Below are positions 1 to 64,000 of a stretch of 64,000 nucleotides of DNA, piece after piece. Position 1 is the stretch's first letter; the number at the start of each line of letters is the position of its first letter. Origin of the DNA: Dehalococcoidia bacterium (lineage in GTDB: Bacteria > Chloroflexota > Dehalococcoidia > Lucifugimonadales > JAGWBF01); NCBI GenBank assembly GCA_965220375.1, contig OZ244824.1, positions 200,406 through 264,405 of the forward strand. Direction: 5' to 3'. The position numbers were made by a program, and so were the translations under genes. A model generated the notes under the pieces. It searched no databases. It was not told the origin of the DNA and worked only from the letters and a program-made list of their open reading frames with translations.

Positions 1-522
1 AGCCCCGTACAACCCCAGCGCACCTTCCCAACCCATGAGCTGGGCAAGGGGAGCAGCCGTGGATGTGGACAGGGCGATTCCCAAGCTCAGGGCCGCTACG
101 TTTAAGCTGGTGAGCACCAGCGCCTCGCCGGGCCGAAACCAGCCCATCACCAGCGGGCCTGTAGCCGGCATGATCAAGGCCATACCCAGGCCATAGACGA
201 TGCGAATTGCAAGGAGGCTGCCAAAATTGGGTACCAGGAATGACAGGGTGCACACGCCGACCATCAGCCAGCTGAGGGTGTATATCCTGCGCACCCCCAA
301 GCTTGGAGCCAGCATCCCGCCGGGCAGACTGAAAATCGCGAACAGCAGCAATGCAAGGGCAAGCAGAAGCCCACCCACGGAGCTGCTGATACCGTAGTCC
401 TCCACAATGAGGGGAAGGAGGGACGACACCGGCTGGAAATTCAGGCCAACAGAAAGGTGGGCCCAGAATGCAAGCCCACCTATAACGTAGCGATAATGAT
501 CGTCCCTGGGGTCTCTCGCCAT
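1..522 (-). CDS. MFS-type transporter, N-terminal part (3' end lies beyond window edge)
   Basis: The reverse strand is open from the ATG (complement of 520-522) to base 1, 174 codons with no stop. Translation MARDPRDDHYRYVIGGLAFWAHLSVGLNF... is rich in hydrophobic TM segments and has an MFS-like loop GGMLAPSLGVRR. It is absent from the ORF track because it is truncated. Confidence 0.6.
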   Translation of the reverse strand, partial: MARDPRDDHYRYVIGGLAFWAHLSVGLNFQPVSSLLPLIVEDYGISSSVGGLLLALALLLFAIFSLPGGMLAPSLGVRRIYTLSWLMVGVCTLSFLVPNFGSLLAIRIVYGLGMALIMPATGPLVMGWFRPGEALVLTSLNVAALSLGIALSTSTAAPLAQLMGWEGALGLYGA

Positions 523-686
523 AGTGTCCACCTACTTTATCCCAGGCGCCCACTGCCAACAACAGGGGGGGCGATTTTTTCCAAGGCCATCCGCAGTTGC
601 CCAGGATACTATCTACTGTTAACATTTCCTCGTAGAACACTGGAAGACAACCAAGGAGCATCAGGCAGCAGCTTGAAGGAGGATAC

Positions 687-1073
687 ATGGCGGTTTACGG
701 CTACGACCACATACATCTGAGAAGCCCCGATCCTGCAACCACCGCCCGGTTCTACAACACGATGTTCGATGCCCGGATTATCGAAACCCCTCAGCCCGAC
801 GGCAACACAAGGGTGGACCTGGACCTGAACGGCTTGACCATATTTATCGCGGGTGCGATGGCCCCCGGCGCCGAGCTACAAGGAGTGGATGGTCCCCATT
901 ACGGGTTGGACCACTTTGGCCTGAGGGTGGACGACCTGGATGCCGCCGTTTCAGATTTGAAGGCGAAGGGGGCGGAGCTGGAATCCGAGCCTCGAACCCT
1001 GCCCACCGGAGTCAAGATAGCCTTCGTCAAGGCCCCGGACGATGTGCGCATCGAACTTGTCCAGCGACAGTAG
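687..1073 (+). CDS. VOC family protein (glyoxalase/bleomycin-resistance/dioxygenase fold)
   Basis: 128 aa. The N-terminus YDHIHLRSPDPATTARFY and the later GLDHFGLRVDDLDAAV..LKAKG are typical paired beta-alpha-beta-beta-beta VOC modules. Confidence 0.75.
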   Translation: MAVYGYDHIHLRSPDPATTARFYNTMFDARIIETPQPDGNTRVDLDLNGLTIFIAGAMAPGAELQGVDGPHYGLDHFGLRVDDLDAAVSDLKAKGAELESEPRTLPTGVKIAFVKAPDDVRIELVQRQ

Positions 1074-1104
1074 TCCATAGGGTATAAATGGCGGTATACC
1101 AATC

Positions 1105-1135
1105 TTCAAGTAGCTTGACGTGCAAGCTACTTGAA
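1105..1135. other. Perfect 13-bp inverted repeat (TTCAAGTAGCTTG-ACGTG-CAAGCTACTTGAA) in an AT-rich intergenic region; terminator or operator
   Basis: Read directly. The arms are 1105-1117 and 1123-1135 with a 5-nt loop, about 30 nt after the VOC stop. No clean U-tract follows. Confidence 0.5.
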
Positions 1136-1275
1136 ATATAGGCAACCTGTTGTACAATTGTATGACCTGCCAAACCGTAGGAGCTAGATATCTGGCATTT
1201 GAAGGGTGAAAAGGGGCAGTTGGGCGGCAGAGGTGGCATACCCTAAAAGGCAAGGGGATTCCCCTTGGGATAGGT

Positions 1276-3063
1276 TTGGAGTTCTCTAAGATGTCCAGAA
1301 TCAAACGAGTCTTGCTTGCAATACCAGGGTCCGTAGGCGGCAACTTCGAGTACGTCGCCATACCCAGACAGGGTATGCTATTCATGTCGGCCGCCCTCAA
1401 GCAGTGGGAAGGACCTTATCTGTACGACACCGAGATCGTCTTCGAAGACCGGAGCGGACCTCTCGACCCGGCAGAGGACCTTCACGGCGTCGATATCCTG
1501 ATGATTACCTGCCTCATCAACGAGGCTCCCCGTGCTTACCACCTCGGCGCCCAGGCCAAGCTCCACCATCCCAACTTGATAACCATAGGCGGCGGACCGC
1601 AGATGAGTCCCCTTCCCCAGGAAGCGATGAAGGAAGGATGCTTCGACGTAATCGTCAATCGTGAAGGGGAAGATGTTATCGGCCCCCTTTGCGACGCCCT
1701 TCTGACATACACGGGTTACCAGCGAGAGCAGGCCCTTGCCAAGATACCTGGCATCTCCTACATGATGGATGACCAGGTGCATCAGACAGTCCGCAGGGGA
1801 GTCATAGAGCCTGACTTTGTGGAGCTGCCCGACTTCCGCGCCATTCGTGATCTGACACCTTCGAACCCCATGGCCGCCGGAGTACTCGAAACCGTCCGGG
1901 GCTGCACCGAGAAATGCACCTATTGCCAGGTGATTCAACAGTTCCTGGGCTACCGCCTTATCAAGCGGGAAACGGAGTTCAATCGCCTGCGGCAGCTCCA
2001 TGAGCTAGCCGCCGATGGCCTCATCCACACCTCCCGGGACGGTCGTTTCAGCGTGTTCATCTCCGACGATCTTCATCCGCCTCCCCTGAGAGCGGTGAAG
2101 TACCGTAATGAGCGCTTGGAGCGCCTGAAGTCCTGGAAAGGGCAGACGGATGGCATGTACATGATATGCCAGACCAGGGGTGAGATAGGCCAGGACCCGG
2201 AGCTGGCGGAAGCCCTTTACGAAGCCGGCATACGCATGCTCTACGTCGGCGTAGAATCGGACAACGCAGAGAACCTGAAGCTGGTCAAGAAGCGCCAAGA
2301 CCCAGGCCAGATGCACACAGACCTCGGCACCCTGAAGGACTTCGGCTTCTCTATAGTGGCAATGACCATCATCGGCCTGCCCTACGATACCGAAGAGAGC
2401 ATCATGAACATGGCTAGCTGGGTAACCCAGGTTAGCAAGTACCAGACTGCCAACCTGCTAACGCCCCTGCCCGCAACCTCCAACTGGGTTGACCTGGTGC
2501 CCCTGAATGCTGACGGCGAGGTGCTACAGCCGGGAGAGCAGAGGCCCTATCACCTCTATACAGGCAGGCAGTTCGTTTACCAGGACCCCCGCTGGACGAT
2601 GCAGGAGTCCCGGGAGCTTTTCGAGCGCTATCACTCTCAGCTGAATCCCGTTGACACGCTTTACGAGCGCATGTTCAAGATACTGCAGACTTCCCGGTTC
2701 AGGACCGGTTCCATGGGCAAAGACCTTGCCAGCAGCGCATCCGCCCGAATAAGCGAGTTCAGCGAAGCCCTGAAGACCCTCTCGGACTCCCCCAAGGAGC
2801 ATCCCGAGGCCCTTTCGGACCGCATGCACGAGGTGGCGGAAACCCTGAGCCGGTACAGGGACCAGCTGGTCGCCAGCGGCAGGGAGTTGCCTGAAGCCAT
2901 ATCCACTCACATCAAAGAAGCTTCCGATACCTTGGGCAGGTACCGGCAGCAGATCGCCGTCACCGGCAGGGAGCTGGGCGACAATATAGCAGGCCATATC
3001 AATGCCGTCAGCGAGGCAATGGCCCGGCTGTCCGATCTGTCCAAGAAGCAGGTCCAGGGCTGA
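1276..3063 (+). CDS. B12-binding-domain radical SAM protein with repeated C-terminal extension
   Basis: 595 aa. The N-terminal Rossmann-like B12-binding region (DILMITCLINEAP..ITIGGGPQ) is followed by the CxxxCxxC cluster motif in VRGCTEKCTYCQV. The last ~110 aa form two ~29-aa repeats (ETLSRYRDQLVASGRELPEAISTHIKEAS / DTLGRYRQQIAVTGRELGDNIAGHINAVS). The start could be the internal Met at 1291. Confidence 0.8.
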   Translation: MEFSKMSRIKRVLLAIPGSVGGNFEYVAIPRQGMLFMSAALKQWEGPYLYDTEIVFEDRSGPLDPAEDLHGVDILMITCLINEAPRAYHLGAQAKLHHPNLITIGGGPQMSPLPQEAMKEGCFDVIVNREGEDVIGPLCDALLTYTGYQREQALAKIPGISYMMDDQVHQTVRRGVIEPDFVELPDFRAIRDLTPSNPMAAGVLETVRGCTEKCTYCQVIQQFLGYRLIKRETEFNRLRQLHELAADGLIHTSRDGRFSVFISDDLHPPPLRAVKYRNERLERLKSWKGQTDGMYMICQTRGEIGQDPELAEALYEAGIRMLYVGVESDNAENLKLVKKRQDPGQMHTDLGTLKDFGFSIVAMTIIGLPYDTEESIMNMASWVTQVSKYQTANLLTPLPATSNWVDLVPLNADGEVLQPGEQRPYHLYTGRQFVYQDPRWTMQESRELFERYHSQLNPVDTLYERMFKILQTSRFRTGSMGKDLASSASARISEFSEALKTLSDSPKEHPEALSDRMHEVAETLSRYRDQLVASGRELPEAISTHIKEASDTLGRYRQQIAVTGRELGDNIAGHINAVSEAMARLSDLSKKQVQG

Positions 3064-3149
3064 AGAACAACCTGAGGACATCCCATGCTGTCTCACCGTA
3101 GGGCCGAAAGAAGAAGGGACGGCATGGTGGCGGCGGAGGTGTACCTGGG

Positions 3150-4394
3150 GTGAGCGGGCGTGTCTATGCTACCGGTGCAGGTGTTGTCAGCCCGGTAGGC
3201 CTCGATACCTCCTCTACGTGGGGATCCCTCGTCAACGGCATCTCCGGTATTGGACGGATCACATCCTTCGACCCCGAAGGGTACGATACTACCTTCGCCG
3301 CCGAAGTTGACGGGTTCGAGCCTGAAAGGTTCCTGGAGAAAAAGGAAATCCGGCGAATGGACAGGTTCGCCCAGATGGCAGCCGTCGCCTCCCTCGAAGC
3401 CCTTGAACAGGCCAGCCTCGATCCCCGTTCCATGGACTCCTTCAAGGTCGCAGTGATCGTCGGAAGCGGCATCGGCGGAATCATCACCCTATCCCAGCAG
3501 TACGATGTGCTTCAAGAAAAAGGCCCCCGGCGAGTCAGCCCATTCCTTATACCCATGATGCTGGGGGATATGGCATCCGCCCAGGTATCCATGTTGACCG
3601 GCGCGATGGGGGTCAACTTCTGCGTCGTGTCCTCCTGCTCCAGCGGCGCCGACGCCATCGGCCAAGCTTGGGAGATGATCCGGCGGAAGGAAGCAGACAT
3701 CGTAATCGCAGGGGGAAGTGAAGCACCCATTTGTCCCATTGCTGTTGCCGGTTTCGGCAACATGAGGGCCCTTTCCAGGTACAACGAAGACCCACCCAGG
3801 GCAAGCCGACCATTCGATGCCCAGCGGGACGGCTTTGTCATCGGTGAAGGCGCGGCCCTGTTGGTGTTGGAGAGCGAGGAAAGCGTTGCCCTCAGGGGAT
3901 CCGAACCCCTGGTAGAGTTGATGGGCTACGGCGCCACCTCCGACGCTCACCACCTTACCGAACCCTCCCCTGATGGCAGCGGGGCAGCCAATGCCATGAA
4001 GGCTGCGATGAAGCGGGCGAACATAGGGGCCGACGACCTGGACTACATCAATGCTCATGGCACTTCAACGCCCCTGAACGACCGACAGGAAACCAAGGCG
4101 ATCAGGTCCGCCCTGGGGGAGTACGCTTACCGGGTGCCAATAAGCTCCACCAAGTCGATGACCGGCCACTTGCTGGGAGCTGGGGGTGCCCTGGAAGCGA
4201 TCGTATGCATGATGGCGATACGCGATGGCCTGATTCCGCCTACCATCAACCTGGAGCACCCCGACGAAGAGTGCGACCTGGACTACACCCGGTTTGAGGC
4301 GAGAAAAGCGCCGGTCAGCATCGCTATGAGCAACTCCTTCGGCTTCGGTGGTCACAACTCGGTTCTCATATTCGGGTCGCCAGCTCCTCGATAG
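3150..4394 (+). CDS. fabF: beta-ketoacyl-ACP synthase II
   Basis: 414 aa. It carries the active-site Cys context VVSSCSSGADAIG, His motifs in NAHGTSTPLND and MTGHLLGAGGA, and the C-terminal NSFGFGGHN. Confidence 0.9.
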   Translation: MSGRVYATGAGVVSPVGLDTSSTWGSLVNGISGIGRITSFDPEGYDTTFAAEVDGFEPERFLEKKEIRRMDRFAQMAAVASLEALEQASLDPRSMDSFKVAVIVGSGIGGIITLSQQYDVLQEKGPRRVSPFLIPMMLGDMASAQVSMLTGAMGVNFCVVSSCSSGADAIGQAWEMIRRKEADIVIAGGSEAPICPIAVAGFGNMRALSRYNEDPPRASRPFDAQRDGFVIGEGAALLVLESEESVALRGSEPLVELMGYGATSDAHHLTEPSPDGSGAANAMKAAMKRANIGADDLDYINAHGTSTPLNDRQETKAIRSALGEYAYRVPISSTKSMTGHLLGAGGALEAIVCMMAIRDGLIPPTINLEHPDEECDLDYTRFEARKAPVSIAMSNSFGFGGHNSVLIFGSPAPR

Positions 4395-4432
4395 CCCCTA
4401 AAAAAAACGGGACCCTTACCTCTGAAGGATGT

Positions 4433-6139
4433 ATGTCAAGCACTACCGCTTCTGGCAAGGTATGGAAGCTTCACCCAAAGGCTCCGGTCCTGGACATGGG
4501 GCGGTCGGACATTCCCCCGGTCATATGCCAGGTGCTCCACAATCGGGGGATAATCACACCTGCCGGCCTGAAGGCATTCCTGGAACCGGCACGGTACTTC
4601 CCTTCGGACCCTTTTGATCTTCCCGGCATCTCTCCGGCAGTGGAACGAGTTATGGCGGCCCGCAAGCGCGGGGAGAGCGTGGGCATATTTGGGGACTTCG
4701 ATGTCGATGGAGTTACGGGCACAGCAATAGCTGCGGAAGGGCTTGAGGGACTGGGTCTGAAGGTCTTGCCCTTCATTCCCGACCGGGTTGCCGAGGGACA
4801 TGGGCTGAATACAGATGCCCTGTACGCATTGAGGAACATGGGCATCTCGCTTCTGGTCACCGTGGATTGCGGCGTCACTTCCACCAAAGAGGTCGCCTTC
4901 GCCCAAGACATGGGGATGGACGTGATAATAACCGACCACCACAACCCATCGGAGTCCTTGGAATGGCCCCCTGCCGTGGCCACCATCGACCCCAAGCTGC
5001 CTGGCTGCCCTGAACCCTTCTCGGACCTTTCCGGCGGTGGCTTGGCCCTCAAGCTGGTCCAAGGCGCCTACAGCGCCTTGGACATGGATTGGCCTCATTC
5101 CCTCTACGAGCTGGCGGCCTTGAGCACCGTCGCCGATCTTGTGCCCCTGCTCGGCGAGAACCGCTACCTTGTGCAGCAGGGGGTTTCCTGCCTGCAGGCT
5201 ACAATGAGGCCGGGGCTGCAGGCCTTGTACCGGAGGGCTGGAATCAGACCCGCCTCCATCTCTGCAGAGACCATAGGTTTCTCCATCGCCCCGCGCCTCA
5301 ATGCCGCCGGCAGGCTCCAACATGCCTCGTCTAGCTATAAGCTGCTGACCACCCACTCCTCCGAGGAAGCATTGACCCTCGCCGACCACCTGGAGCAGCT
5401 GAACCGGGAGCGCCAAAGACAGACGGCGGAGGCGTGGAGCAAGGCTCGTGCCCAGATAATGGAGGAGGACACGCTTCCCCCGATAATAATTGTAACGGAC
5501 GACGACATGTCGCCCGGGATCGCCGGGCTTGTCGCCGGCAGGTTGGTGGACAGGTTCCACCGTCCTTCTCTGGTCTTCTCGAAAATAGACGGGATACTCC
5601 GAGGAAGCGCTCGGAGCATCGCGGGATTCAATCTTGCGGAGGCCTTCGCCGGCTGTGGAGACTTGCTTCTCAAGCATGGAGGACACAGCATGGCCGCCGG
5701 CCTGGAAGTTTCGTCCGAAAACCTGCAACCCTTGAGAGACCAGCTCCAGCAGGCAGCAAAGAATGCGCTGCAATCTCAAGAGCTGGCGCCCAGCCTGGAC
5801 ATTGATGCAGAGACTTCCGTATTTGGGTTGGTCGGCGAACCGTACAGGTGGTTGGAGGCCCTGGGCCCCTTCGGCCCCTCCAACCGGGCGCCCGTATTCC
5901 TCTCCCGCAACCTGCAACCCGTTCATGTGCGCACGATGGGAGACCGGCAGCAGCACCTGAGGCTCCGACTCAGAGAGGATGGAGTCATGTGGGATGCAAT
6001 GGCCTTTGAGCAGGCCGAGCGTTGGCCGAATGGCGTGGAGCGCATTGACGCGGCCTACACTCTCAACACCGAGCAACGCGGCGACACCAAGGTGGTGTCC
6101 CTGAAGCTCCTGGACTTCCGACCATCGGAACGGCCTTGA
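4433..6139 (+). CDS. recJ: single-stranded-DNA-specific exonuclease RecJ
   Basis: 568 aa. DHH-family motifs are present: GDFDVDGVTG, LLVTVDCG, IITDHH and the DHHA1-like GGHSMAAG. Confidence 0.9.
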   Translation: MSSTTASGKVWKLHPKAPVLDMGRSDIPPVICQVLHNRGIITPAGLKAFLEPARYFPSDPFDLPGISPAVERVMAARKRGESVGIFGDFDVDGVTGTAIAAEGLEGLGLKVLPFIPDRVAEGHGLNTDALYALRNMGISLLVTVDCGVTSTKEVAFAQDMGMDVIITDHHNPSESLEWPPAVATIDPKLPGCPEPFSDLSGGGLALKLVQGAYSALDMDWPHSLYELAALSTVADLVPLLGENRYLVQQGVSCLQATMRPGLQALYRRAGIRPASISAETIGFSIAPRLNAAGRLQHASSSYKLLTTHSSEEALTLADHLEQLNRERQRQTAEAWSKARAQIMEEDTLPPIIIVTDDDMSPGIAGLVAGRLVDRFHRPSLVFSKIDGILRGSARSIAGFNLAEAFAGCGDLLLKHGGHSMAAGLEVSSENLQPLRDQLQQAAKNALQSQELAPSLDIDAETSVFGLVGEPYRWLEALGPFGPSNRAPVFLSRNLQPVHVRTMGDRQQHLRLRLREDGVMWDAMAFEQAERWPNGVERIDAAYTLNTEQRGDTKVVSLKLLDFRPSERP

Positions 6140-6197
6140 GCGGAGCGGCCACGCATAACCCAAGGTATTCTAGGGAAAGAGGAAGCCGGGGTAGAGG

Positions 6198-6884
6198 ATG
6201 AAGCTGGACGAACTGCATTCCTGGGACATCTCCATCGCACAAGCCAAAGAGCTTCAAAGGGAGCTGGCCGGTAGTGTGTCAACGGTATCGGCGGTTCCTT
6301 CCCGCGTGGGCTACCTGGCCGGCCTGGATATTTCCCCGGCTGATGAAAATGGCCTCGTTAGGGGCGCAGTTATCGTGCTGGAGTACCCCTCCCTGGAGGT
6401 GGTGGAGGTAAAGACCGCGGAGGGTGAACCTCCGTTTCCATACATCCCCGGCCTGCTCTCCTTTCGGGAAGCTCCGGTGCTTGTTGATGCTCTGGGTCAG
6501 TTGGAGACCAATCCAGACATCATATACACTGATGGGCAGGGAATAGCCCATCCCCGGCGCTTCGGGCTTGCTTGCCACATCGGCCTGTTGACCCGGACCC
6601 CCACCATCGGCTGCGCCAAGTCCATCCTGGTTGGGACCCACGGCGAGCTGCCCTTGGGGGCGGGCGCCCACAGCCCGCTGGAGCACAAGGGCGAAGTCGT
6701 AGGAGCAGCGGTACGCACCAGGGACAAGGTCAAGCCAATGTACATCTCTCCCGGGCATTTAATAGATATCGAGACTTCGATAAAATGGGTGCTGGCCTGC
6801 TGTAGAGGCAGGAGGATGCCGGAGCCTACCCGCAGGGCCCATGAAGCCGCCGGGAGGATACCCACTAGTCCGGTACGAAGTTAA
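6198..6884 (+). CDS. nfi: endonuclease V
   Basis: 228 aa. YLAGLDIS, YIPGLLSFREAP and YTDGQGIAHPRRFGLACHIGLL match the endonuclease V signature regions. Confidence 0.9.
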   Translation: MKLDELHSWDISIAQAKELQRELAGSVSTVSAVPSRVGYLAGLDISPADENGLVRGAVIVLEYPSLEVVEVKTAEGEPPFPYIPGLLSFREAPVLVDALGQLETNPDIIYTDGQGIAHPRRFGLACHIGLLTRTPTIGCAKSILVGTHGELPLGAGAHSPLEHKGEVVGAAVRTRDKVKPMYISPGHLIDIETSIKWVLACCRGRRMPEPTRRAHEAAGRIPTSPVRS

Positions 6885-6898
6885 CAAAGGTGTTTCAA

Positions 6899-8000
6899 AT
6901 GCAGGAACAGCGACACAACATCATAGAGCTAGTCGAGAGCATTGACTTGGTGCTTATGCGTCTTTGACGTGCCAGGCAAAGAGAACGAAGCTGCCCACTT
7001 GGAAGAGCTGGCGGGTGAACCCCAGTTCTGGGAAGACCCCAAGGATGCCCAGCAGAAGATGCAGCAGCTATCCAAGCTGAAGGAGCAGACCGCTTTCTGG
7101 CGAGACCTGGAATCCAGAACTTCAGCTTTATTGGAGCTTGTGAACCTCGCCCTGGAAGAGAGCGACTACTCCCTGGAGGAGCAGTTGGCAGCGGAGCTCC
7201 AGGATATCCGACGTATTTTCGCTGAGAAGGAGTTTGAGCTTACCCTCTCGGGCCCCTACGACAGCAGGTCAGCCATACTTTCGGTGCATGCCGGCGCAGG
7301 AGGCACGGAGTCCCAGGACTGGGCCGAAATGCTCCTCAGGATGTATCTTCGCTGGGCCGAAGGGAGACGCTTTGATACCCAGCTGCTGGATGTGTCCCAA
7401 GGGGACGAAGCGGGACTGAAGAGCGCCACGGCAGAGATTACCGGTGAGCACGCCTACGGCTACTTGAAGGCCGAGCGGGGAGTGCACCGCCTCGTGAGGC
7501 TCTCGCCCTTCGACGGCAACCACTCCAGGCATACCTCCTTCGCCTTGATCGAGGTGCTGCCAGCCGCCGAGGAAGACCCGGAGGTCAACGTAAGACCTGA
7601 AGAGCTGAAAGTGGAGTTCTATCGCTCCAGCGGACCCGGAGGGCAGAACGTCCAGAAGGTCGCCTCCGCGGTGCGGATCACCCACTTGAGCACGGGCATC
7701 GTGGTAACCTGCCAAAACGAGCGCTCCCAGCACCAGAACCGGGAATTTGCCATGAAAATCCTTCTAGCCCGCTTGCTGGAGCGCCAAATTGAGGAGAAGG
7801 CCCAGGAGGTGGCGAAGTTAAAGGGGAAGCACGTCTCGGCAGAGTGGGGGAATCAGATCAGGAGCTACGTACTTCACCCCTACCAGATGGTCAAAGACCA
7901 CAGGACAGGGTATCAGACAAGCAGCACCCAGGATATCCTCGATGGTCACCTGGATGAGTTCCTAAATGCCTACCTTGCTTCGACGGTGGGAAGCCAGTAG
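6899..8000 (+). CDS. prfB: peptide chain release factor 2, requires programmed +1 frameshift at CTT TGA C (6962-6968)
   Basis: The frame-0 ATG at 6899 gives MQEQRHNIIELVESIDLVLMRL, then an in-frame TGA at 6965-6967. The +1 frame continues DVPGKENEAAHLEE... to 8000. RF2 hallmarks SPF (RLSPFD) and GGQ (GPGGQNVQK) are present. Confidence 0.9.
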
Positions 8001-8003
8001 AAG

Positions 8004-9221
8004 CTAGCAGGACCAGAGGATATGGCCCATGCGAGTCTTCTTGGTCCTGAGGTAGTCCCGGTTCTCCTCGTTGGCGCTGGTCTCGATGGGCACCCTTTCC
8101 ACGATCTCCAACCCATAACCTGAAAGGCCGACCAGTTTCCTGGGGTTGTTGGTCAATAGACGCATCTTCCTCACCCCAAGGGACCCTAGTATCTGGGCGC
8201 CAATGCCGTAGTGGCGCATGTCCGACTCGAACCCCAGGGACTCGTTGGCATCGACGGTATCCATGCCGTGGTCCTGCAGGGAATAGGCCTTAATCTTGTT
8301 GTGGAGACCGATGCCCCGTCCCTCTTGGGGCATGTAGAGGAACACTCCCTTGCCTTCCCTGGCGATTGCATCCATGGCCCCTTGCATCTGCTCGCCGCAG
8401 TCGCAGCGCAGGCTATCGAAAACATCACCTGTCAAACACTCGCTGTGCACCCTCACCAGGACAGACTCATCCTCATCCCATTCGCCCATGACCAAGGCCA
8501 GGTGCTCTCCGGGGTCCACTCTGCTCTTGAAAGCCATGATCTGAAACTCACCTTTGCTGGTGGGCAGCCTGGCCTCCGCAACTCTTTCGACCAGCTTCTC
8601 GTGCCGCCGGCGGTAGGCGATGATCTGGGCTATGCTGATCATCTTGATGTTCTGTTCCTCGGAGAACTTCTCCAAGTCATTCATCCGGGCCATGGTACCG
8701 TCGGGATTGATGATTTCGCAGACAACGCCGGCGGGATACAGCCCGGCCATCTTTGTCAAGTCCACCACCGCCTCGGTGTGACCGGCACGCACCAGCACAC
8801 CACCCTGCTCATACCTCAGGGGGAAAATATGGCCTGGCCGGGCAAAGTCCTCGGACTTGGCTTCAGGGTCGGTAATCGCAACGATGGTTGCAGACCGGTC
8901 GGAGGCCGAGATCCCGGTGGTCGTCCCACCCTTCAGGTAATCGACGGAGACAGTGAAGGCCGTCCCATACTTTGCCGAATTGTCCCCATTTACCATCAAC
9001 GGCATGTCCAGGGCGTCCAAACGTTCGCCGATAACGGGCATGCAGAGGAGACCCCGGGCGGTGGTGATCATGAGGTTCACCGCTTCGGGGGTTACCTTTT
9101 CGGCGGCCATAACGAGGTCGCCCTCGTTTTCCCGTTTCTCATCATCTACAATGATGAGAAACTTGCCTTGCCTGATCTCTTCTATGCTTTCTTCTACACT
9201 TGCCAGCGGCATGTCGCACAC
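8004..9221 (-). CDS. ribBA: bifunctional 3,4-dihydroxy-2-butanone-4-phosphate synthase / GTP cyclohydrolase II
   Basis: 405 aa. The N-terminal DHBP synthase region (DDEKRENEGDLVMAAE, TAFTVSVD) is followed by a GCH-II region (VRVHSECLTGDVFDSLRCDCG, GRGIGL). The start may be the Met 3 codons downstream. Confidence 0.92.
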   Translation of the reverse strand: MCDMPLASVEESIEEIRQGKFLIIVDDEKRENEGDLVMAAEKVTPEAVNLMITTARGLLCMPVIGERLDALDMPLMVNGDNSAKYGTAFTVSVDYLKGGTTTGISASDRSATIVAITDPEAKSEDFARPGHIFPLRYEQGGVLVRAGHTEAVVDLTKMAGLYPAGVVCEIINPDGTMARMNDLEKFSEEQNIKMISIAQIIAYRRRHEKLVERVAEARLPTSKGEFQIMAFKSRVDPGEHLALVMGEWDEDESVLVRVHSECLTGDVFDSLRCDCGEQMQGAMDAIAREGKGVFLYMPQEGRGIGLHNKIKAYSLQDHGMDTVDANESLGFESDMRHYGIGAQILGSLGVRKMRLLTNNPRKLVGLSGYGLEIVERVPIETSANEENRDYLRTKKTRMGHILWSC

Positions 9222-9243
9222 CCCCAGGAAAGGTTACTTGTCT

Positions 9244-9846
9244 CTAAGACCTGGCATCCAGGAGGCTTTCGATATATTTCGCTACCACATCGACCTCCAA
9301 GTTGACCATATCTCCCAGCTGCCTCTCCTTGAAGATGGTGTTTTCCAGCGTATATGGTATCACGGAGATGGTGAATGAGGTAGTGCCTTTCCCAACCACG
9401 GTCAAGCTTGCCCCATCCACGGCAATGAAACCCTTCGCCACGATGTAGGGCATCAGCCTCTCGGGGGCTTCGAAGCCCATGATTACGGAATCGCCCTCCT
9501 CCACCATGGACGTCAGGGACCCTGTTCCATCCACGTGCCCTTGCACTATGTGGCCGCCCAGACGCCCCGAAGCTGCCAACGGACGCTCCAGGTTGACGGG
9601 CATCCCCTGGGTCAGGCGTCCCAGGTTGGTACGGCGCAGGGTTTCCGGGGCCAGCTCGACGCTGAAGCCGCCCTCGTCAATCGAGACCACCGTCAGGCAG
9701 GTGCCATTGATGGCAATGCTGCCTCCCAGTTTCAGATCAGCAAGGGCGGCTTCGGCCTCCACCGTCAGCGTCGATATGTTCCGCGGAGCTTGGGGGGCTT
9801 CCATCGATTCGACTCGGCCAACTTCTTCTACGATTCCGGTAAACAT
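9244..9846 (-). CDS. ribE: riboflavin synthase (alpha chain)
   Basis: 200 aa. It begins MFTGIVEEVG and has the internally duplicated lumazine-binding repeats (GGSIAINGTCLTV / KGFIAVDGASLTV). Confidence 0.9.
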   Translation of the reverse strand: MFTGIVEEVGRVESMEAPQAPRNISTLTVEAEAALADLKLGGSIAINGTCLTVVSIDEGGFSVELAPETLRRTNLGRLTQGMPVNLERPLAASGRLGGHIVQGHVDGTGSLTSMVEEGDSVIMGFEAPERLMPYIVAKGFIAVDGASLTVVGKGTTSFTISVIPYTLENTIFKERQLGDMVNLEVDVVAKYIESLLDARS

Positions 9847-9867
9847 CTTTTGCCCTTATAGGTCCCC

Positions 9868-10989
9868 CTAATCCTGAGATGCCGGATAGCCTTTGACCAG
9901 GACATCATCTCCCAAGGTTTGAAGCTTAGTCCGGGTGAGACGGAAAACGCTGGACATCTGTTCCGCCCCTCTGCCCCCGACGGGGGAGGGCGCCGAGGCG
10001 CCGCCGATAATCGATGGCGCTATATATGCAGCCACCTTGTCCACCAGTCTTGAATCAAACAGAGACCCCAGCAGTGCGCTTCCTCCCTCCGCCAGCAGAT
10101 CCACAATTCCCTGCCTGCCGAGATGCTCCAGCAGGTACTGGATGTCCACCTGCCCGGCCCTTGTGGCCGGGGTGGTCAGTATGCGGCCTCCGGCGTATTC
10201 CAGGGCAGCGGCCCGCCCTTCCGTCATATTCACCGTCGCGATGAGCGTCTCCCCAGGTTGGGCAAAGAGGCTGGCATCGGGAGGAGTTCGGCCTGTGCTG
10301 TCCAACACTACCCTCAACGGCTGCCGAGAATGGAGTGTTTCGTCGGGCCAGCGAGCGGTTAGCTGGGGGTTGTCCGCCACGATGGTGTTAACGCCGACCA
10401 TTATAGCATCGCACCCACGGCGCAGCTCATGGACGTGCGCTCTGGACGCTTCCCCAGTGATCCAGCGGGAGGAGCCGGTGCGAGTTGCGATCTTACCATC
10501 CAAGCTCGCGGCGAACTTAGCAGTAACGAAGGGTAGCCCTGTCCTAACGTGCTTTGCGAAAGCCTCGCACAGCTCCAAAGCTTGGTCCTCACAAGTTCCA
10601 AGGGTGGCCGCGATCCCCAAATTCCTCAGCGCTTCCAGCCCCTTGCCAAAAACCTTGGGGTTGGGGTCGAGGGTTGCCGAATGCACTTCCGCTATGCCCG
10701 CGGCGGCCAGGGCATCGGTACATGGCGGCGTGCGCCCCCACATACAGCACGGTTCCATGGTTGTGTACAAGGTCGCCCCCGCCGCCTCGGCTCCGGCGCG
10801 CTCCAAGGCTACTACCTCGGCATGCAGCCCCCCAGGTGGCGACGTCCAGCCTTCGCCCAGGACCACTCCATCCTTGACTATGACGGCTCCAACGGCGGGA
10901 TTGGGGCTGGTGGTCCCCCGGGCGCCTTGGGCCAGTTCGATGGCCCGCTCCATATAAACCGCATAGGGGACCGCACCGGTGTTCATCAT
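9868..10989 (-). CDS. ribD: bifunctional diaminohydroxyphosphoribosylaminopyrimidine deaminase / 5-amino-6-(5-phosphoribosylamino)uracil reductase
   Basis: 373 aa. It has the cytidine-deaminase-type zinc motifs HAEVVAL and PCCMWGRTPPC, followed by a C-terminal RibD reductase domain. Confidence 0.9.
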   Translation of the reverse strand: MMNTGAVPYAVYMERAIELAQGARGTTSPNPAVGAVIVKDGVVLGEGWTSPPGGLHAEVVALERAGAEAAGATLYTTMEPCCMWGRTPPCTDALAAAGIAEVHSATLDPNPKVFGKGLEALRNLGIAATLGTCEDQALELCEAFAKHVRTGLPFVTAKFAASLDGKIATRTGSSRWITGEASRAHVHELRRGCDAIMVGVNTIVADNPQLTARWPDETLHSRQPLRVVLDSTGRTPPDASLFAQPGETLIATVNMTEGRAAALEYAGGRILTTPATRAGQVDIQYLLEHLGRQGIVDLLAEGGSALLGSLFDSRLVDKVAAYIAPSIIGGASAPSPVGGRGAEQMSSVFRLTRTKLQTLGDDVLVKGYPASQD

Positions 10990-11048
10990 CCCTCCGGAAG
11001 AATAGCTGGGAATATAGATGATGACGATGGGAGAGGAACGCCCATTGG

Positions 11049-11705
11049 CTAGTCCCCTTGAGGACCGGAACTCGACCGGCCCCGGTCCGAGCTGCGCCCT
11101 TTGTGTCCGGCTTTCGGGCCAGCGCTTCTGCCAGAGCTTTTGGAAGAGTAATTCTTGTAGTACCGGCTTGGCTCAGGGGCATCTTGGTCCTGGTACTTGC
11201 TCTCCAAGATCCCTGACCCATAGGGACGTTCGGACGGCGTCGACAATTCCATGAACGATATCTGGGAAATCTTCATCTGGTAGTACAGGCTGATGGGCAG
11301 GCCGGACACGTTGCTAAGCTCCAAGGTCAGATGTCCCCGCCAGCCGGGATCAACCCAGCCTGCCGTCGAATGGACCAGGAGGCCCAGCCTGCCCAGGGAA
11401 CTCTTGCCGTCCAGGCGGGCCGCTATGCTGGACGAGAGGCATATCCGTTCGTAGATGACACCCAGGGCAAACTCGCTGGGGTGCAGAAAAAATGGGTTGA
11501 CCTCGTCGATTTCGACGACTTCTGTCAGCTCCGGCAGCTCCTGCTTTACATCGATATAGGGAACCCTGGAGTTCCGAAAGACCCGTATTTTGCGGCCCAG
11601 GCGCAAGTCCATGCTGGCCGGCTGGAGAAGGCTTTCGTCCCAAGGATCGATGATTATCTTCCCGGATTCCTGGGCTTCACGAATGCTTTTGTCGCTGAGG
11701 AGCAT
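11049..11705 (-). CDS. dcd: dCTP deaminase with basic Ser/Gly/Arg-rich C-terminal tail
   Basis: From the internal Met (MLLSDKSIREAQESGKIIIDPW..) the protein aligns to the Dcd family (ASMDLRLG, GRLGLLVHSTAGWVDPGWRGHLTLEL). The ORF-track start at 11780 adds 25 non-homologous residues, so 11705 is preferred. Confidence 0.85.
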   Translation of the reverse strand: MLLSDKSIREAQESGKIIIDPWDESLLQPASMDLRLGRKIRVFRNSRVPYIDVKQELPELTEVVEIDEVNPFFLHPSEFALGVIYERICLSSSIAARLDGKSSLGRLGLLVHSTAGWVDPGWRGHLTLELSNVSGLPISLYYQMKISQISFMELSTPSERPYGSGILESKYQDQDAPEPSRYYKNYSSKSSGRSAGPKAGHKGRSSDRGRSSSGPQGD

Positions 11706-11783
11706 AACTACGCTAGGTCCGCCATTATCCAGTGTGGCGACAGTGTACCAGCCGCTGAATGGGGCTTCAACCTGACACACCTA

Positions 11784-12473
11784 TCAGGGAAGCGTCCTTT
11801 TTGACCGCCATAAGCGCAACAGACCCACGGCAAAGAGGATTATTATGGAAGCGGCCAGCACTCCCTCCACTACGCGCCATAGGACATGGGTCTCTTCACC
11901 CCCATCACGCTTAGCCTCGTTAGCGATCACCGCACTGGTAGTCGTCTTTGCCGCGATAGAACCGTCGCTCTCCGGGGTCTCCTCAGGCGCTTGTTCGAAC
12001 ATCTTCTGACTCTCCTTCAGCAGTTCCCCCGATTCCATGGCTTCTGCACCACCGGAAGCTTCGTTATCCAAGAAGGCCTCGCTGGAAAACTGCGCCTCAG
12101 AGAAAGCGGTATCCTGCACATCCAGGTCCCTCACACCTCCGGGGAGTATTCCTACGAGATCGGCGCCCACGACTGCAACCAGCAGCATGGCGGCAACTGA
12201 TGCCGCCGCTCCGTAGGCCCAGGAAGGCACCCAGGGGCGCGGTTTCGATGCCGGTGCCTCTTGCATGATGAGTCTGCGACTCGGGGTGCTCATCGGGACC
12301 TGTTGAAGCAGCCCAACAGTGTATTGCAGGCCATCCAGTTCTTGACGGCAGGGAGCGCATGAGACAAGGTGGTCCTCGACCCGCTCCCTCCGGGGCCCCG
12401 TTACCCGGTTGTCAATGTATTCCGAAAGCTCCTGCAACCGGATATGTTCAACCTGTTTCTTGAAGGGCCACAT
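11784..12473 (-). CDS. anti-sigma factor, zinc-binding (ZAS-type) membrane protein
   Basis: 229 aa, immediately downstream of the ECF sigma gene. It has the HxxxCxxC motif (HLVSCAPCRQEL) and hydrophobic TM segments (AAASVAAMLLVAVVGADLVGIL, and a C-terminal one). Confidence 0.6.
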   Translation of the reverse strand: MWPFKKQVEHIRLQELSEYIDNRVTGPRRERVEDHLVSCAPCRQELDGLQYTVGLLQQVPMSTPSRRLIMQEAPASKPRPWVPSWAYGAAASVAAMLLVAVVGADLVGILPGGVRDLDVQDTAFSEAQFSSEAFLDNEASGGAEAMESGELLKESQKMFEQAPEETPESDGSIAAKTTTSAVIANEAKRDGGEETHVLWRVVEGVLAASIIILFAVGLLRLWRSKRTLP

Positions 12474-12485
12474 TACCGCCTCGCG

Positions 12486-13061
12486 CTAGTTACGACGATA
12501 CCTTTCGGGCAAAAGTTCCTGGTGCCGGTGGAGATAGTCCCGTATATTCGCCCTTCCCCTGGAAAGGCGGGACCTGATGGTGCCGATGTTGCTGCCCGTG
12601 ATCTGGGCCGCTTCGTCGTAGCTGAACCCCTGGACATCTACCAGGTGGACAGCCAATCTTCGTTCTTCCGAAAGAGTCTGAAGCCCTTGCCGGATCACCG
12701 CTCGCAACTCGTGCCGGAGGGCAACTTCTTCGGGGGACTCATCGCCTGAAGGCAAGTCCAGCGCCGCATTCGAGCCGGATTCCCAGTCCTCGGAAGAGCG
12801 CTCCAAGGAGAGTGTGGGGCGGGCCTTCCCTGCGCGAAGCATGTCTCGGCAACGATTGGCAACGATGCGAAGGAGCCAAGCCCTCAAGTTGGGGCCGCGG
12901 AAGCTGCCAAAGCTTCTATAGGCCGACAAGAAGGCTTCCTGGGTCGCATCTTCAGCCGAAGCACGGTCATCGAGCATCTGGAAAGCCAGGTTCTCTGCCC
13001 TGGCTTGGTAGGCGCCTTGGACGCAGTTGTAGCAGTATTGGGCGCCGGTGCGGTCCGCCAC
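12486..13061 (-). CDS. RNA polymerase sigma-70 family ECF sigma factor
   Basis: 191 aa. Region 2 (AEDATQEAFLSAYRSF..WLLRIVANRCRD) and region 4 HTH (FSYDEAAQITGSNIGTIRSRLSRGR) are recognisable. Confidence 0.8.
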   Translation of the reverse strand: MADRTGAQYCYNCVQGAYQARAENLAFQMLDDRASAEDATQEAFLSAYRSFGSFRGPNLRAWLLRIVANRCRDMLRAGKARPTLSLERSSEDWESGSNAALDLPSGDESPEEVALRHELRAVIRQGLQTLSEERRLAVHLVDVQGFSYDEAAQITGSNIGTIRSRLSRGRANIRDYLHRHQELLPERYRRN

Positions 13062-13256
13062 TGCCAGGGGAGTATGGTCCCTGCACTGGAATTGCGAGCT
13101 TGTTGCTTCCGTCTCGATGTCCCTTAAAGCCGGCGGCCCAAAGTACCGTGGAGAGAAATCCGCCGGCCCAAAGCCTTTTGCGCCACTGCATCTTACGGAG
13201 CGCCCCTAAGCAGGTCAAGGCAGCCTTGCCGGGCACTCAAACGCCCTTTCCTTACC

Positions 13257-13286
13257 TTGACACCCATAAGAGCGCCGCCCTACAAT
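13257..13286 (+). promoter_or_regulatory. candidate sigma-70 promoter TTGACA-N18-TACAAT upstream of the mqn operon
   Basis: TTGACA at 13257-13262 and TACAAT at 13281-13286, about 40 nt upstream of the start at 13327. Confidence 0.45.
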
Positions 13287-13326
13287 CCAAACGAAACCCG
13301 CGGGAACAGCCGAGTGCAGGCTTGGC

Positions 13327-14454
13327 TTGGGAAAGGGGCTGTGCTCTCCATTGCAAGTAGTAGATAACATCACTTTTGCCGACCCATCCCTTGTCCCCAT
13401 CTGGCATAAGGTGCTAGCAGGGGAGCGCCTAGGGCTGGAAGATGGCCTGAGGCTGTTAGAGACAAGCGACCTGTGTGCCTTGGGCCACATGGCGGATTAT
13501 GTAAAATCCTGGGTGATGGGATTCCAGGACCGGGTATTCTTCGTCCTCAACCGCCAGGTAAACGCCACCAACATCTGCGTCCTCAGCTGCAGCTTCTGCG
13601 ACTTCGCAAAGAAGCCCGGAGACCCCGACGCCTACGAAATGAGCATGGAAGATATCCTGGACCATGTAACGGACGAGATTCGCGAAGTGCACATGACCGG
13701 GGGGCATCATCCCGATTGGACCTTCGAGCACTACGAAGACATAGTCCGCACCGTCCATGAGACCTACCCCCACACCCAGGTGAAGGCCTTTACGGCAGCG
13801 GAGATCGACTACTTCTACAAGCGGTGGAAGATACCGCCGGAAGAGAGCTTGGCCCGCTTCAAGGCAGCGGGGCTCCAGTCCATGCCCGGAGGCGGTTCCG
13901 AGGTGTTTTCCAGCCGGGTGCGGAAGGAGCTGTTCCCGGGCAAGAACACGGCGAAACGCTGGCTGGAGATACATCGTATCGCCCACAACATGGGCATCCC
14001 CTCCAACGCTACGCTGCTGTACGGCCACATCGAGACCTTCCAGGAACGGGTGGAGCATATGCTCATGCTCCGGGAGCTTCAGGACGAAACGGGGGGCTTC
14101 CTCGCCTTCATTCCGCTGGAATACCAGGTGGGGGACACTCACCTGGTGCCGAGGCAGGCGTCGGCTATCGACGACCTCAAGACCATCGCCACATCCAGGC
14201 TGGTCTTGGACAACTTTCCCCACATCAAAGCCTACTGGATAATGATCGGGGAGGAGACCGCTTCCATCGCCCTCAACTTCGGCGCAAGCGACCTTGACGG
14301 CACCATCGGAAAGGAGCGGATCGCCCACGCGGCAAAGGCTGCCAGTCCCGTGGGACTGGCCAGGGACCGCATGGTCAACCTGATCAGGGATGCGGGGAAG
14401 GTGGCGGTGGAGAGGGACGCTTTGTACAACGTGGTGCACGTGTATGAGAATTAG
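13327..14454 (+). CDS. mqnE: radical SAM menaquinone (futalosine pathway) enzyme, most likely aminofutalosine synthase MqnE
   Basis: 375 aa in the CofH/MqnC/MqnE family. It has the cluster motif NICVLSCSFCDFAKKPGD and the C-terminal GASDLDGTIGKERIAHAA. Assignment as MqnE rather than MqnC rests on remembered family signatures and is less certain than the family call. Confidence 0.7.
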   Translation: MGKGLCSPLQVVDNITFADPSLVPIWHKVLAGERLGLEDGLRLLETSDLCALGHMADYVKSWVMGFQDRVFFVLNRQVNATNICVLSCSFCDFAKKPGDPDAYEMSMEDILDHVTDEIREVHMTGGHHPDWTFEHYEDIVRTVHETYPHTQVKAFTAAEIDYFYKRWKIPPEESLARFKAAGLQSMPGGGSEVFSSRVRKELFPGKNTAKRWLEIHRIAHNMGIPSNATLLYGHIETFQERVEHMLMLRELQDETGGFLAFIPLEYQVGDTHLVPRQASAIDDLKTIATSRLVLDNFPHIKAYWIMIGEETASIALNFGASDLDGTIGKERIAHAAKAASPVGLARDRMVNLIRDAGKVAVERDALYNVVHVYEN

Positions 14455-15202
14455 GGTTGCCCGGATGGATTACCTCAATTCCGAGCCCTTTTATTATGAC
14501 CTTGATCGGGAAGAAATAGAGCTTTATCCAGGTGTTCCCAGCGCCCTCGGCCAAGCTGCCGCCGAAGGCAAGATAGATGCGGGCCCCCTCTCCCTGGTGG
14601 ACTTCTGGAAACTGGAAGACCGGTTCACCCAGTTGGGCCAGTTCTGCATTGCAACATTGGGGAAGACCAGGAGCGTCCTTTTCTATTCCAAGCATCCCAT
14701 GGAGGAATTGGAGGGGGCTTGCCTCGGCGTCACCAGCCATACCTCCACTGCCAGAAGGCTCCTGGAAGTGCTCCTGTTTCACAGGTACCATGTCTGCCCC
14801 GAGAGCTACGTGGATATCGACGAGCCCAACGACGCTTTTCTGACCATCGGCGACCACGCCCTCCGATGCAGGTACGGCGTGCCTTCATATCCCTACCGCT
14901 ACGATCTGGGTGAAGAGTGGCACGACATGACGGGCCTGCCCTTTGTTTTCGCTGTCTGGGCTGTTCGCAAAGACCTGCACCCCGACTCCGTCAACCACCT
15001 CACGAACGTCCTTTACACCTGCATCGACGAAGCCATGGAACACCTCCACAACATCGCGCAAAGGCGCATGGATGTACGCATGAGCCTCCGGGAGATCATC
15101 GAGTACTACCAAGGGTTCCGTTATTGGGCCGGAGTGGCGGAGATTGAAGGCATCCGGCGCTTCAGGGAGTACCTGGACCAGATGGAGCACGCCGAAGCAT
15201 GA
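14444..15202 (+). CDS. mqnA: chorismate dehydratase (futalosine pathway, MqnA)
   Basis: From the internal Met the protein reads MRIRVARMDYLNSEPFYYDL..., the typical MqnA N-terminus (YLN..P). The start overlaps the upstream stop. The ORF-track start at 14390 overlaps mqnE and was rejected. Confidence 0.8.
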   Translation: MRIRVARMDYLNSEPFYYDLDREEIELYPGVPSALGQAAAEGKIDAGPLSLVDFWKLEDRFTQLGQFCIATLGKTRSVLFYSKHPMEELEGACLGVTSHTSTARRLLEVLLFHRYHVCPESYVDIDEPNDAFLTIGDHALRCRYGVPSYPYRYDLGEEWHDMTGLPFVFAVWAVRKDLHPDSVNHLTNVLYTCIDEAMEHLHNIAQRRMDVRMSLREIIEYYQGFRYWAGVAEIEGIRRFREYLDQMEHAEA

Positions 15203-16308
15203 CGGTGATGGGCGACATGCGCGCCAAGGTGGAAGGGCGCCAACGTATAAGCAAGGACGAGGGACTTTACCTCCTGCGCGAAGCCCCCATCCTGGACCTT
15301 GGCGCATTGGCCCAGGTCGTGCGGTTTCGCCACAACCCGAACCCCATGGTCACCTTCGTGGTGGATACCAACCTGAACTATACCAACGTGTGCGATGCAT
15401 ACTGCACCTTCTGCGCCTTCTATCGCACGGAGAAGGATGCAGACAGCTATACCCACTCGGTCGAAGAGATGATGACCATGGTGGGGGAAGCCGCCGAAAA
15501 GGGTGTGACGACGGTGCTCCTCCAAGGAGGACTGAACCCCAAGCTGCCCCTGGAGTACTACACCAAACTGGTCAGCGAGACCCGGCGCCTGTATCCGCAG
15601 GTGCATCCCCACTTCTTCTCGGCCCCGGAGATCATGAAAATGTCGCAGGTGTCCGAACTCCCGCTGGATGTAGTGCTCACCGAGCTGAAGGAAGCGGGAC
15701 TGAACACCATCCCCGGAGGGGGGTCAGAGATACTATCTGACCGGGTCAAGAGCAAGATCAGCCGCCTGTTCCCCAAGGGAAAGACGGATGATTGGACCGC
15801 GGTCCACAGCGCCGCCCACCGGCTGGGCTACCGTACTACCGCCACCATGATGTACGGCCACCTTGAAGAAGACGAAGATATAATCGAGCACCTTGACCAT
15901 GTCCGGGAAGTACAGGACGAAAACGGAGGCTTCACCGCCTTCATCCCCTGGAGCTACAAGTCCGACAACACCGCCCTGTCCAGACGGGTTACAGCCCTCG
16001 CCGGTCCCAACAGGTACCTCCGGATGATCGCCCTTTCCCGCATATACCTGGACAACGTGCAGCACATCCAGGCCTCCTGGTTCTCAGAGGGCAAGAAGAC
16101 GGGTCAGGTGGCCCTGCACTTCGGGGGCGACGACTTCGGGGGCACTTTGTTCGACGAAAACGTGATGCAGGAAGCGGGCTTCTACAACCGCACCACGGTG
16201 GAAGAGATCAAGGATATCATCCGTGATGCCGGCTTCGAACCCATCCAGCGCACCACCCTGTACGAGCTACTGCAAAGTCCCCAGCCGGAGACCGCTAAAG
16301 CCCGATGA
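15199..16308 (+). CDS. mqnC: radical SAM menaquinone (futalosine pathway) enzyme, most likely cyclic dehypoxanthinyl futalosine synthase MqnC
   Basis: 369 aa. Signatures: VTFVVDTNLNYTNVCDAYCTFCAFYR, LLQGGLNP, YLRMIALSRIYLDNVQHIQASW and GGDDFGGTLFDENV. The MqnC versus MqnE choice is moderately confident. Confidence 0.7.
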   Translation: MTVMGDMRAKVEGRQRISKDEGLYLLREAPILDLGALAQVVRFRHNPNPMVTFVVDTNLNYTNVCDAYCTFCAFYRTEKDADSYTHSVEEMMTMVGEAAEKGVTTVLLQGGLNPKLPLEYYTKLVSETRRLYPQVHPHFFSAPEIMKMSQVSELPLDVVLTELKEAGLNTIPGGGSEILSDRVKSKISRLFPKGKTDDWTAVHSAAHRLGYRTTATMMYGHLEEDEDIIEHLDHVREVQDENGGFTAFIPWSYKSDNTALSRRVTALAGPNRYLRMIALSRIYLDNVQHIQASWFSEGKKTGQVALHFGGDDFGGTLFDENVMQEAGFYNRTTVEEIKDIIRDAGFEPIQRTTLYELLQSPQPETAKAR

Positions 16309-17131
16309 TGTCCAACGGGGGCAGATGGGAAATCAGCCCGCTGTCGTAGGCCCTCCTGTATAACAGCTCCAAGGCATCCCTCCCCTCTTGACCCATGTGC
16401 AGCGTATCCTGGTTCACGTACATCCGCACGAACCGCCGGCACGTCTCGGCATCGATGCCCCGTCCAAAGGGGAGAGCGTAATCTATAGCTTCATCCTCAT
16501 TCTCGATAGCATACTGCACGCTGGCCCTGAACCGCTCAGTAATCAGGTTGTGGGCGGCGTCCCCGAGCCTGCGGTGCAGCACATCCAAGCCCAAGGGTAT
16601 GGGCAGGCCGGAGCTTCTCCCCCACTCCTCCCCCAGGTCCAGAAGATTTTTGAATCCTTCGCCCTTCCAGGTTAGCTGTCCCTCGTGGATAATCAGGCCC
16701 GCGTCAACCTGCCCGTCCTTGACCGCCTGGCCAACAGAGTCAAAGTCCACAATCACAGCCTCGAAGGGGACGGACATGAAAATGCGGAGGAGCAGGTATG
16801 CGGTGGTGTGTTCACCGGGCACCGCTATCCGCTTGCCTTCCAATTGGCCGAGTTCATCGTACCGGGTAGATAGCAGAATGGGGCCGTAGCTTCGTCCGAT
16901 GGACGACCCGCAGGACATGATCCGGTACTTGTCTGCCAGGACCGGGTACGCCCCCGCTGAGATGGCCGTCACCTCCAGCTCTCCCTGGAGGGCACGGCTG
17001 TTCAATGACTGGATATCTTCCAGGACCTGCTGTATCTCGTAGCCATCGATGGTCACCTTCTCCTTGGCGAAGGCGTAAAACATGAAGGCATCGTCGGCAT
17101 CGGGGCTGTGTCCAATCCTGAGGAGGGGCAT
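16295..17131 (-). CDS. mqnD: 1,4-dihydroxy-6-naphthoate synthase (MqnD)
   Basis: 278 aa. The N-terminus LRIGHSPDADDAFMFYAF is characteristic of the MqnD branch of the MqnA/MqnD family. The gene converges on mqnC with a small overlap. Confidence 0.8.
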   Translation of the reverse strand: MPLLRIGHSPDADDAFMFYAFAKEKVTIDGYEIQQVLEDIQSLNSRALQGELEVTAISAGAYPVLADKYRIMSCGSSIGRSYGPILLSTRYDELGQLEGKRIAVPGEHTTAYLLLRIFMSVPFEAVIVDFDSVGQAVKDGQVDAGLIIHEGQLTWKGEGFKNLLDLGEEWGRSSGLPIPLGLDVLHRRLGDAAHNLITERFRASVQYAIENEDEAIDYALPFGRGIDAETCRRFVRMYVNQDTLHMGQEGRDALELLYRRAYDSGLISHLPPLDIIGL

Positions 17132-17287
17132 ATTCGTTACCTGCCTTCAAATAGTCCGTTCAGTATATTCAGCCTCCACCATCAAGACAACACCGGCAGC
17201 CCAAGCCCGAAGAGATACATCCCTTCTCACCCAGGTGACCTTTGCGCAACTCCCCGGACAGTACACAACGCGGCCGTAGGAAGAGCA

Positions 17288-17324
17288 ATATTCAAGGCAA
17301 AACTACGGCAGTCTGTTCGCCCTG
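17288..17324. repeat. left half of a REP-like palindromic element, interrupted by the IS110-family insertion
   Basis: ATATTCAAGGCAAAACTACGGCAGTCTGTTCGCCCTG matches the reverse complement of the element tail at 47570-47600 (27 of 31). It also matches the forward units of the 62.3-kb array (AACTACGGCTGGCCGTTCGCCCTG). Confidence 0.8.
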
Positions 17325-17561
17325 GGAGAAGCAGATGGAACTCTGTGTCTCTTCTCAGTTGACCCAAACACCTCCCATTCGCCCTTGTATCTTAAAGAGG
17401 GACGTGACAGACCGCTTCGTCCTAGGCTTTGAAGGCCGTCCCTCAGCAGGGTCGTCACGTCCAGTCCCTCTCGGAGCCCGAACAGTTGACTGGGCAGTTG
17501 AGCCCGAATTAGGCAAGGATGGGCCAGAGTTGGGGAGAGTATCTTGAAGGGAGGTAGATGA
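17325..17561 (+). ncRNA. candidate IS110 bridge (guide) RNA in the 5' non-coding end
   Basis: The region is ORF-free. The stem GGACGTGAC (17400-17408) / GTCACGTCC (17454-17462) encloses a large internal loop. The loop's 3' side, TCCCTCAG (17439-17446), is the exact reverse complement of junction plus right flank CTGAGGGA (18525-18532). Its 5' side resembles the left flank. No folding or covariance analysis was possible here. Confidence 0.4.
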
Positions 17562-18509
<948 letters not shown>

Positions 18510-18527
18510 CTTTAAAGACAGTTGCTG

Positions 18528-18556
18528 AGGGAAATCAAAGAGTGAACGGACAGCCC
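18528..18556. repeat. right half of the REP-like element interrupted by the IS110-family insertion
   Basis: AGGGAAATCAAAGAGTGAACGGACAGCCC parallels CTGAGGCAAATCGAACGGTGAACGGACAGCC at 47551-47581. Confidence 0.75.
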
Positions 18557-18828
18557 GGACCTCAGTTTACGTGAAGATTTCCTTGGGGAATAAGTCAGTA
18601 TGGGGGTCGTCATTGCGGCGGAAGCCGCAATCCAGCGTCTCGCCCCCGGCCCATCTGCCCCAAAGGCACCGGGAGCAAGGCTGCCGGTTCCGTTTGCTTT
18701 CGGCGCATGGCTCCTCCGCCCGTAGGCAAACGGCACCGTGTCAGCCATTAGTTCACTTTCTTTGTTAGACGTGGGTCCCCGAGCAAGCGGAACCGCACAT
18801 GCAGTGTGGATGCATGTCGAGCCCTTTT

Positions 18829-19059
18829 CTAGGATGGGCGTAGGGAGGTTCGCTCTGTTGTGGGCATAGGGGTGAAAGTGGGGAAAAGTTCTGCTGATGC
18901 TATTGGTTCCTGAGCAACAGGCGTTACCAATGGGCCTGCGTCGTCTTGAATGCTATCCCGCACTCCGAGACCAATAACCACAAAGAGTACGAACAAGCCT
19001 GCGACTATGAAGAAGCTGAGAAGACATCCATCTCTGGGTCTGCGTTCCATTTCAGCCAA
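18829..19059 (-). CDS. hypothetical small single-pass membrane protein
   Basis: 76 aa with one strongly hydrophobic segment (CLLSFFIVAGLFVLFVVIGLGV). No recognisable family. It lies inside a segment bounded by 20-nt inverted repeats. Coding status is uncertain. Confidence 0.3.
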   Translation of the reverse strand: MAEMERRPRDGCLLSFFIVAGLFVLFVVIGLGVRDSIQDDAGPLVTPVAQEPIASAELFPTFTPMPTTERTSLRPS

Positions 19060-19256
19060 GGAGATGCCTTTCCAAGCGGCCCCGGTGCTGCTAATCCAAG
19101 TACAATTAATAGGAATCTATAAAGCCAGTTAGGCTCCGGTGCTGGAACACCGAGGCCCGACGGGGAAAGGGTTAGGGGCACACTCAGAATGTCCCTAACC
19201 CACAAGCCTTGGTTGGAGTTTGTCAACCATCGCCTACCCAGCCGAATGAACTAGAT

Positions 19257-19282
19257 CGGACAGCCTGCTAGCAGGCTGTCCG
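19257..19282. repeat. perfect 26-nt palindrome CGGACAGCCTGCT|AGCAGGCTGTCCG (REP-variant; possible bidirectional terminator downstream of smpB)
   Basis: Read directly. It shares the GGACAGCC core with the dispersed repeat family. Confidence 0.6.
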
Positions 19283-19406
19283 AGGGGCACACGCCAAAAG
19301 CAAACGGAACCAAGCTACCCTCTCCCTAACCCCTCCCCCTGTACAGGCCCGGGAGCTGGGCAACACTTGTTCGGGGACATAGGCAACACATGTTCTGGGA
19401 CATGTG

Positions 19407-19862
19407 CTACACCCGGCGCTGCAAGGCTCTGCGGGCTTCCCTCTCCCGGTCCCGGTCGATGATGGCTCGACGCTTATCGTGCAGCTTCTTCCCCCTGGCC
19501 AACCCCAGCTCTACCTTGGCCACATGGTTCCTGATATAGAGCTTGAGGGCAACTATAGTCAGTCCTTTCTGGGCCGCCTCCGCAGCCAGATGGGCCATCT
19601 GCTCCCGGTGCAGAAGCAGCTTTCGCGGCCGGGTTGGCTCGTGATTGTATATACCACCCGCTGGATAGGTCGATATGTGGGCATTGATGAGCCATAGCTC
19701 TTTTCCTTGAGGCTTTACGTAGCCTTCCCGGATGTCCACCCGTCCTGCTCGGATGGACTTGATCTCGGTCCCCGTCAGCACGAGGCCCGCCTCCACCCGC
19801 TCCAAAATCTCGTAGTCGTGAAGGGCTTTTCGATTGAGTGTGACCATCTTGTCCCCAGCCAT
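19407..19862 (-). CDS. smpB: SsrA-binding protein SmpB
   Basis: 151 aa. NRKALHDYEILERVEAGLVLTGTEIKSIR .. NHEPTRPRKLLLHREQ .. GLTIVALKLY is the canonical SmpB pattern. Confidence 0.92.
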   Translation of the reverse strand: MAGDKMVTLNRKALHDYEILERVEAGLVLTGTEIKSIRAGRVDIREGYVKPQGKELWLINAHISTYPAGGIYNHEPTRPRKLLLHREQMAHLAAEAAQKGLTIVALKLYIRNHVAKVELGLARGKKLHDKRRAIIDRDREREARRALQRRV

Positions 19863-19866
19863 GGCA

Positions 19867-21075
19867 TCAACTACCTGCCTGGATTAGCTCTTCCAGCACC
19901 TGGATGGCCGCCTCCATCTGGAGGTCATCGGCGCTATCCTCGTCCTGTAGAACTTCAACGTCGGGGGATATGCCTTTGCCCTCCAGCAGGATTCCTCCGG
20001 GGGTGTGCCATCGGGCGGTGGTGAAGTACACACCCGAGCCGTCATTAAGGCCCCTGAGGGTATTTACGCTGCCCTTGCCAAAGGTGGTGACCCCCACCAG
20101 CGGGACCTCTTCCCGATCTCTCAAGGCCCCGGCCAGGACCTCACTGCCGCTGGCGCTTCCTTCATTAATCAGGACCACCAAGGGCGCATTGTTCAGGGTT
20201 GTGCCGGCTGAGGCCTCCCATTCTTGATGCCTTCCTTCTCCGTCCACCTCGTACAAGATCAGGCCGCCATCGATGAAGTGGCTTATGACATCAACCACGG
20301 ACTGGAGCAGTCCCCCGGGATTGTTTCGCACGTCGATGATAAGCCCCCGAGCTTCCGTGATATCCTCCAAGGCTTGGCCCACCTCGGAAGGTGTGGTTTC
20401 CGTGAAGGAGTTTATGGTGAGGTGGGCTATGCCTCCGGGCAGAGAGCCTAACTCCACGCTACTCAGCTCCACTTCGTCCCTGACGATGGTCAAGGTTACA
20501 TCCTCATCCTCACGCCTGATGCCCAATACGACTGGCTCCCCCTTCGGCCCTCTTATTCGGCTGACCACCCGCAGCAAGCTCCAGCCCTCTACATCTTCGC
20601 CGTCAACCTCCTGGATCACATCCCCCGGCTGGATACCTGCCTTTTCGGCTGGGCTGTCGGGAAGGGGAGCGATTATCGTCACCTCTCCTTCTCGGATGCC
20701 AACGCTGGCGCCGATGCCCTGGAAGGACCCGTGAAAGTCTTCGGTCTCGATGGCATATTCGGAGGCAGTGAGGAAAGCAGCGTAGGGATCGTCCAAGCTT
20801 TCCAACATGCCTTCAACAGCTGCTTGGCTAATCTGGTCTGCATCCAGGGTATCTCCGAGCAGGTGCTCTCCTTGCAGCAGTTCCCACACCTCATATACGC
20901 GTGCGAACTCTCCAGGAATGTCGGTCGGCAGGCTGCCTACAAGCTCGTCTTCTTTGGTTGGGGCAGCCGCATCATCGTTGAGAAGGGTGAGAACGGCGAA
21001 GACAGAAAGACCTATCACCACCGCAGCGAGGGCGATGAGTCCGGTCGGAAGGACAAAGTTCTTGAGGTAGCGCAA
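19867..21075 (-). CDS. S41 family carboxyl-terminal processing peptidase with PDZ domain
   Basis: 402 aa. It has an N-terminal TM anchor, a PDZ region (GIGASVGIREGEVTIIAPLPDSPAEKAGIQPGDVI), the catalytic Ser context NEGSASGSEVLAGAL, and Lys in TFGKGS. Confidence 0.85.
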   Translation of the reverse strand: MRYLKNFVLPTGLIALAAVVIGLSVFAVLTLLNDDAAAPTKEDELVGSLPTDIPGEFARVYEVWELLQGEHLLGDTLDADQISQAAVEGMLESLDDPYAAFLTASEYAIETEDFHGSFQGIGASVGIREGEVTIIAPLPDSPAEKAGIQPGDVIQEVDGEDVEGWSLLRVVSRIRGPKGEPVVLGIRREDEDVTLTIVRDEVELSSVELGSLPGGIAHLTINSFTETTPSEVGQALEDITEARGLIIDVRNNPGGLLQSVVDVISHFIDGGLILYEVDGEGRHQEWEASAGTTLNNAPLVVLINEGSASGSEVLAGALRDREEVPLVGVTTFGKGSVNTLRGLNDGSGVYFTTARWHTPGGILLEGKGISPDVEVLQDEDSADDLQMEAAIQVLEELIQAGS

Positions 21076-21221
21076 GTCTATGGATTACACCTTTGAAGGG
21101 TCGAGGAGCAGCGGTTGCCGTTCCTTTCCAGTATAGCATGGCCCCAGGTTCTTCCCTCGTTGATAGCCAGATACCGCCATGTTAGAATTGCGGCCATATT
21201 TCAGCCTAAGGACGTTTTGTT

Positions 21222-22478
21222 ATGCCCCAGTCAAACCAGGCCTACCATCTAATAAGAGGAGGCTTCCTGTTCGATGGAAGGGGCGGTACGCCCCTTGAGA
21301 ATGGGGCAATTCTCCTCCGGGGAGACAAGATCGAGGCCATCGGGCCTTCCCACGAGCTGGCCGCCCCCGAGGGCGCCCCTGTAGAAGTGCATGAGCACCC
21401 CGAAGCCACGATCATGCCGGGGCTGGTGGATGTGCACACTCACCTGAACTATCCGGGTGATGGGACCCACACCAACGATGTGATGGCGGAACAGGATGAC
21501 ATCCTGCTGATGCAATCCATTGCCAACGCCCGTCAATATCTGCGGTTGGGAGTGACGACCATCCGGGACAACGGCTCCAAGCACGATACGACCTTTTCGC
21601 TGAAGGAAGGCATAAGGCGTGGTCTGACCGACGGCCCCCGCCTGATGTTGTGCGGCAATGCCCTGACCATCACGGGCGGGCATATGTGGCAGAACGGGGC
21701 CGAGGCCGATGGAGTGGATGAGGTTATAAAGGGAGTGCGCAGACTGATCAAGCGGGGAGCGGACTATATCAAGGTGGCCGCAACCGGTGGGAGCACCCTG
21801 GGCACATACCCGGAGTTGCCTGCCTACAACCTGGACGAGCTGAAGGCCCTCACTTGGGAGGCGCACAAGTTCAAGCGCCTGGTAGCCGCCCATGCCCATG
21901 CTACCGAGGGCATCATGAACTCCCTGGAGGCCGGCATCGACATGATCATCCACTGCACCTTTCGGGAAGCTGACGGGTCGGCAAGGTATAGGGAGGATGT
22001 GGCCGCCCGGCTCGCCGAAGCGGGGGCTTGGGTGAACCCCACGCTGTACCAGGTCACCGGCGCAGGGCCACGGCTGGACCTGGCAGAAAAGGAAAACACG
22101 ACGGGCCTGACGGGAGACGACCAGGAGAGGTACGACGGGCTGAAACGCCAGTGCGAAGACCGCCTCATCAACATGAGGAAGATGGCGGACGCAGGGGTCA
22201 AGTTTGTGACGGGCACCGATTGCGGATGGGGGCCCATGCCCTTCGACCGCATCTTCAGCGAGATGGACCTGATGGTGCAGGGAGGTCTCAGCACACGGCA
22301 GGCCGTTCTTTCAGCATGCAGGGATGCCGCCGACTCCCTCGGCCTGCTGGACTCTATAGGCACCCTGGAAGCCGGCAAGCAGGCCGACGTGGCCATCTTC
22401 GGGGGGAAGCCCTACGAAGATGTGAACGACATCGCAGACGTCGTGGCCGTATTCCGGGGTGGGAGCAAGGTCGTCTAG
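21222..22478 (+). CDS. amidohydrolase family metallohydrolase
   Basis: 418 aa. It has the HxH metal motif in LVDVHTHLNY, plus IKVAATGG, AAHAH and a C-terminal GTLEAGKQADV. Substrate unknown. Confidence 0.75.
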   Translation: MPQSNQAYHLIRGGFLFDGRGGTPLENGAILLRGDKIEAIGPSHELAAPEGAPVEVHEHPEATIMPGLVDVHTHLNYPGDGTHTNDVMAEQDDILLMQSIANARQYLRLGVTTIRDNGSKHDTTFSLKEGIRRGLTDGPRLMLCGNALTITGGHMWQNGAEADGVDEVIKGVRRLIKRGADYIKVAATGGSTLGTYPELPAYNLDELKALTWEAHKFKRLVAAHAHATEGIMNSLEAGIDMIIHCTFREADGSARYREDVAARLAEAGAWVNPTLYQVTGAGPRLDLAEKENTTGLTGDDQERYDGLKRQCEDRLINMRKMADAGVKFVTGTDCGWGPMPFDRIFSEMDLMVQGGLSTRQAVLSACRDAADSLGLLDSIGTLEAGKQADVAIFGGKPYEDVNDIADVVAVFRGGSKVV

Positions 22479-22519
22479 CTCCTCACATAGCTATCAAACC
22501 CAGTGGGAGGGAATGTTCC

Positions 22520-23860
22520 ATGTCGAACTTTGATATCGTCATAACCAATAGCACGGTAGTTACCCCTGCGGGAATGCAGCAACTGGATATCGGCATCGCC
22601 GACGGCAGGATATCAGTCTTGGCGGCCCCCGGCTCGGAACTGGAAGCGGCCCGAACCGTCGACGGAGGGGGCCGCTATACCCTCCCCGGCTGCGTCGACT
22701 GCCATGTGCACACCAGGGATCCTGGACAGACTCACAAGGAAGACTTCAACACCCTGACCCGGGCGGCTGCTTCGGGGGGCGTTACCACCATCATGTGCCA
22801 GCCCACCACCACGCCGGCAATCAACAGCGCAGACATGGTGCACCAGGTAGCCGAGGACTGGCCCAAAAAGGCGGTGGTGGACTTCACCATCCAGGCAATG
22901 GCTGAACCGGGAAACATTAACGAGATCCCGGGCATGCTTGAGGCGGGAGCCGTCTCCATGGAGTTCCTGGGACAGGGTTCCACGGGCCCTATGATGATGG
23001 ACATCATGAGGGCGGTGCATGAGGACGGGGGCATCTCCAGCATGAGCGCCTCCGACGGGGGCCACTCCCAGTTCATGCGCCAGCACCTTCAAGATTCGGG
23101 CCGGGTGGAAATCCGGGACTGGCTGGGAGCCTGGCCCCGGGAGAACGAGTCCGTCGGTGTGGCAAGGGTGCTCCTCCTAACCGAGAACACGCCCTACAGG
23201 TTCCACTTCCACATGATAACGACGAGACGCTCCCTGGAGCTAATCAGGGAAGCCAAAGAGAAACGCCCGGGCAGCTTCACCGTCGAGACCAGCCCCAAGT
23301 ACCTGCTCCTGACCGAAGAGGACCATGTAAGAATGGGGGCTTTCGGTACGGTCCTGCCCCGGTTCAAGACCCCCGATGACAACGCCGCCGTCTGGAGCGG
23401 CCTGCTGGACGGGGCCATCGACATGGTGGCTACGGACCATGCCCCTCACGCCCGAGCCGAGAAGGAAGAAGGGTTCCGGGATATCTGGAAAGCCCCGACA
23501 GGCGTGCCGGAGGTTGAGATCTCCCTGCCCCTTATGCTGACCCAGGTCAACGAGGGCAGGCTGTCCCTCTCCCAGCTTGTGAAGGTGATGAGCGAAAACC
23601 CGGCCAGGGAGTACGGCATCTATCCCCAGAAGGGAACGCTCCAGGTGGGGTCGGATGCAGACCTGGTGCTGGTGGACCTGGAGCGGGAATCGACCATCGA
23701 CGATGGGGCCTTGGTGACAGCTCCCAAGTACTCGGCCTTTGGCGGGACGCAGGTCAGGGGAACGCCCGTCATGACCATGGTGCGGGGGAATGTAGTCATG
23801 GACGATGGGACCGCAGCCGAAGCCCCGGCAATCGGCCAGCTTGTGAAGCCCCGGCGATAG
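22520..23860 (+). CDS. dihydroorotase/allantoinase-like cyclic amidohydrolase
   Basis: From ATG 22520: MSNFDIVITNSTVVTPAG.., VDCHVHTRDPGQTHKEDFNTLTRAAASGGVTTIM, MVATDHAPH, GSDADLVLVD. The ORF-track start at 22028 overlaps the upstream gene and was rejected. Confidence 0.75.
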   Translation: MSNFDIVITNSTVVTPAGMQQLDIGIADGRISVLAAPGSELEAARTVDGGGRYTLPGCVDCHVHTRDPGQTHKEDFNTLTRAAASGGVTTIMCQPTTTPAINSADMVHQVAEDWPKKAVVDFTIQAMAEPGNINEIPGMLEAGAVSMEFLGQGSTGPMMMDIMRAVHEDGGISSMSASDGGHSQFMRQHLQDSGRVEIRDWLGAWPRENESVGVARVLLLTENTPYRFHFHMITTRRSLELIREAKEKRPGSFTVETSPKYLLLTEEDHVRMGAFGTVLPRFKTPDDNAAVWSGLLDGAIDMVATDHAPHARAEKEEGFRDIWKAPTGVPEVEISLPLMLTQVNEGRLSLSQLVKVMSENPAREYGIYPQKGTLQVGSDADLVLVDLERESTIDDGALVTAPKYSAFGGTQVRGTPVMTMVRGNVVMDDGTAAEAPAIGQLVKPRR

Positions 23861-23890
23861 CAGCCCAATGCCAAGACGGACCATTCAATT

Positions 23891-24877
23891 ATGGCGCTCC
23901 TGATAACCAACGCGGAGGTCGCCAGCCTCCTCACCATGGAAGATGCCATAGATGCCGTGGAAGAGGCATTCCGGCAACTGGCCTTGGGGGGAGCAAGCAT
24001 GCCCCCTCGCATCTCCACGCCTCCCCCGGAAGGCCCCGGCCATTCGTACCTGCGATGGCTTATGCCGGGGACCATTCACGGGCAGGGCATCATGGGTGCC
24101 AAGATACTTGTAGCCTCCTCGCCCGGCACCACACCGCTGAGGCGCGCGCGGTTCATCCTACTGCTGTTCGACTCGGCCAATGGAGAGCTGCTGGCGATGG
24201 TGGACGGAGAGGACATCAGCCGCATTCGCACAGGGGCTGTAACGGCCGTCGGCATCAAGCACCTGGGGCGCAAGGACTGCAGAAAGCTGGCCCTCTTCGG
24301 CTCGTCCAAGTACGCGGCGATGCAGGGGGTGGGCGTCTGCGCTGTGAGTCCAGTCCAAGAGATCAGCGTCTATAGCCCTAACCCGGAGCACCGGCAGAGC
24401 TTTGCCGATACCCTGGACCCCGTGGTGCCCGCCGAGGTTATAGGCGTGGAATCCGCCGAGGAAGCCCTGTCGGGCGCCGATATCGTGGTCACCGTCACCA
24501 ACGCACGGGAGCCCATCTTTTCGGCAGACCACATCAGACCGGGCATGCACCTTAGCGTGGTCGGCTCCAGTATACCCGACATGCGTGAGGTGGATGAGGC
24601 GACCCTGCACAAGAGCAAGGTCGTGGTCGAGTTCATGGACCAAGCCCTCAAGGAAGCCGGCGACCTGGTGATTCCCATATCCCAGGGAACTTACGACAAA
24701 TCAGACATATACGCCGAGATGGCAGATGTGGTTGGCGGGAAGGTCCCCGGCCGGGTATCCGACGATGAGATCACCCTCTTCAAGTTCAATGGCATCGCCA
24801 TCGAGGACATGGCCTGCGCAGGGAAGGTGTACCAGCTGGCTAAAGAGCGAAGCATAGGCCGCCAGTTCGACTTCTAG
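23891..24877 (+). CDS. ornithine cyclodeaminase / mu-crystallin family protein
   Basis: 328 aa, with the typical layout and motifs (RTGAVTAVGIKHL, LALFGSSKYA, NGIAIEDMA). Confidence 0.8.
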   Translation: MALLITNAEVASLLTMEDAIDAVEEAFRQLALGGASMPPRISTPPPEGPGHSYLRWLMPGTIHGQGIMGAKILVASSPGTTPLRRARFILLLFDSANGELLAMVDGEDISRIRTGAVTAVGIKHLGRKDCRKLALFGSSKYAAMQGVGVCAVSPVQEISVYSPNPEHRQSFADTLDPVVPAEVIGVESAEEALSGADIVVTVTNAREPIFSADHIRPGMHLSVVGSSIPDMREVDEATLHKSKVVVEFMDQALKEAGDLVIPISQGTYDKSDIYAEMADVVGGKVPGRVSDDEITLFKFNGIAIEDMACAGKVYQLAKERSIGRQFDF

Positions 24878-24882
24878 GGTTA

Positions 24883-25734
24883 ATGAACGTAACAACTTCT
24901 GGGGGCCGAATGAGCTGGTACAAACAGCTTAGCAATCAGCGAGGTAGCCAACCGCGTTGCATTCTGACGGTGGAAGGTGATCCAGGAGAAGTTGCCAGAC
25001 GTCTGACGCACATTGTGAATCTCCCCGATTTAGGCGTTTCTTCGAGCGACAACTGGATGCCATACGGAAAGCCCGTGCGCAGAAACAATGCTTGGGACAT
25101 CACCCCCGCGAGGGAGGTTGAACTGGACAAGCCAAACAACCTCGTGAGCCATCAGGTACAGCTGCAACTCAAAAGATGGTGGCTCGCGGTCCCCGGTAGG
25201 GGTAGGGCGACGACGACTCCGAACTGGGACATCGCCAGCCCCTGCACCATCAAAGGCAGGCCGGGGCTTCTTCTTATTGAAGCTAAGGCGCATTCAAACG
25301 AGTTAAAGAACGATGGGAAACCACTCAGGTCGGATGCGTCTGCTAACAGCATCAAGAACCACGACCGGATTGGATTGGCGATTGGCGAGGCCGCAACCGA
25401 ATTCCGGCGAGTAACAGGAAAACGTTGGGATATATCCAGAGACCACTATTATCAGCTATCCAACCGGTTTGCATGGTCGTGGAAGCTGGTCTCTCTTGGC
25501 ATACCTGTCGCACTACTTTATCTTGGATTCTTGAACGCTCAGGATATGGCCGCTGACGGACCTGTGTTTCCATCTGAAACCTCGTGGGAAGGTGCCATGA
25601 GGGACCATAGCCTTAGTGTTGTAGATCAGGCATGCTGGGGGGAGTGGCTCAAGTTTGACGGCGTACCCTTCATTTCCTTGATCCGGGCAACCGAACAACC
25701 GTTTAATCCTGAATACGAGGAGAAAAAGAGCTGA
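24883..25734 (+). CDS. hypothetical protein with PD-(D/E)xK-like nuclease motif, in a low-GC islet
   Basis: 283 aa. NWDIASPC...GLLLIEAKAHSNEL fits a D...ExK arrangement. I recognise no family. G+C is visibly lower than in the flanks. The start could be Met-10 (24910). Confidence 0.5.
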   Translation: MNVTTSGGRMSWYKQLSNQRGSQPRCILTVEGDPGEVARRLTHIVNLPDLGVSSSDNWMPYGKPVRRNNAWDITPAREVELDKPNNLVSHQVQLQLKRWWLAVPGRGRATTTPNWDIASPCTIKGRPGLLLIEAKAHSNELKNDGKPLRSDASANSIKNHDRIGLAIGEAATEFRRVTGKRWDISRDHYYQLSNRFAWSWKLVSLGIPVALLYLGFLNAQDMAADGPVFPSETSWEGAMRDHSLSVVDQACWGEWLKFDGVPFISLIRATEQPFNPEYEEKKS

Positions 25735-25972
25735 TCCCACTGACCACGAGTAGCATTACAGACATTCGACAACCTTCAGAGGCATACAGGCTATAACGAA
25801 CGAAGGTCGCCAAGGGCTCGTTGCATCAGCCAAAGGTTAGATTTAGTAAGCCCATATGCTGCTCTTGTGCATCCCAATCTGAGCCAGGTCTACGGAAAGC
25901 ATCGATTTCCCTGGCAGCATCAACTACTCCGGTTCCCTAGACGGCACCGTCCATTACACAATAGTTCTCCCA

Positions 25973-26665
25973 CTATCCCGACAGCAGCGAGCCGTAGCCC
26001 CCTATCTTGTCGTCCAGGTCCACCAGCTGCATGGTCCTCCACAGCAGGGCTTGGTTGGTGCCGATGACCGGCTTGCCCAAGTCGTCTTCCAGCTGCTGAA
26101 GGATGGGAAATGTCCTCAGGTCCGTAGCCAGCAGGCAAAGGGCATCCGCATCTTTCCGGTCCGCCTTCCGTGCAAGACGGTAAACTACTTCCGTCGATAT
26201 GCGGTTGACCTCTTTCTGGTCCGCCACGCTAGCCGTCTCAATTGATACGATGTTGAAACCATCCTCGGCGAAGGAACTCTTCACCAAATCCAGTCGGTCC
26301 TCGGGATAGTGGCAGACCATGGCGATGTTCTTGGCTCCCTTGGCCCTCAGGGCTGTCTTTACAGCCCCCGTTGCCGTTGCCGTGGGAAGGCTGGTGCGCT
26401 CCGTTGCATCTTTCTCCCACTGGTCGGACCCCACGAGGCTGGTCGCCATGCATGCGTAACCGATGGCGTTGACCTGGCTGCGTGCCAAGCTGTCCAGTCC
26501 CTCGTTGTCCACATCCTTGATGCGTCCGTCCCGTGCCTTGGACTTGAAGACGAGCTTTGTGAAGTGGAAAGAAACGCCCTCAGGGACCACATGGTAGAGC
26601 TCCGGTTCGATAACCGTGTTGTTCGCAGGGGTGATGAACCCGATTTCGGCCCGCCATCCGTACAT
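25973..26665 (-). CDS. Asp/Glu/hydantoin racemase superfamily protein (maleate isomerase / arylmalonate decarboxylase-like)
   Basis: 230 aa. It begins MYGWRAEIGFITPANNTVIEPE.. and has two Cys-containing half-sites (YACMATS; ALCLLATDL). Confidence 0.7.
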   Translation of the reverse strand: MYGWRAEIGFITPANNTVIEPELYHVVPEGVSFHFTKLVFKSKARDGRIKDVDNEGLDSLARSQVNAIGYACMATSLVGSDQWEKDATERTSLPTATATGAVKTALRAKGAKNIAMVCHYPEDRLDLVKSSFAEDGFNIVSIETASVADQKEVNRISTEVVYRLARKADRKDADALCLLATDLRTFPILQQLEDDLGKPVIGTNQALLWRTMQLVDLDDKIGGYGSLLSG

Positions 26666-26782
26666 GTAGAACCCCCTTTAGAAGGATATTGGTGTGCTGT
26701 TACAGCCCCGTAAGCTTTCTGGATTATAGCACTGCACCGGACCACCCCGTACCGGCTCGGCGATGGGATACCCTCAGCCGAC

Positions 26783-27904
26783 TTAGCCTCTCAACACCCG
26801 CTCGAAGACGTAACGGCCCAGGTCCCGGTTTTCATTGAAAGAGAACCCCTCGAAGTCGCCGTTGTAACCGATGATAGGCACTTCCTGTTCGGTGGTGGAA
26901 CCATGGCTCCTAAGGGCTTGGGGAAGCTCCACTTTAGCCGGGTCGCCAAACACCGTGTCCTTCTCTCCAACCACAACCAGGTCACCTATCCTGTCGGGAT
27001 GCAGTTTGAAAGCAGCGACCGCTTCCTCCCTGGAGAGAGCGTGGAGTACGCCGTTGGTGTCTCCCAGGATTCCTATAGCATCCTCCGAGTACCTGGTGTC
27101 CAGGTACACATATACGCATCCGCCAAGGTTGGAATGATGTACCACGTAGCGGTCCTTGATGATGGGCACAGCTGTTGCAGGGATTCCGTACCTGGACAGG
27201 ACGGCTTCTACATCTACCATGCGAGTCTTGCCGGCCATTCCATGATCGGCGGTGACCAGGATAGCTGATTCCGGGTGGGAGTCGGCGAGCCTGCCAATAG
27301 CTGAGTCGAGGATCGTAGCGTGCTGCTGGGACCGGGGATCTTCAGGAGGAAAGGTGTGCATAGCATAGTCGGTTGTTGTTATGTAAATGATGTCGTATTC
27401 CCTGACTGACATGGCGTAGTTGGCCGCGTTGATCACCCAACCGTTGACCTCCAGGGAGTATATTTCCGGGGCAGGGCCAACAGCTTCGACTATCCACCCG
27501 GGGGGCGCCTCCGAGGAGATGGCCGTGCCTGCCCCTTGCCCAAGGAGACTGCACAGCTTGTCCTTGGATGTGGCCAGCAGGGAGTCCAGTCCCAGCCTGC
27601 CGGCCCTCTGAAAGAAGGTTTCAGCAAGGATGTACTCAGCCGATTCGGTGTAAACGTCCTCTTCACCGCCGCCCTTGTGCCAGTAGTTGGAACAGATGCC
27701 ATGGATTTGAGGGTAGCTGGCGGTGAGTATGGAGACGTTGTTTACGTTGGTTACCGACGGGACCATGCACTTGCCGATGGTCGCAAACCCGCGCCTCCCC
27801 ATCTCTTTAAGGTTGGGCATGTCGCAGGCATCCAGGTACTCAGGGTCGAAGCCGTCGATACAGATAAGAATCGTATTCTTGGGCAAGACACTCCCTTCGG
27901 GCAC
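26783..27904 (-). CDS. alkaline-phosphatase-superfamily phosphodiesterase / nucleotide pyrophosphatase (phosphonoacetate hydrolase-like)
   Basis: 373 aa. Motifs: ILICIDGFDPEYLD, PSVTNVN, TTDYAMH and TADHGM, which are metal-site motifs of the superfamily. Confidence 0.7.
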   Translation of the reverse strand: MPEGSVLPKNTILICIDGFDPEYLDACDMPNLKEMGRRGFATIGKCMVPSVTNVNNVSILTASYPQIHGICSNYWHKGGGEEDVYTESAEYILAETFFQRAGRLGLDSLLATSKDKLCSLLGQGAGTAISSEAPPGWIVEAVGPAPEIYSLEVNGWVINAANYAMSVREYDIIYITTTDYAMHTFPPEDPRSQQHATILDSAIGRLADSHPESAILVTADHGMAGKTRMVDVEAVLSRYGIPATAVPIIKDRYVVHHSNLGGCVYVYLDTRYSEDAIGILGDTNGVLHALSREEAVAAFKLHPDRIGDLVVVGEKDTVFGDPAKVELPQALRSHGSTTEQEVPIIGYNGDFEGFSFNENRDLGRYVFERVLRG

Positions 27905-28067
27905 TCCGCGGTGAAGGAACCCAGGATAGAGCCTGATTTTAGCACGTCACGCGGTTCCTCCCTTGCCATTGAAGAGACCTTTGAACAATGTCACAATATC
28001 CGCCCCCTTACCATCCTTCCCACCGCCTCACCGTCGTTCCCGCTAAAGGAGACCTTTGCGTAACCTG

Positions 28068-28130
28068 GGCTGTCCGTTCGCCCTGAGGTACTCGAAGGGG
28101 AACGGACAGCTGTAGTTGTGTCTTGAGTAT
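28068..28130. repeat. single complete REP-like palindromic unit
   Basis: GGCTGTCCGTTCGCCCTGAGGTACTCGAAGGGGAACGGACAGCTGTAGTTGTGTCTTGAGTAT. The arms GCTGTCCGTTC / GAACGGACAGC are perfectly complementary, and the tail is shared with 47570-47600. Confidence 0.85.
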
Positions 28131-28341
28131 TCCCGCTCTCGCCGCCTTGGGGTGCGGTCTGGGGAGTTATGCAAGAGTCTCCTAATGCTGCAACCTCCGT
28201 TGGCTCACGCCACGGCGATGAGGGTATAGACTCCCGCTTTCGCGGGAGTGTCGGGTCTAAGGGTGAAAGCCTCCCATATGGCGCCCCCAGCAGGTGTATA
28301 ATTTGTCGGAGCTAGGACCAAGGAGGAGCTAAGGAGGAGCT

Positions 28342-28659
28342 ATGGAAGCGCTGATGGTAACCATCCGGATCAAGCCCGGACACAAAGAGGCATTCATGGA
28401 GTCGATGCTGGACGATGCCAGGGGGTCGGTGAACGACGAGCCAGGATGTCTTCGCTTCGACATCATCCAGGACCAGGAAGACCCCAACCGAATATTTCTG
28501 TACGAGGTTTACCGGGACAATGCCGCCATAGAAGCCCATCGAGCGGCGCCCCACTATCTGAAGTGGCGGGAGACGGTCAAGGACTGGTTCGATGGCGAAC
28601 CGGTGCGGGCAAGATGCTCGACCGTGTTCCCCACCGACGCCGACTGGGCCCGCTCCTAA
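28342..28659 (+). CDS. antibiotic-biosynthesis-monooxygenase (ABM) domain protein / putative quinol monooxygenase
   Basis: 105 aa. It shows the ferredoxin-like ABM pattern (EPGCLRFDIIQDQEDPNRIFLYEVYRDNAAIEAHRAAPHY). Confidence 0.75.
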   Translation: MEALMVTIRIKPGHKEAFMESMLDDARGSVNDEPGCLRFDIIQDQEDPNRIFLYEVYRDNAAIEAHRAAPHYLKWRETVKDWFDGEPVRARCSTVFPTDADWARS

Positions 28660-28744
28660 CCCTTGCTTGAAACTGATCGGTGTTTCCGTTGCCGAATCAC
28701 TCGGCCGCTCTCAACCCCGACCTGGGTCGAAAATGGAGGCCTCA

Positions 28745-28773
28745 TTGCATGGCTCTTGGGGTTATGCTATAAT
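28745..28773 (+). promoter_or_regulatory. candidate sigma-70 promoter TTGCAT-N17-TATAAT for rpsO-pnp
   Basis: TTGCAT at 28745-28750 and TATAAT at 28768-28773, preceded by TGC (extended -10-like). It lies about 40 nt upstream of the rpsO start. Confidence 0.5.
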
Positions 28774-28811
28774 CTCCTGCGAAGTAAGAAGGAAGAGGTC
28801 CAGGAGGGGTT

Positions 28812-29075
28812 CTGGATAAGGAAAGAAAGTCCCAACTCATAGAGGACTTTCAGCAACACGACAGCGACACAGGGTCTGTAGAAGTCCAGGTAGCTATACT
28901 TACCGATCGGGTCAGGCAGCTCACAGACCACCTCCGCCAGCACAAGAAGGATGTCCATTCCCGGATAGGCCTTCTCAAGCTTGTAGGTCAACGCCGAAGT
29001 CTGCTGAATTACCTATCTCGCGAGGACGTTGGCCGGTACCGCACCCTTATCAGTCGCCTTGGCCTGAGAAGATAG
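28812..29075 (+). CDS. rpsO: 30S ribosomal protein S15 (apparent CTG start; not in ORF track)
   Basis: Translation (L/M)[86 protein letters not shown] is a clear S15. An in-frame TAA lies at 28785-28787, and no ATG/GTG/TTG occurs between it and the conserved region. AGGAGG at 28802-28807 precedes CTG 28812. Confidence 0.85.
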
Positions 29076-29103
29076 CCCCGCCCGTCGGGGCTTTCTACTT
29101 TTC
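29074..29103 (+). terminator. hairpin plus T-rich tract between rpsO and pnp (attenuator or processing site)
   Basis: AGCCCCG (29074-29080) pairs with CGGGGCT (29086-29092) around a 5-nt loop, followed by TTCTACTTTTCC. Confidence 0.55.
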
Positions 29104-29148
29104 CGGGCACCTTCACCATACCTTAAGAGAGGTCGTTTATCTCCAACT

Positions 29149-31392
29149 ATGTACTACTCTGTGGAACGGAATATCGGTGGAAAACAGATTCTTATCGAGA
29201 CAGGAAAATACGCCGAACAAGCGGACGCAAGCGCAACGGTCCGGTCCGGCGACACGATCATCCTTGCCACTTTATGTGTTGCCCCAAAGGCAAGACCTGA
29301 TATCGATTTTCTGCCCTTGACGGTTGACTACGAAGAAAGGCTATACGCCGCTGGGCGCATACCGGGCAGCTTCTTCCGAAGGGAGGGCAGGCCCACCCAG
29401 CAGGCCATACTTTTCGGCCGTCTCATCGACCGGCCCATCCGACCCCTTCTACCCAAGGGGTTCTACAACGACATCCAGATCATCATAACCGTCATGTCCG
29501 TGGACAAGGAGAACCCTCCCGAGACCCTGGGCATAGTCGGCGCTTCCGCAGCACTGGCGATGTCCCACCTCCCCTTCCCAACACCCATTGGGGCCTGCCG
29601 CGTCGGTTACTCCAATGGCAGCTACATCATCAATCCCACCTACTCCGAGACCGACAACAGCAGTTTGGCGTTGGTGATCGCAAGCACCAAGGATGCGGTG
29701 ATGATGGTCGAGTCCGAGTCCGACGAGGTCTCTGAAGAGACCGTCCTGGAAGGGATCCGGAAGGGTCAGGCTGCCAATCTTCAGATCATCGAAATGGTGG
29801 AAGAGCTGGCCTCTGCCGTGGGCAGAGAGAAGATGGTCATCCAGACCAGCAATTACCAGCAGGAAGTGGAAAACAGTGTCTCGTCCTTCCTGAACGGCCG
29901 GATGACCTCTGTCCTGGAAGCAGGTCTCAGCAAGGTTGAGCGGGAAGAGTCCCTGAACGCCCTGGAATCGGAAGCCAGGGAAGCGCTTGCCGATGAACAC
30001 CCGGCGGACCAGGTCGGGGCAGCTTTCGAAAACATCCTAAAGGAGCAGATGCGTCAGAGGATTCTCAACCACGGCATCCGCGCCGACGGCAGGAGCACCA
30101 CAGAGATCCGGCCCATCAGCTGCGAGGTGGGAATACTGCCCCGCACCCACGGCACCGGCCTTTTCACCCGCGGGCAGACGCAGGTCTTGAGCGTAGTTAC
30201 TTTGGGTTCGACCCTGATGAAGCAGACCCTGGATGATCTGGGGCCCGACGACACAAAGCACTTCATGCACCACTACAACTTCACCCCCTACTCCACCGGT
30301 GAGGTGAAGAGGGTCGGGTCCCCCGGCAGGCGGGAGGTCGGACACGGGGCGCTGGCGGAGCGCAGCATCCTTCAGTCCATCCCCCCCGAAACGGACTTTC
30401 CCTACACCATTCGCATCGTGTCCGAGGTGTTGAGCTCCAACGGCAGCACTTCCATGGCCAGCGTGTGCGGCAGCACCCTTGCCCTCATGGATGCAGGTGT
30501 CCCAATAAAGCGTCCCGTGGCCGGGGTCGCTATGGGACTGATAATGGGCTCCGACGGGCGCAACACCATCCTAACTGATATCGAAGGCTTGGAAGACCAC
30601 CTTGGCGATATGGATTTCAAGGTGGCCGGCACCTCCCAGGGCATAAACGCTCTGCAGATGGACATCAAGGTGAAGGGCATAACGAACGAGATACTGGAGC
30701 GCGCCCTGGCACAGGCCAAGGACGGGCGGATGTTCATCCTGGCCAAGATGGAAGAGGCCATCACCCAGCCGAGGGAGTCCCTCAGCCCCTATGCTCCCAA
30801 GATGTTGCGCATAAGCATCCCCGTTGCCAAGATCGGGATGGTGATCGGCCCCGGCGGGCGGATGATCCGTAGTATCCAGGAGGAGACGGGAGCGACCATA
30901 GATGTGCAGGACGACGGCACGGTGACCATATCCGTCTCCGACGACCGAATGATGGCCAGCGCACGCTCCAAGATCGAAGGGCTGACCAGGGAAGTGATGG
31001 TCGGAGACATCTTCACCGGCAAAGTCTCCCGGGTAACCAACTTTGGGGCGTTTGTAGAGCTTATTCCGGGCAAGGATGGCCTTGCCAGGTCCGAGGACTT
31101 GGGCGATATCGCCGAGAGCGTGGAGGTCGGCCAGGAGATTACCGTAATCGTCCAGGAGATCGACCACATGGGAAGGGTCAACGTATCACGCCAAGCCTTG
31201 CTCGGCGGCTCCGAAGCTGCCCAGCCCGGCGCGGATCGGAACAACCGCCCGCCGGCTCCCTTCAACAGAAACTCCAGCCCCGGCGGCTTCCGCAACGACC
31301 GCAGGCCCCCCAGGCCGGGAGGACCTAGCGCTGGCGGAGGCAGCGGACAAAGCTCAGGACGGCGGCCCTACCGCGGTCCTTCCAACAGGTAG
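29149..31392 (+). CDS. pnp: polyribonucleotide nucleotidyltransferase (PNPase) with Arg/Gly/Pro-rich C-terminal tail
   Basis: 747 aa with two RNase PH domains (DGRSTTEIRPI, GDMDFKVAGT), a KH domain and an S1 domain (GDIFTGKVSRVTNFGAFVEL). The last ~60 aa are low-complexity. Confidence 0.95.
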   Translation: MYYSVERNIGGKQILIETGKYAEQADASATVRSGDTIILATLCVAPKARPDIDFLPLTVDYEERLYAAGRIPGSFFRREGRPTQQAILFGRLIDRPIRPLLPKGFYNDIQIIITVMSVDKENPPETLGIVGASAALAMSHLPFPTPIGACRVGYSNGSYIINPTYSETDNSSLALVIASTKDAVMMVESESDEVSEETVLEGIRKGQAANLQIIEMVEELASAVGREKMVIQTSNYQQEVENSVSSFLNGRMTSVLEAGLSKVEREESLNALESEAREALADEHPADQVGAAFENILKEQMRQRILNHGIRADGRSTTEIRPISCEVGILPRTHGTGLFTRGQTQVLSVVTLGSTLMKQTLDDLGPDDTKHFMHHYNFTPYSTGEVKRVGSPGRREVGHGALAERSILQSIPPETDFPYTIRIVSEVLSSNGSTSMASVCGSTLALMDAGVPIKRPVAGVAMGLIMGSDGRNTILTDIEGLEDHLGDMDFKVAGTSQGINALQMDIKVKGITNEILERALAQAKDGRMFILAKMEEAITQPRESLSPYAPKMLRISIPVAKIGMVIGPGGRMIRSIQEETGATIDVQDDGTVTISVSDDRMMASARSKIEGLTREVMVGDIFTGKVSRVTNFGAFVELIPGKDGLARSEDLGDIAESVEVGQEITVIVQEIDHMGRVNVSRQALLGGSEAAQPGADRNNRPPAPFNRNSSPGGFRNDRRPPRPGGPSAGGGSGQSSGRRPYRGPSNR

Positions 31393-31461
31393 CGCCACAA
31401 TGTCCACCCACCGAGGAAATAACCTGAAGAACGGTTCGGTGGTCGTGGGAAAAGGTGCCCA

Positions 31462-32253
31462 ATGGCTCCGCTGAGGGTTGCTGTGGCGGGGGCCACCGGC
31501 AAAATGGGTCGGGAAGCCCTCATCGCCCTCTCCAACGCCTCCGACATGGAGCTGGTCGGGGCGACCTGCCGTCAGGACCGTGGGCCATACCTGGAAGTGC
31601 CCGGAATCTCGGAGCGTGTCCCCCTTGGCACGGACCTGGCGACGGTCCTGGACTCCACCAAGCCTCATGTCCTGGTCGATTTCACCGCCGCCGCATCAGT
31701 CATGGCCGCAGCTCCCCTCGCCGCCCAGCGGAAGATTCACCTGGTTACCGGGACAACCGGCCTGGCCGAAGGGGACTTCACCAAGCTGGAAGCTATTTCC
31801 AGTGAGAACGGGGTGGGAATAGTCGTCGCAGCAAACCTCTCCATCGGAGGAGTGCTCCTCGTTCACCTAGCAAAGCAAGCTGCCCCTTATTTCGACTATG
31901 TGGACATAGTGGAGACCCATCACGAAGCAAAGATCGATGCTCCTTCGGGCACCGCCCAGGTAATCGCCAACGCAATAACCGAAGGCAAGGAATACCGCAG
32001 GAACGTAACCGAGCACGAAAACATTGCGAACGTAAGAGGCGGCGAGCAGGGAGGGGTGGGCATACACAGCATCAGGATGGCAGGACGAGTCGCCCACCAC
32101 GAGGTGGTCATGGGAATGGCGGGCCAGGCGCTCACCCTACGCCATGATATGATCAGCAGGGATTGCTGCATGCCCGGGATGCTCCTTGCAATCCGGGAGG
32201 TCGGAAAGCTGGGGCGGCTGGTGGTGGGCTTGGACAAGATCATGGGGCTTTAA
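31462..32253 (+). CDS. dapB: 4-hydroxy-tetrahydrodipicolinate reductase
   Basis: 263 aa. It has the N-terminal VAVAGATGKMG dinucleotide fold and the ETHHEAKIDAPSGTA motif. Confidence 0.9.
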   Translation: MAPLRVAVAGATGKMGREALIALSNASDMELVGATCRQDRGPYLEVPGISERVPLGTDLATVLDSTKPHVLVDFTAAASVMAAAPLAAQRKIHLVTGTTGLAEGDFTKLEAISSENGVGIVVAANLSIGGVLLVHLAKQAAPYFDYVDIVETHHEAKIDAPSGTAQVIANAITEGKEYRRNVTEHENIANVRGGEQGGVGIHSIRMAGRVAHHEVVMGMAGQALTLRHDMISRDCCMPGMLLAIREVGKLGRLVVGLDKIMGL

Positions 32254-32269
32254 GCAGGGCGCAAGGTAG

Positions 32270-33319
32270 ATGAAAGAGCCAAGCATAGTGGTTGTCGGGG
32301 CCACAGGCGCCGTCGGACGGGAGTTCCTGCGGATACTCGAAGAGAGAGATTTCCCAGCCCGCGAGATAAGACTCCTGGCATCCAGCCGTTCTGCCGGCAC
32401 GAAGCTGCGGGTAAGAGGAGAAGAGCTGGAGGTCAGGGAGGCCGCCCCGGAACAGTTCCGGGGAGCCGACATTGCCTTCATATCCGTCAACAGCCAGCTA
32501 AGCGCCCAGCTTGGGCCTGCCGCGGTAGAGGCCGGGGCGCTGGTAATCGACGACAGCTCCTGTTTTCGCATGGACCCTGATGTCCCCTTGGTCGTCCCAG
32601 AGGTCAATGGCGAAGATGTAAAGTGGCATCGAGGCATCATCTCCATCCCGAACTGCTCCACGACGCCCCTGGTGATGATAGCCCATCCCTTGAATAAAGA
32701 ATCCCCAATCACCCGCATCGTTGCAGACACCTACCAATCGGTGTCCGGCGCGGGTGGGGCAGCCATGGACGAGCTCCGGGATCAGAGCCGGTCCGTCCTG
32801 GAGGGAGAGGCTGCAGAGCCTAGCAACTTCCCCCGGCAGATCGCCTTCAACATCTTTCCCCATATCGATAATTTCACATCTAACGGCTACACCTTCGAAG
32901 AGCAGAAGATGCTCCAGGAAACGCGGAAGATCATGCACCTGCCCGGCATTCCAGTGTCCGCCACCTGCGTGCGGGTCCCCGTGTTCGGCGCCCACAGCGC
33001 CGCCGTGCACCTGGAGTTCCAGGATCCTATCAGCCCCCAACGGGCAGCAGAATTACTGGCCGGAATGCCTGGGGTTAAAGTGATGGGAGCATCGGGGGAG
33101 AATGATTATCCCACCCCCTGGGATGTAGCGGGTACCGATGATGTTTACGTGGGGCGCATCCGCCAGGACATCTCATCCAACCGGGGCTTGGCGATGTGGA
33201 TCGTGTGCGACAATCTCCGGAAGGGCGCAGCCCTCAACGCCATCCAGATCGCTGAAGAGGCGCTGCGCCTGGACCAGCTTGCTCCCGGAGAGGTAGCAGC
33301 CACCTTTGGTTCCGTGTAA
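32270..33319 (+). CDS. asd: aspartate-semialdehyde dehydrogenase
   Basis: 349 aa. Motifs: VVGATGAVGRE, the active-site Cys in IPNCSTT, SGAG and VPVFGAHS. Confidence 0.9.
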   Translation: MKEPSIVVVGATGAVGREFLRILEERDFPAREIRLLASSRSAGTKLRVRGEELEVREAAPEQFRGADIAFISVNSQLSAQLGPAAVEAGALVIDDSSCFRMDPDVPLVVPEVNGEDVKWHRGIISIPNCSTTPLVMIAHPLNKESPITRIVADTYQSVSGAGGAAMDELRDQSRSVLEGEAAEPSNFPRQIAFNIFPHIDNFTSNGYTFEEQKMLQETRKIMHLPGIPVSATCVRVPVFGAHSAAVHLEFQDPISPQRAAELLAGMPGVKVMGASGENDYPTPWDVAGTDDVYVGRIRQDISSNRGLAMWIVCDNLRKGAALNAIQIAEEALRLDQLAPGEVAATFGSV

Positions 33320-33399
33320 AATCTCATCGGCCAACGTGCAAAGAAACCAAGCTGCATGATGTTCGACGCCCGAATCTAGCCTTAGGGATGGTGCACTAG

Positions 33400-34917
33400 A
33401 TGACTCCCGCAGAAACGCAGATGCCATTCAGCTGTCCCCTGCTGATCAACGGCGAGGAGGGGCCGTCTTCCTCGGGACAGCAGTTCCATCGAGAGAACCC
33501 GGCCGACAACAGGGTCACCGTCACCGCTGCGGCACAGGGGACGGCGTCGGACATGAGGGCTGCAATCGATGCTGCCCGACATGCCTTTGACACCAACACT
33601 GAAAACTGGACCACCAACCACAAGTTACGAGAGCGGGTGCTTTATCGCACAGGTGAGCTTATTCGAGCCAACGCGGAGCGACTCGCCGCCATAGTCCGCC
33701 TGGAAGTCGGGATGCCCGCCAGGCAGGCTGCGGGACATGTCGTCGCTGCAGCTGATATATTCGACTTTTACGCGGGGTATGCGGGGAAGCTCTACGGGGA
33801 GTCCTTCTTCCAACCCAGCGGATCCATGATCAACCTTGTCAAGGAGCCAATCGGCGTTGTGGCCTTGATCACCCCCTGGAACTTTCCCCTCACCCAGACC
33901 GCCCGCAAGGTGGCCCCAGCCCTGGCTGTCGGCTGCACGCTCGTGCTCAAGCCGGCGAGCTACACCCCCCAAAGCACCTACGAGCTGGTCAAGCTGCTGC
34001 ACGAGGCCGGCGCTCCGGCGGGTATTGTGAACTTCGTGACCGGGCCCGGTGATGTGATCGGGGCAGAGATGGTGAGAAATCCTGGAGTCGACAAGATTTC
34101 CTTCACGGGAGAGACGGGCACCGGAAAGCGGATCGCTGCCGAAGCTGCCATGAACGTCAAGCGCATCAGCTTGGAGCTCGGAGGCAAAGCCCCCTTCGTG
34201 GTCTTCGAAGATTCGGACTTGGATGCAGCCGCTCGGGCTGCGGTGTTCGGCATGTTCCGAAATGCGGGGCAGGCCTGCGGCGCAACCACCAGGCTGCTTG
34301 TCCAGGACGGCATACACGACTCCTTCCTGGAACAGGTTGTGTCCCTCACTAAGGCTATAGAGGTGGGACAGCCCGACCAACAGTCCACGGATATGGGCCC
34401 ACTGGTATCCAAGAGCCAGGAAAACACCGTCCAGCAATACATAAGGATGGGGCTGGACTCCGGCTTCTCCCTTGTTACCGGCGGGAATAAGCTGGCTGGA
34501 AGCCCCTTCGACCACGGCTACTTTGTGGACCCGACCATCTTTGACAACGTGGAAAACTCCTCTGCCTTGGGGCAGGAGGAGATATTTGGACCTGTGGTGG
34601 CGGTGACCTCATTCAGCGAAGAGGAAGAGGCCATCGAGCTGGCCAACGATGTGCCCTATGGACTGGTGGCAGGGGTGTGGAGCGGTGACTATGTGCGTTC
34701 CATGCGGGTAGCCCGGCGTATTCGTGCGGGAACAGTCTGGATATGGGATAATTATGCTCAGCCGGTGGAGGGGATCTGGGGAGGATACAAGCAGAGCGGC
34801 ATCGGGAGGGAGCTTGGCCCATATGGGCTGGATGATTTCATCGAGGTCAAGCAGATTTACACCGATGGCACCGGACTCTCCACCAAGCCGGCGTACCGCC
34901 AGGTTATCAAGGACTGA
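33400..34917 (+). CDS. NAD(P)-dependent aldehyde dehydrogenase family protein
   Basis: 505 aa. Motifs: ITPWNFP, FTGETGTGK, ELGGKAP, the catalytic Cys context NAGQACGATTR, and EEIFGPV. Confidence 0.85.
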   Translation: MTPAETQMPFSCPLLINGEEGPSSSGQQFHRENPADNRVTVTAAAQGTASDMRAAIDAARHAFDTNTENWTTNHKLRERVLYRTGELIRANAERLAAIVRLEVGMPARQAAGHVVAAADIFDFYAGYAGKLYGESFFQPSGSMINLVKEPIGVVALITPWNFPLTQTARKVAPALAVGCTLVLKPASYTPQSTYELVKLLHEAGAPAGIVNFVTGPGDVIGAEMVRNPGVDKISFTGETGTGKRIAAEAAMNVKRISLELGGKAPFVVFEDSDLDAAARAAVFGMFRNAGQACGATTRLLVQDGIHDSFLEQVVSLTKAIEVGQPDQQSTDMGPLVSKSQENTVQQYIRMGLDSGFSLVTGGNKLAGSPFDHGYFVDPTIFDNVENSSALGQEEIFGPVVAVTSFSEEEEAIELANDVPYGLVAGVWSGDYVRSMRVARRIRAGTVWIWDNYAQPVEGIWGGYKQSGIGRELGPYGLDDFIEVKQIYTDGTGLSTKPAYRQVIKD

Positions 34918-34959
34918 TGACCGTCTCGGGCCTTTAACCACCAAGCCAGGAGGTCTGCG

Positions 34960-35856
34960 TTGAAGGAGCTAGGAAGGCTGATAACGGCAATGGTGACCCC
35001 TTTCGACGACGAGGGAAGGGTCAGCTATGAGAAGGCCCGGGACCTGGCGAATGCCCTGGTAGATTCGGGCAGCGACGGCCTGATAGTCACCGGCACCACG
35101 GGAGAAGGCCCGACGGTGAGCAAGGAAGAGAAGCTCCGCTTGTATGCAGAGATCAAGGAGGCTGTGGGCAGCCGCGCCAGCGTTATCGCAGGGACCGGCA
35201 CCTATAACACCGCTGAAAGCATAGAGATGAGCATCGAGGCCGAACGCGCCGGGGCCGATGGTGTCCTCCTTGTAGTGCCCTACTACAACAAGCCTCCCCA
35301 GGAGGGTCTGTACCAGCACTTCAAGGCCATCGCAGGCAGCGTCAACCTTCCTTGCATGCTGTACAACGTAACCAGCCGGACCAGCCTGAATATGACCGAT
35401 GAAACGACCATCAGGCTAAGCCACATAGATAATATCGTCGGCGTCAAAGATGCAGGAAGCGATCTCGACCAGACTGCGCGCACCATCCAAGGCTGTGCCG
35501 ATGGCTTCCGTGTGTGGAGCGGCAACGACAACGAGACCTTCCCCATAATGGCCCTCGGCGGCTATGGAGTGGTGAGCGTCGCATCCCACCTGGTGGGCAA
35601 CCAGATCAGCGCCATGATCGGGATGATACTGGAGGGGGAGATCGAGAACGCAGCCTCCGAGCACCGCCGGCTGCTCCCCTTGTTCAAGGTGCTGTTCATA
35701 GTGTCAAACCCCATCCCCGTGAAGCACTCTCTGAACCACATCGGGTTCGGTGTGGGTACGCCCCGTCTCCCCTTGGTCCCCGCCGATGAGAAATCGGCCA
35801 AGCAGATAGAAGCGGCGCTTGGGGAGTACAAGATAGACCTGCCCGTACCTGCTTAA
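34960..35856 (+). CDS. dapA: 4-hydroxy-tetrahydrodipicolinate synthase (TTG start)
   Basis: 298 aa. Motifs: ITAMVTPF, GLIVTGTTGE, VPYYNKP and the Lys context GVKDA. AGGAGG lies 7 nt upstream of TTG 34960. Confidence 0.9.
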   Translation: MKELGRLITAMVTPFDDEGRVSYEKARDLANALVDSGSDGLIVTGTTGEGPTVSKEEKLRLYAEIKEAVGSRASVIAGTGTYNTAESIEMSIEAERAGADGVLLVVPYYNKPPQEGLYQHFKAIAGSVNLPCMLYNVTSRTSLNMTDETTIRLSHIDNIVGVKDAGSDLDQTARTIQGCADGFRVWSGNDNETFPIMALGGYGVVSVASHLVGNQISAMIGMILEGEIENAASEHRRLLPLFKVLFIVSNPIPVKHSLNHIGFGVGTPRLPLVPADEKSAKQIEAALGEYKIDLPVPA

Positions 35857-35961
35857 CTCTGCTGGTTAAACCTCTACACCCTCTTCACCCTGGGTGAGGG
35901 CGTCCCCACCTGGCCCTAGTGCTTGGACATTAAAGCTTCCGGGGCTCGGGCATCCTCGAAT

Positions 35962-37245
35962 CTAGAGGATGTCTTCCACCAGGATCGTTTCGTCCCGGCC
36001 TGGACCAGTGGATATCAGGTGCACCGGGCACCCAATTATCTCTTCAATACAGCTTATGTAGTCCACAGCAGCCTTTGGCAGGTCCGACTTGTTGGTCGTG
36101 CTGGCTGTCGGCTCACTCCAACCAGGCATCTCCTCGAAGACAGGCTGGCAGTTCTCCAGGGCCGATATGCTGGCCGGGAATTCCTTTACAACCTTGCCTT
36201 CGACCTTGTACCCGGTGCACACCTTAATGCTCTCCAGTCCGTCCAGCACATCCAGGCGGGTCAGTACCAGGGATGTGAAGCCGTTGACGTTGGCGCTGTA
36301 TCGCCCCGCAACCCCATCGAACCAACCTATCCGCCTGGCCCGTCCCGTTGTGGCCCCGTACTCCCAAGCCTTCTCTCGCAGGGTCTCGCCCGTGGCGTCG
36401 AACATCTCCGAAGGCATCGGACCGCCACCTACCCGGGTGCAGTACGCCTTGAACACTCCCACTATTCCGCGGATCTCCCGAGGGCTGATGCCCAAGCCGG
36501 TACAGGCGCCTCCAACCGAGGGCGAAGAGGAAGTTACATAGGGGTAGGTGCCATGGTCCACATCCAGCAGGGTCCCCTGGGCGCCCTCAAGCAGCACGTT
36601 TTCTCCGCGGGCCAGGGATTCCCGGACCGTCACCTCTGCGGATTGAATGTGCTTTCCCATCTTCTCCGCCCACTCCCGGCACTTGTCGTAAACATCCGAT
36701 GCCGAGATAGGGCTTCCGCCGTAGATGCGTGTGATGATGGCGTTCTTGGATTCGACCACCTTTTCGAGCCTAGGCCGCAACGCGGGCAGATCATTAAGGT
36801 CTCCCACGCGGATGCCGGAGCGCCCAGTCTTGTCCATGTAGGCGGGACCAACACCCATGCCCGTGGTACCGATGGCTGCATCGCCCCGGGACTTCTCATC
36901 CAGGTTGTCCAGGATACCATGGTAGGGCATTATCAGGTGCGCGCGATCGCTGACCTGTAGGCGGCTGGTGTCCACGCCTGCATCGTCCAGGTACTCCAGC
37001 TCTCTCAGAAGAACGTCGGGATCAACAACCACCCCATTTCCTATGATGCAGGTTGACCGAGGCCGAAAAATGCCTGAGGGCACCAGGTGAAGACTGAACT
37101 CTCCCTGGGAATTGACCACGGTGTGGCCCGCATTGTTACCGCCGCCGTACCGCACCACGCAGTCGGCCTTTTCGGCAAGGTAGTCGATTATCTTACCCTT
37201 GCCTTCGTCGCCCCATTGGGCGCCTATCACAGCATAAGCCGGCAT
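35962..37245 (-). CDS. purA: adenylosuccinate synthase
   Basis: 427 aa. Motifs: GAQWGDEGKGK, GGNNAGHT, TTGMGVGPAY and GATTGRARR. Confidence 0.95.
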   Translation of the reverse strand: MPAYAVIGAQWGDEGKGKIIDYLAEKADCVVRYGGGNNAGHTVVNSQGEFSLHLVPSGIFRPRSTCIIGNGVVVDPDVLLRELEYLDDAGVDTSRLQVSDRAHLIMPYHGILDNLDEKSRGDAAIGTTGMGVGPAYMDKTGRSGIRVGDLNDLPALRPRLEKVVESKNAIITRIYGGSPISASDVYDKCREWAEKMGKHIQSAEVTVRESLARGENVLLEGAQGTLLDVDHGTYPYVTSSSPSVGGACTGLGISPREIRGIVGVFKAYCTRVGGGPMPSEMFDATGETLREKAWEYGATTGRARRIGWFDGVAGRYSANVNGFTSLVLTRLDVLDGLESIKVCTGYKVEGKVVKEFPASISALENCQPVFEEMPGWSEPTASTTNKSDLPKAAVDYISCIEEIIGCPVHLISTGPGRDETILVEDIL

Positions 37246-37341
37246 TCTTCCATCATCCTCGACGTTTCCTCAGTTCAGTTGGCGGCAACAAGCACAGGCA
37301 TATTTTCAGGTGCCGAACTGAAAAAGGCGTTGGGAAGTATA

Positions 37342-38395
37342 GCAGAGTTGGCACCCACTGGAAAGGAGGTCTTGTTCTCTCACAGCAAAAGGTACAGGGT
37401 AAATAGAATGAGATATGGCGAGAGTAGAGATCAGGAAGATAATAGAGACGTGGAAGTCATGTGGAGAGAACTATTCGGAGGCGGCCCGGAGGCTGGGAGT
37501 AGATCGGAGGACGGTAAAGCGTTGGGTGGGACGAGGAAGGCAGCCTTGGGGATATGTGCGTTGGCAAGGGTTGAAGCGGGGCTCGACAGCGCCCAAGCGA
37601 CCTTGGAGGGTCTTATGTGGAGAGATGGCGAGCCAGGTGAGGGCGTGGCGGGAAGCCACGGGCTTCTGTCGGGAGAAGCTGGCGGTGTTAGCCCGGAACC
37701 GAGGGTTGAAGGTCTCCGCATCGAGCATACATCGGTATCTGAAGAGGACCGGGTTGGTGAGGCCCAGCACCAAAAGGCGAAGGCCCCTATTCCAGAATGG
37801 TCAGGTGATGAGACCCCGTAACTGCCCTGGGTTGGGATATCTGCAGATGGACGTGAAATACCTCACCCCGGAACTATCCGGGCTGCCCTACACCTGCTAT
37901 CTGTATGCGGCCATGGACATCTACTCCCGGTACAAGGTAGGGCTGATCCTGCCCAAGCTGGACGAGGGAGGGTCTCTGCTGGCCCTGTATCACGCCACAG
38001 AGCAGTTCCCCTTCGCCTTATGCTACGTCCAGACTGACAACGGGCTGGAGTTTCAGAGACGCTTCCACGCCAAGTGTTCTGAGCTGGGGCTTGAGCACTT
38101 CTACATCCACAAGAACTCTCCCAATGAGAATGCAGTCATCGAGCGCAGCTTCAGAACCGATGAGGAAGAATGCTTCTTCCGCCTGGACCAACCCGCCCAA
38201 GACCACGTCCAACTCAACACCTGGTACCAATCCTACCTACACACCTATAACACCCTACGCCCTCATATGGGAATCAATATGCTTACTCCTAAGGAGGCTA
38301 TCGACCTGTACCATAAGTCCTGAGAGATTAAGGGAGATAGGGAAGGCGAAGACCTCATGCTCTGCGAGAACCGCTACGGACCGAGCCAACACTGC
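37342..38395 (+). mobile_element. IS481-like insertion sequence (boundaries tentative)
   Basis: A single HTH-plus-DDE ORF. The tips GCAGAGTTGGC (37342-37352) and the reverse complement of 38385-38395 (GCAGTGTTGGC) match 10 of 11. A size of ~1.05 kb fits IS481. No target-site duplication was recognised. Confidence 0.45.
37415..38323 (+). CDS. IS481-family DDE transposase (HTH plus rve integrase core)
   Basis: 302 aa. N-terminal HTH (NYSEAARRLGVDRRTVKRW). The DDE triad is LQMDVKYL, VQTDNGLEF and, exactly 35 residues after the second Asp, AVIERSF. Confidence 0.8.
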   Translation: MARVEIRKIIETWKSCGENYSEAARRLGVDRRTVKRWVGRGRQPWGYVRWQGLKRGSTAPKRPWRVLCGEMASQVRAWREATGFCREKLAVLARNRGLKVSASSIHRYLKRTGLVRPSTKRRRPLFQNGQVMRPRNCPGLGYLQMDVKYLTPELSGLPYTCYLYAAMDIYSRYKVGLILPKLDEGGSLLALYHATEQFPFALCYVQTDNGLEFQRRFHAKCSELGLEHFYIHKNSPNENAVIERSFRTDEEECFFRLDQPAQDHVQLNTWYQSYLHTYNTLRPHMGINMLTPKEAIDLYHKS

Positions 38396-38436
38396 CCACC
38401 TGAGGAACCCAGCCAATTCCACCGACAGCTAGAAGG

Positions 38437-38889
38437 CTATGGCGTGGGATTCACTTCCCCCACTGAAGCATTGTCAAGATTCGCAGACCACGAAGTTACT
38501 GAGCTGGTTTCAACATCTACTTGCAGGTGGAAGGGAAGCTTAGCCTCGTATGTCTTCATACCCAATAGTGGCAGGTCTAACGAAGCCTGGGCCGAAACTG
38601 TCGCAGTTACTTCATAGATGCTGCCGGTAACATTTGCCGGTTTTGAGAAGCTCCATGACAGCAGGGCAGCTACCTGATCCGAAATTAACGTGTCGAAAAG
38701 AGAAGCTCCAGGGATACCACTGATCACCAGCGACACAACTTCAGAGACTACTGTCTCCGTGCTATTCTCAGTCCATCTCTGGGCTGCACTTAGCGCCTGG
38801 CTTTCCCTTTCAGCCTCACTATCTCCGCAGCTTAAAGCGCTCGTTGCCAGCAGGCAGGCCAATATGACAGCCATTAAGGACAACTTCAT
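38437..38889 (-). CDS. hypothetical lipoprotein
   Basis: From the internal Met the protein reads MKLSLMAVILACLLATSALSCGDSE.., a signal peptide with a lipobox-like LSC. No recognised family. The ORF-track start at 38958 adds a non-signal N-terminus. Confidence 0.45.
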   Translation of the reverse strand: MKLSLMAVILACLLATSALSCGDSEAERESQALSAAQRWTENSTETVVSEVVSLVISGIPGASLFDTLISDQVAALLSWSFSKPANVTGSIYEVTATVSAQASLDLPLLGMKTYEAKLPFHLQVDVETSSVTSWSANLDNASVGEVNPTP

Positions 38890-39183
38890 GTCTTTCCTCC
38901 TCGCACCCGGGCAGCGTTGCAGTCCGCGCAGGTGCAGGCCAGGGGATACGTACGCCACCAGTGGGGTCTCATCGCTCGCCTACTCCTCTACTTCCAGGTG
39001 GGGCCGATTGCAGCACAGGCCGGGATAGCCATCCCATGGTCTCTTGCGGCCCTCAAGCCCCTCCGACTGTGATACCAAGACAAAGCATCAGCATGACACG
39101 GTTTGTATGCTATACTATGGTTCAGGCTCGCCCTAGGGCGGTCTTTTCAGGTCTGCGCAGTCATCGATAAGGAGCGGGGGACC

Positions 39184-39579
39184 ATGGAAACTACCGGTCA
39201 GCAAGGAAATGGAGCTTGGGTTGCTGTCGATACCAAGAACCTGAAGGTCGAGGGTGAAAACAAGGGACCTGTACTCGTCGCCAGAACCTCGGGCCGCGTC
39301 GATGGCAGCAATGCCAAGGAGTTCCAGGATGCCCTCGAATCCATCCTCGGCAGCAATGCCAATGCCCTCCTCCTGGACATGAAAGACCTCTCCTACATCA
39401 GCAGCGCAGGCCTCAGGGTTATCCTTCTCATTGCTCGCCAACTCCAAGGTAAATCCGGCAAGTTCGGCGTATGCTCCCTCTCCCCTTCCATCAGCGAGGT
39501 GTTCCAGATCAGCGGCTTCGACAAGATCATCCCGGTACATACCGTTCAGGCCGATGCCCTTGCCTCCCTCGGCAGCTAG
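39184..39579 (+). CDS. STAS-domain anti-sigma-factor antagonist (SpoIIAA/RsbV-like)
   Basis: From Met 39184 (METTGQQ..). It has the phosphorylatable Ser context DMKDLSYISSAGLRVIL and the C-terminal FQISGFDKI. Upstream residues in the ORF track were rejected. Confidence 0.8.
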   Translation: METTGQQGNGAWVAVDTKNLKVEGENKGPVLVARTSGRVDGSNAKEFQDALESILGSNANALLLDMKDLSYISSAGLRVILLIARQLQGKSGKFGVCSLSPSISEVFQISGFDKIIPVHTVQADALASLGS

Positions 39580-39596
39580 ATGGGAGGCCCCGCATC

Positions 39597-40769
39597 ATGG
39601 AATCGCCTAAATCCTACAAAATCCTCGTCGTAGATGATGAACCTGATGTAGAACCCCTGGTGCTCCAGCGTATGCGACGCCACATCAGGACCGGCAAGTA
39701 CAACTTCACCTTCGCCCAAAACGGCCTAGAAGCCCTCTCCAAACTCCGCGATGACCCCGATATCGACATGGTCCTCTCCGATATCAACATGCCCCAGATG
39801 GACGGCCTCACCCTCCTAGAACAGATACCCAACGTGGACCCCGAACTCCGAGCTGTCATCATCTCCGCCTATGGAGATATGAAGAACATCCGCACCGCTA
39901 TGAACCGCGGAGCTTTCGACTTCGTCACCAAACCCATAGATTTCGAAGACCTGGAAGTAACTATCTCCCGCACCCTCAGCCACATCGAAGAGTGGCGCGA
40001 AGCTCTCTCCTCCAGGGATAAGCTCGTCGCTATCCAGAACGAGCTCGATGTCGCCAGCAACATGCAACAATCCATCCTCCCTACCCAGTTCCCCTCATCC
40101 CCATCTTTCCAGGTCTTCGGCAGCATGGAACCCGCCAGAAGCGTCGGGGGGGATTTCTTCGATGTCATCCGCCTCGAAAGCGGTCGTATAGGCCTTGCTA
40201 TCGCCGATGTGTCCGGCAAAGGGGTCCCGGCAGCCCTCTTCATGATGTCCGCACGCACCCTCCTCAAGGGTGCAGCCATAGGCTCCTCCAACCCCTCCGA
40301 TGTCCTGGTGGAGGTCAACAACCTCCTCAGCCAGGATAACGACAGCGCTATGTTCGTCACCATCCTCTACGCCGAGTACGACCCCAGCACCGGACACATC
40401 GCCTACGCCAGCGGCGGACACAACGCACCCCTCATCGTCCATGCCAACGGCTCCTCCGAACTCCTGCCTATCACCGGAGGCATCGCCCTGGGCCTTATGC
40501 CAGACCTCCCCTACACCCAGGATGAAACTACCCTCTCCCAGGGCGATACCATCATCCTCTACACCGACGGCGTCACCGAAGCTATGAACGCCGACTACGA
40601 GGAGTTCGGCAACGACAGACTCATCAATATCTTCACAGACGGCCCTCCCCAAAACTCCCATCATGCCAACGACACCGTCTTCCACTCCGTCAGAACCTTC
40701 GTCGCCGACGCTCCCCAGTCCGACGATATCACCTGCCTTACCCTCTCCAGAGGCGACTTCCCATCTTGA
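39597..40769 (+). CDS. response regulator receiver fused to PP2C (SpoIIE/RsbU-type) phosphatase
   Basis: From Met 39597: KILVVDDEPD .. MVLSDINMPQMDG .. AFDFVTKP is the REC domain. The PP2C domain follows with SVGGDFFDV, IADVSGKG, YASGGHN and LYTDGVTEA. Confidence 0.85.
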   Translation: MESPKSYKILVVDDEPDVEPLVLQRMRRHIRTGKYNFTFAQNGLEALSKLRDDPDIDMVLSDINMPQMDGLTLLEQIPNVDPELRAVIISAYGDMKNIRTAMNRGAFDFVTKPIDFEDLEVTISRTLSHIEEWREALSSRDKLVAIQNELDVASNMQQSILPTQFPSSPSFQVFGSMEPARSVGGDFFDVIRLESGRIGLAIADVSGKGVPAALFMMSARTLLKGAAIGSSNPSDVLVEVNNLLSQDNDSAMFVTILYAEYDPSTGHIAYASGGHNAPLIVHANGSSELLPITGGIALGLMPDLPYTQDETTLSQGDTIILYTDGVTEAMNADYEEFGNDRLINIFTDGPPQNSHHANDTVFHSVRTFVADAPQSDDITCLTLSRGDFPS

Positions 40770-41182
40770 CCAACTCCCTCTTGCTCAAGGTCACAAACCA
40801 CCGGGATGAACTCCCGCGCATCATCGATGCCCTCCAAGAGTTCGGTGAACAACAGGACTGGCCCCAAGACCTCGCCTTCCGGGTGCACCTTGTCGTCGAA
40901 GAGGTAGTCCTCAACATCATGGACTACAGCTTCGACTCCGGCACCCACTACATAGACCTCAACTTCTCCTCCCAACCCGACTCCCTCACCTTAGAGTTCA
41001 TCGACGGAGGTAAACCCTTCGACCCCCTAACCCAAGCCCCTCAACCCGATACCAATGCAGCTATCGATGACCGGCCTGTAGGAGGCCTAGGCATCTACCT
41101 CTCCCTGACCATGATGGACCATGCCTCATACCACAGAGAAAACAACAAAAACCACCTTACTCTCATAGCTAACCGGGACTAG
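40766..41182 (+). CDS. anti-sigma regulatory factor serine kinase (RsbW/SpoIIAB-like, HATPase_c_2)
   Basis: 138 aa with an N-box-like EEVVLNIMDY, FIDGGKPFDP and VGGLGIYL. Its start overlaps the upstream stop (40766 vs 40769). Confidence 0.75.
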   Translation: MTNSLLLKVTNHRDELPRIIDALQEFGEQQDWPQDLAFRVHLVVEEVVLNIMDYSFDSGTHYIDLNFSSQPDSLTLEFIDGGKPFDPLTQAPQPDTNAAIDDRPVGGLGIYLSLTMMDHASYHRENNKNHLTLIANRD

Positions 41183-41184
41183 TA

Positions 41185-42474
41185 ATGGGGTATCATTCCC
41201 GGGTGCTTAGTCTAAAGCTTCGCATCCTCCAACCCTTGATGGCACTGCCTGTTATCGCCATCACTGGCCTGTTGGCGGGGCTGGCATGCGGGGGTTCTCC
41301 AACACCCATCAGCCCAACGCCTCCAACTTCTCCCACCCCTGAAATTCCCGTAGACGGCGCCACACCCGGAGTCTTCGACAACCGGGTGGTGTTCGGCCAG
41401 TCGGCCGCCTTCAGCGGACCCGCCCAGGAGCTGGGCCGGAATATGCAGCTCGGCATTCTGTCAGCATTCCACGAGGTCAACCAAGCGGCCGGCGTGAATG
41501 GTAGGCAGCTTGAGTTGAAATTTGCCGACGATGCCTACGAGCCGGAAGCCGCCATTGCCAACACGCTTCAGCTGATCAATGAAGACGAGGTGTTCGCCCT
41601 TATTGGGGCTGTAGGCACCCCTACCTCCCGCTCTGCTACTCCCGTCGCAGAGGACGCCGGTGTGCCATACATGACACCCTTTACGGGAGCCGAGTTCCTG
41701 CGGGACCCCAATTGGGAGTACGTGATAAACCTGAGGTCCTCCTACTACCAGGAAACTGAAGAGATGGTTGCCCGCCTTACCGAAGATCTGGGTGTGACGC
41801 GAATCGCTGTAATGTACCAGGACGATTCCTTCGGCAGGGCCGGTTACAATGGGGTAATTCTTGCCTTGGAGAGGCGACTCCTCAAACCTGTATCCATCGG
41901 GCTATACACCCGCAACACTACCGCTGTGAAAGAGGCGCTCCTTGACCTCCAACTAGGAGAACCCGAGGCGGTGATCATAATCGGGGCCTATGAGCCTGTA
42001 GCGGCAGCAATTGCGTGGGCACCCCTGATCGAGATGGATTCGATTTTCATGACCGTTTCCTTTGTCGGAAGCAACGCCCTGGCAGAGGATCTGGCAAGCA
42101 AGAGCGTGGACGTTAGCGAAGGTGTTTACGTTACGCAAGTAGTACCCTTCCCCACCGATGACTCGCTTCCTGTAACAGCTGCTTACCTGGCAGCCCTGGA
42201 GGCCTACTCCCCCGGCGCCGTCCCAGGGTTCGTCTCTTTCGAAGGATACCTGGCGGGCCGCTTGGCCATTGAAGGCCTCCAGGGCTGCGGGCGGGATATC
42301 AAGAGGGACTGCTTCCTCGACAGCCTACGGGACAGAGACGTAGTAGATATCGATGGGTTTGAGCTGCGCTACGGCGAGGGCGACAACCAAGGGTCTGATA
42401 GTGTCTTTTTGACCCGTATAGGCGACAATTACGGATATCACCCCGTGGAAAATCTTCAGGATGTTCTGCCATGA
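41185..42474 (+). CDS. periplasmic/extracytoplasmic substrate-binding lipoprotein (branched-chain-amino-acid-type, type 1 PBP fold)
   Basis: 429 aa. Signal/lipobox LLAGLACGGS, and the ligand-binding fold pattern (VVFGQSAAFSGPA.., ALIGAVGTPTS, VIIIGAYEP). Confidence 0.75.
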   Translation: MGYHSRVLSLKLRILQPLMALPVIAITGLLAGLACGGSPTPISPTPPTSPTPEIPVDGATPGVFDNRVVFGQSAAFSGPAQELGRNMQLGILSAFHEVNQAAGVNGRQLELKFADDAYEPEAAIANTLQLINEDEVFALIGAVGTPTSRSATPVAEDAGVPYMTPFTGAEFLRDPNWEYVINLRSSYYQETEEMVARLTEDLGVTRIAVMYQDDSFGRAGYNGVILALERRLLKPVSIGLYTRNTTAVKEALLDLQLGEPEAVIIIGAYEPVAAAIAWAPLIEMDSIFMTVSFVGSNALAEDLASKSVDVSEGVYVTQVVPFPTDDSLPVTAAYLAALEAYSPGAVPGFVSFEGYLAGRLAIEGLQGCGRDIKRDCFLDSLRDRDVVDIDGFELRYGEGDNQGSDSVFLTRIGDNYGYHPVENLQDVLP

Positions 42475-44684
42475 AGTCACGATTAAAAGCGGTGCTGGGA
42501 CTGCGAAACCGCCTCTCTACACAGCTTTATGCTGCAATAGGAAGCATGGTCGTGCTTACCATTGCTGCCGGCTTGGTAGGCTGGTTCTCTTTCAACCGGG
42601 TGGGGGAAGCCCAGGACCGGGTAAACGAGAACAGCGTCCCTGAGCTGGTGGCAGCCTTCGGCGTTGCCCAGGAGGGAGGGGTCTTGGTGGTGGCAGCGCC
42701 ACGACTGACCACTGCCGAGTCACCCGCGGAGCTTGGCGAGGTATCCGCCGAAATTGCGGACGCGTACCTGGCCCTCCAGGAAGCGGTGGCTGTGTTGAGT
42801 GAGCAGAGCGAGAACACAGAAGCCTTCGCTCGCATTGAGGCCGACGCCAACTCCCTCATAGAAAACATTCTCGAAATAGAGGCGGAGAGGACCGAAACCT
42901 TCGAACTGCGGGACCGCAGCCAGACCCTGCTGGTGAGGCTCCAAGAGCTATTGGACGAACTGGACAAGACCCTGGTGGCCACCGTTGATGACCAGTGGTT
43001 CTACTTTATAACCGGATACATTACCCTCGATGAGATCAGGGCGAACCGGGAAGAACATTTTTCCGAGGACCAAGCCACTCAGTACAGGCACCTTGCAAAC
43101 CTCAAATCTGACTCAGGCATCGCGGGCTCCCTGCTGGAGAGCGTATTCAGCATATCTGAAGCGCCCCTGCTCGAACCCTTGAGAGAACGTTTCGAGTCGT
43201 CGGCGGGACGGATACAAAGGAGCCTTACAGCAATTGAAGGCACACCTCTGAGCAGACAAGTCTCTCCCTTGGCAAATACCCTGATCGTACTGGGTTCGGG
43301 GGAAGAAGGCATATTCGCTCTGCTGGACCAACAGCTGCGTCTGGCGGCCAGCCAGCGAGCTCTGCTAGCCGAGAACCGCAACATCTCAGTTAACCTGGTC
43401 ACCGAGGTCAACAGTGTGGTTAGCGCAGCTAACCTGAATGCCCAGGAAGCCACCCTCGCCTCGACCCAGGCGGCCCTGACGGGCCGGACCCTGCTTATTG
43501 GCATCAGCGCCATCAGTATCGGCGGCGCACTCCTGATCGCCTGGCTCTTCGTGGGCCGGGTGATACTGCGGCGGTTGCAGATGCTGTCCCAATGGATGCG
43601 CCGTATGGCCGGAGGGGACCTGGAAGCCCAGGTGGAGATCGGCGGACGGGATGAGGTAGCGGACATGGCAGCGGCCCTGGAGGTGTTCAGGCGGCACGCC
43701 CTCGAGGTGCAGCGACTGAACCTGGTGGAGAAGCTTGCCGGCGAGCTTCAGGGCAAGAATGATGAACTAGAAAGCGCCCTGGGTGAGCTGGAAAAGGCCC
43801 AAGACCAGATAGTTATGCGGGAAAAGCTGGCGGCCCTGGGTGAGCTAACCGCCGGCGTAGCCCACGAGATCAGAAATCCTTTGAACTTCGTCAAGAATTT
43901 CTCCGAGGTGTCCGGGGAGCTGTTGGTCGAGCTAAAGGAAGTGCTGGAGGAATCGGGAGACGCTCTAAATGATAACCAGAAGGGCCTGATCGAAGATATC
44001 TCCGGAGACCTGTCCGATAACCTGGAACGCATCGGCTCTCACAGCGAGCGGGCCAACCGCATCGTTCACGACATGCTGATGATGGGCCGAGGTTCGGCCG
44101 AGTGGCAGTTCACCGACATCAACTCACTGCTGGAGGAGTACGCCCGCCTGGCCTACCACAGCGCGCGGGCGACGGATACGGACTTCCAGTTGGACCTGCA
44201 GAATGACCTGGACCCCGAGGCAGGCGAGTTGGAGATCATTCCCCAGGACATGGGGCGGGTATTCTTGAACGTTGTCGGCAACGCCTGCTACGCAACCGAC
44301 CAGAGACGGCGCACCGCCGCCGAGCAGGGACTAAGCATCACCGAGTTTATGCCTACGGTGAAACTGGCCACCAAGCGGATAGATGATATGGTCGAGATTC
44401 GCATCAGAGACAACGGGACAGGCATGCCTCCTGAAGTAGCGGAAAAGATATTCAATCCTTTCTTCACCACCAAACCCACAGGTCAGGGTACCGGGCTCGG
44501 CCTAGCCCTCTCCAACGACATCGTGAGAGAACACGGGGGCACCATCCAGGTAGAGTCGGCCCCTGATGAGTACACCGAGATGATCATCCGTCTGCCGAAG
44601 GAGCGCTATATGCCGGATGACTCGGAAGAGGATACCGATTCTCCGGAGCCGGAGGAAGAGCTGGCGCCTTCCATGGAAGGCTAA
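42471..44684 (+). CDS. sensor histidine kinase with large extracytoplasmic domain and HAMP
   Basis: 737 aa with two TM segments flanking a ~320-aa outer domain. HAMP (MRRMAGGDLEAQVEIGGRDEVADMAAALEVF), coiled coil, H-box GVAHEIRNPLN, N/G boxes (NACYAT.., RDNGTGM, GTGLGL) and an acidic tail. The start overlaps the upstream stop. Confidence 0.85.
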   Translation: MKSRLKAVLGLRNRLSTQLYAAIGSMVVLTIAAGLVGWFSFNRVGEAQDRVNENSVPELVAAFGVAQEGGVLVVAAPRLTTAESPAELGEVSAEIADAYLALQEAVAVLSEQSENTEAFARIEADANSLIENILEIEAERTETFELRDRSQTLLVRLQELLDELDKTLVATVDDQWFYFITGYITLDEIRANREEHFSEDQATQYRHLANLKSDSGIAGSLLESVFSISEAPLLEPLRERFESSAGRIQRSLTAIEGTPLSRQVSPLANTLIVLGSGEEGIFALLDQQLRLAASQRALLAENRNISVNLVTEVNSVVSAANLNAQEATLASTQAALTGRTLLIGISAISIGGALLIAWLFVGRVILRRLQMLSQWMRRMAGGDLEAQVEIGGRDEVADMAAALEVFRRHALEVQRLNLVEKLAGELQGKNDELESALGELEKAQDQIVMREKLAALGELTAGVAHEIRNPLNFVKNFSEVSGELLVELKEVLEESGDALNDNQKGLIEDISGDLSDNLERIGSHSERANRIVHDMLMMGRGSAEWQFTDINSLLEEYARLAYHSARATDTDFQLDLQNDLDPEAGELEIIPQDMGRVFLNVVGNACYATDQRRRTAAEQGLSITEFMPTVKLATKRIDDMVEIRIRDNGTGMPPEVAEKIFNPFFTTKPTGQGTGLGLALSNDIVREHGGTIQVESAPDEYTEMIIRLPKERYMPDDSEEDTDSPEPEEELAPSMEG

Positions 44685-44768
44685 GTACCCTACATCAATC
44701 AAAGCCAGCATAGAGTGGGATTGGACAGCGCTCGCTCTCGATATGGGAAACCGGTCAGCTAGGCCAAC

Positions 44769-47174
44769 CTAGTCCCCGGCCCGCATGCTCCTGCTGAACC
44801 TGCGGGCCGCCTTTGCCATGTCTCTCAGCCGCTGCTCTACCTTGGAGTGCAACGTGCCATCAGGATAGCCCTTCTCCTCCTGCCACTCCCCCGCAGGGAC
44901 CCCGGTCAGTATTTCCATCCCTTCATCCACCGTCGAGACGCCATAGATGCTGAAAGTACCCGCCTCGACTGCTTCGATCACCTCTTCGTTCAGCGCGAGG
45001 TGCTTCAGGTTATCCCTCGGGACGATGACGCCCTGCCCGTTGGTAAGCCCCCGACTTTGGCAGATGTCGAAGAAGCCTTCAATCTTCTGAGTCGCGCCGC
45101 CGATGGCTTGGATATCGCCGTTCTGGTTGACCGCGCCGGTGATGCCTATTCCCTGGGCGATGGGCAGGCCGGAGATGGCGGAGAGCAGTGCACACAGCTC
45201 AGCCGAGGAAGCACTATCGCCGTCCACCTCGCTGTAGCTCTGCTCGAAGCTTATGCTGGCAGAAAGAGACAAGGGCTTGTCGTAGCCATATTTGCCCCGC
45301 AGGTAGCCGGTCAGCACCATGAAACCCTTGTCATGTATCTTTCCACTCAACCGGATCTCTCGCTCGACGTTCACCAATTGGCCGCGTCCCAGGGAAACTC
45401 TTGCAGTGATTCGGCTGGGCTTCCCAAAGGCTGAAGCCCCAAAGCCCAGGACAGCCAGTGCATTTATCTGTCCAACCACTTCTCCTTCGGTGGAGATGCG
45501 GATGATGCGATCCTCGATCAGCTCCTGAAGCCTGTCCTCTCGAAGGCCGGAGCGGTACTTTCGCTGCTCTTCGGCCTTCTTGACATGTTCGCCCACCACC
45601 ACTTCTTCCCCGTACGTAGCCGCCCAGTAGTTAGCTTCCGTGATGATGTCCGAAACATCGTTGAAGCGAGTGGTCAGCTTTTCCTGGTGTTCGGCCAAGC
45701 GGCTGGAGTACTCAATGATGCGAGCTACCGCCGTCTTGTGAAAGGGCATCAGGCTTCCGCCGCGCTGCCTGGCCGATACAAAAGCCGCATACTTGTCCAC
45801 GTTCTCGGGAGTCCGGTCCATCACGGTGTCGAACTCAGCCCAGACCTTGAAGAGGCGGCGGAAATCTTCATCGGCGGACCGGAGGAGGCGAAGTGTGTCC
45901 GGGGTGCCCACGAGGACTATCTTGGCATCGACCGGGATAGGCTTGGGACGAAGGGTCGATGAGGGCAACGGGTTGTTCTGCTCCCCTATGTTCTCGATTC
46001 GCACCTCGCCGCTATTAAGCACACGCTTCAGGGTCTGCCAAGAGAGGGGATTGTCCAGCAGGTCCCGCGCCTGCAGGATCAGGTACCCTCCGTTGGCTTC
46101 ATGCAGCGCTCCAGCCTTGATCATCATGTGATCGGTGGTGAGCACACCCGACCGGGCCTCGTAGTCTATACGCCCGAACAGGTTGTAATAGGTAGGGTTG
46201 GGTTCGACGATTATGGGAGCGAACTGGCAGGTTATGTTGTCCAGCAAATAGTTGACCCTGTATCTCGCAAAAGCGCCGTCGCCCGGGTGCTCCCGCGCAG
46301 GGCCTTCGCTCTCGGTCTCCACCGGCTTGAACTGGTCGCAGTGCTCCACCATATTTTCTTGGACCAACCCCAGGTATGCGACCACGTCGGGGAATTCGGC
46401 ATACTTGTCCTTCAGGTCATCAAGCATGGGAGAGAGGACGGACCGAACAACCTCCCGGTCCACCCCAAACGATTCTTCCGCTGCCGCTTTGTCTAGGCGC
46501 CTCATGTCGGCAAGGATGTCCTTGACCTTCTGCATCAGCAGGTCGGAACGTCGAAGGATGTCCCCCCGCTCTTCCTCAGACAACCCGGACAACGTCTCAT
46601 TGGACAATGGCTGCCCATTGCGCAAGGGTAGCGGCGAAAAGCCGGCAGGCGTAGAGACCAGGGCAAACTCTGCCTCCCTCGCCATCATTTCGATACTGGC
46701 GGCCATCGCCTGCCGCTTTGCTTCCAGCCCCCGGAGCGCTTCCCCCGTACGCTTGGCATACTCTTGGCCCTCGAAGACCCGAAGAGAAGCCCGCCGAACT
46801 GAGGAGACCAGCTCATCCATATCCCCCGCCAGGATCTTAACCCAGCCGCAGGGGAGGGATATTGGTACAGGTTGAGAAAGGTCCTGGAAATTGTGGACAT
46901 AGCCCCAATGAAAGGGAGGAGGCCTTCGAGAAGCCACCTGTTCTACGATAAACCTCAATGCTGTGTTCCTGCCCGTGCCAGGGAGCCCAGAAATAAACAG
47001 GTTAAAACCCCTGTCCTGTATATTCAGCGCAAGCTCCAGGGCGCTCAGTGCCCGTTCCTGCCCAATCATATCCCCCAGCGGGGGCACTTCTTCCGTGGTG
47101 GTGAAGCTTAAGGTGTCGGGATCGCACCTGTTGTTCAGCAGGTGAGCAGGAACTTCGAGGTCTTCGATGCTCAC
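44769..47174 (-). CDS. Lon-like protease of the LonC/COG1067 type (degenerate AAA+ Walker A, Ser-Lys protease domain)
   Basis: 801 aa. The N-terminus has IGQERALSALELAL and FISGLPGTGRNT. The C-terminal Lon protease domain has DGDSASSAELCALLSA and IGGATQKIEGFF. Confidence 0.8.
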   Translation of the reverse strand: MSIEDLEVPAHLLNNRCDPDTLSFTTTEEVPPLGDMIGQERALSALELALNIQDRGFNLFISGLPGTGRNTALRFIVEQVASRRPPPFHWGYVHNFQDLSQPVPISLPCGWVKILAGDMDELVSSVRRASLRVFEGQEYAKRTGEALRGLEAKRQAMAASIEMMAREAEFALVSTPAGFSPLPLRNGQPLSNETLSGLSEEERGDILRRSDLLMQKVKDILADMRRLDKAAAEESFGVDREVVRSVLSPMLDDLKDKYAEFPDVVAYLGLVQENMVEHCDQFKPVETESEGPAREHPGDGAFARYRVNYLLDNITCQFAPIIVEPNPTYYNLFGRIDYEARSGVLTTDHMMIKAGALHEANGGYLILQARDLLDNPLSWQTLKRVLNSGEVRIENIGEQNNPLPSSTLRPKPIPVDAKIVLVGTPDTLRLLRSADEDFRRLFKVWAEFDTVMDRTPENVDKYAAFVSARQRGGSLMPFHKTAVARIIEYSSRLAEHQEKLTTRFNDVSDIITEANYWAATYGEEVVVGEHVKKAEEQRKYRSGLREDRLQELIEDRIIRISTEGEVVGQINALAVLGFGASAFGKPSRITARVSLGRGQLVNVEREIRLSGKIHDKGFMVLTGYLRGKYGYDKPLSLSASISFEQSYSEVDGDSASSAELCALLSAISGLPIAQGIGITGAVNQNGDIQAIGGATQKIEGFFDICQSRGLTNGQGVIVPRDNLKHLALNEEVIEAVEAGTFSIYGVSTVDEGMEILTGVPAGEWQEEKGYPDGTLHSKVEQRLRDMAKAARRFSRSMRAGD

Positions 47175-47410
47175 TGTGGTTCTCCTAAGTTCATGAAACT
47201 GCCAACCTATCGAGACAGCAGCTCATATCCCTTGCCTCCCTTCTGATTTCTCGACAGGCCCTGACCTACTTATTGCAAGTAGGTCTCAAAGTATATCACT
47301 GTAGCAACTTCCGCCCCCAGGGATAAGGGCGGCTCACCTCCGCGTGGAAGCGCTTCCCAGATTCCTCCTCATCCTAGCCTTCTCCCCCTTGGAGACCTTT
47401 GAGTAACCCG

Positions 47411-47600
47411 GGGCTGCCCTGAGGAAAATGCAGGGACCTGGGTCTCCCGTTCGCCCTGTCCCCATTTCCGTTCACCCTGCGGGAACTCGAAGGGTCTGAG
47501 ATCTCCGTTCGCCCTAAGGGAAATCTAAGGGCCCAGGACGCCCTTTCGCCCTGAGGCAAATCGAACGGTGAACGGACAGCCGTAGTTGTGCCTTGAACAT
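47411..47600. repeat. array of 4-5 degenerate direct REP-like half-units closed by one inverted arm and the conserved tail
   Basis: GGGCTGCCCTGAGGAAAATGCAGGGACCTGG / TCCCGTTCGCCCTG / TCCGTTCACCCTGCGGGAACTCGAAGGG / TCCGTTCGCCCTAAGGGAAATCTAAGGGCC / CCTTTCGCCCTGAGGCAAATCGAACGGT, then GAACGGACAGCCGTAGTTGTGCCTTGAACAT. Confidence 0.8.
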
Positions 47601-47694
47601 CGACAATCCCACCACTCCCTCGTGTCCTATCCGGAGAGTTGAGCAAAGATCTGGCTGGGCGAATGGAAATCTAGTCTTTGGATGCTAGCTCCCC

Positions 47695-47724
47695 TTCAGA
47701 TAGGCGTCTCAGCCATGCTATAAT
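47695..47724 (+). promoter_or_regulatory. candidate promoter TTCAGA-N18-TATAAT (TGC-extended -10) about 210 nt upstream of prs
   Basis: TATAAT lies at 47719-47724, preceded by ATGC exactly as at the rpsO promoter. The -35 is weak. Confidence 0.35.
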
Positions 47725-47934
47725 TGCCATCGCTCATGACATAATAGGATGCTGACCGTTGGTTAGACCGGCTGCCGGGTTCATCCCTTAAGTCAACCCC
47801 CAAAACCCGGACCGCAGGAGCGAAAAGCTTCCACCGGACGGACCCACACACAGCCCGGCAAGGCGTACGCCAGCCTCGTGGCGGGAAGAGTCCTGCGGGC
47901 AGCCTGATATCACCTACTGAGTAAGGAGCGCTGC

Positions 47935-48897
47935 TTGGAGAGGGATGCGATGGGGCCCTTCGATGAGCTAAGGGTGTTCTCCGGCAATGCCCACCGACAG
48001 CTTGCCGAATCGGTGTGCGATTACCTGCATATCCCCTTGGGGCAGGCTGAAGTCTTCAAGTTCAGCAATGACAACACGTTTGTCCGCATCCAAGAAAACA
48101 TCCGTCAGCGAGATGTATTCATCGTGCAGCCGACCTGCTACCCGGTTAATGACCATCTGATGGAGCTCCTGATAATGATCGATGCCGCCAAACGGGCATC
48201 GGCAGGCCGGGTGACCGCCGTCGTCCCCCACTACGGATATGCGCGCACCGACAAGAAGGACCAGCCCAGGGTGCCCATAACGGCGCGGTTGGTTGCGGAC
48301 CTGCTTTCGGCGGCTGGCTGCGATCGCCTGCTCACAATCGACTTGCACGCGGGACAGATACAAGGCTTCTTTAATATCCCCGTAGATGAGCTGACCACCC
48401 TGCCCATCCTGGCGCGCTATTTTCAAGATAAGGGTCTGGACAATTTGGTCATCGTGGCTGTGGACATCGGGATCAGCAAGCGGGCCAGGGATATGGCCGA
48501 GTTGCTTCATGCTCCCTTAGCCATCGTCGAAAAACGGCGTACCGGCAACGACGATAAGGCAGAAATGCTTAACGTGATAGGCGATGTGGAGGGGAAGGTG
48601 GCCCTCACCTTCGATGATGAGATCGACACCGCCGGGTCACTGGTAACCGCGGCGAACGCCCTGATAGACCACGGGGTAACCAAGGTCTATTCGTGCGCTA
48701 CCCATCCCGTCTTCTCGGGGAACGCCCACGATCGCATCCTTTCCAGCCCCATGGAGGAGTTGGTCGTTACCGACACCATCCCGGTGTCCGAGACCGATAG
48801 GAACGGAAAGATAACTGTCCTCTCGGTTGCTCCCTTACTGGGTGAAGCAATTCGCCGCATCCACGAGGGCCTCTCCATTGGAGAGATGTTCAAGTAG
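47935..48897 (+). CDS. prs: ribose-phosphate pyrophosphokinase
   Basis: 320 aa. Motifs: LRVFSGNAH..LA, VIPYYGYARTDKK-type (VVPHYGYARTDKK), DLHAGQIQGFF and the PRPP-binding loop TFDDEIDTAGS. Confidence 0.92.
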   Translation: MERDAMGPFDELRVFSGNAHRQLAESVCDYLHIPLGQAEVFKFSNDNTFVRIQENIRQRDVFIVQPTCYPVNDHLMELLIMIDAAKRASAGRVTAVVPHYGYARTDKKDQPRVPITARLVADLLSAAGCDRLLTIDLHAGQIQGFFNIPVDELTTLPILARYFQDKGLDNLVIVAVDIGISKRARDMAELLHAPLAIVEKRRTGNDDKAEMLNVIGDVEGKVALTFDDEIDTAGSLVTAANALIDHGVTKVYSCATHPVFSGNAHDRILSSPMEELVVTDTIPVSETDRNGKITVLSVAPLLGEAIRRIHEGLSIGEMFK

Positions 48898-48918
48898 AGA
48901 TAGAGGCAAAGCCAAGAC

Positions 48919-51543
48919 ATGGTCAACGTGTTATCGAAAATACTGGGTGATTCCACAGACCGGGCGGTCAAGAAGCTCGCACCCATAGTCAAGGAGACCA
49001 ACGAGCTTGAACCAGCCACAGAAGGGTTGAGCGATGAAGCCCTTGGCCTAAAGACCGAAGAATTTCGGGAGCGCCTGACACGGGGTGAGGAGTTGGACGA
49101 CCTCCTCCCCGAAGCCTTTGCCGTGGTGCGTGAGGCAGCCAAGCGGACCCTTGGCCAGAGGCACTACGATGTGCAGCTGATGGGCGGCATGGTCCTGCAC
49201 CAGGGTAAGGTGGCAGAGATGAAGACGGGGGAGGGCAAGACGCTGGTCGCCACCCTGCCCGTTTATCTAAATTCCCTCACCGGAAAAGGCGTGCACGTCG
49301 TAACCGTAAACGACTACCTGGCCCGCCGGGACTCATCATGGATGGGGCCCGTCTATCACAAACTGGGTCTGAAGGTCGCCTGCCTTCAGCACGAGTCGGC
49401 GCTGCTGTTCGACCCATCCTATGAAGGCACGGACCCCTCGATGAATCATCTCGTCGGGGTCTCCCGCCAGGATGCTTACGGCGCCGATGTTACATACGGC
49501 ACCAATAACGAGTTTGGCTTCGACTACCTCCGGGACAACATGGTCGTGGCGCCGGACCGCATCGTCCAGAATGGCCACAATTTCGCCATCGTGGACGAGG
49601 TGGACAACATTCTCATCGACGAAGCCCGGACCCCCCTGATAATCAGCGGGCCTGCAGAGGAGCCGGTACAGCTATACTACACCTTCGCCAAGCTGGTGCC
49701 CCGGCTCAAGGAAGACGACTACACAATTGACGACAGGACCCAGACCATTTCCCTGACCCAACCGGGAATATCCAACATGGAGCGTTGGGCCAAGGTGGGC
49801 AACTTGTACGATGCCGAGAACTACCACCTAGTCCACTTCATAGAGAACGCCCTGACCGCCCATGTCATGCGGAAGAAGGACAAGGACTATGTCGTCAGGG
49901 ATGGTGAGGTCGTAATAGTCGATGAGTTTACCGGAAGGCTCCAGTTCGGGCGTCGCTGGTCCGACGGCCTCCACCAGGCTGTGGAAGCCAAGGAGGGTGT
50001 GAAGATCCAGCGAGAGAGCATCACCTACGCTACCGTTACCCTGCAGAACTACTTCCGCATCTACGAGAAGCTGGCAGGCATGACGGGCACAGCGTTAACG
50101 GAGAGCGAAGAGTTCTACAAGATATATAACTTCGATGTCGCCGTCATTCCCACTAACAGGCCGATGGTCCGGAATGACCTTTCGGACCTGATTTTCAAGA
50201 CAGAAGAGGGCAAGTGGAGCGCCGTCGCCCAGGAGATCAAAGAGCACCAAGAGAATGGTCAACCGGTCCTGGTAGGCACCACCTCCATCGAAAAGTCAGA
50301 GAAGCTAAGCGCTATGCTTCGCCAGTCAGGGGTGCACCACAATGTGCTGAATGCTAAACAGCACGAACAGGAAGCCCAAGTAGTCGCCCAGGCAGGCAGG
50401 CCAGGGACGGTAACGGTGGCGACCAACATGGCGGGCCGGGGCACTGATATAGTCTTGGGAGGCAACCCGGACAACTTGGACATAGCCTATGAAGAGTGGA
50501 AGGCAGACCACGACCGGGTCGTCGATTTAGGGGGCCTCCACGTAATAGGCACGGAACATCACGACTCCCGTCGAATTGACAACCAGCTTAGGGGACGTTC
50601 CGGTCGTCAAGGCGACCCAGGCAGCTCCCGCTTCTACGCATCCCTCGAGGATGAAATCATGCGCAGGTTCGGCGGCGACCGGATCAAAGGTCTGATGGGG
50701 CTTGTAGGCCTGGGTGACGATATGCCTTTGGAAAACCGCATGGTCACCAAGTCCCTGGAAGGGGCGCAGGTAAAGGTTGAAGGGCATCACTTCGAGACCA
50801 GGAAACATCTGCTGGAATACGACGATGTGCTGAACAACCAGAGGCAAGTGATATACGCCAGACGGCGCGAAGCTATCATGAACGACGACCTGGAGCAGAC
50901 TATCCTGGATATGGTGCACCAGAAGGTCACCGAGCTGGTGAAATACTCCCTCCCGGGAAAAGAGCAGGATGATTGGGACACAGAGGGTTTCCTGGAGGAG
51001 TTAAGGGTCGTACTCCCGCCTCCCGCGGACATGGACAGTGAAGAAGAGCTGCTACGATTGGACAGACAGAAGATCGAGGAGAGGCTCCTGGAGCACACCG
51101 ACCACATCTACGGCGAGCGGAAGGAATCGATGGGACCGGAGAACATGAAGGCCATGGAGAAGCTCCTGATGCTGCGCTCCATTGACATGCATTGGGTCAA
51201 CCATCTCACCTCCATGAACAACCTTCGCCAGGGCATAGGGCTTCATGCCTTTGGGCAACGAGACCCCCTTGTGATGTACAAGACCGAAGGCAGTCGAATG
51301 TTCCAAGAGCTGCTCAAGCGGATTGATCGGGATGTGGTGCACAGCATCAACTACGCATCCATATCCACCAGCCCGGGGACCAGGCCTGCCAACGGCTCCA
51401 TGAAACCAAGCCCTATGCAGGCGGTGGCAGCCAGCCATCAGGGCGCCACCTCAGCCGTCGCGACGCGCAAGGTTGGCCGCAATGACCCCTGTCCCTGCGG
51501 CAGCAATAAGAAGTACAAGCGATGCCACGGCGCCAACGGCTAA
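48919..51543 (+). CDS. secA: preprotein translocase ATPase SecA
   Basis: 874 aa. Motifs: [41 protein letters not shown] and [10 protein letters not shown], with the C-terminal zinc motif [14 protein letters not shown]. Confidence 0.95.
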
Positions 51544-51579
51544 CCGCAGCCCGATACTACCGCCCAATTTTGAAATAGC

Positions 51580-52080
51580 ATGCCAACCAGCAACGAAGAG
51601 ATCGCCCAGGTATTCGAAGACATGGCCTCCCTCCTGGAGTTCAAGGGAGATGCTGGGTTCAAGGTCACGACATACCGGAGGGCGGCCCGCACCATAGACC
51701 ATCTCCCCTACTCGCTGTCCCAAGCGCTTAACGACGGGATGGACCTGAAGACTATCCCCGGAATCGGAGATGCAATCAGCAACAAGGTAAAGGAGTTCAT
51801 CTCTACCAACCAAGTCCAAGCTTTGGAACGGCTGAAAGGTGAACTTCCCGAAGGGATTCTCGACCTGATGAGCTTGCCGGGAATCGGCCCCAGGACCGCT
51901 TCTGTGATCGTTAGAGAACTGGGCATCACCGGCTTGGAGGATATGGAGAGGGCCGCCTTGGATGGGTCCCTGGCCGCGCTGCCCCGGATGGGTGAGAAGA
52001 GCGTCGATACCATACTGGGATTCATAAGGACCCATCGCGGCAGGGAACAGTCCGCCGGCGTTCACCGGGAGGTCCAGTAG
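51580..52080 (+). CDS. stand-alone helix-hairpin-helix protein equivalent to the N-terminal 8-kDa plus fingers region of family X DNA polymerases
   Basis: 166 aa. EIAQVFEDMASLLEFKGDAGFKVTTYRRAARTI, IPGIGDAISNKVKEF and LPGIGPRTASVIVRELGIT match the PolX N-terminal architecture. The ORF stops before any palm or PHP domain. Confidence 0.65.
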   Translation: MPTSNEEIAQVFEDMASLLEFKGDAGFKVTTYRRAARTIDHLPYSLSQALNDGMDLKTIPGIGDAISNKVKEFISTNQVQALERLKGELPEGILDLMSLPGIGPRTASVIVRELGITGLEDMERAALDGSLAALPRMGEKSVDTILGFIRTHRGREQSAGVHREVQ

Positions 52081-52089
52081 GCAGGCATT

Positions 52090-52824
52090 ATGTCAAGTAA
52101 CTTGACAATCAAGACACAACACCTTCCCGAGGCGGACACAAGGTCTATCAGCAGCCCTTCAAGCGTGGAAGCCCCCGCTATAGCCCATCTCAAGGAGCGG
52201 ATTCGGGCGGGCCACGGCTGGTGCGAAGCCCTGCTGGAAGCTGTCGGTATGTGGACCCTGGCTGAAGAAGACTACAACGGGCGCAGCTACTCTTACCTGC
52301 TGCTGGGGGAAGCCTTCGATTGGCTTCTGCTTGCCGAGAGGCTGTGCGGTGAGGCCGACGGAGAAATTCCCCAAGCGGCGAAGGAAGAGCTCCTATTCCA
52401 TGGGAAGCTTCCGGAATTCTTCACCGCCGAGAGGTTTCGCGCCCTCATAGGACACGGCAAGCACCGCGCCTTCCTCAACTACTGGTACGGCGTGGTGATA
52501 GAAGAAGCCCTGCAGCTCAAGACGGAAGAGGAGCTGCGGAAGCAGCACCACGCCCGCGGATTTCCCGATACCGACGACCTGACCAATGAGGTCTATGCCA
52601 AGTTGTACGAGGGCACCCCCGACGAGCTATTCAAGGAATTCCTGAGGGAAACTGGCAAGAAACGCAGAGCTTCGCGCTCCCTGAGCGACCTCAAGGAATT
52701 CACCTACTGGCTCTTCAAGCGCAGAGTGCATATCTGGGACCCGGCCAGGGTCGCCAGCGATACGAGGAAGGGGCTCGAAAGGCTGGGTGAATTGCGCTCT
52801 TCGGACCGTTACCTGGGCAGTTAG
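52090..52824 (+). CDS. hypothetical protein
   Basis: 244 aa, 10 nt downstream of the HhH gene. Codon usage looks native. No family recognised. Confidence 0.5.
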   Translation: MSSNLTIKTQHLPEADTRSISSPSSVEAPAIAHLKERIRAGHGWCEALLEAVGMWTLAEEDYNGRSYSYLLLGEAFDWLLLAERLCGEADGEIPQAAKEELLFHGKLPEFFTAERFRALIGHGKHRAFLNYWYGVVIEEALQLKTEEELRKQHHARGFPDTDDLTNEVYAKLYEGTPDELFKEFLRETGKKRRASRSLSDLKEFTYWLFKRRVHIWDPARVASDTRKGLERLGELRSSDRYLGS

Positions 52825-52845
52825 AGTCGAGGCGCCACAAAGCCA

Positions 52846-55605
52846 CTAAGAGGGCATCTGGACCAGCACCTGCTGAAGGCGCTCCCGGCGCTCCTCCATG
52901 GTTCGCTCCCGCTCCCGCTCCCGCTCCACCACCTCTTCCGGGGCCCGGCTACTAAACTTCCCGTCAGCCAGCAGCTTGCGCACCCTCTCCAAGGCTTCCG
53001 AGGTTTCCTGGAGCTCTCCCTGTAGCCGTTCCCGCTCCGCGGATATGTCCACAACACCGGCCAAGGGCACCTTTACCACGATCTGTCCGACCACCATGGT
53101 CATCGACTGGTCTGCCGACTCCTGTTTCCCATCGTCTGCGCCGGAGATGGTCAGCGGGGCTGCCATCGCCAGCGCTTCCATCATCGCGGACTCTTCCTTC
53201 AATGGCCCTCCCATTGAGCTGGTCGCCAGTGTTGCAGGCAGCTTCTGCCCAGGGGCGATGCGAAGCTGGGCGCGGGCATTGCGAATCGCCCGGACCACCT
53301 GGATGATTTCCTGCATCTCGCTGTCGGCGCCTGCATCAACCCTGGTCTCATCGAAGCTGGGATAAGGTGCAACCATGATCGACTTGGGCGGGCCATCCCG
53401 TTCCGGAAGCCTGCTGACCAGGTTTTGCCAGATCTCCTCGGTGATGTAGGGCATAAAGGGATGGAGCAGCCTGAGGGTCCGCTCAAGCACATGGGCAAGC
53501 ACCTTCAGGGGGGACTGGTCCCCCGAACGGAAGCGCACCTTGGCCATTTCGATATACCAATCGCAGTAGTCACCCCACAAGAACTCGTAAATCGAGCGCT
53601 GAGCTTCACCCAGCTCGTACTCCCCCATGAACCGGTTCACAGTTCGGCTGAGAAGGGAGAGTCGGTGAAGTATCCACCTGTCCTGGCGGCTCATGTCGGA
53701 GGACGGCTCCAGGTTGGCCCATCCACCCAGCAACGAAGGGTCTGCATTGTTAAAGTTGGAGAGGACAAAGCGGGAAGCATTCCATAGCTTGTTGGCAAAA
53801 TTGCGACTGGACTCCAGCTTGGATTCTCCCACGCGCAGGTCGTTGCCAGGCGCTGTGCCGGTGGTCAAAGCAAAGCGCAAGGCGTCGGTACCGAACTCAT
53901 CGATCAGCTGAAGGGGGTCGAGAACGTTTCCCTTGGTCTTGCTCATCTTGACCCCTTCCGCATCGCGGATCAGGCCATGCAGAAAGACGGTGTGGAAAGG
54001 CTCCCGCCCAGTGTTCTCCAGTCCCATCATGATCATGCGGGCTACCCAGAAGAACAGGATGTCATAGCCCGTCTCCATGACGAAGGAGCTGTGACCGGAC
54101 TCCTCAGGATCAAAGTCGTCACCCGGGTAGAAATGGGAAAAGTCGCCGCTCTTCTCCGGCCAACCCAAGGTGGAGTGGGGCCACAAGGCCGAGCTGAACC
54201 AGGTATCCAGCACATCGGGGTCCTGCCACAGGTCACCGGAGTTGCAATGGGAACATGCGACCACTTCATCGACCGAAGCGGTACTTCCATCGCAGGAGCG
54301 GCAGTACCACACAGGAATGCGATGTCCCCACCAAAGCTGGCGACTTACACACCAGTCCCGGATGTTCTCCAGCCAGTTCTTGTACACGTTGGAGAACCGA
54401 TCTGGAACGATGCGGATACGCCCCTCGGCAACAGACCGGTATGCCCGACCCGCGATGGACTCAGGGTCATCGTAGCGTCCCACATCCATGAACCACTGTG
54501 TGCTTACCAGGGGCTCCACCACCGTCTTGCATCGCTGGCAGTGGCCCACCGAATGGCGGTACGCCTCGACCTCCTCCAGGTATCCCTCATCCTGAAGCTG
54601 CTGGACGACCTCGGCACGGCACTGGAACCGCTCCATCCCCGCGTACCTTCCTGCCTCTTCGCTCATGGCGCCATCCTGCGCGATCACGGTGATGACGGGA
54701 AGGTTGTGGCTTCTGCCGATCTCGAAGTCCGTCGCATCGTGGCCGGGCGTAACCTTGAGGGCCCCGGTGCCAAACTGGGGATCGATCACGCCATCGGCGA
54801 CCACGGGTATCTCCCTGTTCATGATCGGCAGGGTGACCATCTGTCTCACGTGGGAGCTGTAGCGGTCATCATCCGGGTTCACCGCGACGCCGGTATCTCC
54901 CAGCATGGTTTCCGGGCGGGTTGTAGCGACCACGATGTGTCCTCCCCCGGACACCAAGGGGTAGCGGATGAAATAGAGGGCGCCCTCCTGCTCGACGTGC
55001 TCCACTTCCAGGTCCGAGAGGGCTGTGGAACACCTGGGGCACCAGTTGATTATCCGTTCACCTCGATAGACCAACCCCTTATCGTACAGGTCCACAAAGG
55101 TTGTACGTACGGCGAGGCTTGGCCCGGGGTCCAGGGTGAAGCTCAGGCGCGACCAGTCGCAGGATGCTCCCAACCTCTTGTGCTGTTCGTCGATGGTGTT
55201 CCCGTAACGCCTCACCCACTCCCACACCTGCTCGACGAAAGCTTCCCTGCCAAGCTCCTGGCGGCTGGTCCCCTGCTTGGTGAGCTGCTGCTCCACGACC
55301 CACTGGGTAGCAATTCCCGCATGGTCCTTTCCGGGAAGCCAGAGAGTTGCATCCCCCAGCATTCGATGCCAGCGGCAGAGGATGTCTTCTATAGATGCTG
55401 TGAGGGCATGCCCCAGGTGCAGCTCCCCGGTAACGTTGGGAGGGGGCATAATTACCACAAAGGGCTTCTTGTCGGGGTCGGCCTCCGGGGTAAAGTAACC
55501 CCCGTCCATCCAGAAGCTGTAGATGCGCCCCTCAACCTCCTTGGGAACGTAGGCCTTGGGCATCTCGTTGATTGCTGGTGTGGTCATCCCTTCATCCCCA
55601 CTCAT
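52846..55605 (-). CDS. valS: valine--tRNA ligase
   Basis: 919 aa. HIGH motif (PNVTGELHLGHAL), KMSKS (VKMSKTKGN), an editing domain and a C-terminal coiled coil. Confidence 0.95.
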   Translation of the reverse strand: MSGDEGMTTPAINEMPKAYVPKEVEGRIYSFWMDGGYFTPEADPDKKPFVVIMPPPNVTGELHLGHALTASIEDILCRWHRMLGDATLWLPGKDHAGIATQWVVEQQLTKQGTSRQELGREAFVEQVWEWVRRYGNTIDEQHKRLGASCDWSRLSFTLDPGPSLAVRTTFVDLYDKGLVYRGERIINWCPRCSTALSDLEVEHVEQEGALYFIRYPLVSGGGHIVVATTRPETMLGDTGVAVNPDDDRYSSHVRQMVTLPIMNREIPVVADGVIDPQFGTGALKVTPGHDATDFEIGRSHNLPVITVIAQDGAMSEEAGRYAGMERFQCRAEVVQQLQDEGYLEEVEAYRHSVGHCQRCKTVVEPLVSTQWFMDVGRYDDPESIAGRAYRSVAEGRIRIVPDRFSNVYKNWLENIRDWCVSRQLWWGHRIPVWYCRSCDGSTASVDEVVACSHCNSGDLWQDPDVLDTWFSSALWPHSTLGWPEKSGDFSHFYPGDDFDPEESGHSSFVMETGYDILFFWVARMIMMGLENTGREPFHTVFLHGLIRDAEGVKMSKTKGNVLDPLQLIDEFGTDALRFALTTGTAPGNDLRVGESKLESSRNFANKLWNASRFVLSNFNNADPSLLGGWANLEPSSDMSRQDRWILHRLSLLSRTVNRFMGEYELGEAQRSIYEFLWGDYCDWYIEMAKVRFRSGDQSPLKVLAHVLERTLRLLHPFMPYITEEIWQNLVSRLPERDGPPKSIMVAPYPSFDETRVDAGADSEMQEIIQVVRAIRNARAQLRIAPGQKLPATLATSSMGGPLKEESAMMEALAMAAPLTISGADDGKQESADQSMTMVVGQIVVKVPLAGVVDISAERERLQGELQETSEALERVRKLLADGKFSSRAPEEVVERERERERTMEERRERLQQVLVQMPS

Positions 55606-55632
55606 CCCTAGTCCAGTCGAGCCAAGCTGCCA

Positions 55633-55959
55633 TCAGGCCAGGGGAATGGAGATAAACACGCGGGGTTCGTCTCCGATGGCTGCAGTGGTGTGGCCTTTGC
55701 CCGTCAGGTCCTCCACCATGTTCACGTCCCCGGGGCCGAACTGCTGCCGTGTCCCGTTTGTGGAAACCAGCTCCCCCATGCCCGACAGGGTGATGTGGAA
55801 CTGCCGGCGGGGCGCCGGGTGCAGCTCCACGAAATGCCCAGGCTCCCAGTGGGTGATGCTGATGGTGCCATTGGGGTCAACCTTTACCGGACCAGCGGGC
55901 GCTTCGATGGGTTCGAAATGGGTCTCGCCATCAACTCCAGTGTATGTCCTGTAGAACAT
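55633..55959 (-). CDS. small cupin-like beta-barrel protein (paralog 1)
   Basis: From the internal Met: MFYRTYTGVDGETHFE.. The motif block HPAPRRQFHITLSG..FGPGDV..EDLTGKGHTT is shared with the neighbouring paralog. Confidence 0.55.
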   Translation of the reverse strand: MFYRTYTGVDGETHFEPIEAPAGPVKVDPNGTISITHWEPGHFVELHPAPRRQFHITLSGMGELVSTNGTRQQFGPGDVNMVEDLTGKGHTTAAIGDEPRVFISIPLA

Positions 55960-56051
55960 GCCCGTACCTCCCTCATTCAAGCAAAGGTCGTCGCTCCGGT
56001 TCGCTGTGCCGGAACGCCAATCGAATTCCCTCGCAAAGCGCAGGCCTTAGG

Positions 56052-56387
56052 TCAGTCCAGAGGAATCGCTACAGATACGCGCGGGACATCCCCCACGACT
56101 CGTGTTGTATGTCCCTTTCCCGTGAGGTCGTCAGCCAGCATAACGTCGCCTGGACCAAACCTGTGAATCGACCCATCTCCCAGGCCAATCTCCACCTCGC
56201 CCTGTAGAGTGATGACGTACTGGCGGCGGGGCGCGGGATGGAAATCTATGAAGTAGCCTGACTCGGATTTCCTGAAGGTGACCCCAGTGGCTGGCTGAAG
56301 CACCGGTCCGTCCACTTGGCCGAAGGGAGCCTCCAGGTCCTCGAGATGGGACTGTCCGTCGTCGCCGGAATACAGCCTTTTGAACAT
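56052..56387 (-). CDS. small cupin-like beta-barrel protein (paralog 2)
   Basis: 111 aa. It begins MFKRLYSGDDGQSHLE.. and has HPAPRRQYVITLQG..FGPGDV..DDLTGKGHTT. It is clearly homologous to 55633-55959. Confidence 0.55.
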   Translation of the reverse strand: MFKRLYSGDDGQSHLEDLEAPFGQVDGPVLQPATGVTFRKSESGYFIDFHPAPRRQYVITLQGEVEIGLGDGSIHRFGPGDVMLADDLTGKGHTTRVVGDVPRVSVAIPLD

Positions 56388-56404
56388 GTGTGCCCTCCAG
56401 TTAG

Positions 56405-57847
56405 CTAGCAGGCAGGCCTGCTAAGTATGTCTCCAGAGATCTTTCGGGGGATCAGCCGGCCGTCGCCGAGGGACGCGAAGAACTGGCCGTTCTCAACAAC
56501 CACCTTCCCCCGCAATATGGTGGTAACCGGCCACCCCTTCACTTGCCAGCCCTCCCAGATGCTGTAATCGCCGATGTGCAGGTCGCTCATGGACAGGGGC
56601 TTTGAGAAGTCCGGGTCTATGAGAACTATGTCGGCATCGCTCCCTGTGGCTATTGCGCCTTTCCGGGGATAGTATCCCATGATCTTGGCTGCGTTGGCTG
56701 ATGTAACATCGACGAACCGCTCCGGGGACATTCCCTGCTTGGACACACCTTCGCTGAAAGTGATCCCCATCCTGGTTTCGGCGCCGTTGTGTCCGCCCGT
56801 GATGTCGTGGGTGGTCCGACCGGCAATCTTGGTAGCAAAGTCGGTGCAGTACTCATCGGTTGCCATGCTGTTGATGCCGCCCTTGATAAGTCCCTCCCAC
56901 AGGGCCTGACGGTCTTCTTCTGACTTCAGGGACGGGTAGGTGTGGTACTTCATGCCGTCGGGCTCTTTGTAGTCCTCGGCGTTGAAGCTGGCGTAGTTGT
57001 GGAGGGTCTCTCCATACACGGGCATCCCCTTGCCCCGGGCCTCACGAACTGCGTGCAGTCCCTCCTTTGCGCTGATGTGGACGAAATAGACCGCTGCTTC
57101 TGTCCACTCGGCCACCCTGAGCACCCGCCGGAAGGACACATCCTCAGACATGTTGTTGTGAATCTCGTGGATGTTGAACCACTCGGTGCGCTCCTCTTCG
57201 GCGAGCTTCTTGTACATGTACTGGACGATATCATCATCTTCCGAGTGGACGAACATCAGCCCGCTGTTGGCCGCAACCTGCTCCATTATGCCCGACAGGT
57301 GGCCCATCCCAACAAGGCGCCCCTCCCCTGGGGGAATGTTCTCTTGGGGGCGGATGTTGGTAGTGAATATCTTGAAGGTGGGAAATCCTCTTTGTATGGC
57401 CTCGGGAATCTGCTCCATTACCCGGGTTGGCACTTCCCCCAGGAGCATACAGTGGTGGGAGTAGTCGCAGTAGGAGTTGCCTCTCCAGCGGCCGGTGCGT
57501 TCGTCGATAGCCTGGAAGATGTCGACGTCTCCCATCTGGATGGCGAAATCGGTCAGGGTGGTGGTCCCGCCGAAGAGTGCAGACCTGCTCACAGCTTCGG
57601 GAGGCGCGGTGAACTTGCCCGGCTGCCCGGCAATGGGAGCGGCGATATGGGCGTGAGGTTCTATACCCCCGGGGACCACAATCTTTCCGGCGGCATCCAT
57701 TATCCTGGCGGCATCGGAGGGCAGGGCGCCTTCAAGGGCTACCGCGACGATTTTCTCGCCCTGCACCGCCACATCCCAGTTGCCGACACCCCAGGGTGTT
57801 ACCACCTGTCCGCCCCTAATGATCAGGTCAAGCATCGGGCACCTCAC
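56405..57847 (-). CDS. D-hydantoinase / dihydropyrimidinase-type cyclic amidohydrolase
   Basis: 480 aa. Motifs: DLIIRGGQVV, GGIEPHAHI (HxH), the carboxylated-Lys context FPTFKIFT, VHSEDDD, ATDEY and GSDADIVLIDP. The start may be the Met 4 codons downstream. Confidence 0.8.
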   Translation of the reverse strand: MRCPMLDLIIRGGQVVTPWGVGNWDVAVQGEKIVAVALEGALPSDAARIMDAAGKIVVPGGIEPHAHIAAPIAGQPGKFTAPPEAVSRSALFGGTTTLTDFAIQMGDVDIFQAIDERTGRWRGNSYCDYSHHCMLLGEVPTRVMEQIPEAIQRGFPTFKIFTTNIRPQENIPPGEGRLVGMGHLSGIMEQVAANSGLMFVHSEDDDIVQYMYKKLAEEERTEWFNIHEIHNNMSEDVSFRRVLRVAEWTEAAVYFVHISAKEGLHAVREARGKGMPVYGETLHNYASFNAEDYKEPDGMKYHTYPSLKSEEDRQALWEGLIKGGINSMATDEYCTDFATKIAGRTTHDITGGHNGAETRMGITFSEGVSKQGMSPERFVDVTSANAAKIMGYYPRKGAIATGSDADIVLIDPDFSKPLSMSDLHIGDYSIWEGWQVKGWPVTTILRGKVVVENGQFFASLGDGRLIPRKISGDILSRPAC

Positions 57848-58004
57848 GGGCCTTATGATCAGCTAGTGTAGCATAAGGCAACGGCGCAGTGCACCAGCAG
57901 CTTTACCTTGGGCGGCAACCCATCAGCCAGCTTGCCTGTAGTCACCCTCAAGGGTAGAATAGGCTCCAGCGTTTCACGATGGGATGCTAGCGGGAGGTGC
58001 GCCG

Positions 58005-59192
58005 ATGGGAAGCATAAGCTCTCCCCTGGAAGGTATCAGGGTCCTGGATCTCGGGCGCCACCAAGCAGGCCCCCGGTGCGGCCAGGTGCTCGCCCGGCTG
58101 GGAGCGGAGGTCATCAAGATCGAGCGCTTGGGAGGCGAAGAGACCCGCACCCACGGCCCCTGGTCCAACGGCCAGAGCGCCTACTTCGTACAGTACAACA
58201 GCGGGAAGAAAAGCTTGTGCATGGACCTGCGCAAGGACAAGGCCAAGGATATCCTGACCGACCTGGTCAAGATATCCGACGTGCTCATACAGAATTTCCG
58301 GCCAGGCACCATCGAAAAGATGGGCTTCGGTTACGACGTCCTTCACGAGTTGAATCCGAAGATAATCATGGTGAATGTCTCGGCTTACGGCCAGTTCGGC
58401 CCCTACCGGGACAAGATCGGCTACGACCCCATAGGCCAGGCGATGTCTGGCATCATGATGGTTACCGGGGAAGAGGACATGCCTCCCATCCGCGCCGGCG
58501 TACCAATCATAGACCGCACAACAGCCCTGCACGCAGCCATCGGCACACTGGCCGCCTTGCATGAGCGGGAGATCTCGGGAGAGGGACAGTCCCTGGACCT
58601 GTGCCTCGCCGACACAGGCTACAGCTACACGGAGATACCCATAACCGCCTACACCGGGGGCGGAGGTCTGCCGAAACGGGGAGACAGCGTGGGGGCAGCC
58701 CCCAGCGGCGCCTACCCCTGCAAGAACGGGTGGATTCTCGTCTCAGCCGGCGACCAGCACCAGTGGCCCAGGGTGTGCAGCGCCCTGGGCAGACCCGAGT
58801 GGGAGGAGGATGAGCGTTTCACCGAAAGGCACATCCGGTCCCAGCACTCGGACTTGATCAACCTGGCGATGAGGGAGCTCTTGGCCACCATGACCATGGT
58901 GGAAGGCGTTGAGCACTTCACCCGGCACGACGTCACCGCGGCGCCCGTCAACGACATTCCCAACGCCGCCGCCGACCCCCATCCCTGGGAACGCCGGGCG
59001 CTGGTGGAAGTGGACGACCCTATTGCAGGGAAAATCAACGTTTCGGGAGACTACTGGCACTTCAGCAGGACCCCTGCGGTTGTCGGTTCCACTCCCATGC
59101 CGGGAGAGCAGACCGACGAGCTTCTGTCCGGCCTCCTTGACCTGTCAGTAGAGGAGATAGACGACCTCAAGCAGCAGGGGGTTGTGGGCTAG
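58005..59192 (+). CDS. family III CoA-transferase (CaiB/BaiF type)
   Basis: From the internal Met: MGSISSPLEGIRVLDLGRHQAGPRCGQVLARLGAEVIKIE, SAYFVQYNSGKKS, QNFRPG. The catalytic Asp region is present. Confidence 0.85.
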   Translation: MGSISSPLEGIRVLDLGRHQAGPRCGQVLARLGAEVIKIERLGGEETRTHGPWSNGQSAYFVQYNSGKKSLCMDLRKDKAKDILTDLVKISDVLIQNFRPGTIEKMGFGYDVLHELNPKIIMVNVSAYGQFGPYRDKIGYDPIGQAMSGIMMVTGEEDMPPIRAGVPIIDRTTALHAAIGTLAALHEREISGEGQSLDLCLADTGYSYTEIPITAYTGGGGLPKRGDSVGAAPSGAYPCKNGWILVSAGDQHQWPRVCSALGRPEWEEDERFTERHIRSQHSDLINLAMRELLATMTMVEGVEHFTRHDVTAAPVNDIPNAAADPHPWERRALVEVDDPIAGKINVSGDYWHFSRTPAVVGSTPMPGEQTDELLSGLLDLSVEEIDDLKQQGVVG

Positions 59193-59204
59193 GCGGTCCC
59201 GTTA

Positions 59205-59813
59205 ATGGCAACCAGCTACTGCACCAACTGCGGACAGGCCCTGGTTCCCGGCAATCCGTTCTGCAGTGGATGCGGCGCCCAAGTAGTAGCCTCCCCTCGC
59301 AGAAGTGGAGTCGCAGGACCCCAGTGCCATTACTGCCATGCCGAGATCGACCCCTCCCAACCCATTTGCCCCGCCTGCGGGCAGGTGATAGGCGCCCCTG
59401 CCGGGGTAAAGCTGGCCGATCTGGGCCGCCGTCTTGGGGCCTATGTACTTGACATCGTGCTCGTTTTTCTGACCCTGTTTGTCGGTTACATCATCTGGTG
59501 GCTCTTCACCCTGCAATGGGGGCAGACGCCGGGCAAGCAGCTCCTTGGCATTCGAGTCATCAGGATCGACGGCACACCATCAGGCTGGGGATGGACCTTC
59601 ATCCGGGAGTTGGTCATCAAGGTCTTGGGAATCGGCGCATTGAATGCCCTCATTAGCCTGGTAATTCCCTTCCCCATCTTTACATTCCTGGACCCCATGT
59701 GGGCCATCTGGGACAGAGACAGGCAGGCCCTCCACGACAAGGTGATGAAAACAATCGTAGTGGACGATAGAGATCTCAGGATCACAGTCCAGACACAACC
59801 TGCGCCCTTCTAA
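59205..59813 (+). CDS. zinc-ribbon plus RDD-family membrane protein
   Basis: 202 aa with two CxxC..CxxC ribbons (YCTNCGQ..FCSGCG; HYCHAEI..ICPACG), followed by an RDD-type membrane domain (RRLGAYVLDIVLVFL .. WDRDRQALHDKV). Confidence 0.7.
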   Translation: MATSYCTNCGQALVPGNPFCSGCGAQVVASPRRSGVAGPQCHYCHAEIDPSQPICPACGQVIGAPAGVKLADLGRRLGAYVLDIVLVFLTLFVGYIIWWLFTLQWGQTPGKQLLGIRVIRIDGTPSGWGWTFIRELVIKVLGIGALNALISLVIPFPIFTFLDPMWAIWDRDRQALHDKVMKTIVVDDRDLRITVQTQPAPF

Positions 59814-59835
59814 CATTCCCGGCATAGGAGTTGAG

Positions 59836-61041
59836 ATGTACAACCTGCTCCTCAGAGGCGGCACACTCATAGACGCAGCCCAAGGCTACACGGACAAGAA
59901 CGCCAGCTACGACGTCGCTGTCCAGGACGGGCGCATCGCCGCCATTGCTCCCAACATACTGCCTGAGGAAGCTACCAAGGTCGTGGATATTCCAGGGAAG
60001 ATGGTAACTCCCGGTCTCATCGACCTGCACACCCATGTGTTCGACGGCATCGCCAGCAACGGTGTAAACCCGGACCTAGGGGGCGTGCGGGCCGGCGTCA
60101 CCACCCTGGTGGATGCCGGCAGCTCAGGCAGCGCAACCTTCGGGGGCTTTCCCAGACACATCATTCCCAACTCCCACACCGAGATCCTCCCCTTCCTTCA
60201 TATCGCCCAGACGGGTCTCGCCACCACCCCGGACATCATCACCGAGGGGAGCATCGACTACGAGGGCACTCTTCGGGTGTTGGACCAGCATCGTGGGCTG
60301 ATCCGGGGAATCAAGGCCCGCATGGTATCCCCCGCCCTGGAGATATTTGGCATGGAGATGCCCAGGCTGGCAAAGCGGGCGGCTAAAGAGTTCGGCCTGC
60401 AGCTTATGGTGCACATCGGCGACACCGAGAAACGCTATGATGGCAACGTCATCCGAGAGCTGCTGCCCATCCTCGAAGAGGGCGATATAGTGACCCACTA
60501 CTTCACTGCCAACCCCGGCGGGGTACTGGATGCCAACGGCAAGCTGGTCCCCGAAGCTCGCGATGCGGTGGACCGGGGCGTATGGTTGGACACCGCCCAC
60601 GGCAGGATGAACTTCAGCTTTAATGTGGGTCAACGGTGCTTGGACCAGGGCCTAATGCCCCACTGCATCAGCACCGACCTGACAGTGCCGGGCCGCTTGA
60701 GGACGGTGCACAGCATGACGGAGATGATGACCCGCTTCCTGGGGCTGGGATTCACCCTGGAGCAGGTAATCACCATGTGCACAACCAATCCTGCAAAGGC
60801 CATCGGCGAGGCAGATCGCCTGGGAGCACTGGAAGTGGGAAGACAGGCGGACATCTCCGTCCTGGAGATAGTAGATGGCGACTGGATGGTCTATGATGTG
60901 CTGGGAGACTCGCTGCGGGTCGATAAGGCAGTGGTGCCGGCGCTGACCGTCAAGGACGGCAGGATGTTCGAGCCTGACTGGGGACCACGTCCCTGGGGAT
61001 GGCTGCCCGACGCCACCGATGATGCAAGGAGGACGGGGTGA
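59836..61041 (+). CDS. amidohydrolase / deacylase family metallohydrolase
   Basis: 401 aa. Motifs: LLRGGTLID, PGLIDLHTHVF (HxH), VHIGD, and a C-terminal GALEVGRQADISVLE. Confidence 0.75.
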   Translation: MYNLLLRGGTLIDAAQGYTDKNASYDVAVQDGRIAAIAPNILPEEATKVVDIPGKMVTPGLIDLHTHVFDGIASNGVNPDLGGVRAGVTTLVDAGSSGSATFGGFPRHIIPNSHTEILPFLHIAQTGLATTPDIITEGSIDYEGTLRVLDQHRGLIRGIKARMVSPALEIFGMEMPRLAKRAAKEFGLQLMVHIGDTEKRYDGNVIRELLPILEEGDIVTHYFTANPGGVLDANGKLVPEARDAVDRGVWLDTAHGRMNFSFNVGQRCLDQGLMPHCISTDLTVPGRLRTVHSMTEMMTRFLGLGFTLEQVITMCTTNPAKAIGEADRLGALEVGRQADISVLEIVDGDWMVYDVLGDSLRVDKAVVPALTVKDGRMFEPDWGPRPWGWLPDATDDARRTG

Positions 61042-62069
61042 AGTTCGGCAACTTTCTGTTCCCTGAAAGCCCTTCCAAGGATACGGACCACAGGCTGGTC
61101 TCCGAGGCCTTGGAGGAAGCCCAGCTTACCGACCAGCTCGGACTGGATGCGGTCTGGCTGGCGGAGCACCACTTCGACGGGGGATGCGTCTACGTGGACC
61201 CCACAACCTTCGCCTCCGCCATCGCGGTGACCACACAGCAAGTGAAGATCGGATTTGCCGTGGCCCAGACAGCCCTCCATCATCCCGTCAGGCTGGCGGA
61301 GCAGGTCGCCCTCCTGGACGTCCTGAGCCATGGGCGCATGATCGTGGGCCTTGGCAGGGGGACGGCCTACAACTGGTACGAATACAGAGGCTATGGCATA
61401 GACCCCCAGGAGGCCTACGAACGTCTGGACGAGACGGAAGAGATACTCTTCAGGATCTGGACGGCCAGCGATTATGAGCACATCGGGAAGTACTACCAGT
61501 TCAAGCTCCCGGAGCTGCGTCCCGGGGTTGTACAGCAGCCATATCCGCCCGTCATCAGGGGGGCATCAACCCTGGAATCGACCATGGAGATGGCTAGGCG
61601 GGGCAGGCCATTCCTGATGAACGTGCAGAACGTGGGAACCACAACCCAACGGCTGACAGCCTATAGAGACACCATGGCAGAGGCGGGTTTCGACGAGGAG
61701 GCCATTGACACGGCCGTGGACAACTGCTGGGTGTGGAGAAACGTTGTCGTGGCAGATACCGACGCCGAAGCTGAGCAGATCGGAGTGCCTGCCTTCCTGA
61801 CGATGCGGGCCAACCTGTCCGCAGCCCGGGAGAGGCTCAACCTGCCCACGGAAAGCATGCCGGCCACAGGGGCGGCCAGGGACTCGGTGGACCAGGGACT
61901 GATATGCGGCTCCCCCGAAACAGTGGCCGAGAAGATGGAGCAGGTGGTAAGCACGGGTGCCGGCGGGGTGATTATCCATTTCCGCCTTGGGCCGCTGCCA
62001 TGGGATGTGAATGCCCACAGCCTGGAGCTGTTCGCCAACAAGGTGGTCCCCCAGCTTCGCGGCGCCTGA
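61038..62069 (+). CDS. LLM-class (luciferase-like) flavin-dependent oxidoreductase
   Basis: 343 aa. It begins MKFGNFLFPES.. and has LGLDAVWLAEHHF and GRMIVGLGRG. The start overlaps the upstream stop. Confidence 0.8.
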   Translation: MKFGNFLFPESPSKDTDHRLVSEALEEAQLTDQLGLDAVWLAEHHFDGGCVYVDPTTFASAIAVTTQQVKIGFAVAQTALHHPVRLAEQVALLDVLSHGRMIVGLGRGTAYNWYEYRGYGIDPQEAYERLDETEEILFRIWTASDYEHIGKYYQFKLPELRPGVVQQPYPPVIRGASTLESTMEMARRGRPFLMNVQNVGTTTQRLTAYRDTMAEAGFDEEAIDTAVDNCWVWRNVVVADTDAEAEQIGVPAFLTMRANLSAARERLNLPTESMPATGAARDSVDQGLICGSPETVAEKMEQVVSTGAGGVIIHFRLGPLPWDVNAHSLELFANKVVPQLRGA

Positions 62070-62260
62070 GCCGTTCCATTACGGCCACCAAGCCGGTCCC
62101 TCGCCTTAGCCCCCTTCTTGAGGGGAAAGTTCGCACAAACCTCCGTCATTGTGGCCTCACTGGCATCCGGGGACATCACCCTAACCCCAACCCCTCTCCC
62201 GCAACGGGACACTTGCTCAACGCCCCGGACAAAACATGACGCTGTGGCGAGAAGGGCAAT

Positions 62261-62870
62261 ATCCAACAACTACGGCTGGCCGTTCGCCTTGAAGGAAATC
62301 CAAGGCCTGGGCTGGCCGTTCGCTCCAACTAGGGCTGGCCGTTCGCCCTGAGGAAATCCAAGGGCCTGTGCTGACCGTTCGCTCCAACTACCGCTGGCCG
62401 TTCGCTCCAACTAGGGCTGGTCGTTCGCCCTGAGGAAAATCCAAGGCCCTGGGCTGACCGTTCGCCCCAACTACGGCTAGCCGTTCGCCCTGAGGAAATC
62501 CAAGGGCCTGTGCTGGCCGTTCGCTCCAACTAGGGCTGACCGTTCGCCCCAACCTGGGCTGGCCGTTCGCCTTGAAGGAAATCCAAGGCCTGGGCTGGCC
62601 GTTCGCTCCAACTAGGGCTGGCCGTTCGCCCTGAGGAAATCCAAGGGCCTGTGCTGACCGTTCGCTCCAACTACCGCTGGCCGTTCGCTCCAACTAGGGC
62701 TGGTCGTTCGCCCTGAGGAAAATCCAAGGCCCTGGGCTGACCGTTCGCCCCAACTACGGCTAGCCGTTCGCCCTGAGGAAATCCAAGGGCCTGTGCTGGC
62801 CGTTCGCTCCAACTAGGGCTGACCGTTCGCCCTGAGGAAACTTGAAGGGGAACGGCCAGCCCAGGGCCCA
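62261..62870. repeat. tandem array of 20 direct REP-like half-units (core GCTGRCCGTTCGC) with two alternating spacer classes, closed by a single inverted arm GAACGGCCAGC; contains a perfect 283-bp duplication
   Basis: Parsed by hand. Long units are core plus CTGAGGAAATCCAAGGGCCTG-type (~37 nt). Short units are core plus CCAACTAGG-type (~23 nt). The order is L S L S S L S L S S, repeated twice. The array lies between convergent genes. Confidence 0.9.
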
Positions 62871-62922
62871 GGTTATTCTAAGGTTTCCAAGAAGAGATGG
62901 GGGCTGCGATGGCGGAGGAACA

Positions 62923-63867
62923 TTAGCTCCCCTTCTTCCGTCCAGAGGCCTTGAGCTTTCGCAGCAGCATCGACATTCGGCGGCGGGCTGAAGGCCTCCT
63001 TCGCCGAAGGTTCGCCGCCACAGATGGCACTACCAGCGAGTCCCCGGCCAGCACGGGAAGGCCCCATTTGCGCAGCTCCTTGAAGGTGGGGGCGCCCCCC
63101 CCTTCCCAGCCTGTCACCAGAGCGGGCGGCTCCTGCCAGGTGCGGCGGCCCCTGGGCCTGACCATGGCCCGGCCACCTGCCTCGGGCACGATTAGCATCC
63201 CGGCTGCTACATCCCACAGCTTGGGGCCGCCAAAGAGGGCGTACTGCAGCGACCCCAAGGCTACCAAGGCCATCTCGTAGGCTATGCTTCCTGTTACGCG
63301 AGGCTCGCCCGCTCTCTTGTGAAGCCCTCCGGTGAATCGGAAGCCCTGCCCAAAGGATCCCGGCAGGCCGCTGAGACGGTTGGGGTTGGGCCCCTCGCGC
63401 GAGCTTATCGTCAAGGGCTCTCCGTCGATCCGGCATCCCCCGCCTCTATGCGCATGAAGGACAACCCCACCGGACGCGTTGGGCCACGGTACGAAGATGG
63501 ACGAGGCCACGGGAACACCCTTGTGCAGGACCGCAATGGAGACGGCATATACGGGCAGCCCGTTCAGGAAATTGGTGGTGCCGTCCAGGGGGTCCAGCAC
63601 CCAAAGATAGTCGGAGGACACAGCATCGTCCCCGTCCGTGTCCTCCTCGCCCAGCACCGCATGATCAGGGAAGCTGGAGGAGATTCCTTCCTTGAGAAGC
63701 TGCTGGCTGTCCTTGTCCGCAGAGGTTACGGGGTCCAGCTCTTTGGCCTTGTCCTTGTACTCCACATCCTGGACCTTCCCGAAGCGCTCCCGGAGCAGGG
63801 CGCCTGCCTTCCTCGCCAGCTCCGCGGAGGCGGCCTCCAGCCGTTGCAGAAGGGAGTGATCGTCCAT
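62923..63867 (-). CDS. inositol monophosphatase family protein with basic C-terminal extension
   Basis: 314 aa. Motifs: DPVTSADKDS, AVLGEE, WVLDPLDGTTNF and WDVAAG. The last ~35 aa (LRRRRPSARRRMSMLLRKLKASGRKKGS) extend beyond the usual fold. Confidence 0.8.
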   Translation of the reverse strand: MDDHSLLQRLEAASAELARKAGALLRERFGKVQDVEYKDKAKELDPVTSADKDSQQLLKEGISSSFPDHAVLGEEDTDGDDAVSSDYLWVLDPLDGTTNFLNGLPVYAVSIAVLHKGVPVASSIFVPWPNASGGVVLHAHRGGGCRIDGEPLTISSREGPNPNRLSGLPGSFGQGFRFTGGLHKRAGEPRVTGSIAYEMALVALGSLQYALFGGPKLWDVAAGMLIVPEAGGRAMVRPRGRRTWQEPPALVTGWEGGGAPTFKELRKWGLPVLAGDSLVVPSVAANLRRRRPSARRRMSMLLRKLKASGRKKGS

Positions 63868-63877
63868 GCCGGGGAGC

Positions 63878-64000
63878 TTAGGTCTCTGCGGCTGTACGTA
63901 GGTCGGCGCGAAAGTCGTCGGGGCTGGGTCCCCGGTCTATGATCACATCGATAATAGCAGGCAGACCCGAGGCTTGGGCCTCCCTCAGTACGCCGGGCAG
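63878..64000 (-). CDS. C-terminal fragment of a thiamine-diphosphate-dependent enzyme (acetolactate-synthase-like); 5' part beyond window
   Basis: The reverse-strand translation ..LPGVLREAQASGLPAIIDVIIDRGPSPDDFRADLRTAAET* resembles the C-terminal end of TPP enzymes (PxLIDVxID). The fragment is short, so confidence is low. Confidence 0.4.
   Translation of the reverse strand: MPGVLREAQASGLPAIIDVIIDRGPSPDDFRADLRTAAET

What the first reader, a model, noticed from the sequence alone, without database searches (positions are those of the whole stretch)
17325..17561. Candidate programmable bridge RNA with segments matching both target flanks and the IS end
The 237-nt ORF-free 5' end contains a stem GGACGTGAC (17400-17408) / GTCACGTCC (17454-17462). 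GACC (17410-17413) / GGTC (17450-17453) extends it, and a short distal hairpin GGC (17425-17427) / GCC (17435-17437) caps it, leaving a large internal loop. The loop's 3' side contains TCCCTCAG (17439-17446), the exact reverse complement of core plus right flank CTGAGGGA (18525-18532). Its 5' side CTTCGTCCT (17415-17423) matches the left flank GTTCGCCCT (17315-17323) in the same sense at 7 of 9 positions. One guide in sense and one in antisense on opposite sides of an internal loop is the geometry described for IS110/IS621 bridge RNAs. In addition, TTCGCCCT (17378-17385) is an exact sense copy of the left flank (17316-17323). CAGTTGA occurs three times (17356-17362, 17483-17489, 17495-17501) and matches the right IS end ACAGTTG (18518-18524), so these could be donor-binding guides. 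If real, the RNA would be naturally programmed against the genome's own REP family.
Basis: partly seen in the sequence, partly recalled or inferred. Interest (0 to 1): 0.8.

Follow-up and report, generated by a model that had tools for sequence, protein, structure and literature searches.

The report
IS110 bridge RNA targeting genomic repeats

Summary

- **Boundaries.** The insertion sequence is 17386-18524 (1139 bp), flanked by the core dinucleotide CT. It does not start at 17325. An identical copy at another site and seven 89%-related copies fix both ends.
- **Structure.** The 176-nt left end folds into two stem-loops with internal loops: a target-binding loop at 17400-17462 and a donor-binding loop at 17467-17533. 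Across 53 distinct related sequences, 94% of paired cells form pairs and 28 of 34 pairs show compensatory changes.
- **Guides.** CTTCGTCCT (17415-23) is a sense copy of the real left flank ATTCGCC-CT (17377-85). TCCCTCAG+CA (17439-48) is antisense to CT-GAGGGA plus the last two bases of the element. ACAGTTG (17482-88) copies the right end.
- **Covariation.** Guides track their flanks across about 30 guide classes (0 of 20,000 shuffles reach the observed match).
- **Homology.** A model built from this clade finds the validated E. coli IS621 bridge RNA. The transposase keeps all five catalytic residues.
- **Differences from IS621.** There is no room for a 5' stem-loop, and the right target guide is longer.

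This is a new member of a known kind. RNA expression and recombination are untested.

The parts
17384..17385 (+). Left copy of the core dinucleotide CT. With 17377-17383 (ATTCGCC) it forms the true left target flank.
   Evidence: Identity with an exact second copy (L082) and with related copies begins immediately after this CT.
17386..18524 (+). The insertion sequence: 1139 bp, IS110 group, with a 176-nt left end and a 15-nt right end.
   Evidence: A 100% identical 1139-bp copy sits in a different context in L082. Alignments with L001-L005 and L024 fix both ends.
17388..17393 (+). -10 hexamer (TATCTT) of the promoter predicted to form only at the RE-LE junction of the circular form. The predicted transcription start is near 17400.
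   Evidence: The geometry TTGACT, 17 nt, TATCTT is conserved across the family and is the same as in IS621. No promoter-like site exists in the integrated state. The IS621 mechanism is described in PMC11208160.
17400..17462 (+). Target-binding loop module. Stem 17400-08/17454-62; bulged A at 17409; stem 17410-13/17450-53; cap hairpin 17425-29/17433-37.
   Evidence: RNAalifold consensus. Helices 1-3 are 94-98% paired, and 15 of 18 pairs show changes on both sides.
17415..17423 (+). Left target guide CTTCGTCCT, a sense copy of the left flank plus core. The positions that carry information are 17417-23.
   Evidence: It matches ATTCGCC-CT at 7 of 9 positions, with one further U.G wobble. It matches GGTCGTC-CT of the second copy at 7 of 9. 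Covariation across 33 guide classes: 4.70 of 7 against 2.56 when shuffled.
17439..17446 (+). Right target guide TCCCTCAG, antisense to core plus right flank CTGAGGGA.
   Evidence: 8 of 8 at both known insertion sites. Covariation across 27 guide classes: 4.79 of 6 against 1.83 when shuffled.
17447..17448 (+). Handshake guide CA of the target-binding loop, complementary to the last two bases of the right end (TG, 18523-24).
   Evidence: The 10-nt complementarity runs past the core into the element's end (pair I11). The handshake-guide role is described in PMC11208158.
17467..17533 (+). Donor-binding loop module. Base stem 17467-80/17520-33; cap hairpin 17492-95/17502-05.
   Evidence: Helices 4-8 are 82-97% paired, and 13 of 16 pairs show changes on both sides. 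The module aligns to the IS621 donor-binding loop.
17482..17488 (+). Left donor guide ACAGTTG, a sense copy of the last 7 bases of the right end.
   Evidence: Identical to 18518-24. It covaries in relatives: ACAGCTG, ACAATCG, ACAGTCG and ACATCTG in both guide and right end.
17508..17519 (+). Right donor guide AUUAGGCAAG, in which CAAG (17514-17) is antisense to core plus TG, followed by the handshake guide GA (17518-19).
   Evidence: It aligns with the IS621 guide AUUUGCAAG-GU. GCAAG is invariant in 20 relatives. G17518 is complementary to C17383; A17519 is not complementary to C17382.
17562..18509 (+). IS110-family recombinase (DEDD type, serine-containing Tnp domain), 315 aa, intact.
   Evidence: Pfam PF01548 and PF02371. 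NCBIfam NF033542 'IS110 family RNA-guided transposase', 219.6 bits. 35% identity to IS621, with D11, E55, D97, D100 and S235 aligned to the catalytic residues. PDB matches 9t56 and 8wt6.
18506..18511 (+). -35 hexamer (TTGACT) of the junction promoter. It overlaps the stop codon.
   Evidence: TTGAC is conserved at a fixed distance from the right end in most relatives.
18518..18524 (+). Left donor ACAGTTG, the last bases of the right end. The short sub-terminal inverted repeat AAG (18515-17) / CTT (17391-93) flanks the donor.
   Evidence: Conserved right end. The layout matches IS621, ATA-ACAGTAT-CT-TGTAT-TAT.
18525..18532 (+). Right copy of the core CT plus the right target flank GAGGGA.
   Evidence: Both copies of the element share CT-GAGGGAAAT and then diverge.

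Best explanation
Window 17386-18524 is an intact IS110-group insertion sequence. Its 176-nt left end encodes a bridge RNA on the same strand as the recombinase gene.

Shown here:
- The RNA region has two stem-loops, each interrupted by a large internal loop.
- The first loop carries a sense copy of the left target flank plus the CT core on its 5' side. On its 3' side it carries an antisense copy of core plus right flank, followed by two bases complementary to the element's own last two bases.
- The second loop carries a sense copy of the element's right end, and CAAG antisense to core plus the first two bases of the left end.
- These guides change together with their flanks in related elements.

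Inferred by homology with IS621:
- After excision, the circular form joins the right and left ends and creates a promoter (TTGACT, 17 nt, TATCTT).
- Transcription starts near 17400.
- The RNA binds the recombinase tetramer and pairs with both strands of target and donor around CT.
- The recombinase then inserts the circle at TTCG(T/C)C-CT-GAGGGA, a variant of a repeat family that is abundant in this genome.
For: - **Boundaries.** They are fixed by an exact second copy and by related copies.
- **Recombinase.** It has the domains and all five catalytic residues.
- **Structure.** The consensus fold has 94% of cells paired and 28 of 34 pairs with changes on both sides. Controls with the partner slid by 1-3 columns give 32-51% paired.
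- **Strand.** There are 127 G.U cells against 27 A.C cells, which favours the + strand.
- **Guide-flank covariation.** The left target guide matches its flank at 4.70 of 7 positions against 2.56 +/- 0.20 when shuffled. The right target guide matches at 4.79 of 6 against 1.83 +/- 0.24. In both cases 0 of 20,000 shuffles reach the observed value, and the wrong-orientation controls show nothing.
- **Informative positions.** These are -7 to -1 on the left and +1 to +7 on the right.
- **Donor guide.** It covaries with the right end.
- **Homology.** Model R1 hits the IS621 bridge RNA with loop aligned to loop (22.2 bits, E 6e-6).
- **Promoter.** The junction-promoter geometry is identical to that of IS621.
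- **Target.** The programmed motif occurs 19 times in the window at up to 2 mismatches, against 1.26 expected by chance.
Against: - No RNA, binding or recombination data exist for this element.
- Folding energy is not distinctive (z-scores -0.52 and -1.64).
- Only 14 nt separate the element's start from the first stem. The 5' stem-loop described as structurally conserved in IS110 orthologues cannot be present.
- The left donor guide is not followed by a core-matching CT in most relatives.
- The left target guide matches the two known sites at only 7 of 9 positions.
- The structure counts were made on an alignment fitted to the model, which leans towards the model's structure.
- The only Rfam hit is below that family's threshold and lies on the opposite strand.
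Confidence: 0.92

Rival explanations
1. The left end is only a 5' untranslated or promoter region that happens to contain a captured fragment of the target repeat. Under this reading the matches to the flanks are passive.
For: The left guide is a sense copy of a very abundant repeat. Folding energy is not exceptional.
Against: The guides covary with the flanks in elements inserted into unrelated targets. Examples are CTGTCGAA, CTCCCTCC, CTGGTCAC and CTACGTTA, each matched by its own loop. The antisense guide sits at a fixed structural position on the other side of the loop. The stems show compensatory changes.
Confidence: 0.02
2. The functional product is an antisense small RNA from the minus strand, of the Rfam sX15 type, which regulates the transposase mRNA rather than guiding recombination.
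For: Rfam sX15 hits the minus strand at 17386-17549 (48.8 bits, E 1.7e-6). sX15 was detected by northern blot in Xanthomonas (PMC3300014).
Against: The hit is below the family's gathering score of 55. G.U pairs outnumber A.C pairs by 127 to 27 on the + strand. The guide orientation fits only the + strand (controls). In Xanthomonas the complementary RNA asX7 is also expressed, on the bridge-RNA strand. An antisense RNA could coexist with a bridge RNA.
Confidence: 0.04
3. The element is a decayed relic, and its RNA retains the form of a bridge RNA but no longer supports transposition.
For: There is only one copy in the 64-kb window. The left target guide matches its sites imperfectly. Many related copies in other genomes have interrupted transposase reading frames.
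Against: The reading frame is intact, with all catalytic residues. A 100% identical 1139-bp copy lies at a second, different site, which indicates recent movement. All stems are intact.
Confidence: 0.08

Closest known systems
IS621 bridge RNA and recombinase of E. coli (Durrant et al. 2024, PMC11208160; Hiraizumi et al. 2024, PMC11208158)
   Same: - The recombinase has the same architecture and catalytic residues (35% identity).
- The RNA is encoded in a long left end, and the right end is short.
- The core is CT.
- The ends are near-identical: ACAGTTG-CT-TGTAT here and ACAGTAT-CT-TGTAT in IS621.
- The junction promoter has the same spacing.
- The order of target-binding then donor-binding loop is the same, as are the bulged A and the G after the stem.
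- The sense/antisense guide geometry, the handshake guides and the GCAAGG donor guide are shared.
- Both target a palindromic repeat family.
   Different: - The first stem starts 14 nt after the element's start, against 47 nt in IS621. There is therefore no 5' stem-loop.
- The right target guide carries information for 5-6 bases beyond the core, against 2 in IS621.
- The host is an uncultivated Dehalococcoidia lineage.
- Nucleotide similarity is detectable only with a covariance model (22 bits).
ISCro4 / IS622 bridge recombinases (PDB 9t56; bioRxiv 10.1101/2025.05.14.653916)
   Same: ISCro4 transposase is the best match among solved structures (E 1.5e-41, aligned over residues 4-314).
   Different: The RNAs were not compared here. 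Those systems are proteobacterial and have been engineered for use in human cells.
Rfam RF02234 sX15 and its complement asX7 on Xanthomonas plasmid pXCV183 (PMC3300014)
   Same: They are homologous in sequence and structure over the whole two-loop region. Model R1 hits that locus at 61 bits. The locus is followed by the start of an IS110-type transposase gene, MNGIGIDVCKAKL.
   Different: The Rfam model represents the opposite strand. The window scores below that family's threshold. The library's sRNA paper describes the family as a small RNA of unknown function, not as a bridge RNA.
IS1111-group elements with the RNA in the right end (seekRNA / bridge RNA)
   Same: They share the recombinase family and RNA-guided choice of target.
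   Different: Here the right end is only 15 nt and the RNA lies in the left end. The sub-terminal inverted repeat is 3 bp rather than 7-17 bp.

Membership tests
IS110-group bridge RNA system (IS621 type) | [quoted passage not shown] | tested here: met
   PF01548 and PF02371. NF033542 at 219.6 bits against a cut-off of 140. D11, E55, D97, D100 and S235 align with IS621 D11, E60, D102, D105 and S241.
IS110-group bridge RNA system (IS621 type) | Long non-coding left end upstream of the recombinase gene, a short right end, and a structured RNA on the sense strand | tested here: met
   The left end is 176 nt and the right end 15 nt. The model hits directly upstream of the gene in nearly all of 79 loci. 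G.U pairs outnumber A.C pairs 127 to 27.
IS110-group bridge RNA system (IS621 type) | Two stem-loops, each with a large internal loop, supported by covariation | tested here: met
   RNAalifold consensus. 94% of cells are paired and 28 of 34 pairs change on both sides, against at most 15 in the slid controls. The alignment was fitted to the model.
IS110-group bridge RNA system (IS621 type) | First loop: 5' side in sense to left target plus core, 3' side antisense to core plus right target, both covarying with the flanks | tested here: met
   0 of 20,000 shuffles reach the observed match for either guide. Wrong-orientation controls show no signal. Per-position profile.
IS110-group bridge RNA system (IS621 type) | Second loop: 5' side in sense to the right end, 3' side antisense to core plus the start of the left end | tested here: met
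   The left donor guide is identical to the right end and covaries with it in four variant lineages. The right donor guide CAAG matches CTTG but never varies, so it could not be tested for covariation.
IS110-group bridge RNA system (IS621 type) | Handshake guides: the two bases 3' of each antisense guide pair with positions 6-7 of the other DNA | tested here: met
   In the target-binding loop, CA pairs with donor TG at 2 of 2 positions (pair I11). In the donor-binding loop, GA pairs with target CC at 1 of 2, as in wild-type IS621 (PMC11208158).
IS110-group bridge RNA system (IS621 type) | A short core (CT) present on both sides of the inserted element | tested here: met
   CT lies at 17384-85 and at 18525-26. 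The same holds in L082 and in the related copies.
IS110-group bridge RNA system (IS621 type) | A promoter rebuilt across the RE-core-LE junction of the circular form | tested here: met
   TTGACT, 17 nt, TATCTT is conserved in the family at the same position as in IS621. No such site exists in the integrated copy. Promoter activity was not tested.
IS110-group bridge RNA system (IS621 type) | A 5' stem-loop preceding the target-binding loop | tested here: not met
   Only 14 nt separate the element's start from the first stem, in the window and in its closest relatives. IS621 has 47 nt, which include a 33-nt stem-loop. This is an accessory feature: deleting it only slightly reduces IS621 activity (PMC11208158).
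IS110-group bridge RNA system (IS621 type) | Detectable homology to a validated bridge RNA | tested here: met
   Model R1 hits the IS621 bridge RNA at L080 1892-2058 with 22.2 bits and E 6e-6, module aligned to module.
IS110-group bridge RNA system (IS621 type) | RNA expressed, bound by the recombinase, and required and reprogrammable for recombination | not testable with these tools
   This needs RNA sequencing and in vitro or in vivo recombination assays.
Rfam RF02234 (sX15) | A score at or above the gathering threshold on the modelled strand | tested here: not met
   48.8 bits against a threshold of 55, and on the strand opposite to the recombinase gene.
IS1111 group | RNA in a long right end and sub-terminal inverted repeats of 7-17 bp | tested here: not met
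   The right end is 15 nt. The inverted repeat is AAG/CTT, 3 bp.

The most novel reading that the evidence does not exclude
This Dehalococcoidia clade may encode a naturally minimal bridge RNA of about 135-150 nt. It would start at the stem of the target-binding loop, so it would lack the 5' stem-loop described as structurally conserved in IS110 orthologues. It would also read a longer right target arm than IS621 does.

A related point concerns a proteobacterial homologue, the sX15/asX7 pair in Xanthomonas. There both strands of the same region are transcribed, and the sense RNA detected corresponds to the target-binding module alone. This hints at antisense control or at split bridge RNAs in nature.
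Probability: 0.4. Interest if true: 0.45.

Novelty: new member of a known kind. Interest (0 to 1): 0.3.

Why it matters
The element adds a well-documented natural bridge RNA system from an uncultivated Chloroflexota lineage. Its boundaries, guides, two natural target sites and a set of about 30 covarying relatives are all defined here.

It is compact, with no 5' stem-loop, and it specifies about 12-15 bp of target. That could interest people who mine bridge recombinases for use as tools.

The analysis also shows that an existing Rfam small-RNA family, sX15, is the reverse complement of a bridge-RNA homologue. This is worth correcting in annotation.

None of this changes the current picture. 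Bridge RNAs were already predicted in most IS110 elements.

Tried and rejected
- **Left boundary at 17325.** Identity with the exact second copy and with relatives starts at 17386.
- **Three CAGTTGA donor guides.** Only 17483-89 is conserved. 17356-62 is host flank, and 17495-501 is a variable hairpin loop.
- **Closing stem from the sX15 model.** The Rfam sX15 model implies an outer stem, 17390-97 with 17542-49. It is absent from the consensus fold and showed no consistent pairing when I inspected the alignment by eye. The predicted transcription start would also exclude its 5' arm.
- **Extra pairs inside the donor-binding loop.** RNAalifold predicted three pairs there. They never vary and overlap the guides, so I left them out of the model.
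- **Folding energy as evidence.** It is not significant.
- **Metagenome scans.** Two exact-pattern scans of metagenome contigs for further copies with the same guides found nothing.
- **Accession AM039951.** It was not in the plasmid collection. NC_007507 worked.
- **IS110 remnant on pXCV183.** tblastn of the transposase against the pXCV183 stretch gave no hit, because only the first codons of that gene remain. Pfam found nothing in the annotated 98-aa ORF.
- **Automatic end detection.** My first rule misplaced several left ends and one right end. I refined it. One right end (L071) is still mis-called, which only weakens the observed signal.

Full report
**1. What is at the locus**

- The ORF at 17562-18509 (+) encodes a 315-aa protein with the two Pfam domains of IS110 transposases, PF01548 and PF02371.
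- It matches NCBIfam NF033542, 'IS110 family RNA-guided transposase', at 219.6 bits against a cut-off of 140.
- Its best matches among solved structures are ISCro4 (9t56) and IS621 (8wt6).
- It is 35% identical to IS621. D11, E55, D97, D100 and S235 align with the IS621 catalytic residues D11, E60, D102, D105 and S241 (residue roles from PMC11208158).

**2. Boundaries**

A scan of reference genomes returned 79 related loci at 48-89% protein identity, most of them in Dehalococcoidia genome bins.

- In one genome, seven copies of an 89%-related element are identical to each other from TGTATCTTAAA... onwards, but differ upstream. They are preceded by GTTC(A/G)CC-CT.
- At the other end they all finish with ...GACAGTTG, followed by CT and the flank.
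- A look-up of the window's exact protein found a second contig (L082) that carries the whole 1139-bp stretch 17386-18524 at 100% identity in a different gene context. Its flanks are ...GGTCGTC-CT and CT-GAGGGAAATCTAC....

The element is therefore 17386-18524, with the core CT on both sides (17384-85 and 18525-26).

- The left end is 176 nt and the right end 15 nt, the layout of the IS110 group (PMC11208160).

**3. Structure**

An alignment of 20 left ends gives a consensus of two stem-loops, each with a large internal loop. I built covariance model R1 from 16 trimmed sequences with that structure.

- R1 hits once in the window (17386-17538, 166.5 bits) and directly upstream of the transposase gene in nearly all 79 loci.
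- On the resulting alignment of 53 distinct rows, 94.0% of cells form standard pairs. Shuffled controls give 81.1%, and controls with the partner slid by 1-3 columns give 32-51%.
- 28 of 34 pairs show changes on both sides, against at most 15 in the slid controls.
- One caveat applies: the alignment was fitted to the model, which leans towards the model's structure. However, the first stem takes clearly different forms in different lineages, such as GGACGTGAC/GTCACGTCC, GGGTGCGGT/GCCGCACCC and GGTCGTGGC/GCCACGACC.
- G.U cells outnumber A.C cells 127 to 27. The structured strand is therefore the sense strand of the transposase gene.
- Folding energy alone is unremarkable (z-scores -0.52 and -1.64).

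**4. Guides in the window**

Target-binding loop, 17400-17462:
- The 5' strand is G + CTTCGTCCT + A (17414-24).
- The 3' strand is G + TCCCTCAG + CA + G (17438-49).
- CTTCGTCCT matches the true left flank ATTCGCC-CT in sense at 7 of 9 positions. The T/C difference at 17420 would be an rU.dG wobble with the bottom strand.
- It matches the second copy's flank GGTCGTC-CT at 7 of 9, including that T.
- TCCCTCAG is the exact reverse complement of CT-GAGGGA at both sites.
- The next two bases, CA, are complementary to the last two bases of the element (TG) (pair I11). This is the position and role of the handshake guide described for IS621 (PMC11208158).

Donor-binding loop, 17467-17533:
- The 5' strand contains ACAGTTG (17482-88), identical to the last seven bases of the right end (18518-24).
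- The 3' strand contains CAAG (17514-17), antisense to core plus TG. It is preceded by AUUA, which can pair discontinuously with the TAT of the left end.
- It is followed by GA. G17518 is complementary to C17383, and A17519 is not complementary to C17382.
- This pattern resembles wild-type IS621, where G166 pairs and U167 does not (PMC11208158).

The required geometry is that the left guides are in sense and the right guides antisense (PMC11208160). That geometry is met.

**5. Covariation of guides with flanks**

For every locus I extracted the loop strands from the model alignment. I located the element's ends from the conserved motifs CT|TGTAT and ACAnnnn|CT, without using the loop sequences.

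| Comparison | Guide classes | Observed match | Shuffled (mean +/- sd) | Highest shuffle | Shuffles reaching observed |
|---|---|---|---|---|---|
| Left target guide vs left flank (7 non-core positions) | 33 | 4.70 of 7 | 2.56 +/- 0.20 | 3.33 | 0 of 20,000 |
| Right target guide vs right flank (6 non-core positions) | 27 | 4.79 of 6 | 1.83 +/- 0.24 | 2.81 | 0 of 20,000 |
| Left donor guide vs right end (7 positions) | 17 | 6.38 of 7 | 5.72 +/- 0.13 | 6.32 | 0 of 20,000 |

- The same tests in the wrong orientation give no signal.
- Elements in unrelated targets each carry the matching loop. Right flank and reverse-complemented guide agree as follows: CTGTCGAA/CTGTCGAA (L041), CTCCCTCC/CTCCCTCC (L054), CTGGTCAC/CTGGTCAC (L061), CTCAAGGG/CTCAAGGA (L056) and CTACGTTA/CTACGTAA (L044).
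- Per position, information lies at -7 to -1 on the left and +1 to +7 on the right.
- The left donor guide follows variant right ends: ACAGCTG, ACAATCG, ACAGTCG and ACATCTG.

These results exclude the reading that the left end passively carries a captured repeat fragment.

**6. Direct link to the validated system**

- The 177-nt IS621 bridge RNA sequence, which I recalled from memory, was found at 100% identity in E. coli genomes. It lies directly upstream of a gene annotated 'IS110-like element IS621 family transposase'.
- Model R1, built only from Dehalococcoidia sequences, hits it at 22.2 bits (E 6e-6 for the 3.8-kb locus). Target loop aligns to target loop and donor loop to donor loop, including UUGCGUAG-AU with UagCUCAG-Ca and AUU-UGCAAGG with AUuAuGCAAGG. 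The left target guides align one base out of register with the published A50-U58 guide.
- The ends are also homologous. IS621 reads ATA-ACAGTAT-CT-TGTAT-TAT, and this element reads AAG-ACAGTTG-CT-TGTAT-CTT. Each has a 3-bp sub-terminal inverted repeat.

**7. Expression model (inferred)**

- In the circular form the right end supplies TTGACT (18506-11). After 17 nt the left end supplies TATCTT (17388-93).
- The same hexamer positions are conserved in the family and in IS621, which reads TTGCAG, 17 nt, TATTAT.
- The integrated copy has no promoter-like site.
- In IS621 the RNA starts at left-end position 15 (PMC11208160). Here that position is G17400, the first base of the first stem.
- The window and its closest relatives have 14 nt between the element's start and that stem, against 47 nt in IS621. 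The 33-nt 5' stem-loop of IS621 therefore has no counterpart.
- More distant relatives have 26-71 nt there.

**8. Target**

- The programmed motif TTCGYCCTGAGGGA occurs 19 times in the window at up to 2 mismatches, against 1.26 expected by chance. Most copies lie in two repeat arrays, 47471-47558 and 62283-62839.
- The occupied site is an imperfect palindrome. CATTCGCCCT and AGAGTGAACG form the arms around GAGGGAAATCAA.

**9. The Rfam hit**

- The only notable Rfam match is sX15 (RF02234) on the minus strand: 48.8 bits against a threshold of 55, E 1.7e-6.
- On Xanthomonas plasmid pXCV183, model R1 hits the strand opposite to sX15 at 61.1 bits.
- That hit is followed by the first codons of an IS110-type transposase gene.
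- The source paper reports a complementary RNA, asX7 (116528-116459). In the locus coordinates, asX7 starts 6 nt before the first stem and spans about the target-binding module (PMC3300014).
- sX15 is therefore the reverse complement of a bridge-RNA homologue. No paper in the searched library links sX15 or asX7 to bridge RNAs.

**10. Verdict**

- The element is a new member of a known kind, with modest differences from IS621: no 5' stem-loop and a longer right target guide.
- RNA expression, recombinase binding and recombination were not and could not be tested here.

Noticed in passing
L081 1584-1737 (pXCV183, NC_007507.1 116383-116536): Rfam family sX15 (RF02234) is the reverse complement of a bridge-RNA homologue. 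Model R1 hits the opposite strand at 61 bits, and the start of an IS110-type transposase gene follows. The published complementary RNA asX7 (70 nt) starts 6 nt before the first stem and covers roughly the target-binding module only.
   Followed up: partly
window 62267-62840 and 47440-47600: These are arrays of the target repeat family (units CCGTTCGCCCTGAGGAAATCCAAGGGCC...). The array at 62274-62832 is a 283-nt higher-order unit present twice at 100% identity. None of the copies matches the bridge RNA's GAGGGA arm perfectly.
   Followed up: partly
L080 1780-1862 (E. coli NZ_CP024240.1): Upstream of this IS621 copy lies a truncated left end that stops exactly after the left target guide ATCGGGCCT. 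The full element follows it. The element appears to have inserted into the guide sequence of another copy, which mimics the target.
   Followed up: no
L001 and L005, about 1770-1824: Short fragments of the element's start (GTTCGCCC(T/G)-TGTATCTTGG...) lie next to repeat units just upstream of full copies. They may be scars of earlier insertion and deletion events.
   Followed up: no
L026, L028, L059: In these copies the first ~40 nt of the left end, including the 5' half of the first stem and the left target guide, are replaced by unrelated sequence. The rest of the RNA region is intact.
   Followed up: no
L063 and L066: The left junction reads ...CACAT|TGTATG (AT instead of CT), and the left target guide also ends in AT. 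The right junction has CT. This could be a variant core guide or a half-matched site.
   Followed up: no
L037 110-274 (-) and 304-466 (+); L076 989-1140 and 2230-2380: Two bridge-RNA regions lie head-to-head within 30 nt in L037. In L076, two different elements are adjacent, and the second sits just after the right end of the first.
   Followed up: no
L048-L055, L072, L073, L078 (genome CBDEFY01): Many copies have transposase reading frames cut to 84-118 codons while their RNA regions are identical and intact. These could be pseudogenes or assembly errors in these genome bins.
   Followed up: no
window 17325-17356: The hairpin GGAGAAGCAGA...TCTCTTCTC lies in the host flank between two repeat units. 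It is not part of the element, and its function is unknown.
   Followed up: no

Follow-up and report, generated by a model that had tools for sequence, protein, structure and literature searches.

In the gap between two convergent genes of an uncultured Dehalococcoidia bacterium lies a tandem array with 20 left arms of a REP-type palindrome, all in the same orientation, while the complementary right arm is present once, at the very end. With a probability of roughly two in three, we consider this array to be a REP-derived minisatellite (VNTR) that was amplified in blocks by homology-driven unequal exchange or replication slippage and is likely neutral or selfish. Judged from the assemblies compared here, the array is a genuine locus with a copy number that varies between strains. 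All positions refer to the window, i.e., the whole 64-kb stretch of DNA that was analysed.

Architecture of the array

The REP-derived tandem array (62267..62860, + strand) consists of 19 one-armed units and a closing hairpin unit. It is located in a gap of 853 nt between the stop codon of a luciferase-like (LLM-class) monooxygenase gene (61038..62069, + strand; Pfam PF00296, E 1.6e-54), which ends at 62069, and that of a convergent inositol monophosphatase (IMPase) family gene (62923..63867, - strand; Pfam PF00459, E 4.6e-52), which ends at 62923. Matching the pattern GCTRRYCGTTCGC against the 64-kb window yielded 20 cores GCT[GA][GA][CT]CGTTCGC between 62275 and 62830, every one on the + strand, compared to none expected by chance (100 dinucleotide shuffles). 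The core-to-core distance is 23 nt in 11 cases, 36 nt in six and 37 nt in two. Short units comprise the core and (T/C)CCAACTA(G/C)(G/C), and long units comprise the core and CCTGAGGAAATCCAAGGGCCTG(T/G) or near variants of it. The sole inverted arm, GAACGGCCAGC, is found at 62850-62860, with a 13-mer match at 62848 on the - strand. Read across the array, the arm orientations are 20 times plus and then once minus, with zero inverted doublets. This is in accordance with the initial annotation, which had described 20 direct cores with a single inverted arm and two spacer types, long and short, within an 853-nt gap between convergent genes. Its observation that the short spacer plus core is the reverse complement of a tail seen elsewhere holds as well, as CAACTACGGCTGGCCGTTC matches the opposite strand of 47570-47588 at all positions but one.

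What had been overlooked is a higher-order repeat. The units, with L denoting 36/37 nt and S denoting 23 nt, are ordered LSLSS LSLSS, followed by LSLSS LSLS and the closing unit. TRF reports a period of 283 bp with 2.0 copies and 100% match, and nested periods of 142 (89% match), 82, 59 and 23. The first block (units 1-10, L S L S S L S L S S; 62275..62549, + strand) and the second block (units 11-20; 62558..62832, + strand) are identical over their first 275 nt. Together with the nested periods, this identity between ten-unit blocks suggests successive block duplications rather than unit-by-unit addition.

A complete palindrome is formed at the end of the array only. The closing REP hairpin (62818..62860, + strand) has a length of 43 nt and combines unit 20 with the GAACGGCCAGC arm; it comprises the left arm GCTGACCGTTC, the loop GCCCTGAGGAAACTTGAAGGG and the right arm GAACGGCCAGC, and folds as DNA with -15.1 kcal/mol (z -4.5). 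An imperfect palindrome of ~20-60 nt that folds into a stem-loop, as is typical of a REP, was observed in this closing unit and in the copy at 28069 only, and units 1-19 are without a partner arm. A smaller hairpin within the long spacer had been proposed to be kept despite sequence change. Its stems, GCCTTG/CAAGGC and GCCCT/AGGGC, are indeed present, but they fold with no more than -4.7 and -4.5 kcal/mol and a z of about 0 against shuffles. In units 6 and 16 and in the Ld variant of other strains, the stem is gone (-1.9 and -3.1 kcal/mol). The seemingly compensatory change turned out to be a single variant, i.e., one set of mutations, that was copied by duplication, and the claim of a maintained stem is weak. 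Folded as a whole, the array resembles shuffled sequence in + strand DNA (z -0.3) and is mildly better in - strand RNA (z -2.7), which is due to the one inverted arm. A role as a structured RNA was rejected in view of these values, and a search of the entire 64-kb window against Rfam with gathering thresholds gave zero matches. Minus-strand open reading frames inside the array (e.g., 62388-62693) were dismissed because the period of 283 nt is not divisible by three and the sequence is missing in sister species.

REP family, alleles and history of the locus

Four loci of the REP family are present in the 64-kb window. The canonical single member (28069..28118, + strand) is a complete hairpin with the tail TGTAGTTG. 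It reads GCTGTCCGTTC-G-CCCTGAGGTACTCGAAGGG-GAACGGACAGC-TGTAGTTG and folds as DNA with -17.0 kcal/mol (z -6.0), including a G bulge. The full element consists of a 5' flank, an 11-nt left arm GCTGNCCGTTC, a loop GCCCTGAGG..AAGGG, a right arm GAACGGNCAGC and a tail CGTAGTTG. GTDB representative genomes were scanned with the exact 20-mer GCTGNCCGTTCGCCCTGAGG, which covers related genomes, the window's own species being absent among the matches. Of the 58 loci obtained, ~47 stem from six long-read Dehalococcoidia MAGs. The family thus shows the many dispersed extragenic copies that are expected of a REP, with four loci in the window and ~47 in the six related genomes. The majority of the relatives' copies consist of one hairpin each, and both loop orientations occur. 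Their left arm often follows a CCTGG or NTAG-type flank, and their right arm is followed by CGTAGTTG. Among ~80 arms in the GCCCTGAGG orientation, the 5' flanks include CCTAG (7), CTAGG (6), ACTAG (4), CTTAG (3) and CGTAG (3); the tetranucleotide 5' of the left arm shows an NTAG tendency rather than a fixed GTAG.

The two unit types of the array can be read directly from this element. A long unit corresponds to the left arm, the loop and the CCTGG-type flank of the next arm, with the right arm omitted, and the loop end AAGGG overlaps the GGGCCTGG flank. A short unit corresponds to the tail-type flank (TCCAACTA[CG]G, as found immediately left of unit 1) and the left arm. Arm, loop and both flank types are all present in complete members, namely at 28069-28118, at 47570-47588 and in the ~47 loci of the relatives. 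As each piece of the array maps onto a complete REP, we regard the array as derived from a single REP, of which segments without the right arm were amplified in tandem. The earlier proposal that it is built from one arm of a palindrome found elsewhere in the window is borne out by the copies at 28069-28118 and 47570-47588.

Smaller one-armed arrays, of two to five units each, occur in the same REP family. One of them lies in the window between divergent genes (47413..47588, + strand) and is decayed, with ~5 degenerate left-arm/loop units, one right arm GAACGGACAGC and the CGTAGTTG tail. Among the relatives' loci, L041 has two half units and a closing hairpin with a period of 36, and L031 is the mirror image, a hairpin followed by three units of loop and right arm with a period of 40. 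L058, L064, L016 and L007 carry 2-4 units of flank, left arm and loop at periods of roughly 50-125 nt, and L038 and L020 have stuttered loops. L018 and L061 contain BIME-like mosaics, in which complete hairpins in direct tandem are interspersed with members of a second palindrome family. In the six related genomes, one-armed runs reach ~4 arms at most, versus 14-26 at the locus studied here, which is in good agreement with the exceptional expansion stated in the initial annotation. As far as the genomes compared can tell, the one-armed architecture recurs in relatives and the size alone is unique here. JGI metagenome contigs were scanned for two direct cores 8-26 nt apart; all 40 loci found were unrelated, being coding repeats with multiple-of-3 periods or other tandem repeats.

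The same locus was recovered from other assemblies via an exact-protein look-up of both flanking genes. Two further long-read assemblies carry the array: ERZ25072076, a 2.64-Mb circular contig with 37x coverage (L001/L004), and ERZ25067264, a 66-kb contig with 11x coverage (L003). The flanks of L001 and L003 are ~98% identical to the window. In total, ~20 kb from these two strains were set against the 64 kb of the window. In terms of assembly counts, which graph-based long-read assemblers can get wrong at tandem loops, the window has 20 cores in a gap of 853 nt, L001 has 26 cores in 1044 nt and L003 has 14 cores in 724 nt. The comparison of strains or MAGs that the initial annotation had called for therefore reveals 14, 20 and 26 cores in strains that are ~98% identical. 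The ten units of the first block are common to all three alleles, save for point variants such as TACC/TACG and CCTGG/CCAGG. Beyond these, L001 corresponds to L003 with 11 units (319 bp) duplicated in tandem, and the window allele is without one La unit and without a five-unit stretch near the 3' end. Thus, the alleles differ by gains and losses at the level of blocks, including in-register deletions, and by one inversion. In L003, the last S unit and the closing hairpin are inverted as one block. The variant base of each arm moved along with this block, so that the crossovers fall into the outer portion of the inverted repeat CCCTGGGCTGNCCGTTC, which has 17 nt.

We consider it hardly credible that the tandem structure or its copy number was created by the assembler. 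The 283-bp duplication is perfect, and the contig names suggest a minimizer-graph long-read assembler, a type that is able to mis-traverse tandem loops. However, three independent assemblies from different samples share both flanks and the first ten units, and yet differ in unit-level point variants and in the inversion. The array of 0.6-0.8 kb is also far below the size of long reads, and three short-read contigs stop exactly at the array edges, as a real repeat would cause. The concern about an assembly artefact that accompanied the initial description is answered, as regards an error of one contig, by the two additional long-read assemblies, in which units 1-10 are shared.

Five sister species show conserved synteny around the gene pair, with IMPase proteins that are 80-84% identical; IMPase homologues at ~50% identity carry SAR202/Chloroflexi labels. 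The orthologous gap has only 30 nt and is REP-free in L065, L108 and L109, L108 being the closest relative (84%). In L066 and L067, it contains one complete REP behind another small palindromic module, and the loop of this REP is oppositely oriented between the two. Since the five sister species have either an empty 30-nt site or one REP, the array is young, lineage-specific and dispensable. The lineage-specific insertion also includes a non-array portion (62070..62266, + strand), which has no counterpart in the 30-nt gap of L065, L108 and L109. We observe in this stretch a CCCCTTCTTGAGGGG hairpin at 62111-62125 and, at 62145-62168, a decayed copy of the second palindrome family, the likeness being judged by eye. 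By comparison with the sister species, the array and these ~200 nt of decayed mosaic are a recent, lineage-specific and dispensable addition.

Origin of the array and its tie to an IS110 element

We propose the following course of events. One REP-type palindromic element would have inserted between the two convergent genes. Short illegitimate duplications, probably by slippage, would then have given rise to two kinds of direct units, both without the right arm: a 23-nt unit of tail-type flank plus left arm, and a unit of 36/37 nt with left arm, loop and CCTGG-type flank. As both kinds have a 13-nt core in common, homology-driven unequal exchange or slippage could shuffle and amplify them, and blocks would have grown from 59/82 nt to 142 and on to 283. 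The right arm would be present just once because the amplified segments are all without it. The same process may keep altering the copy number between strains, and recombination between inverted arms may flip the terminal segment. Nested periods, a perfect block duplication, in-register gains and losses, and an inversion are together the signature of unequal exchange or slippage on direct repeats. From these features we infer recombination or slippage as the mechanism at this locus, and neutrality is suggested by the absence of the array in relatives. Most likely, the array is neutral or selfish DNA for which no function is required. The exclusion of the right arm every time has no obvious explanation from plain slippage, and two enzyme-based alternatives address its recurrence. 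As arrays missing one arm recur throughout the family, a directed process may be at work instead of random duplication.

Of relevance for one of these alternatives is an IS110-family element (17386..18524, + strand; PF01548 and PF02371), which sits in a REP of the family described above and splits its loop at the CT. Its transposase gene is found at 17562-18509. The left non-coding end (17386-17561) encodes a putative bridge RNA with guides at 17410-17423 and 17438-17450. To the left of the element (17301..17385, + strand) lie AACTACG with a left-arm half-site (17301-17324) and a second half-site CATTCGCC-CT (17376-17385) abutting the element; to its right (18525..18555, + strand) follows the right half of the split REP, CT-GAGGGAAATCAAAGAGT with the right arm GAACGGACAGCC. 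The 58-nt piece 17328-17385 was considered as a remnant of an IS end and rejected, as its local alignment score is like that of shuffles. Junctions were compared across four copies, in the window, L016, L044 and L058. All read ...CGTTCG(C/T)C-CT|TGTAT...ACAGTTG|CT-GAG..., i.e., left arm plus loop start. In the consensus fold of the non-coding end, a stem with seven compensatory pairs among the four copies encloses an internal loop. On its left side (GCTTCGTCCT), this loop resembles the left target followed by the core, and on its right side (CCCTCAG), it is reverse-complementary to the core followed by the right target. Guide and target covary in L044, where the guide is GGCTCAG and the flank CTGAGCC. 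The link between array and IS110 raised in the initial annotation is well founded in this respect: the element sits in a REP of the same family, and its putative guides read like that site.

An origin by enzymatic activity can be imagined in two ways. One is that a RAYT (TnpA_REP-like) binds the closing hairpin, cuts single-stranded DNA at an upstream C|T and adds partial units without right arm by strand transfer, which we regard as unlikely. The E. coli enzyme TnpA_REP cleaves C|T at distances of up to more than 400 nt from a functional REP, and local tandem amplification of BIMEs through strand transfer has been proposed (PMC3333891). It also fits that the stem of the family is imperfect with a G bulge, that NTAG (CCTAG, ACTAG, CTTAG, CGTAG) is often found directly 5' of the left arm, and that one-armed arrays are always joined to one complete hairpin. 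However, the tetranucleotide is not a clean GTAG, and the perfect duplication of a 10-unit block, together with sub-blocks of five units, fits homology-driven exchange better than enzyme-driven addition of units. Moreover, the ~0.8 Mb of sequence sampled contains no Y1 transposase by motif or tblastn match: a regular expression for the HUH/Y motif in six-frame ORFs of 0.61 Mb gave two matches, both in spurious frames, and tblastn with E. coli RayT and IS608 TnpA (approximate query sequences) had no match in ~0.8 Mb including later loci. The RAYT activity offered as one origin in the initial annotation is not supported by the ~0.8 Mb sampled. The other way, which we judge very unlikely, makes the units multiplied targets (a safe-harbour bank) of the bridge-RNA-guided IS110, or products of its recombinase acting target against target in CT-to-CT excision and reinsertion. 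All four IS110 copies examined are located at left arm plus loop start, and the non-coding left end with its target-matching putative guides has the architecture described for the target-binding loop of the IS621 bridge RNA (PMC11208160). In L058, IS110 is inserted within a unit of a one-armed array, which indicates that half-REPs are usable as targets, and the CT-to-CT distances of long units, 59 and 82 nt, equal sub-periods of the array studied here. Its long units read CGTTCGCC-CT-GAGGA, to be compared with the guides TTCGTC-CT and CT-GAGGG, so that the left side differs at one G-U-compatible position and the right side has one mismatch. On the other hand, the CT core is present in 7 of the 20 units only (six long ones and the closing one), each with GAGGA in place of GAGGG; two La units and all 11 S units are poor or non-targets. 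None of the three array alleles holds an IS insertion, and the inversion breakpoints of L003 are away from the CT core. Target-against-target recombination is unreported, donor-donor recombination alone having been reported (bioRxiv 10.64898/2026.08.31.748434), and IS110 elements are well known to insert into REPs (PMC1525189, PMC12288879), for which an array is not required. Going by their match to the putative guides, the long units are only near-cognate, unoccupied targets of the putative bridge RNA, which speaks against a bank of landing sites as the purpose of the array.

A more general version holds that one-armed REP arrays are a regular product of a site-specific enzyme acting from a single complete hairpin, either a RAYT at CT or the IS110 bridge recombinase joining target with target, and that the half-sites serve as a renewable safe harbour for a REP-targeting IS110. 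We consider this quite unlikely; if true, bacteria would have a way of forming minisatellites that is driven by an enzyme. A functional cis-element, i.e., a protein-binding array (iteron, IHF or gyrase-like) or a 3'-end/insulator structure for the two convergent transcripts, seems highly improbable. Elsewhere, REPs and BIMEs do serve as binding sites of IHF, gyrase and Pol I and have a stabilising effect on mRNA 3' ends (PMC3333891), and the closing hairpin is found 63 nt past the stop codon of the minus-strand gene. At odds with such a role are the sister species, which have the same gene pair with a 30-nt gap (three) or a single REP (two), and the variation from 14 to 26 copies within one species. 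Furthermore, the one-armed units fold like shuffles, and a search for promoter and terminator consensus sites in 61900-63100 found none. The label iteron-like used in the initial annotation is not supported, since the helical phase varies with the spacing of 23/36/37 nt, a replication gene is lacking, and sister species do not have the array. Iterons are conserved, phased repeats by an initiator gene or origin, and the genes flanking this array are metabolic. An array of the CRISPR or TIGR type has unique variable spacers; here, two conserved spacer types are derived from REP flanks or loop.

Relation to known repeat classes

The initial annotation knew of no described element with this architecture. 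This is overstated, since local clusters of REPs, BIMEs and REPINs that vary between strains have been described (PMC3333891, PMC3116915). What is new compared to these clusters is that the amplified unit has no second arm. In E. coli, BIMEs are intergenic, locally amplified tandems with near-identical copies per locus and strain-variable copy number (PMC3333891). The array resembles BIME-2 or atypical BIMEs in being intergenic and in consisting of REP palindromes with short linkers in a strain-variable tandem (PMC3333891). Whereas BIMEs alternate REP and inverted REP, 19 of the 20 units here have the left arm only, in one orientation, with one closing right arm; tandem copies in strain-variable number (14, 20, 26) are shared, units of REP plus inverted REP are not. 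Nor was a RAYT associated with the array found in the ~0.8 Mb sampled. REPIN clusters of Pseudomonas fluorescens SBW25 are likewise ordered tandems of REP-containing units including flanks; they are more frequent than expected by chance, for which a separate formation mechanism was suggested, and the largest has 4 REPINs, i.e., 12 REPs (PMC3116915). Their units are complete REPINs, in which two inverted REPs form one long hairpin, whereas the array has 14-26 half-REPs with a size of 23-37 nt each, is organised into a higher-order repeat and contains no such pair. The IS110 element (17386-18524) at a REP CT core, with non-coding RNA guides in its left end that match the targets, is similar to IS621, ISPpu9 and ISPpu10 (PMC11208160, PMC12288879, PMC1525189), but this similarity concerns the REP family and not the array, whose units are near-cognate and unoccupied.

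The array consists of head-to-tail repeats in the range of 10-100 bp with a copy number that is polymorphic between close relatives, as seen from TRF (23-283 nt) and from the comparison of alleles, the counts being taken from assemblies. Bacterial VNTRs or minisatellites, e.g., MIRU, are intergenic head-to-tail repeats of tens of nucleotides whose copy number varies between strains owing to slippage or unequal exchange. Unlike a MIRU-type VNTR, the array stems from a dispersed palindromic repeat family, has two unit types and ends in a hairpin. In Neisseria, NIMEs are intergenic mosaics in which dRS3 repeats flank RS units, and the short repeat is present many times and is a target of IS110/Piv-type recombinases. 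Their repeats and organisation are unlike those of the array. As the definition of a VNTR applies and the paired inverted REPs of BIMEs and REPINs are missing, we file the array as a REP-derived minisatellite of half-palindromes, and it represents an extreme outcome of an already described process.

The array itself demonstrates no new biology, and it is not a new class of element. From a practical point of view, it is a marker for strain typing, and it breaks short-read assemblies and can cause miscounts of copy number in long-read ones. It is also a natural test case for the amplification of REP clusters, BIMEs and REPINs included. Paired with the IS110 and its putative bridge RNA, which is directed at the same REP, it offers a compact system for studying how repeat families serve RNA-guided insertion sequences as landing sites. 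For this uncultured Dehalococcoidia lineage, it shows that REP-type palindromes can lose one of their arms and grow into long minisatellites that vary between strains.

Arm orientation and further members of the first REP family

The gap separating the IMPase and LLM monooxygenase genes carries an orthologous single REP in the two sister species L066 and L067, and its loop orientation in the one is opposite to that in the other. Taken with the inversion of the terminal array block in L003, another long-read assembly of the window's species, this shows that flipping between the inverted arms is frequent.

The same family also forms a one-armed array, now decayed, at 47413-47588, in the gap separating the divergent genes 44769-47174 (minus strand) and 47935-48897 (plus strand). 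Its approximately five degenerate left-arm/loop units are closed by a single right arm, with CGTAGTTG as the tail. The arm together with the loop (GCTGCCCGTTCGCCCTGAGGTATCGAAGGGTGAACGGGC and similar) is also found as REP-like hairpins in Proteobacteria, namely in Pseudomarimonas salicorniae (L030 at 7832; L056 at 7172 and 7432) and in a Burkholderiales MAG (L028 at 2878). The similarity of this REP family extends across phyla.

Neighbouring repeats and a strain-variable island

The palindromic repeats include a second family, TCGTCATTGCGGCG..GCCGCAATCCAG, which is represented at 18607-18635 and possibly by a decayed copy at 62145-62168; further copies occur in the loci L008, L009, L015, L018, L019 and L061. 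It often adjoins the first REP family, which results in BIME-like mosaics in relatives, e.g., a 132-nt tandem composite in L061. Near the IS110/REP locus, a 23-nt unit, GGCAACACATGTTCGGGGACATA, is present twice at 19359-19403 with a 90% match.

An N6/N4 DNA methyltransferase just past the 3' end of the window is adjoined by an island that varies between strains (L001 17872-20394 versus L003 3141-5144). In one strain the island encodes a Mrr_cat-like protein, a BglII-type endonuclease and a reverse-transcriptase fragment of 147 aa; in the other it holds a 53-aa ORF and two ORFs (228 and 219 aa) without Pfam match.

The left end of the IS110 element

Within the IS110 element (17386-18524), a putative bridge RNA was located at 17386-17561 on the plus strand. 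Its internal loop is closed by a conserved stem, for which the L058 copy from a relative exhibits four compensatory pairs. One side of the loop, GCTTCGTCCT, reads as the left target plus CT, and the other, CCCTCAG, is the reverse complement of CT plus GAGGG. Guide and target covary in the L044 copy, where the guide GGCTCAG occurs together with the flank CTGAGCC.

On the minus strand, 17386-17549 matches the whole of the Rfam family sX15 (RF02234), an sRNA of the Xanthomonadaceae, from position 1 to position 159 of 159, with 48.8 bits (E = 1.2e-6), not reaching the gathering score of 55. The start of this match coincides exactly with the left end of the IS110, on the strand opposite to the transposase. 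This suggests that sX15 itself may be an IS110 left-end (bridge-RNA) region.
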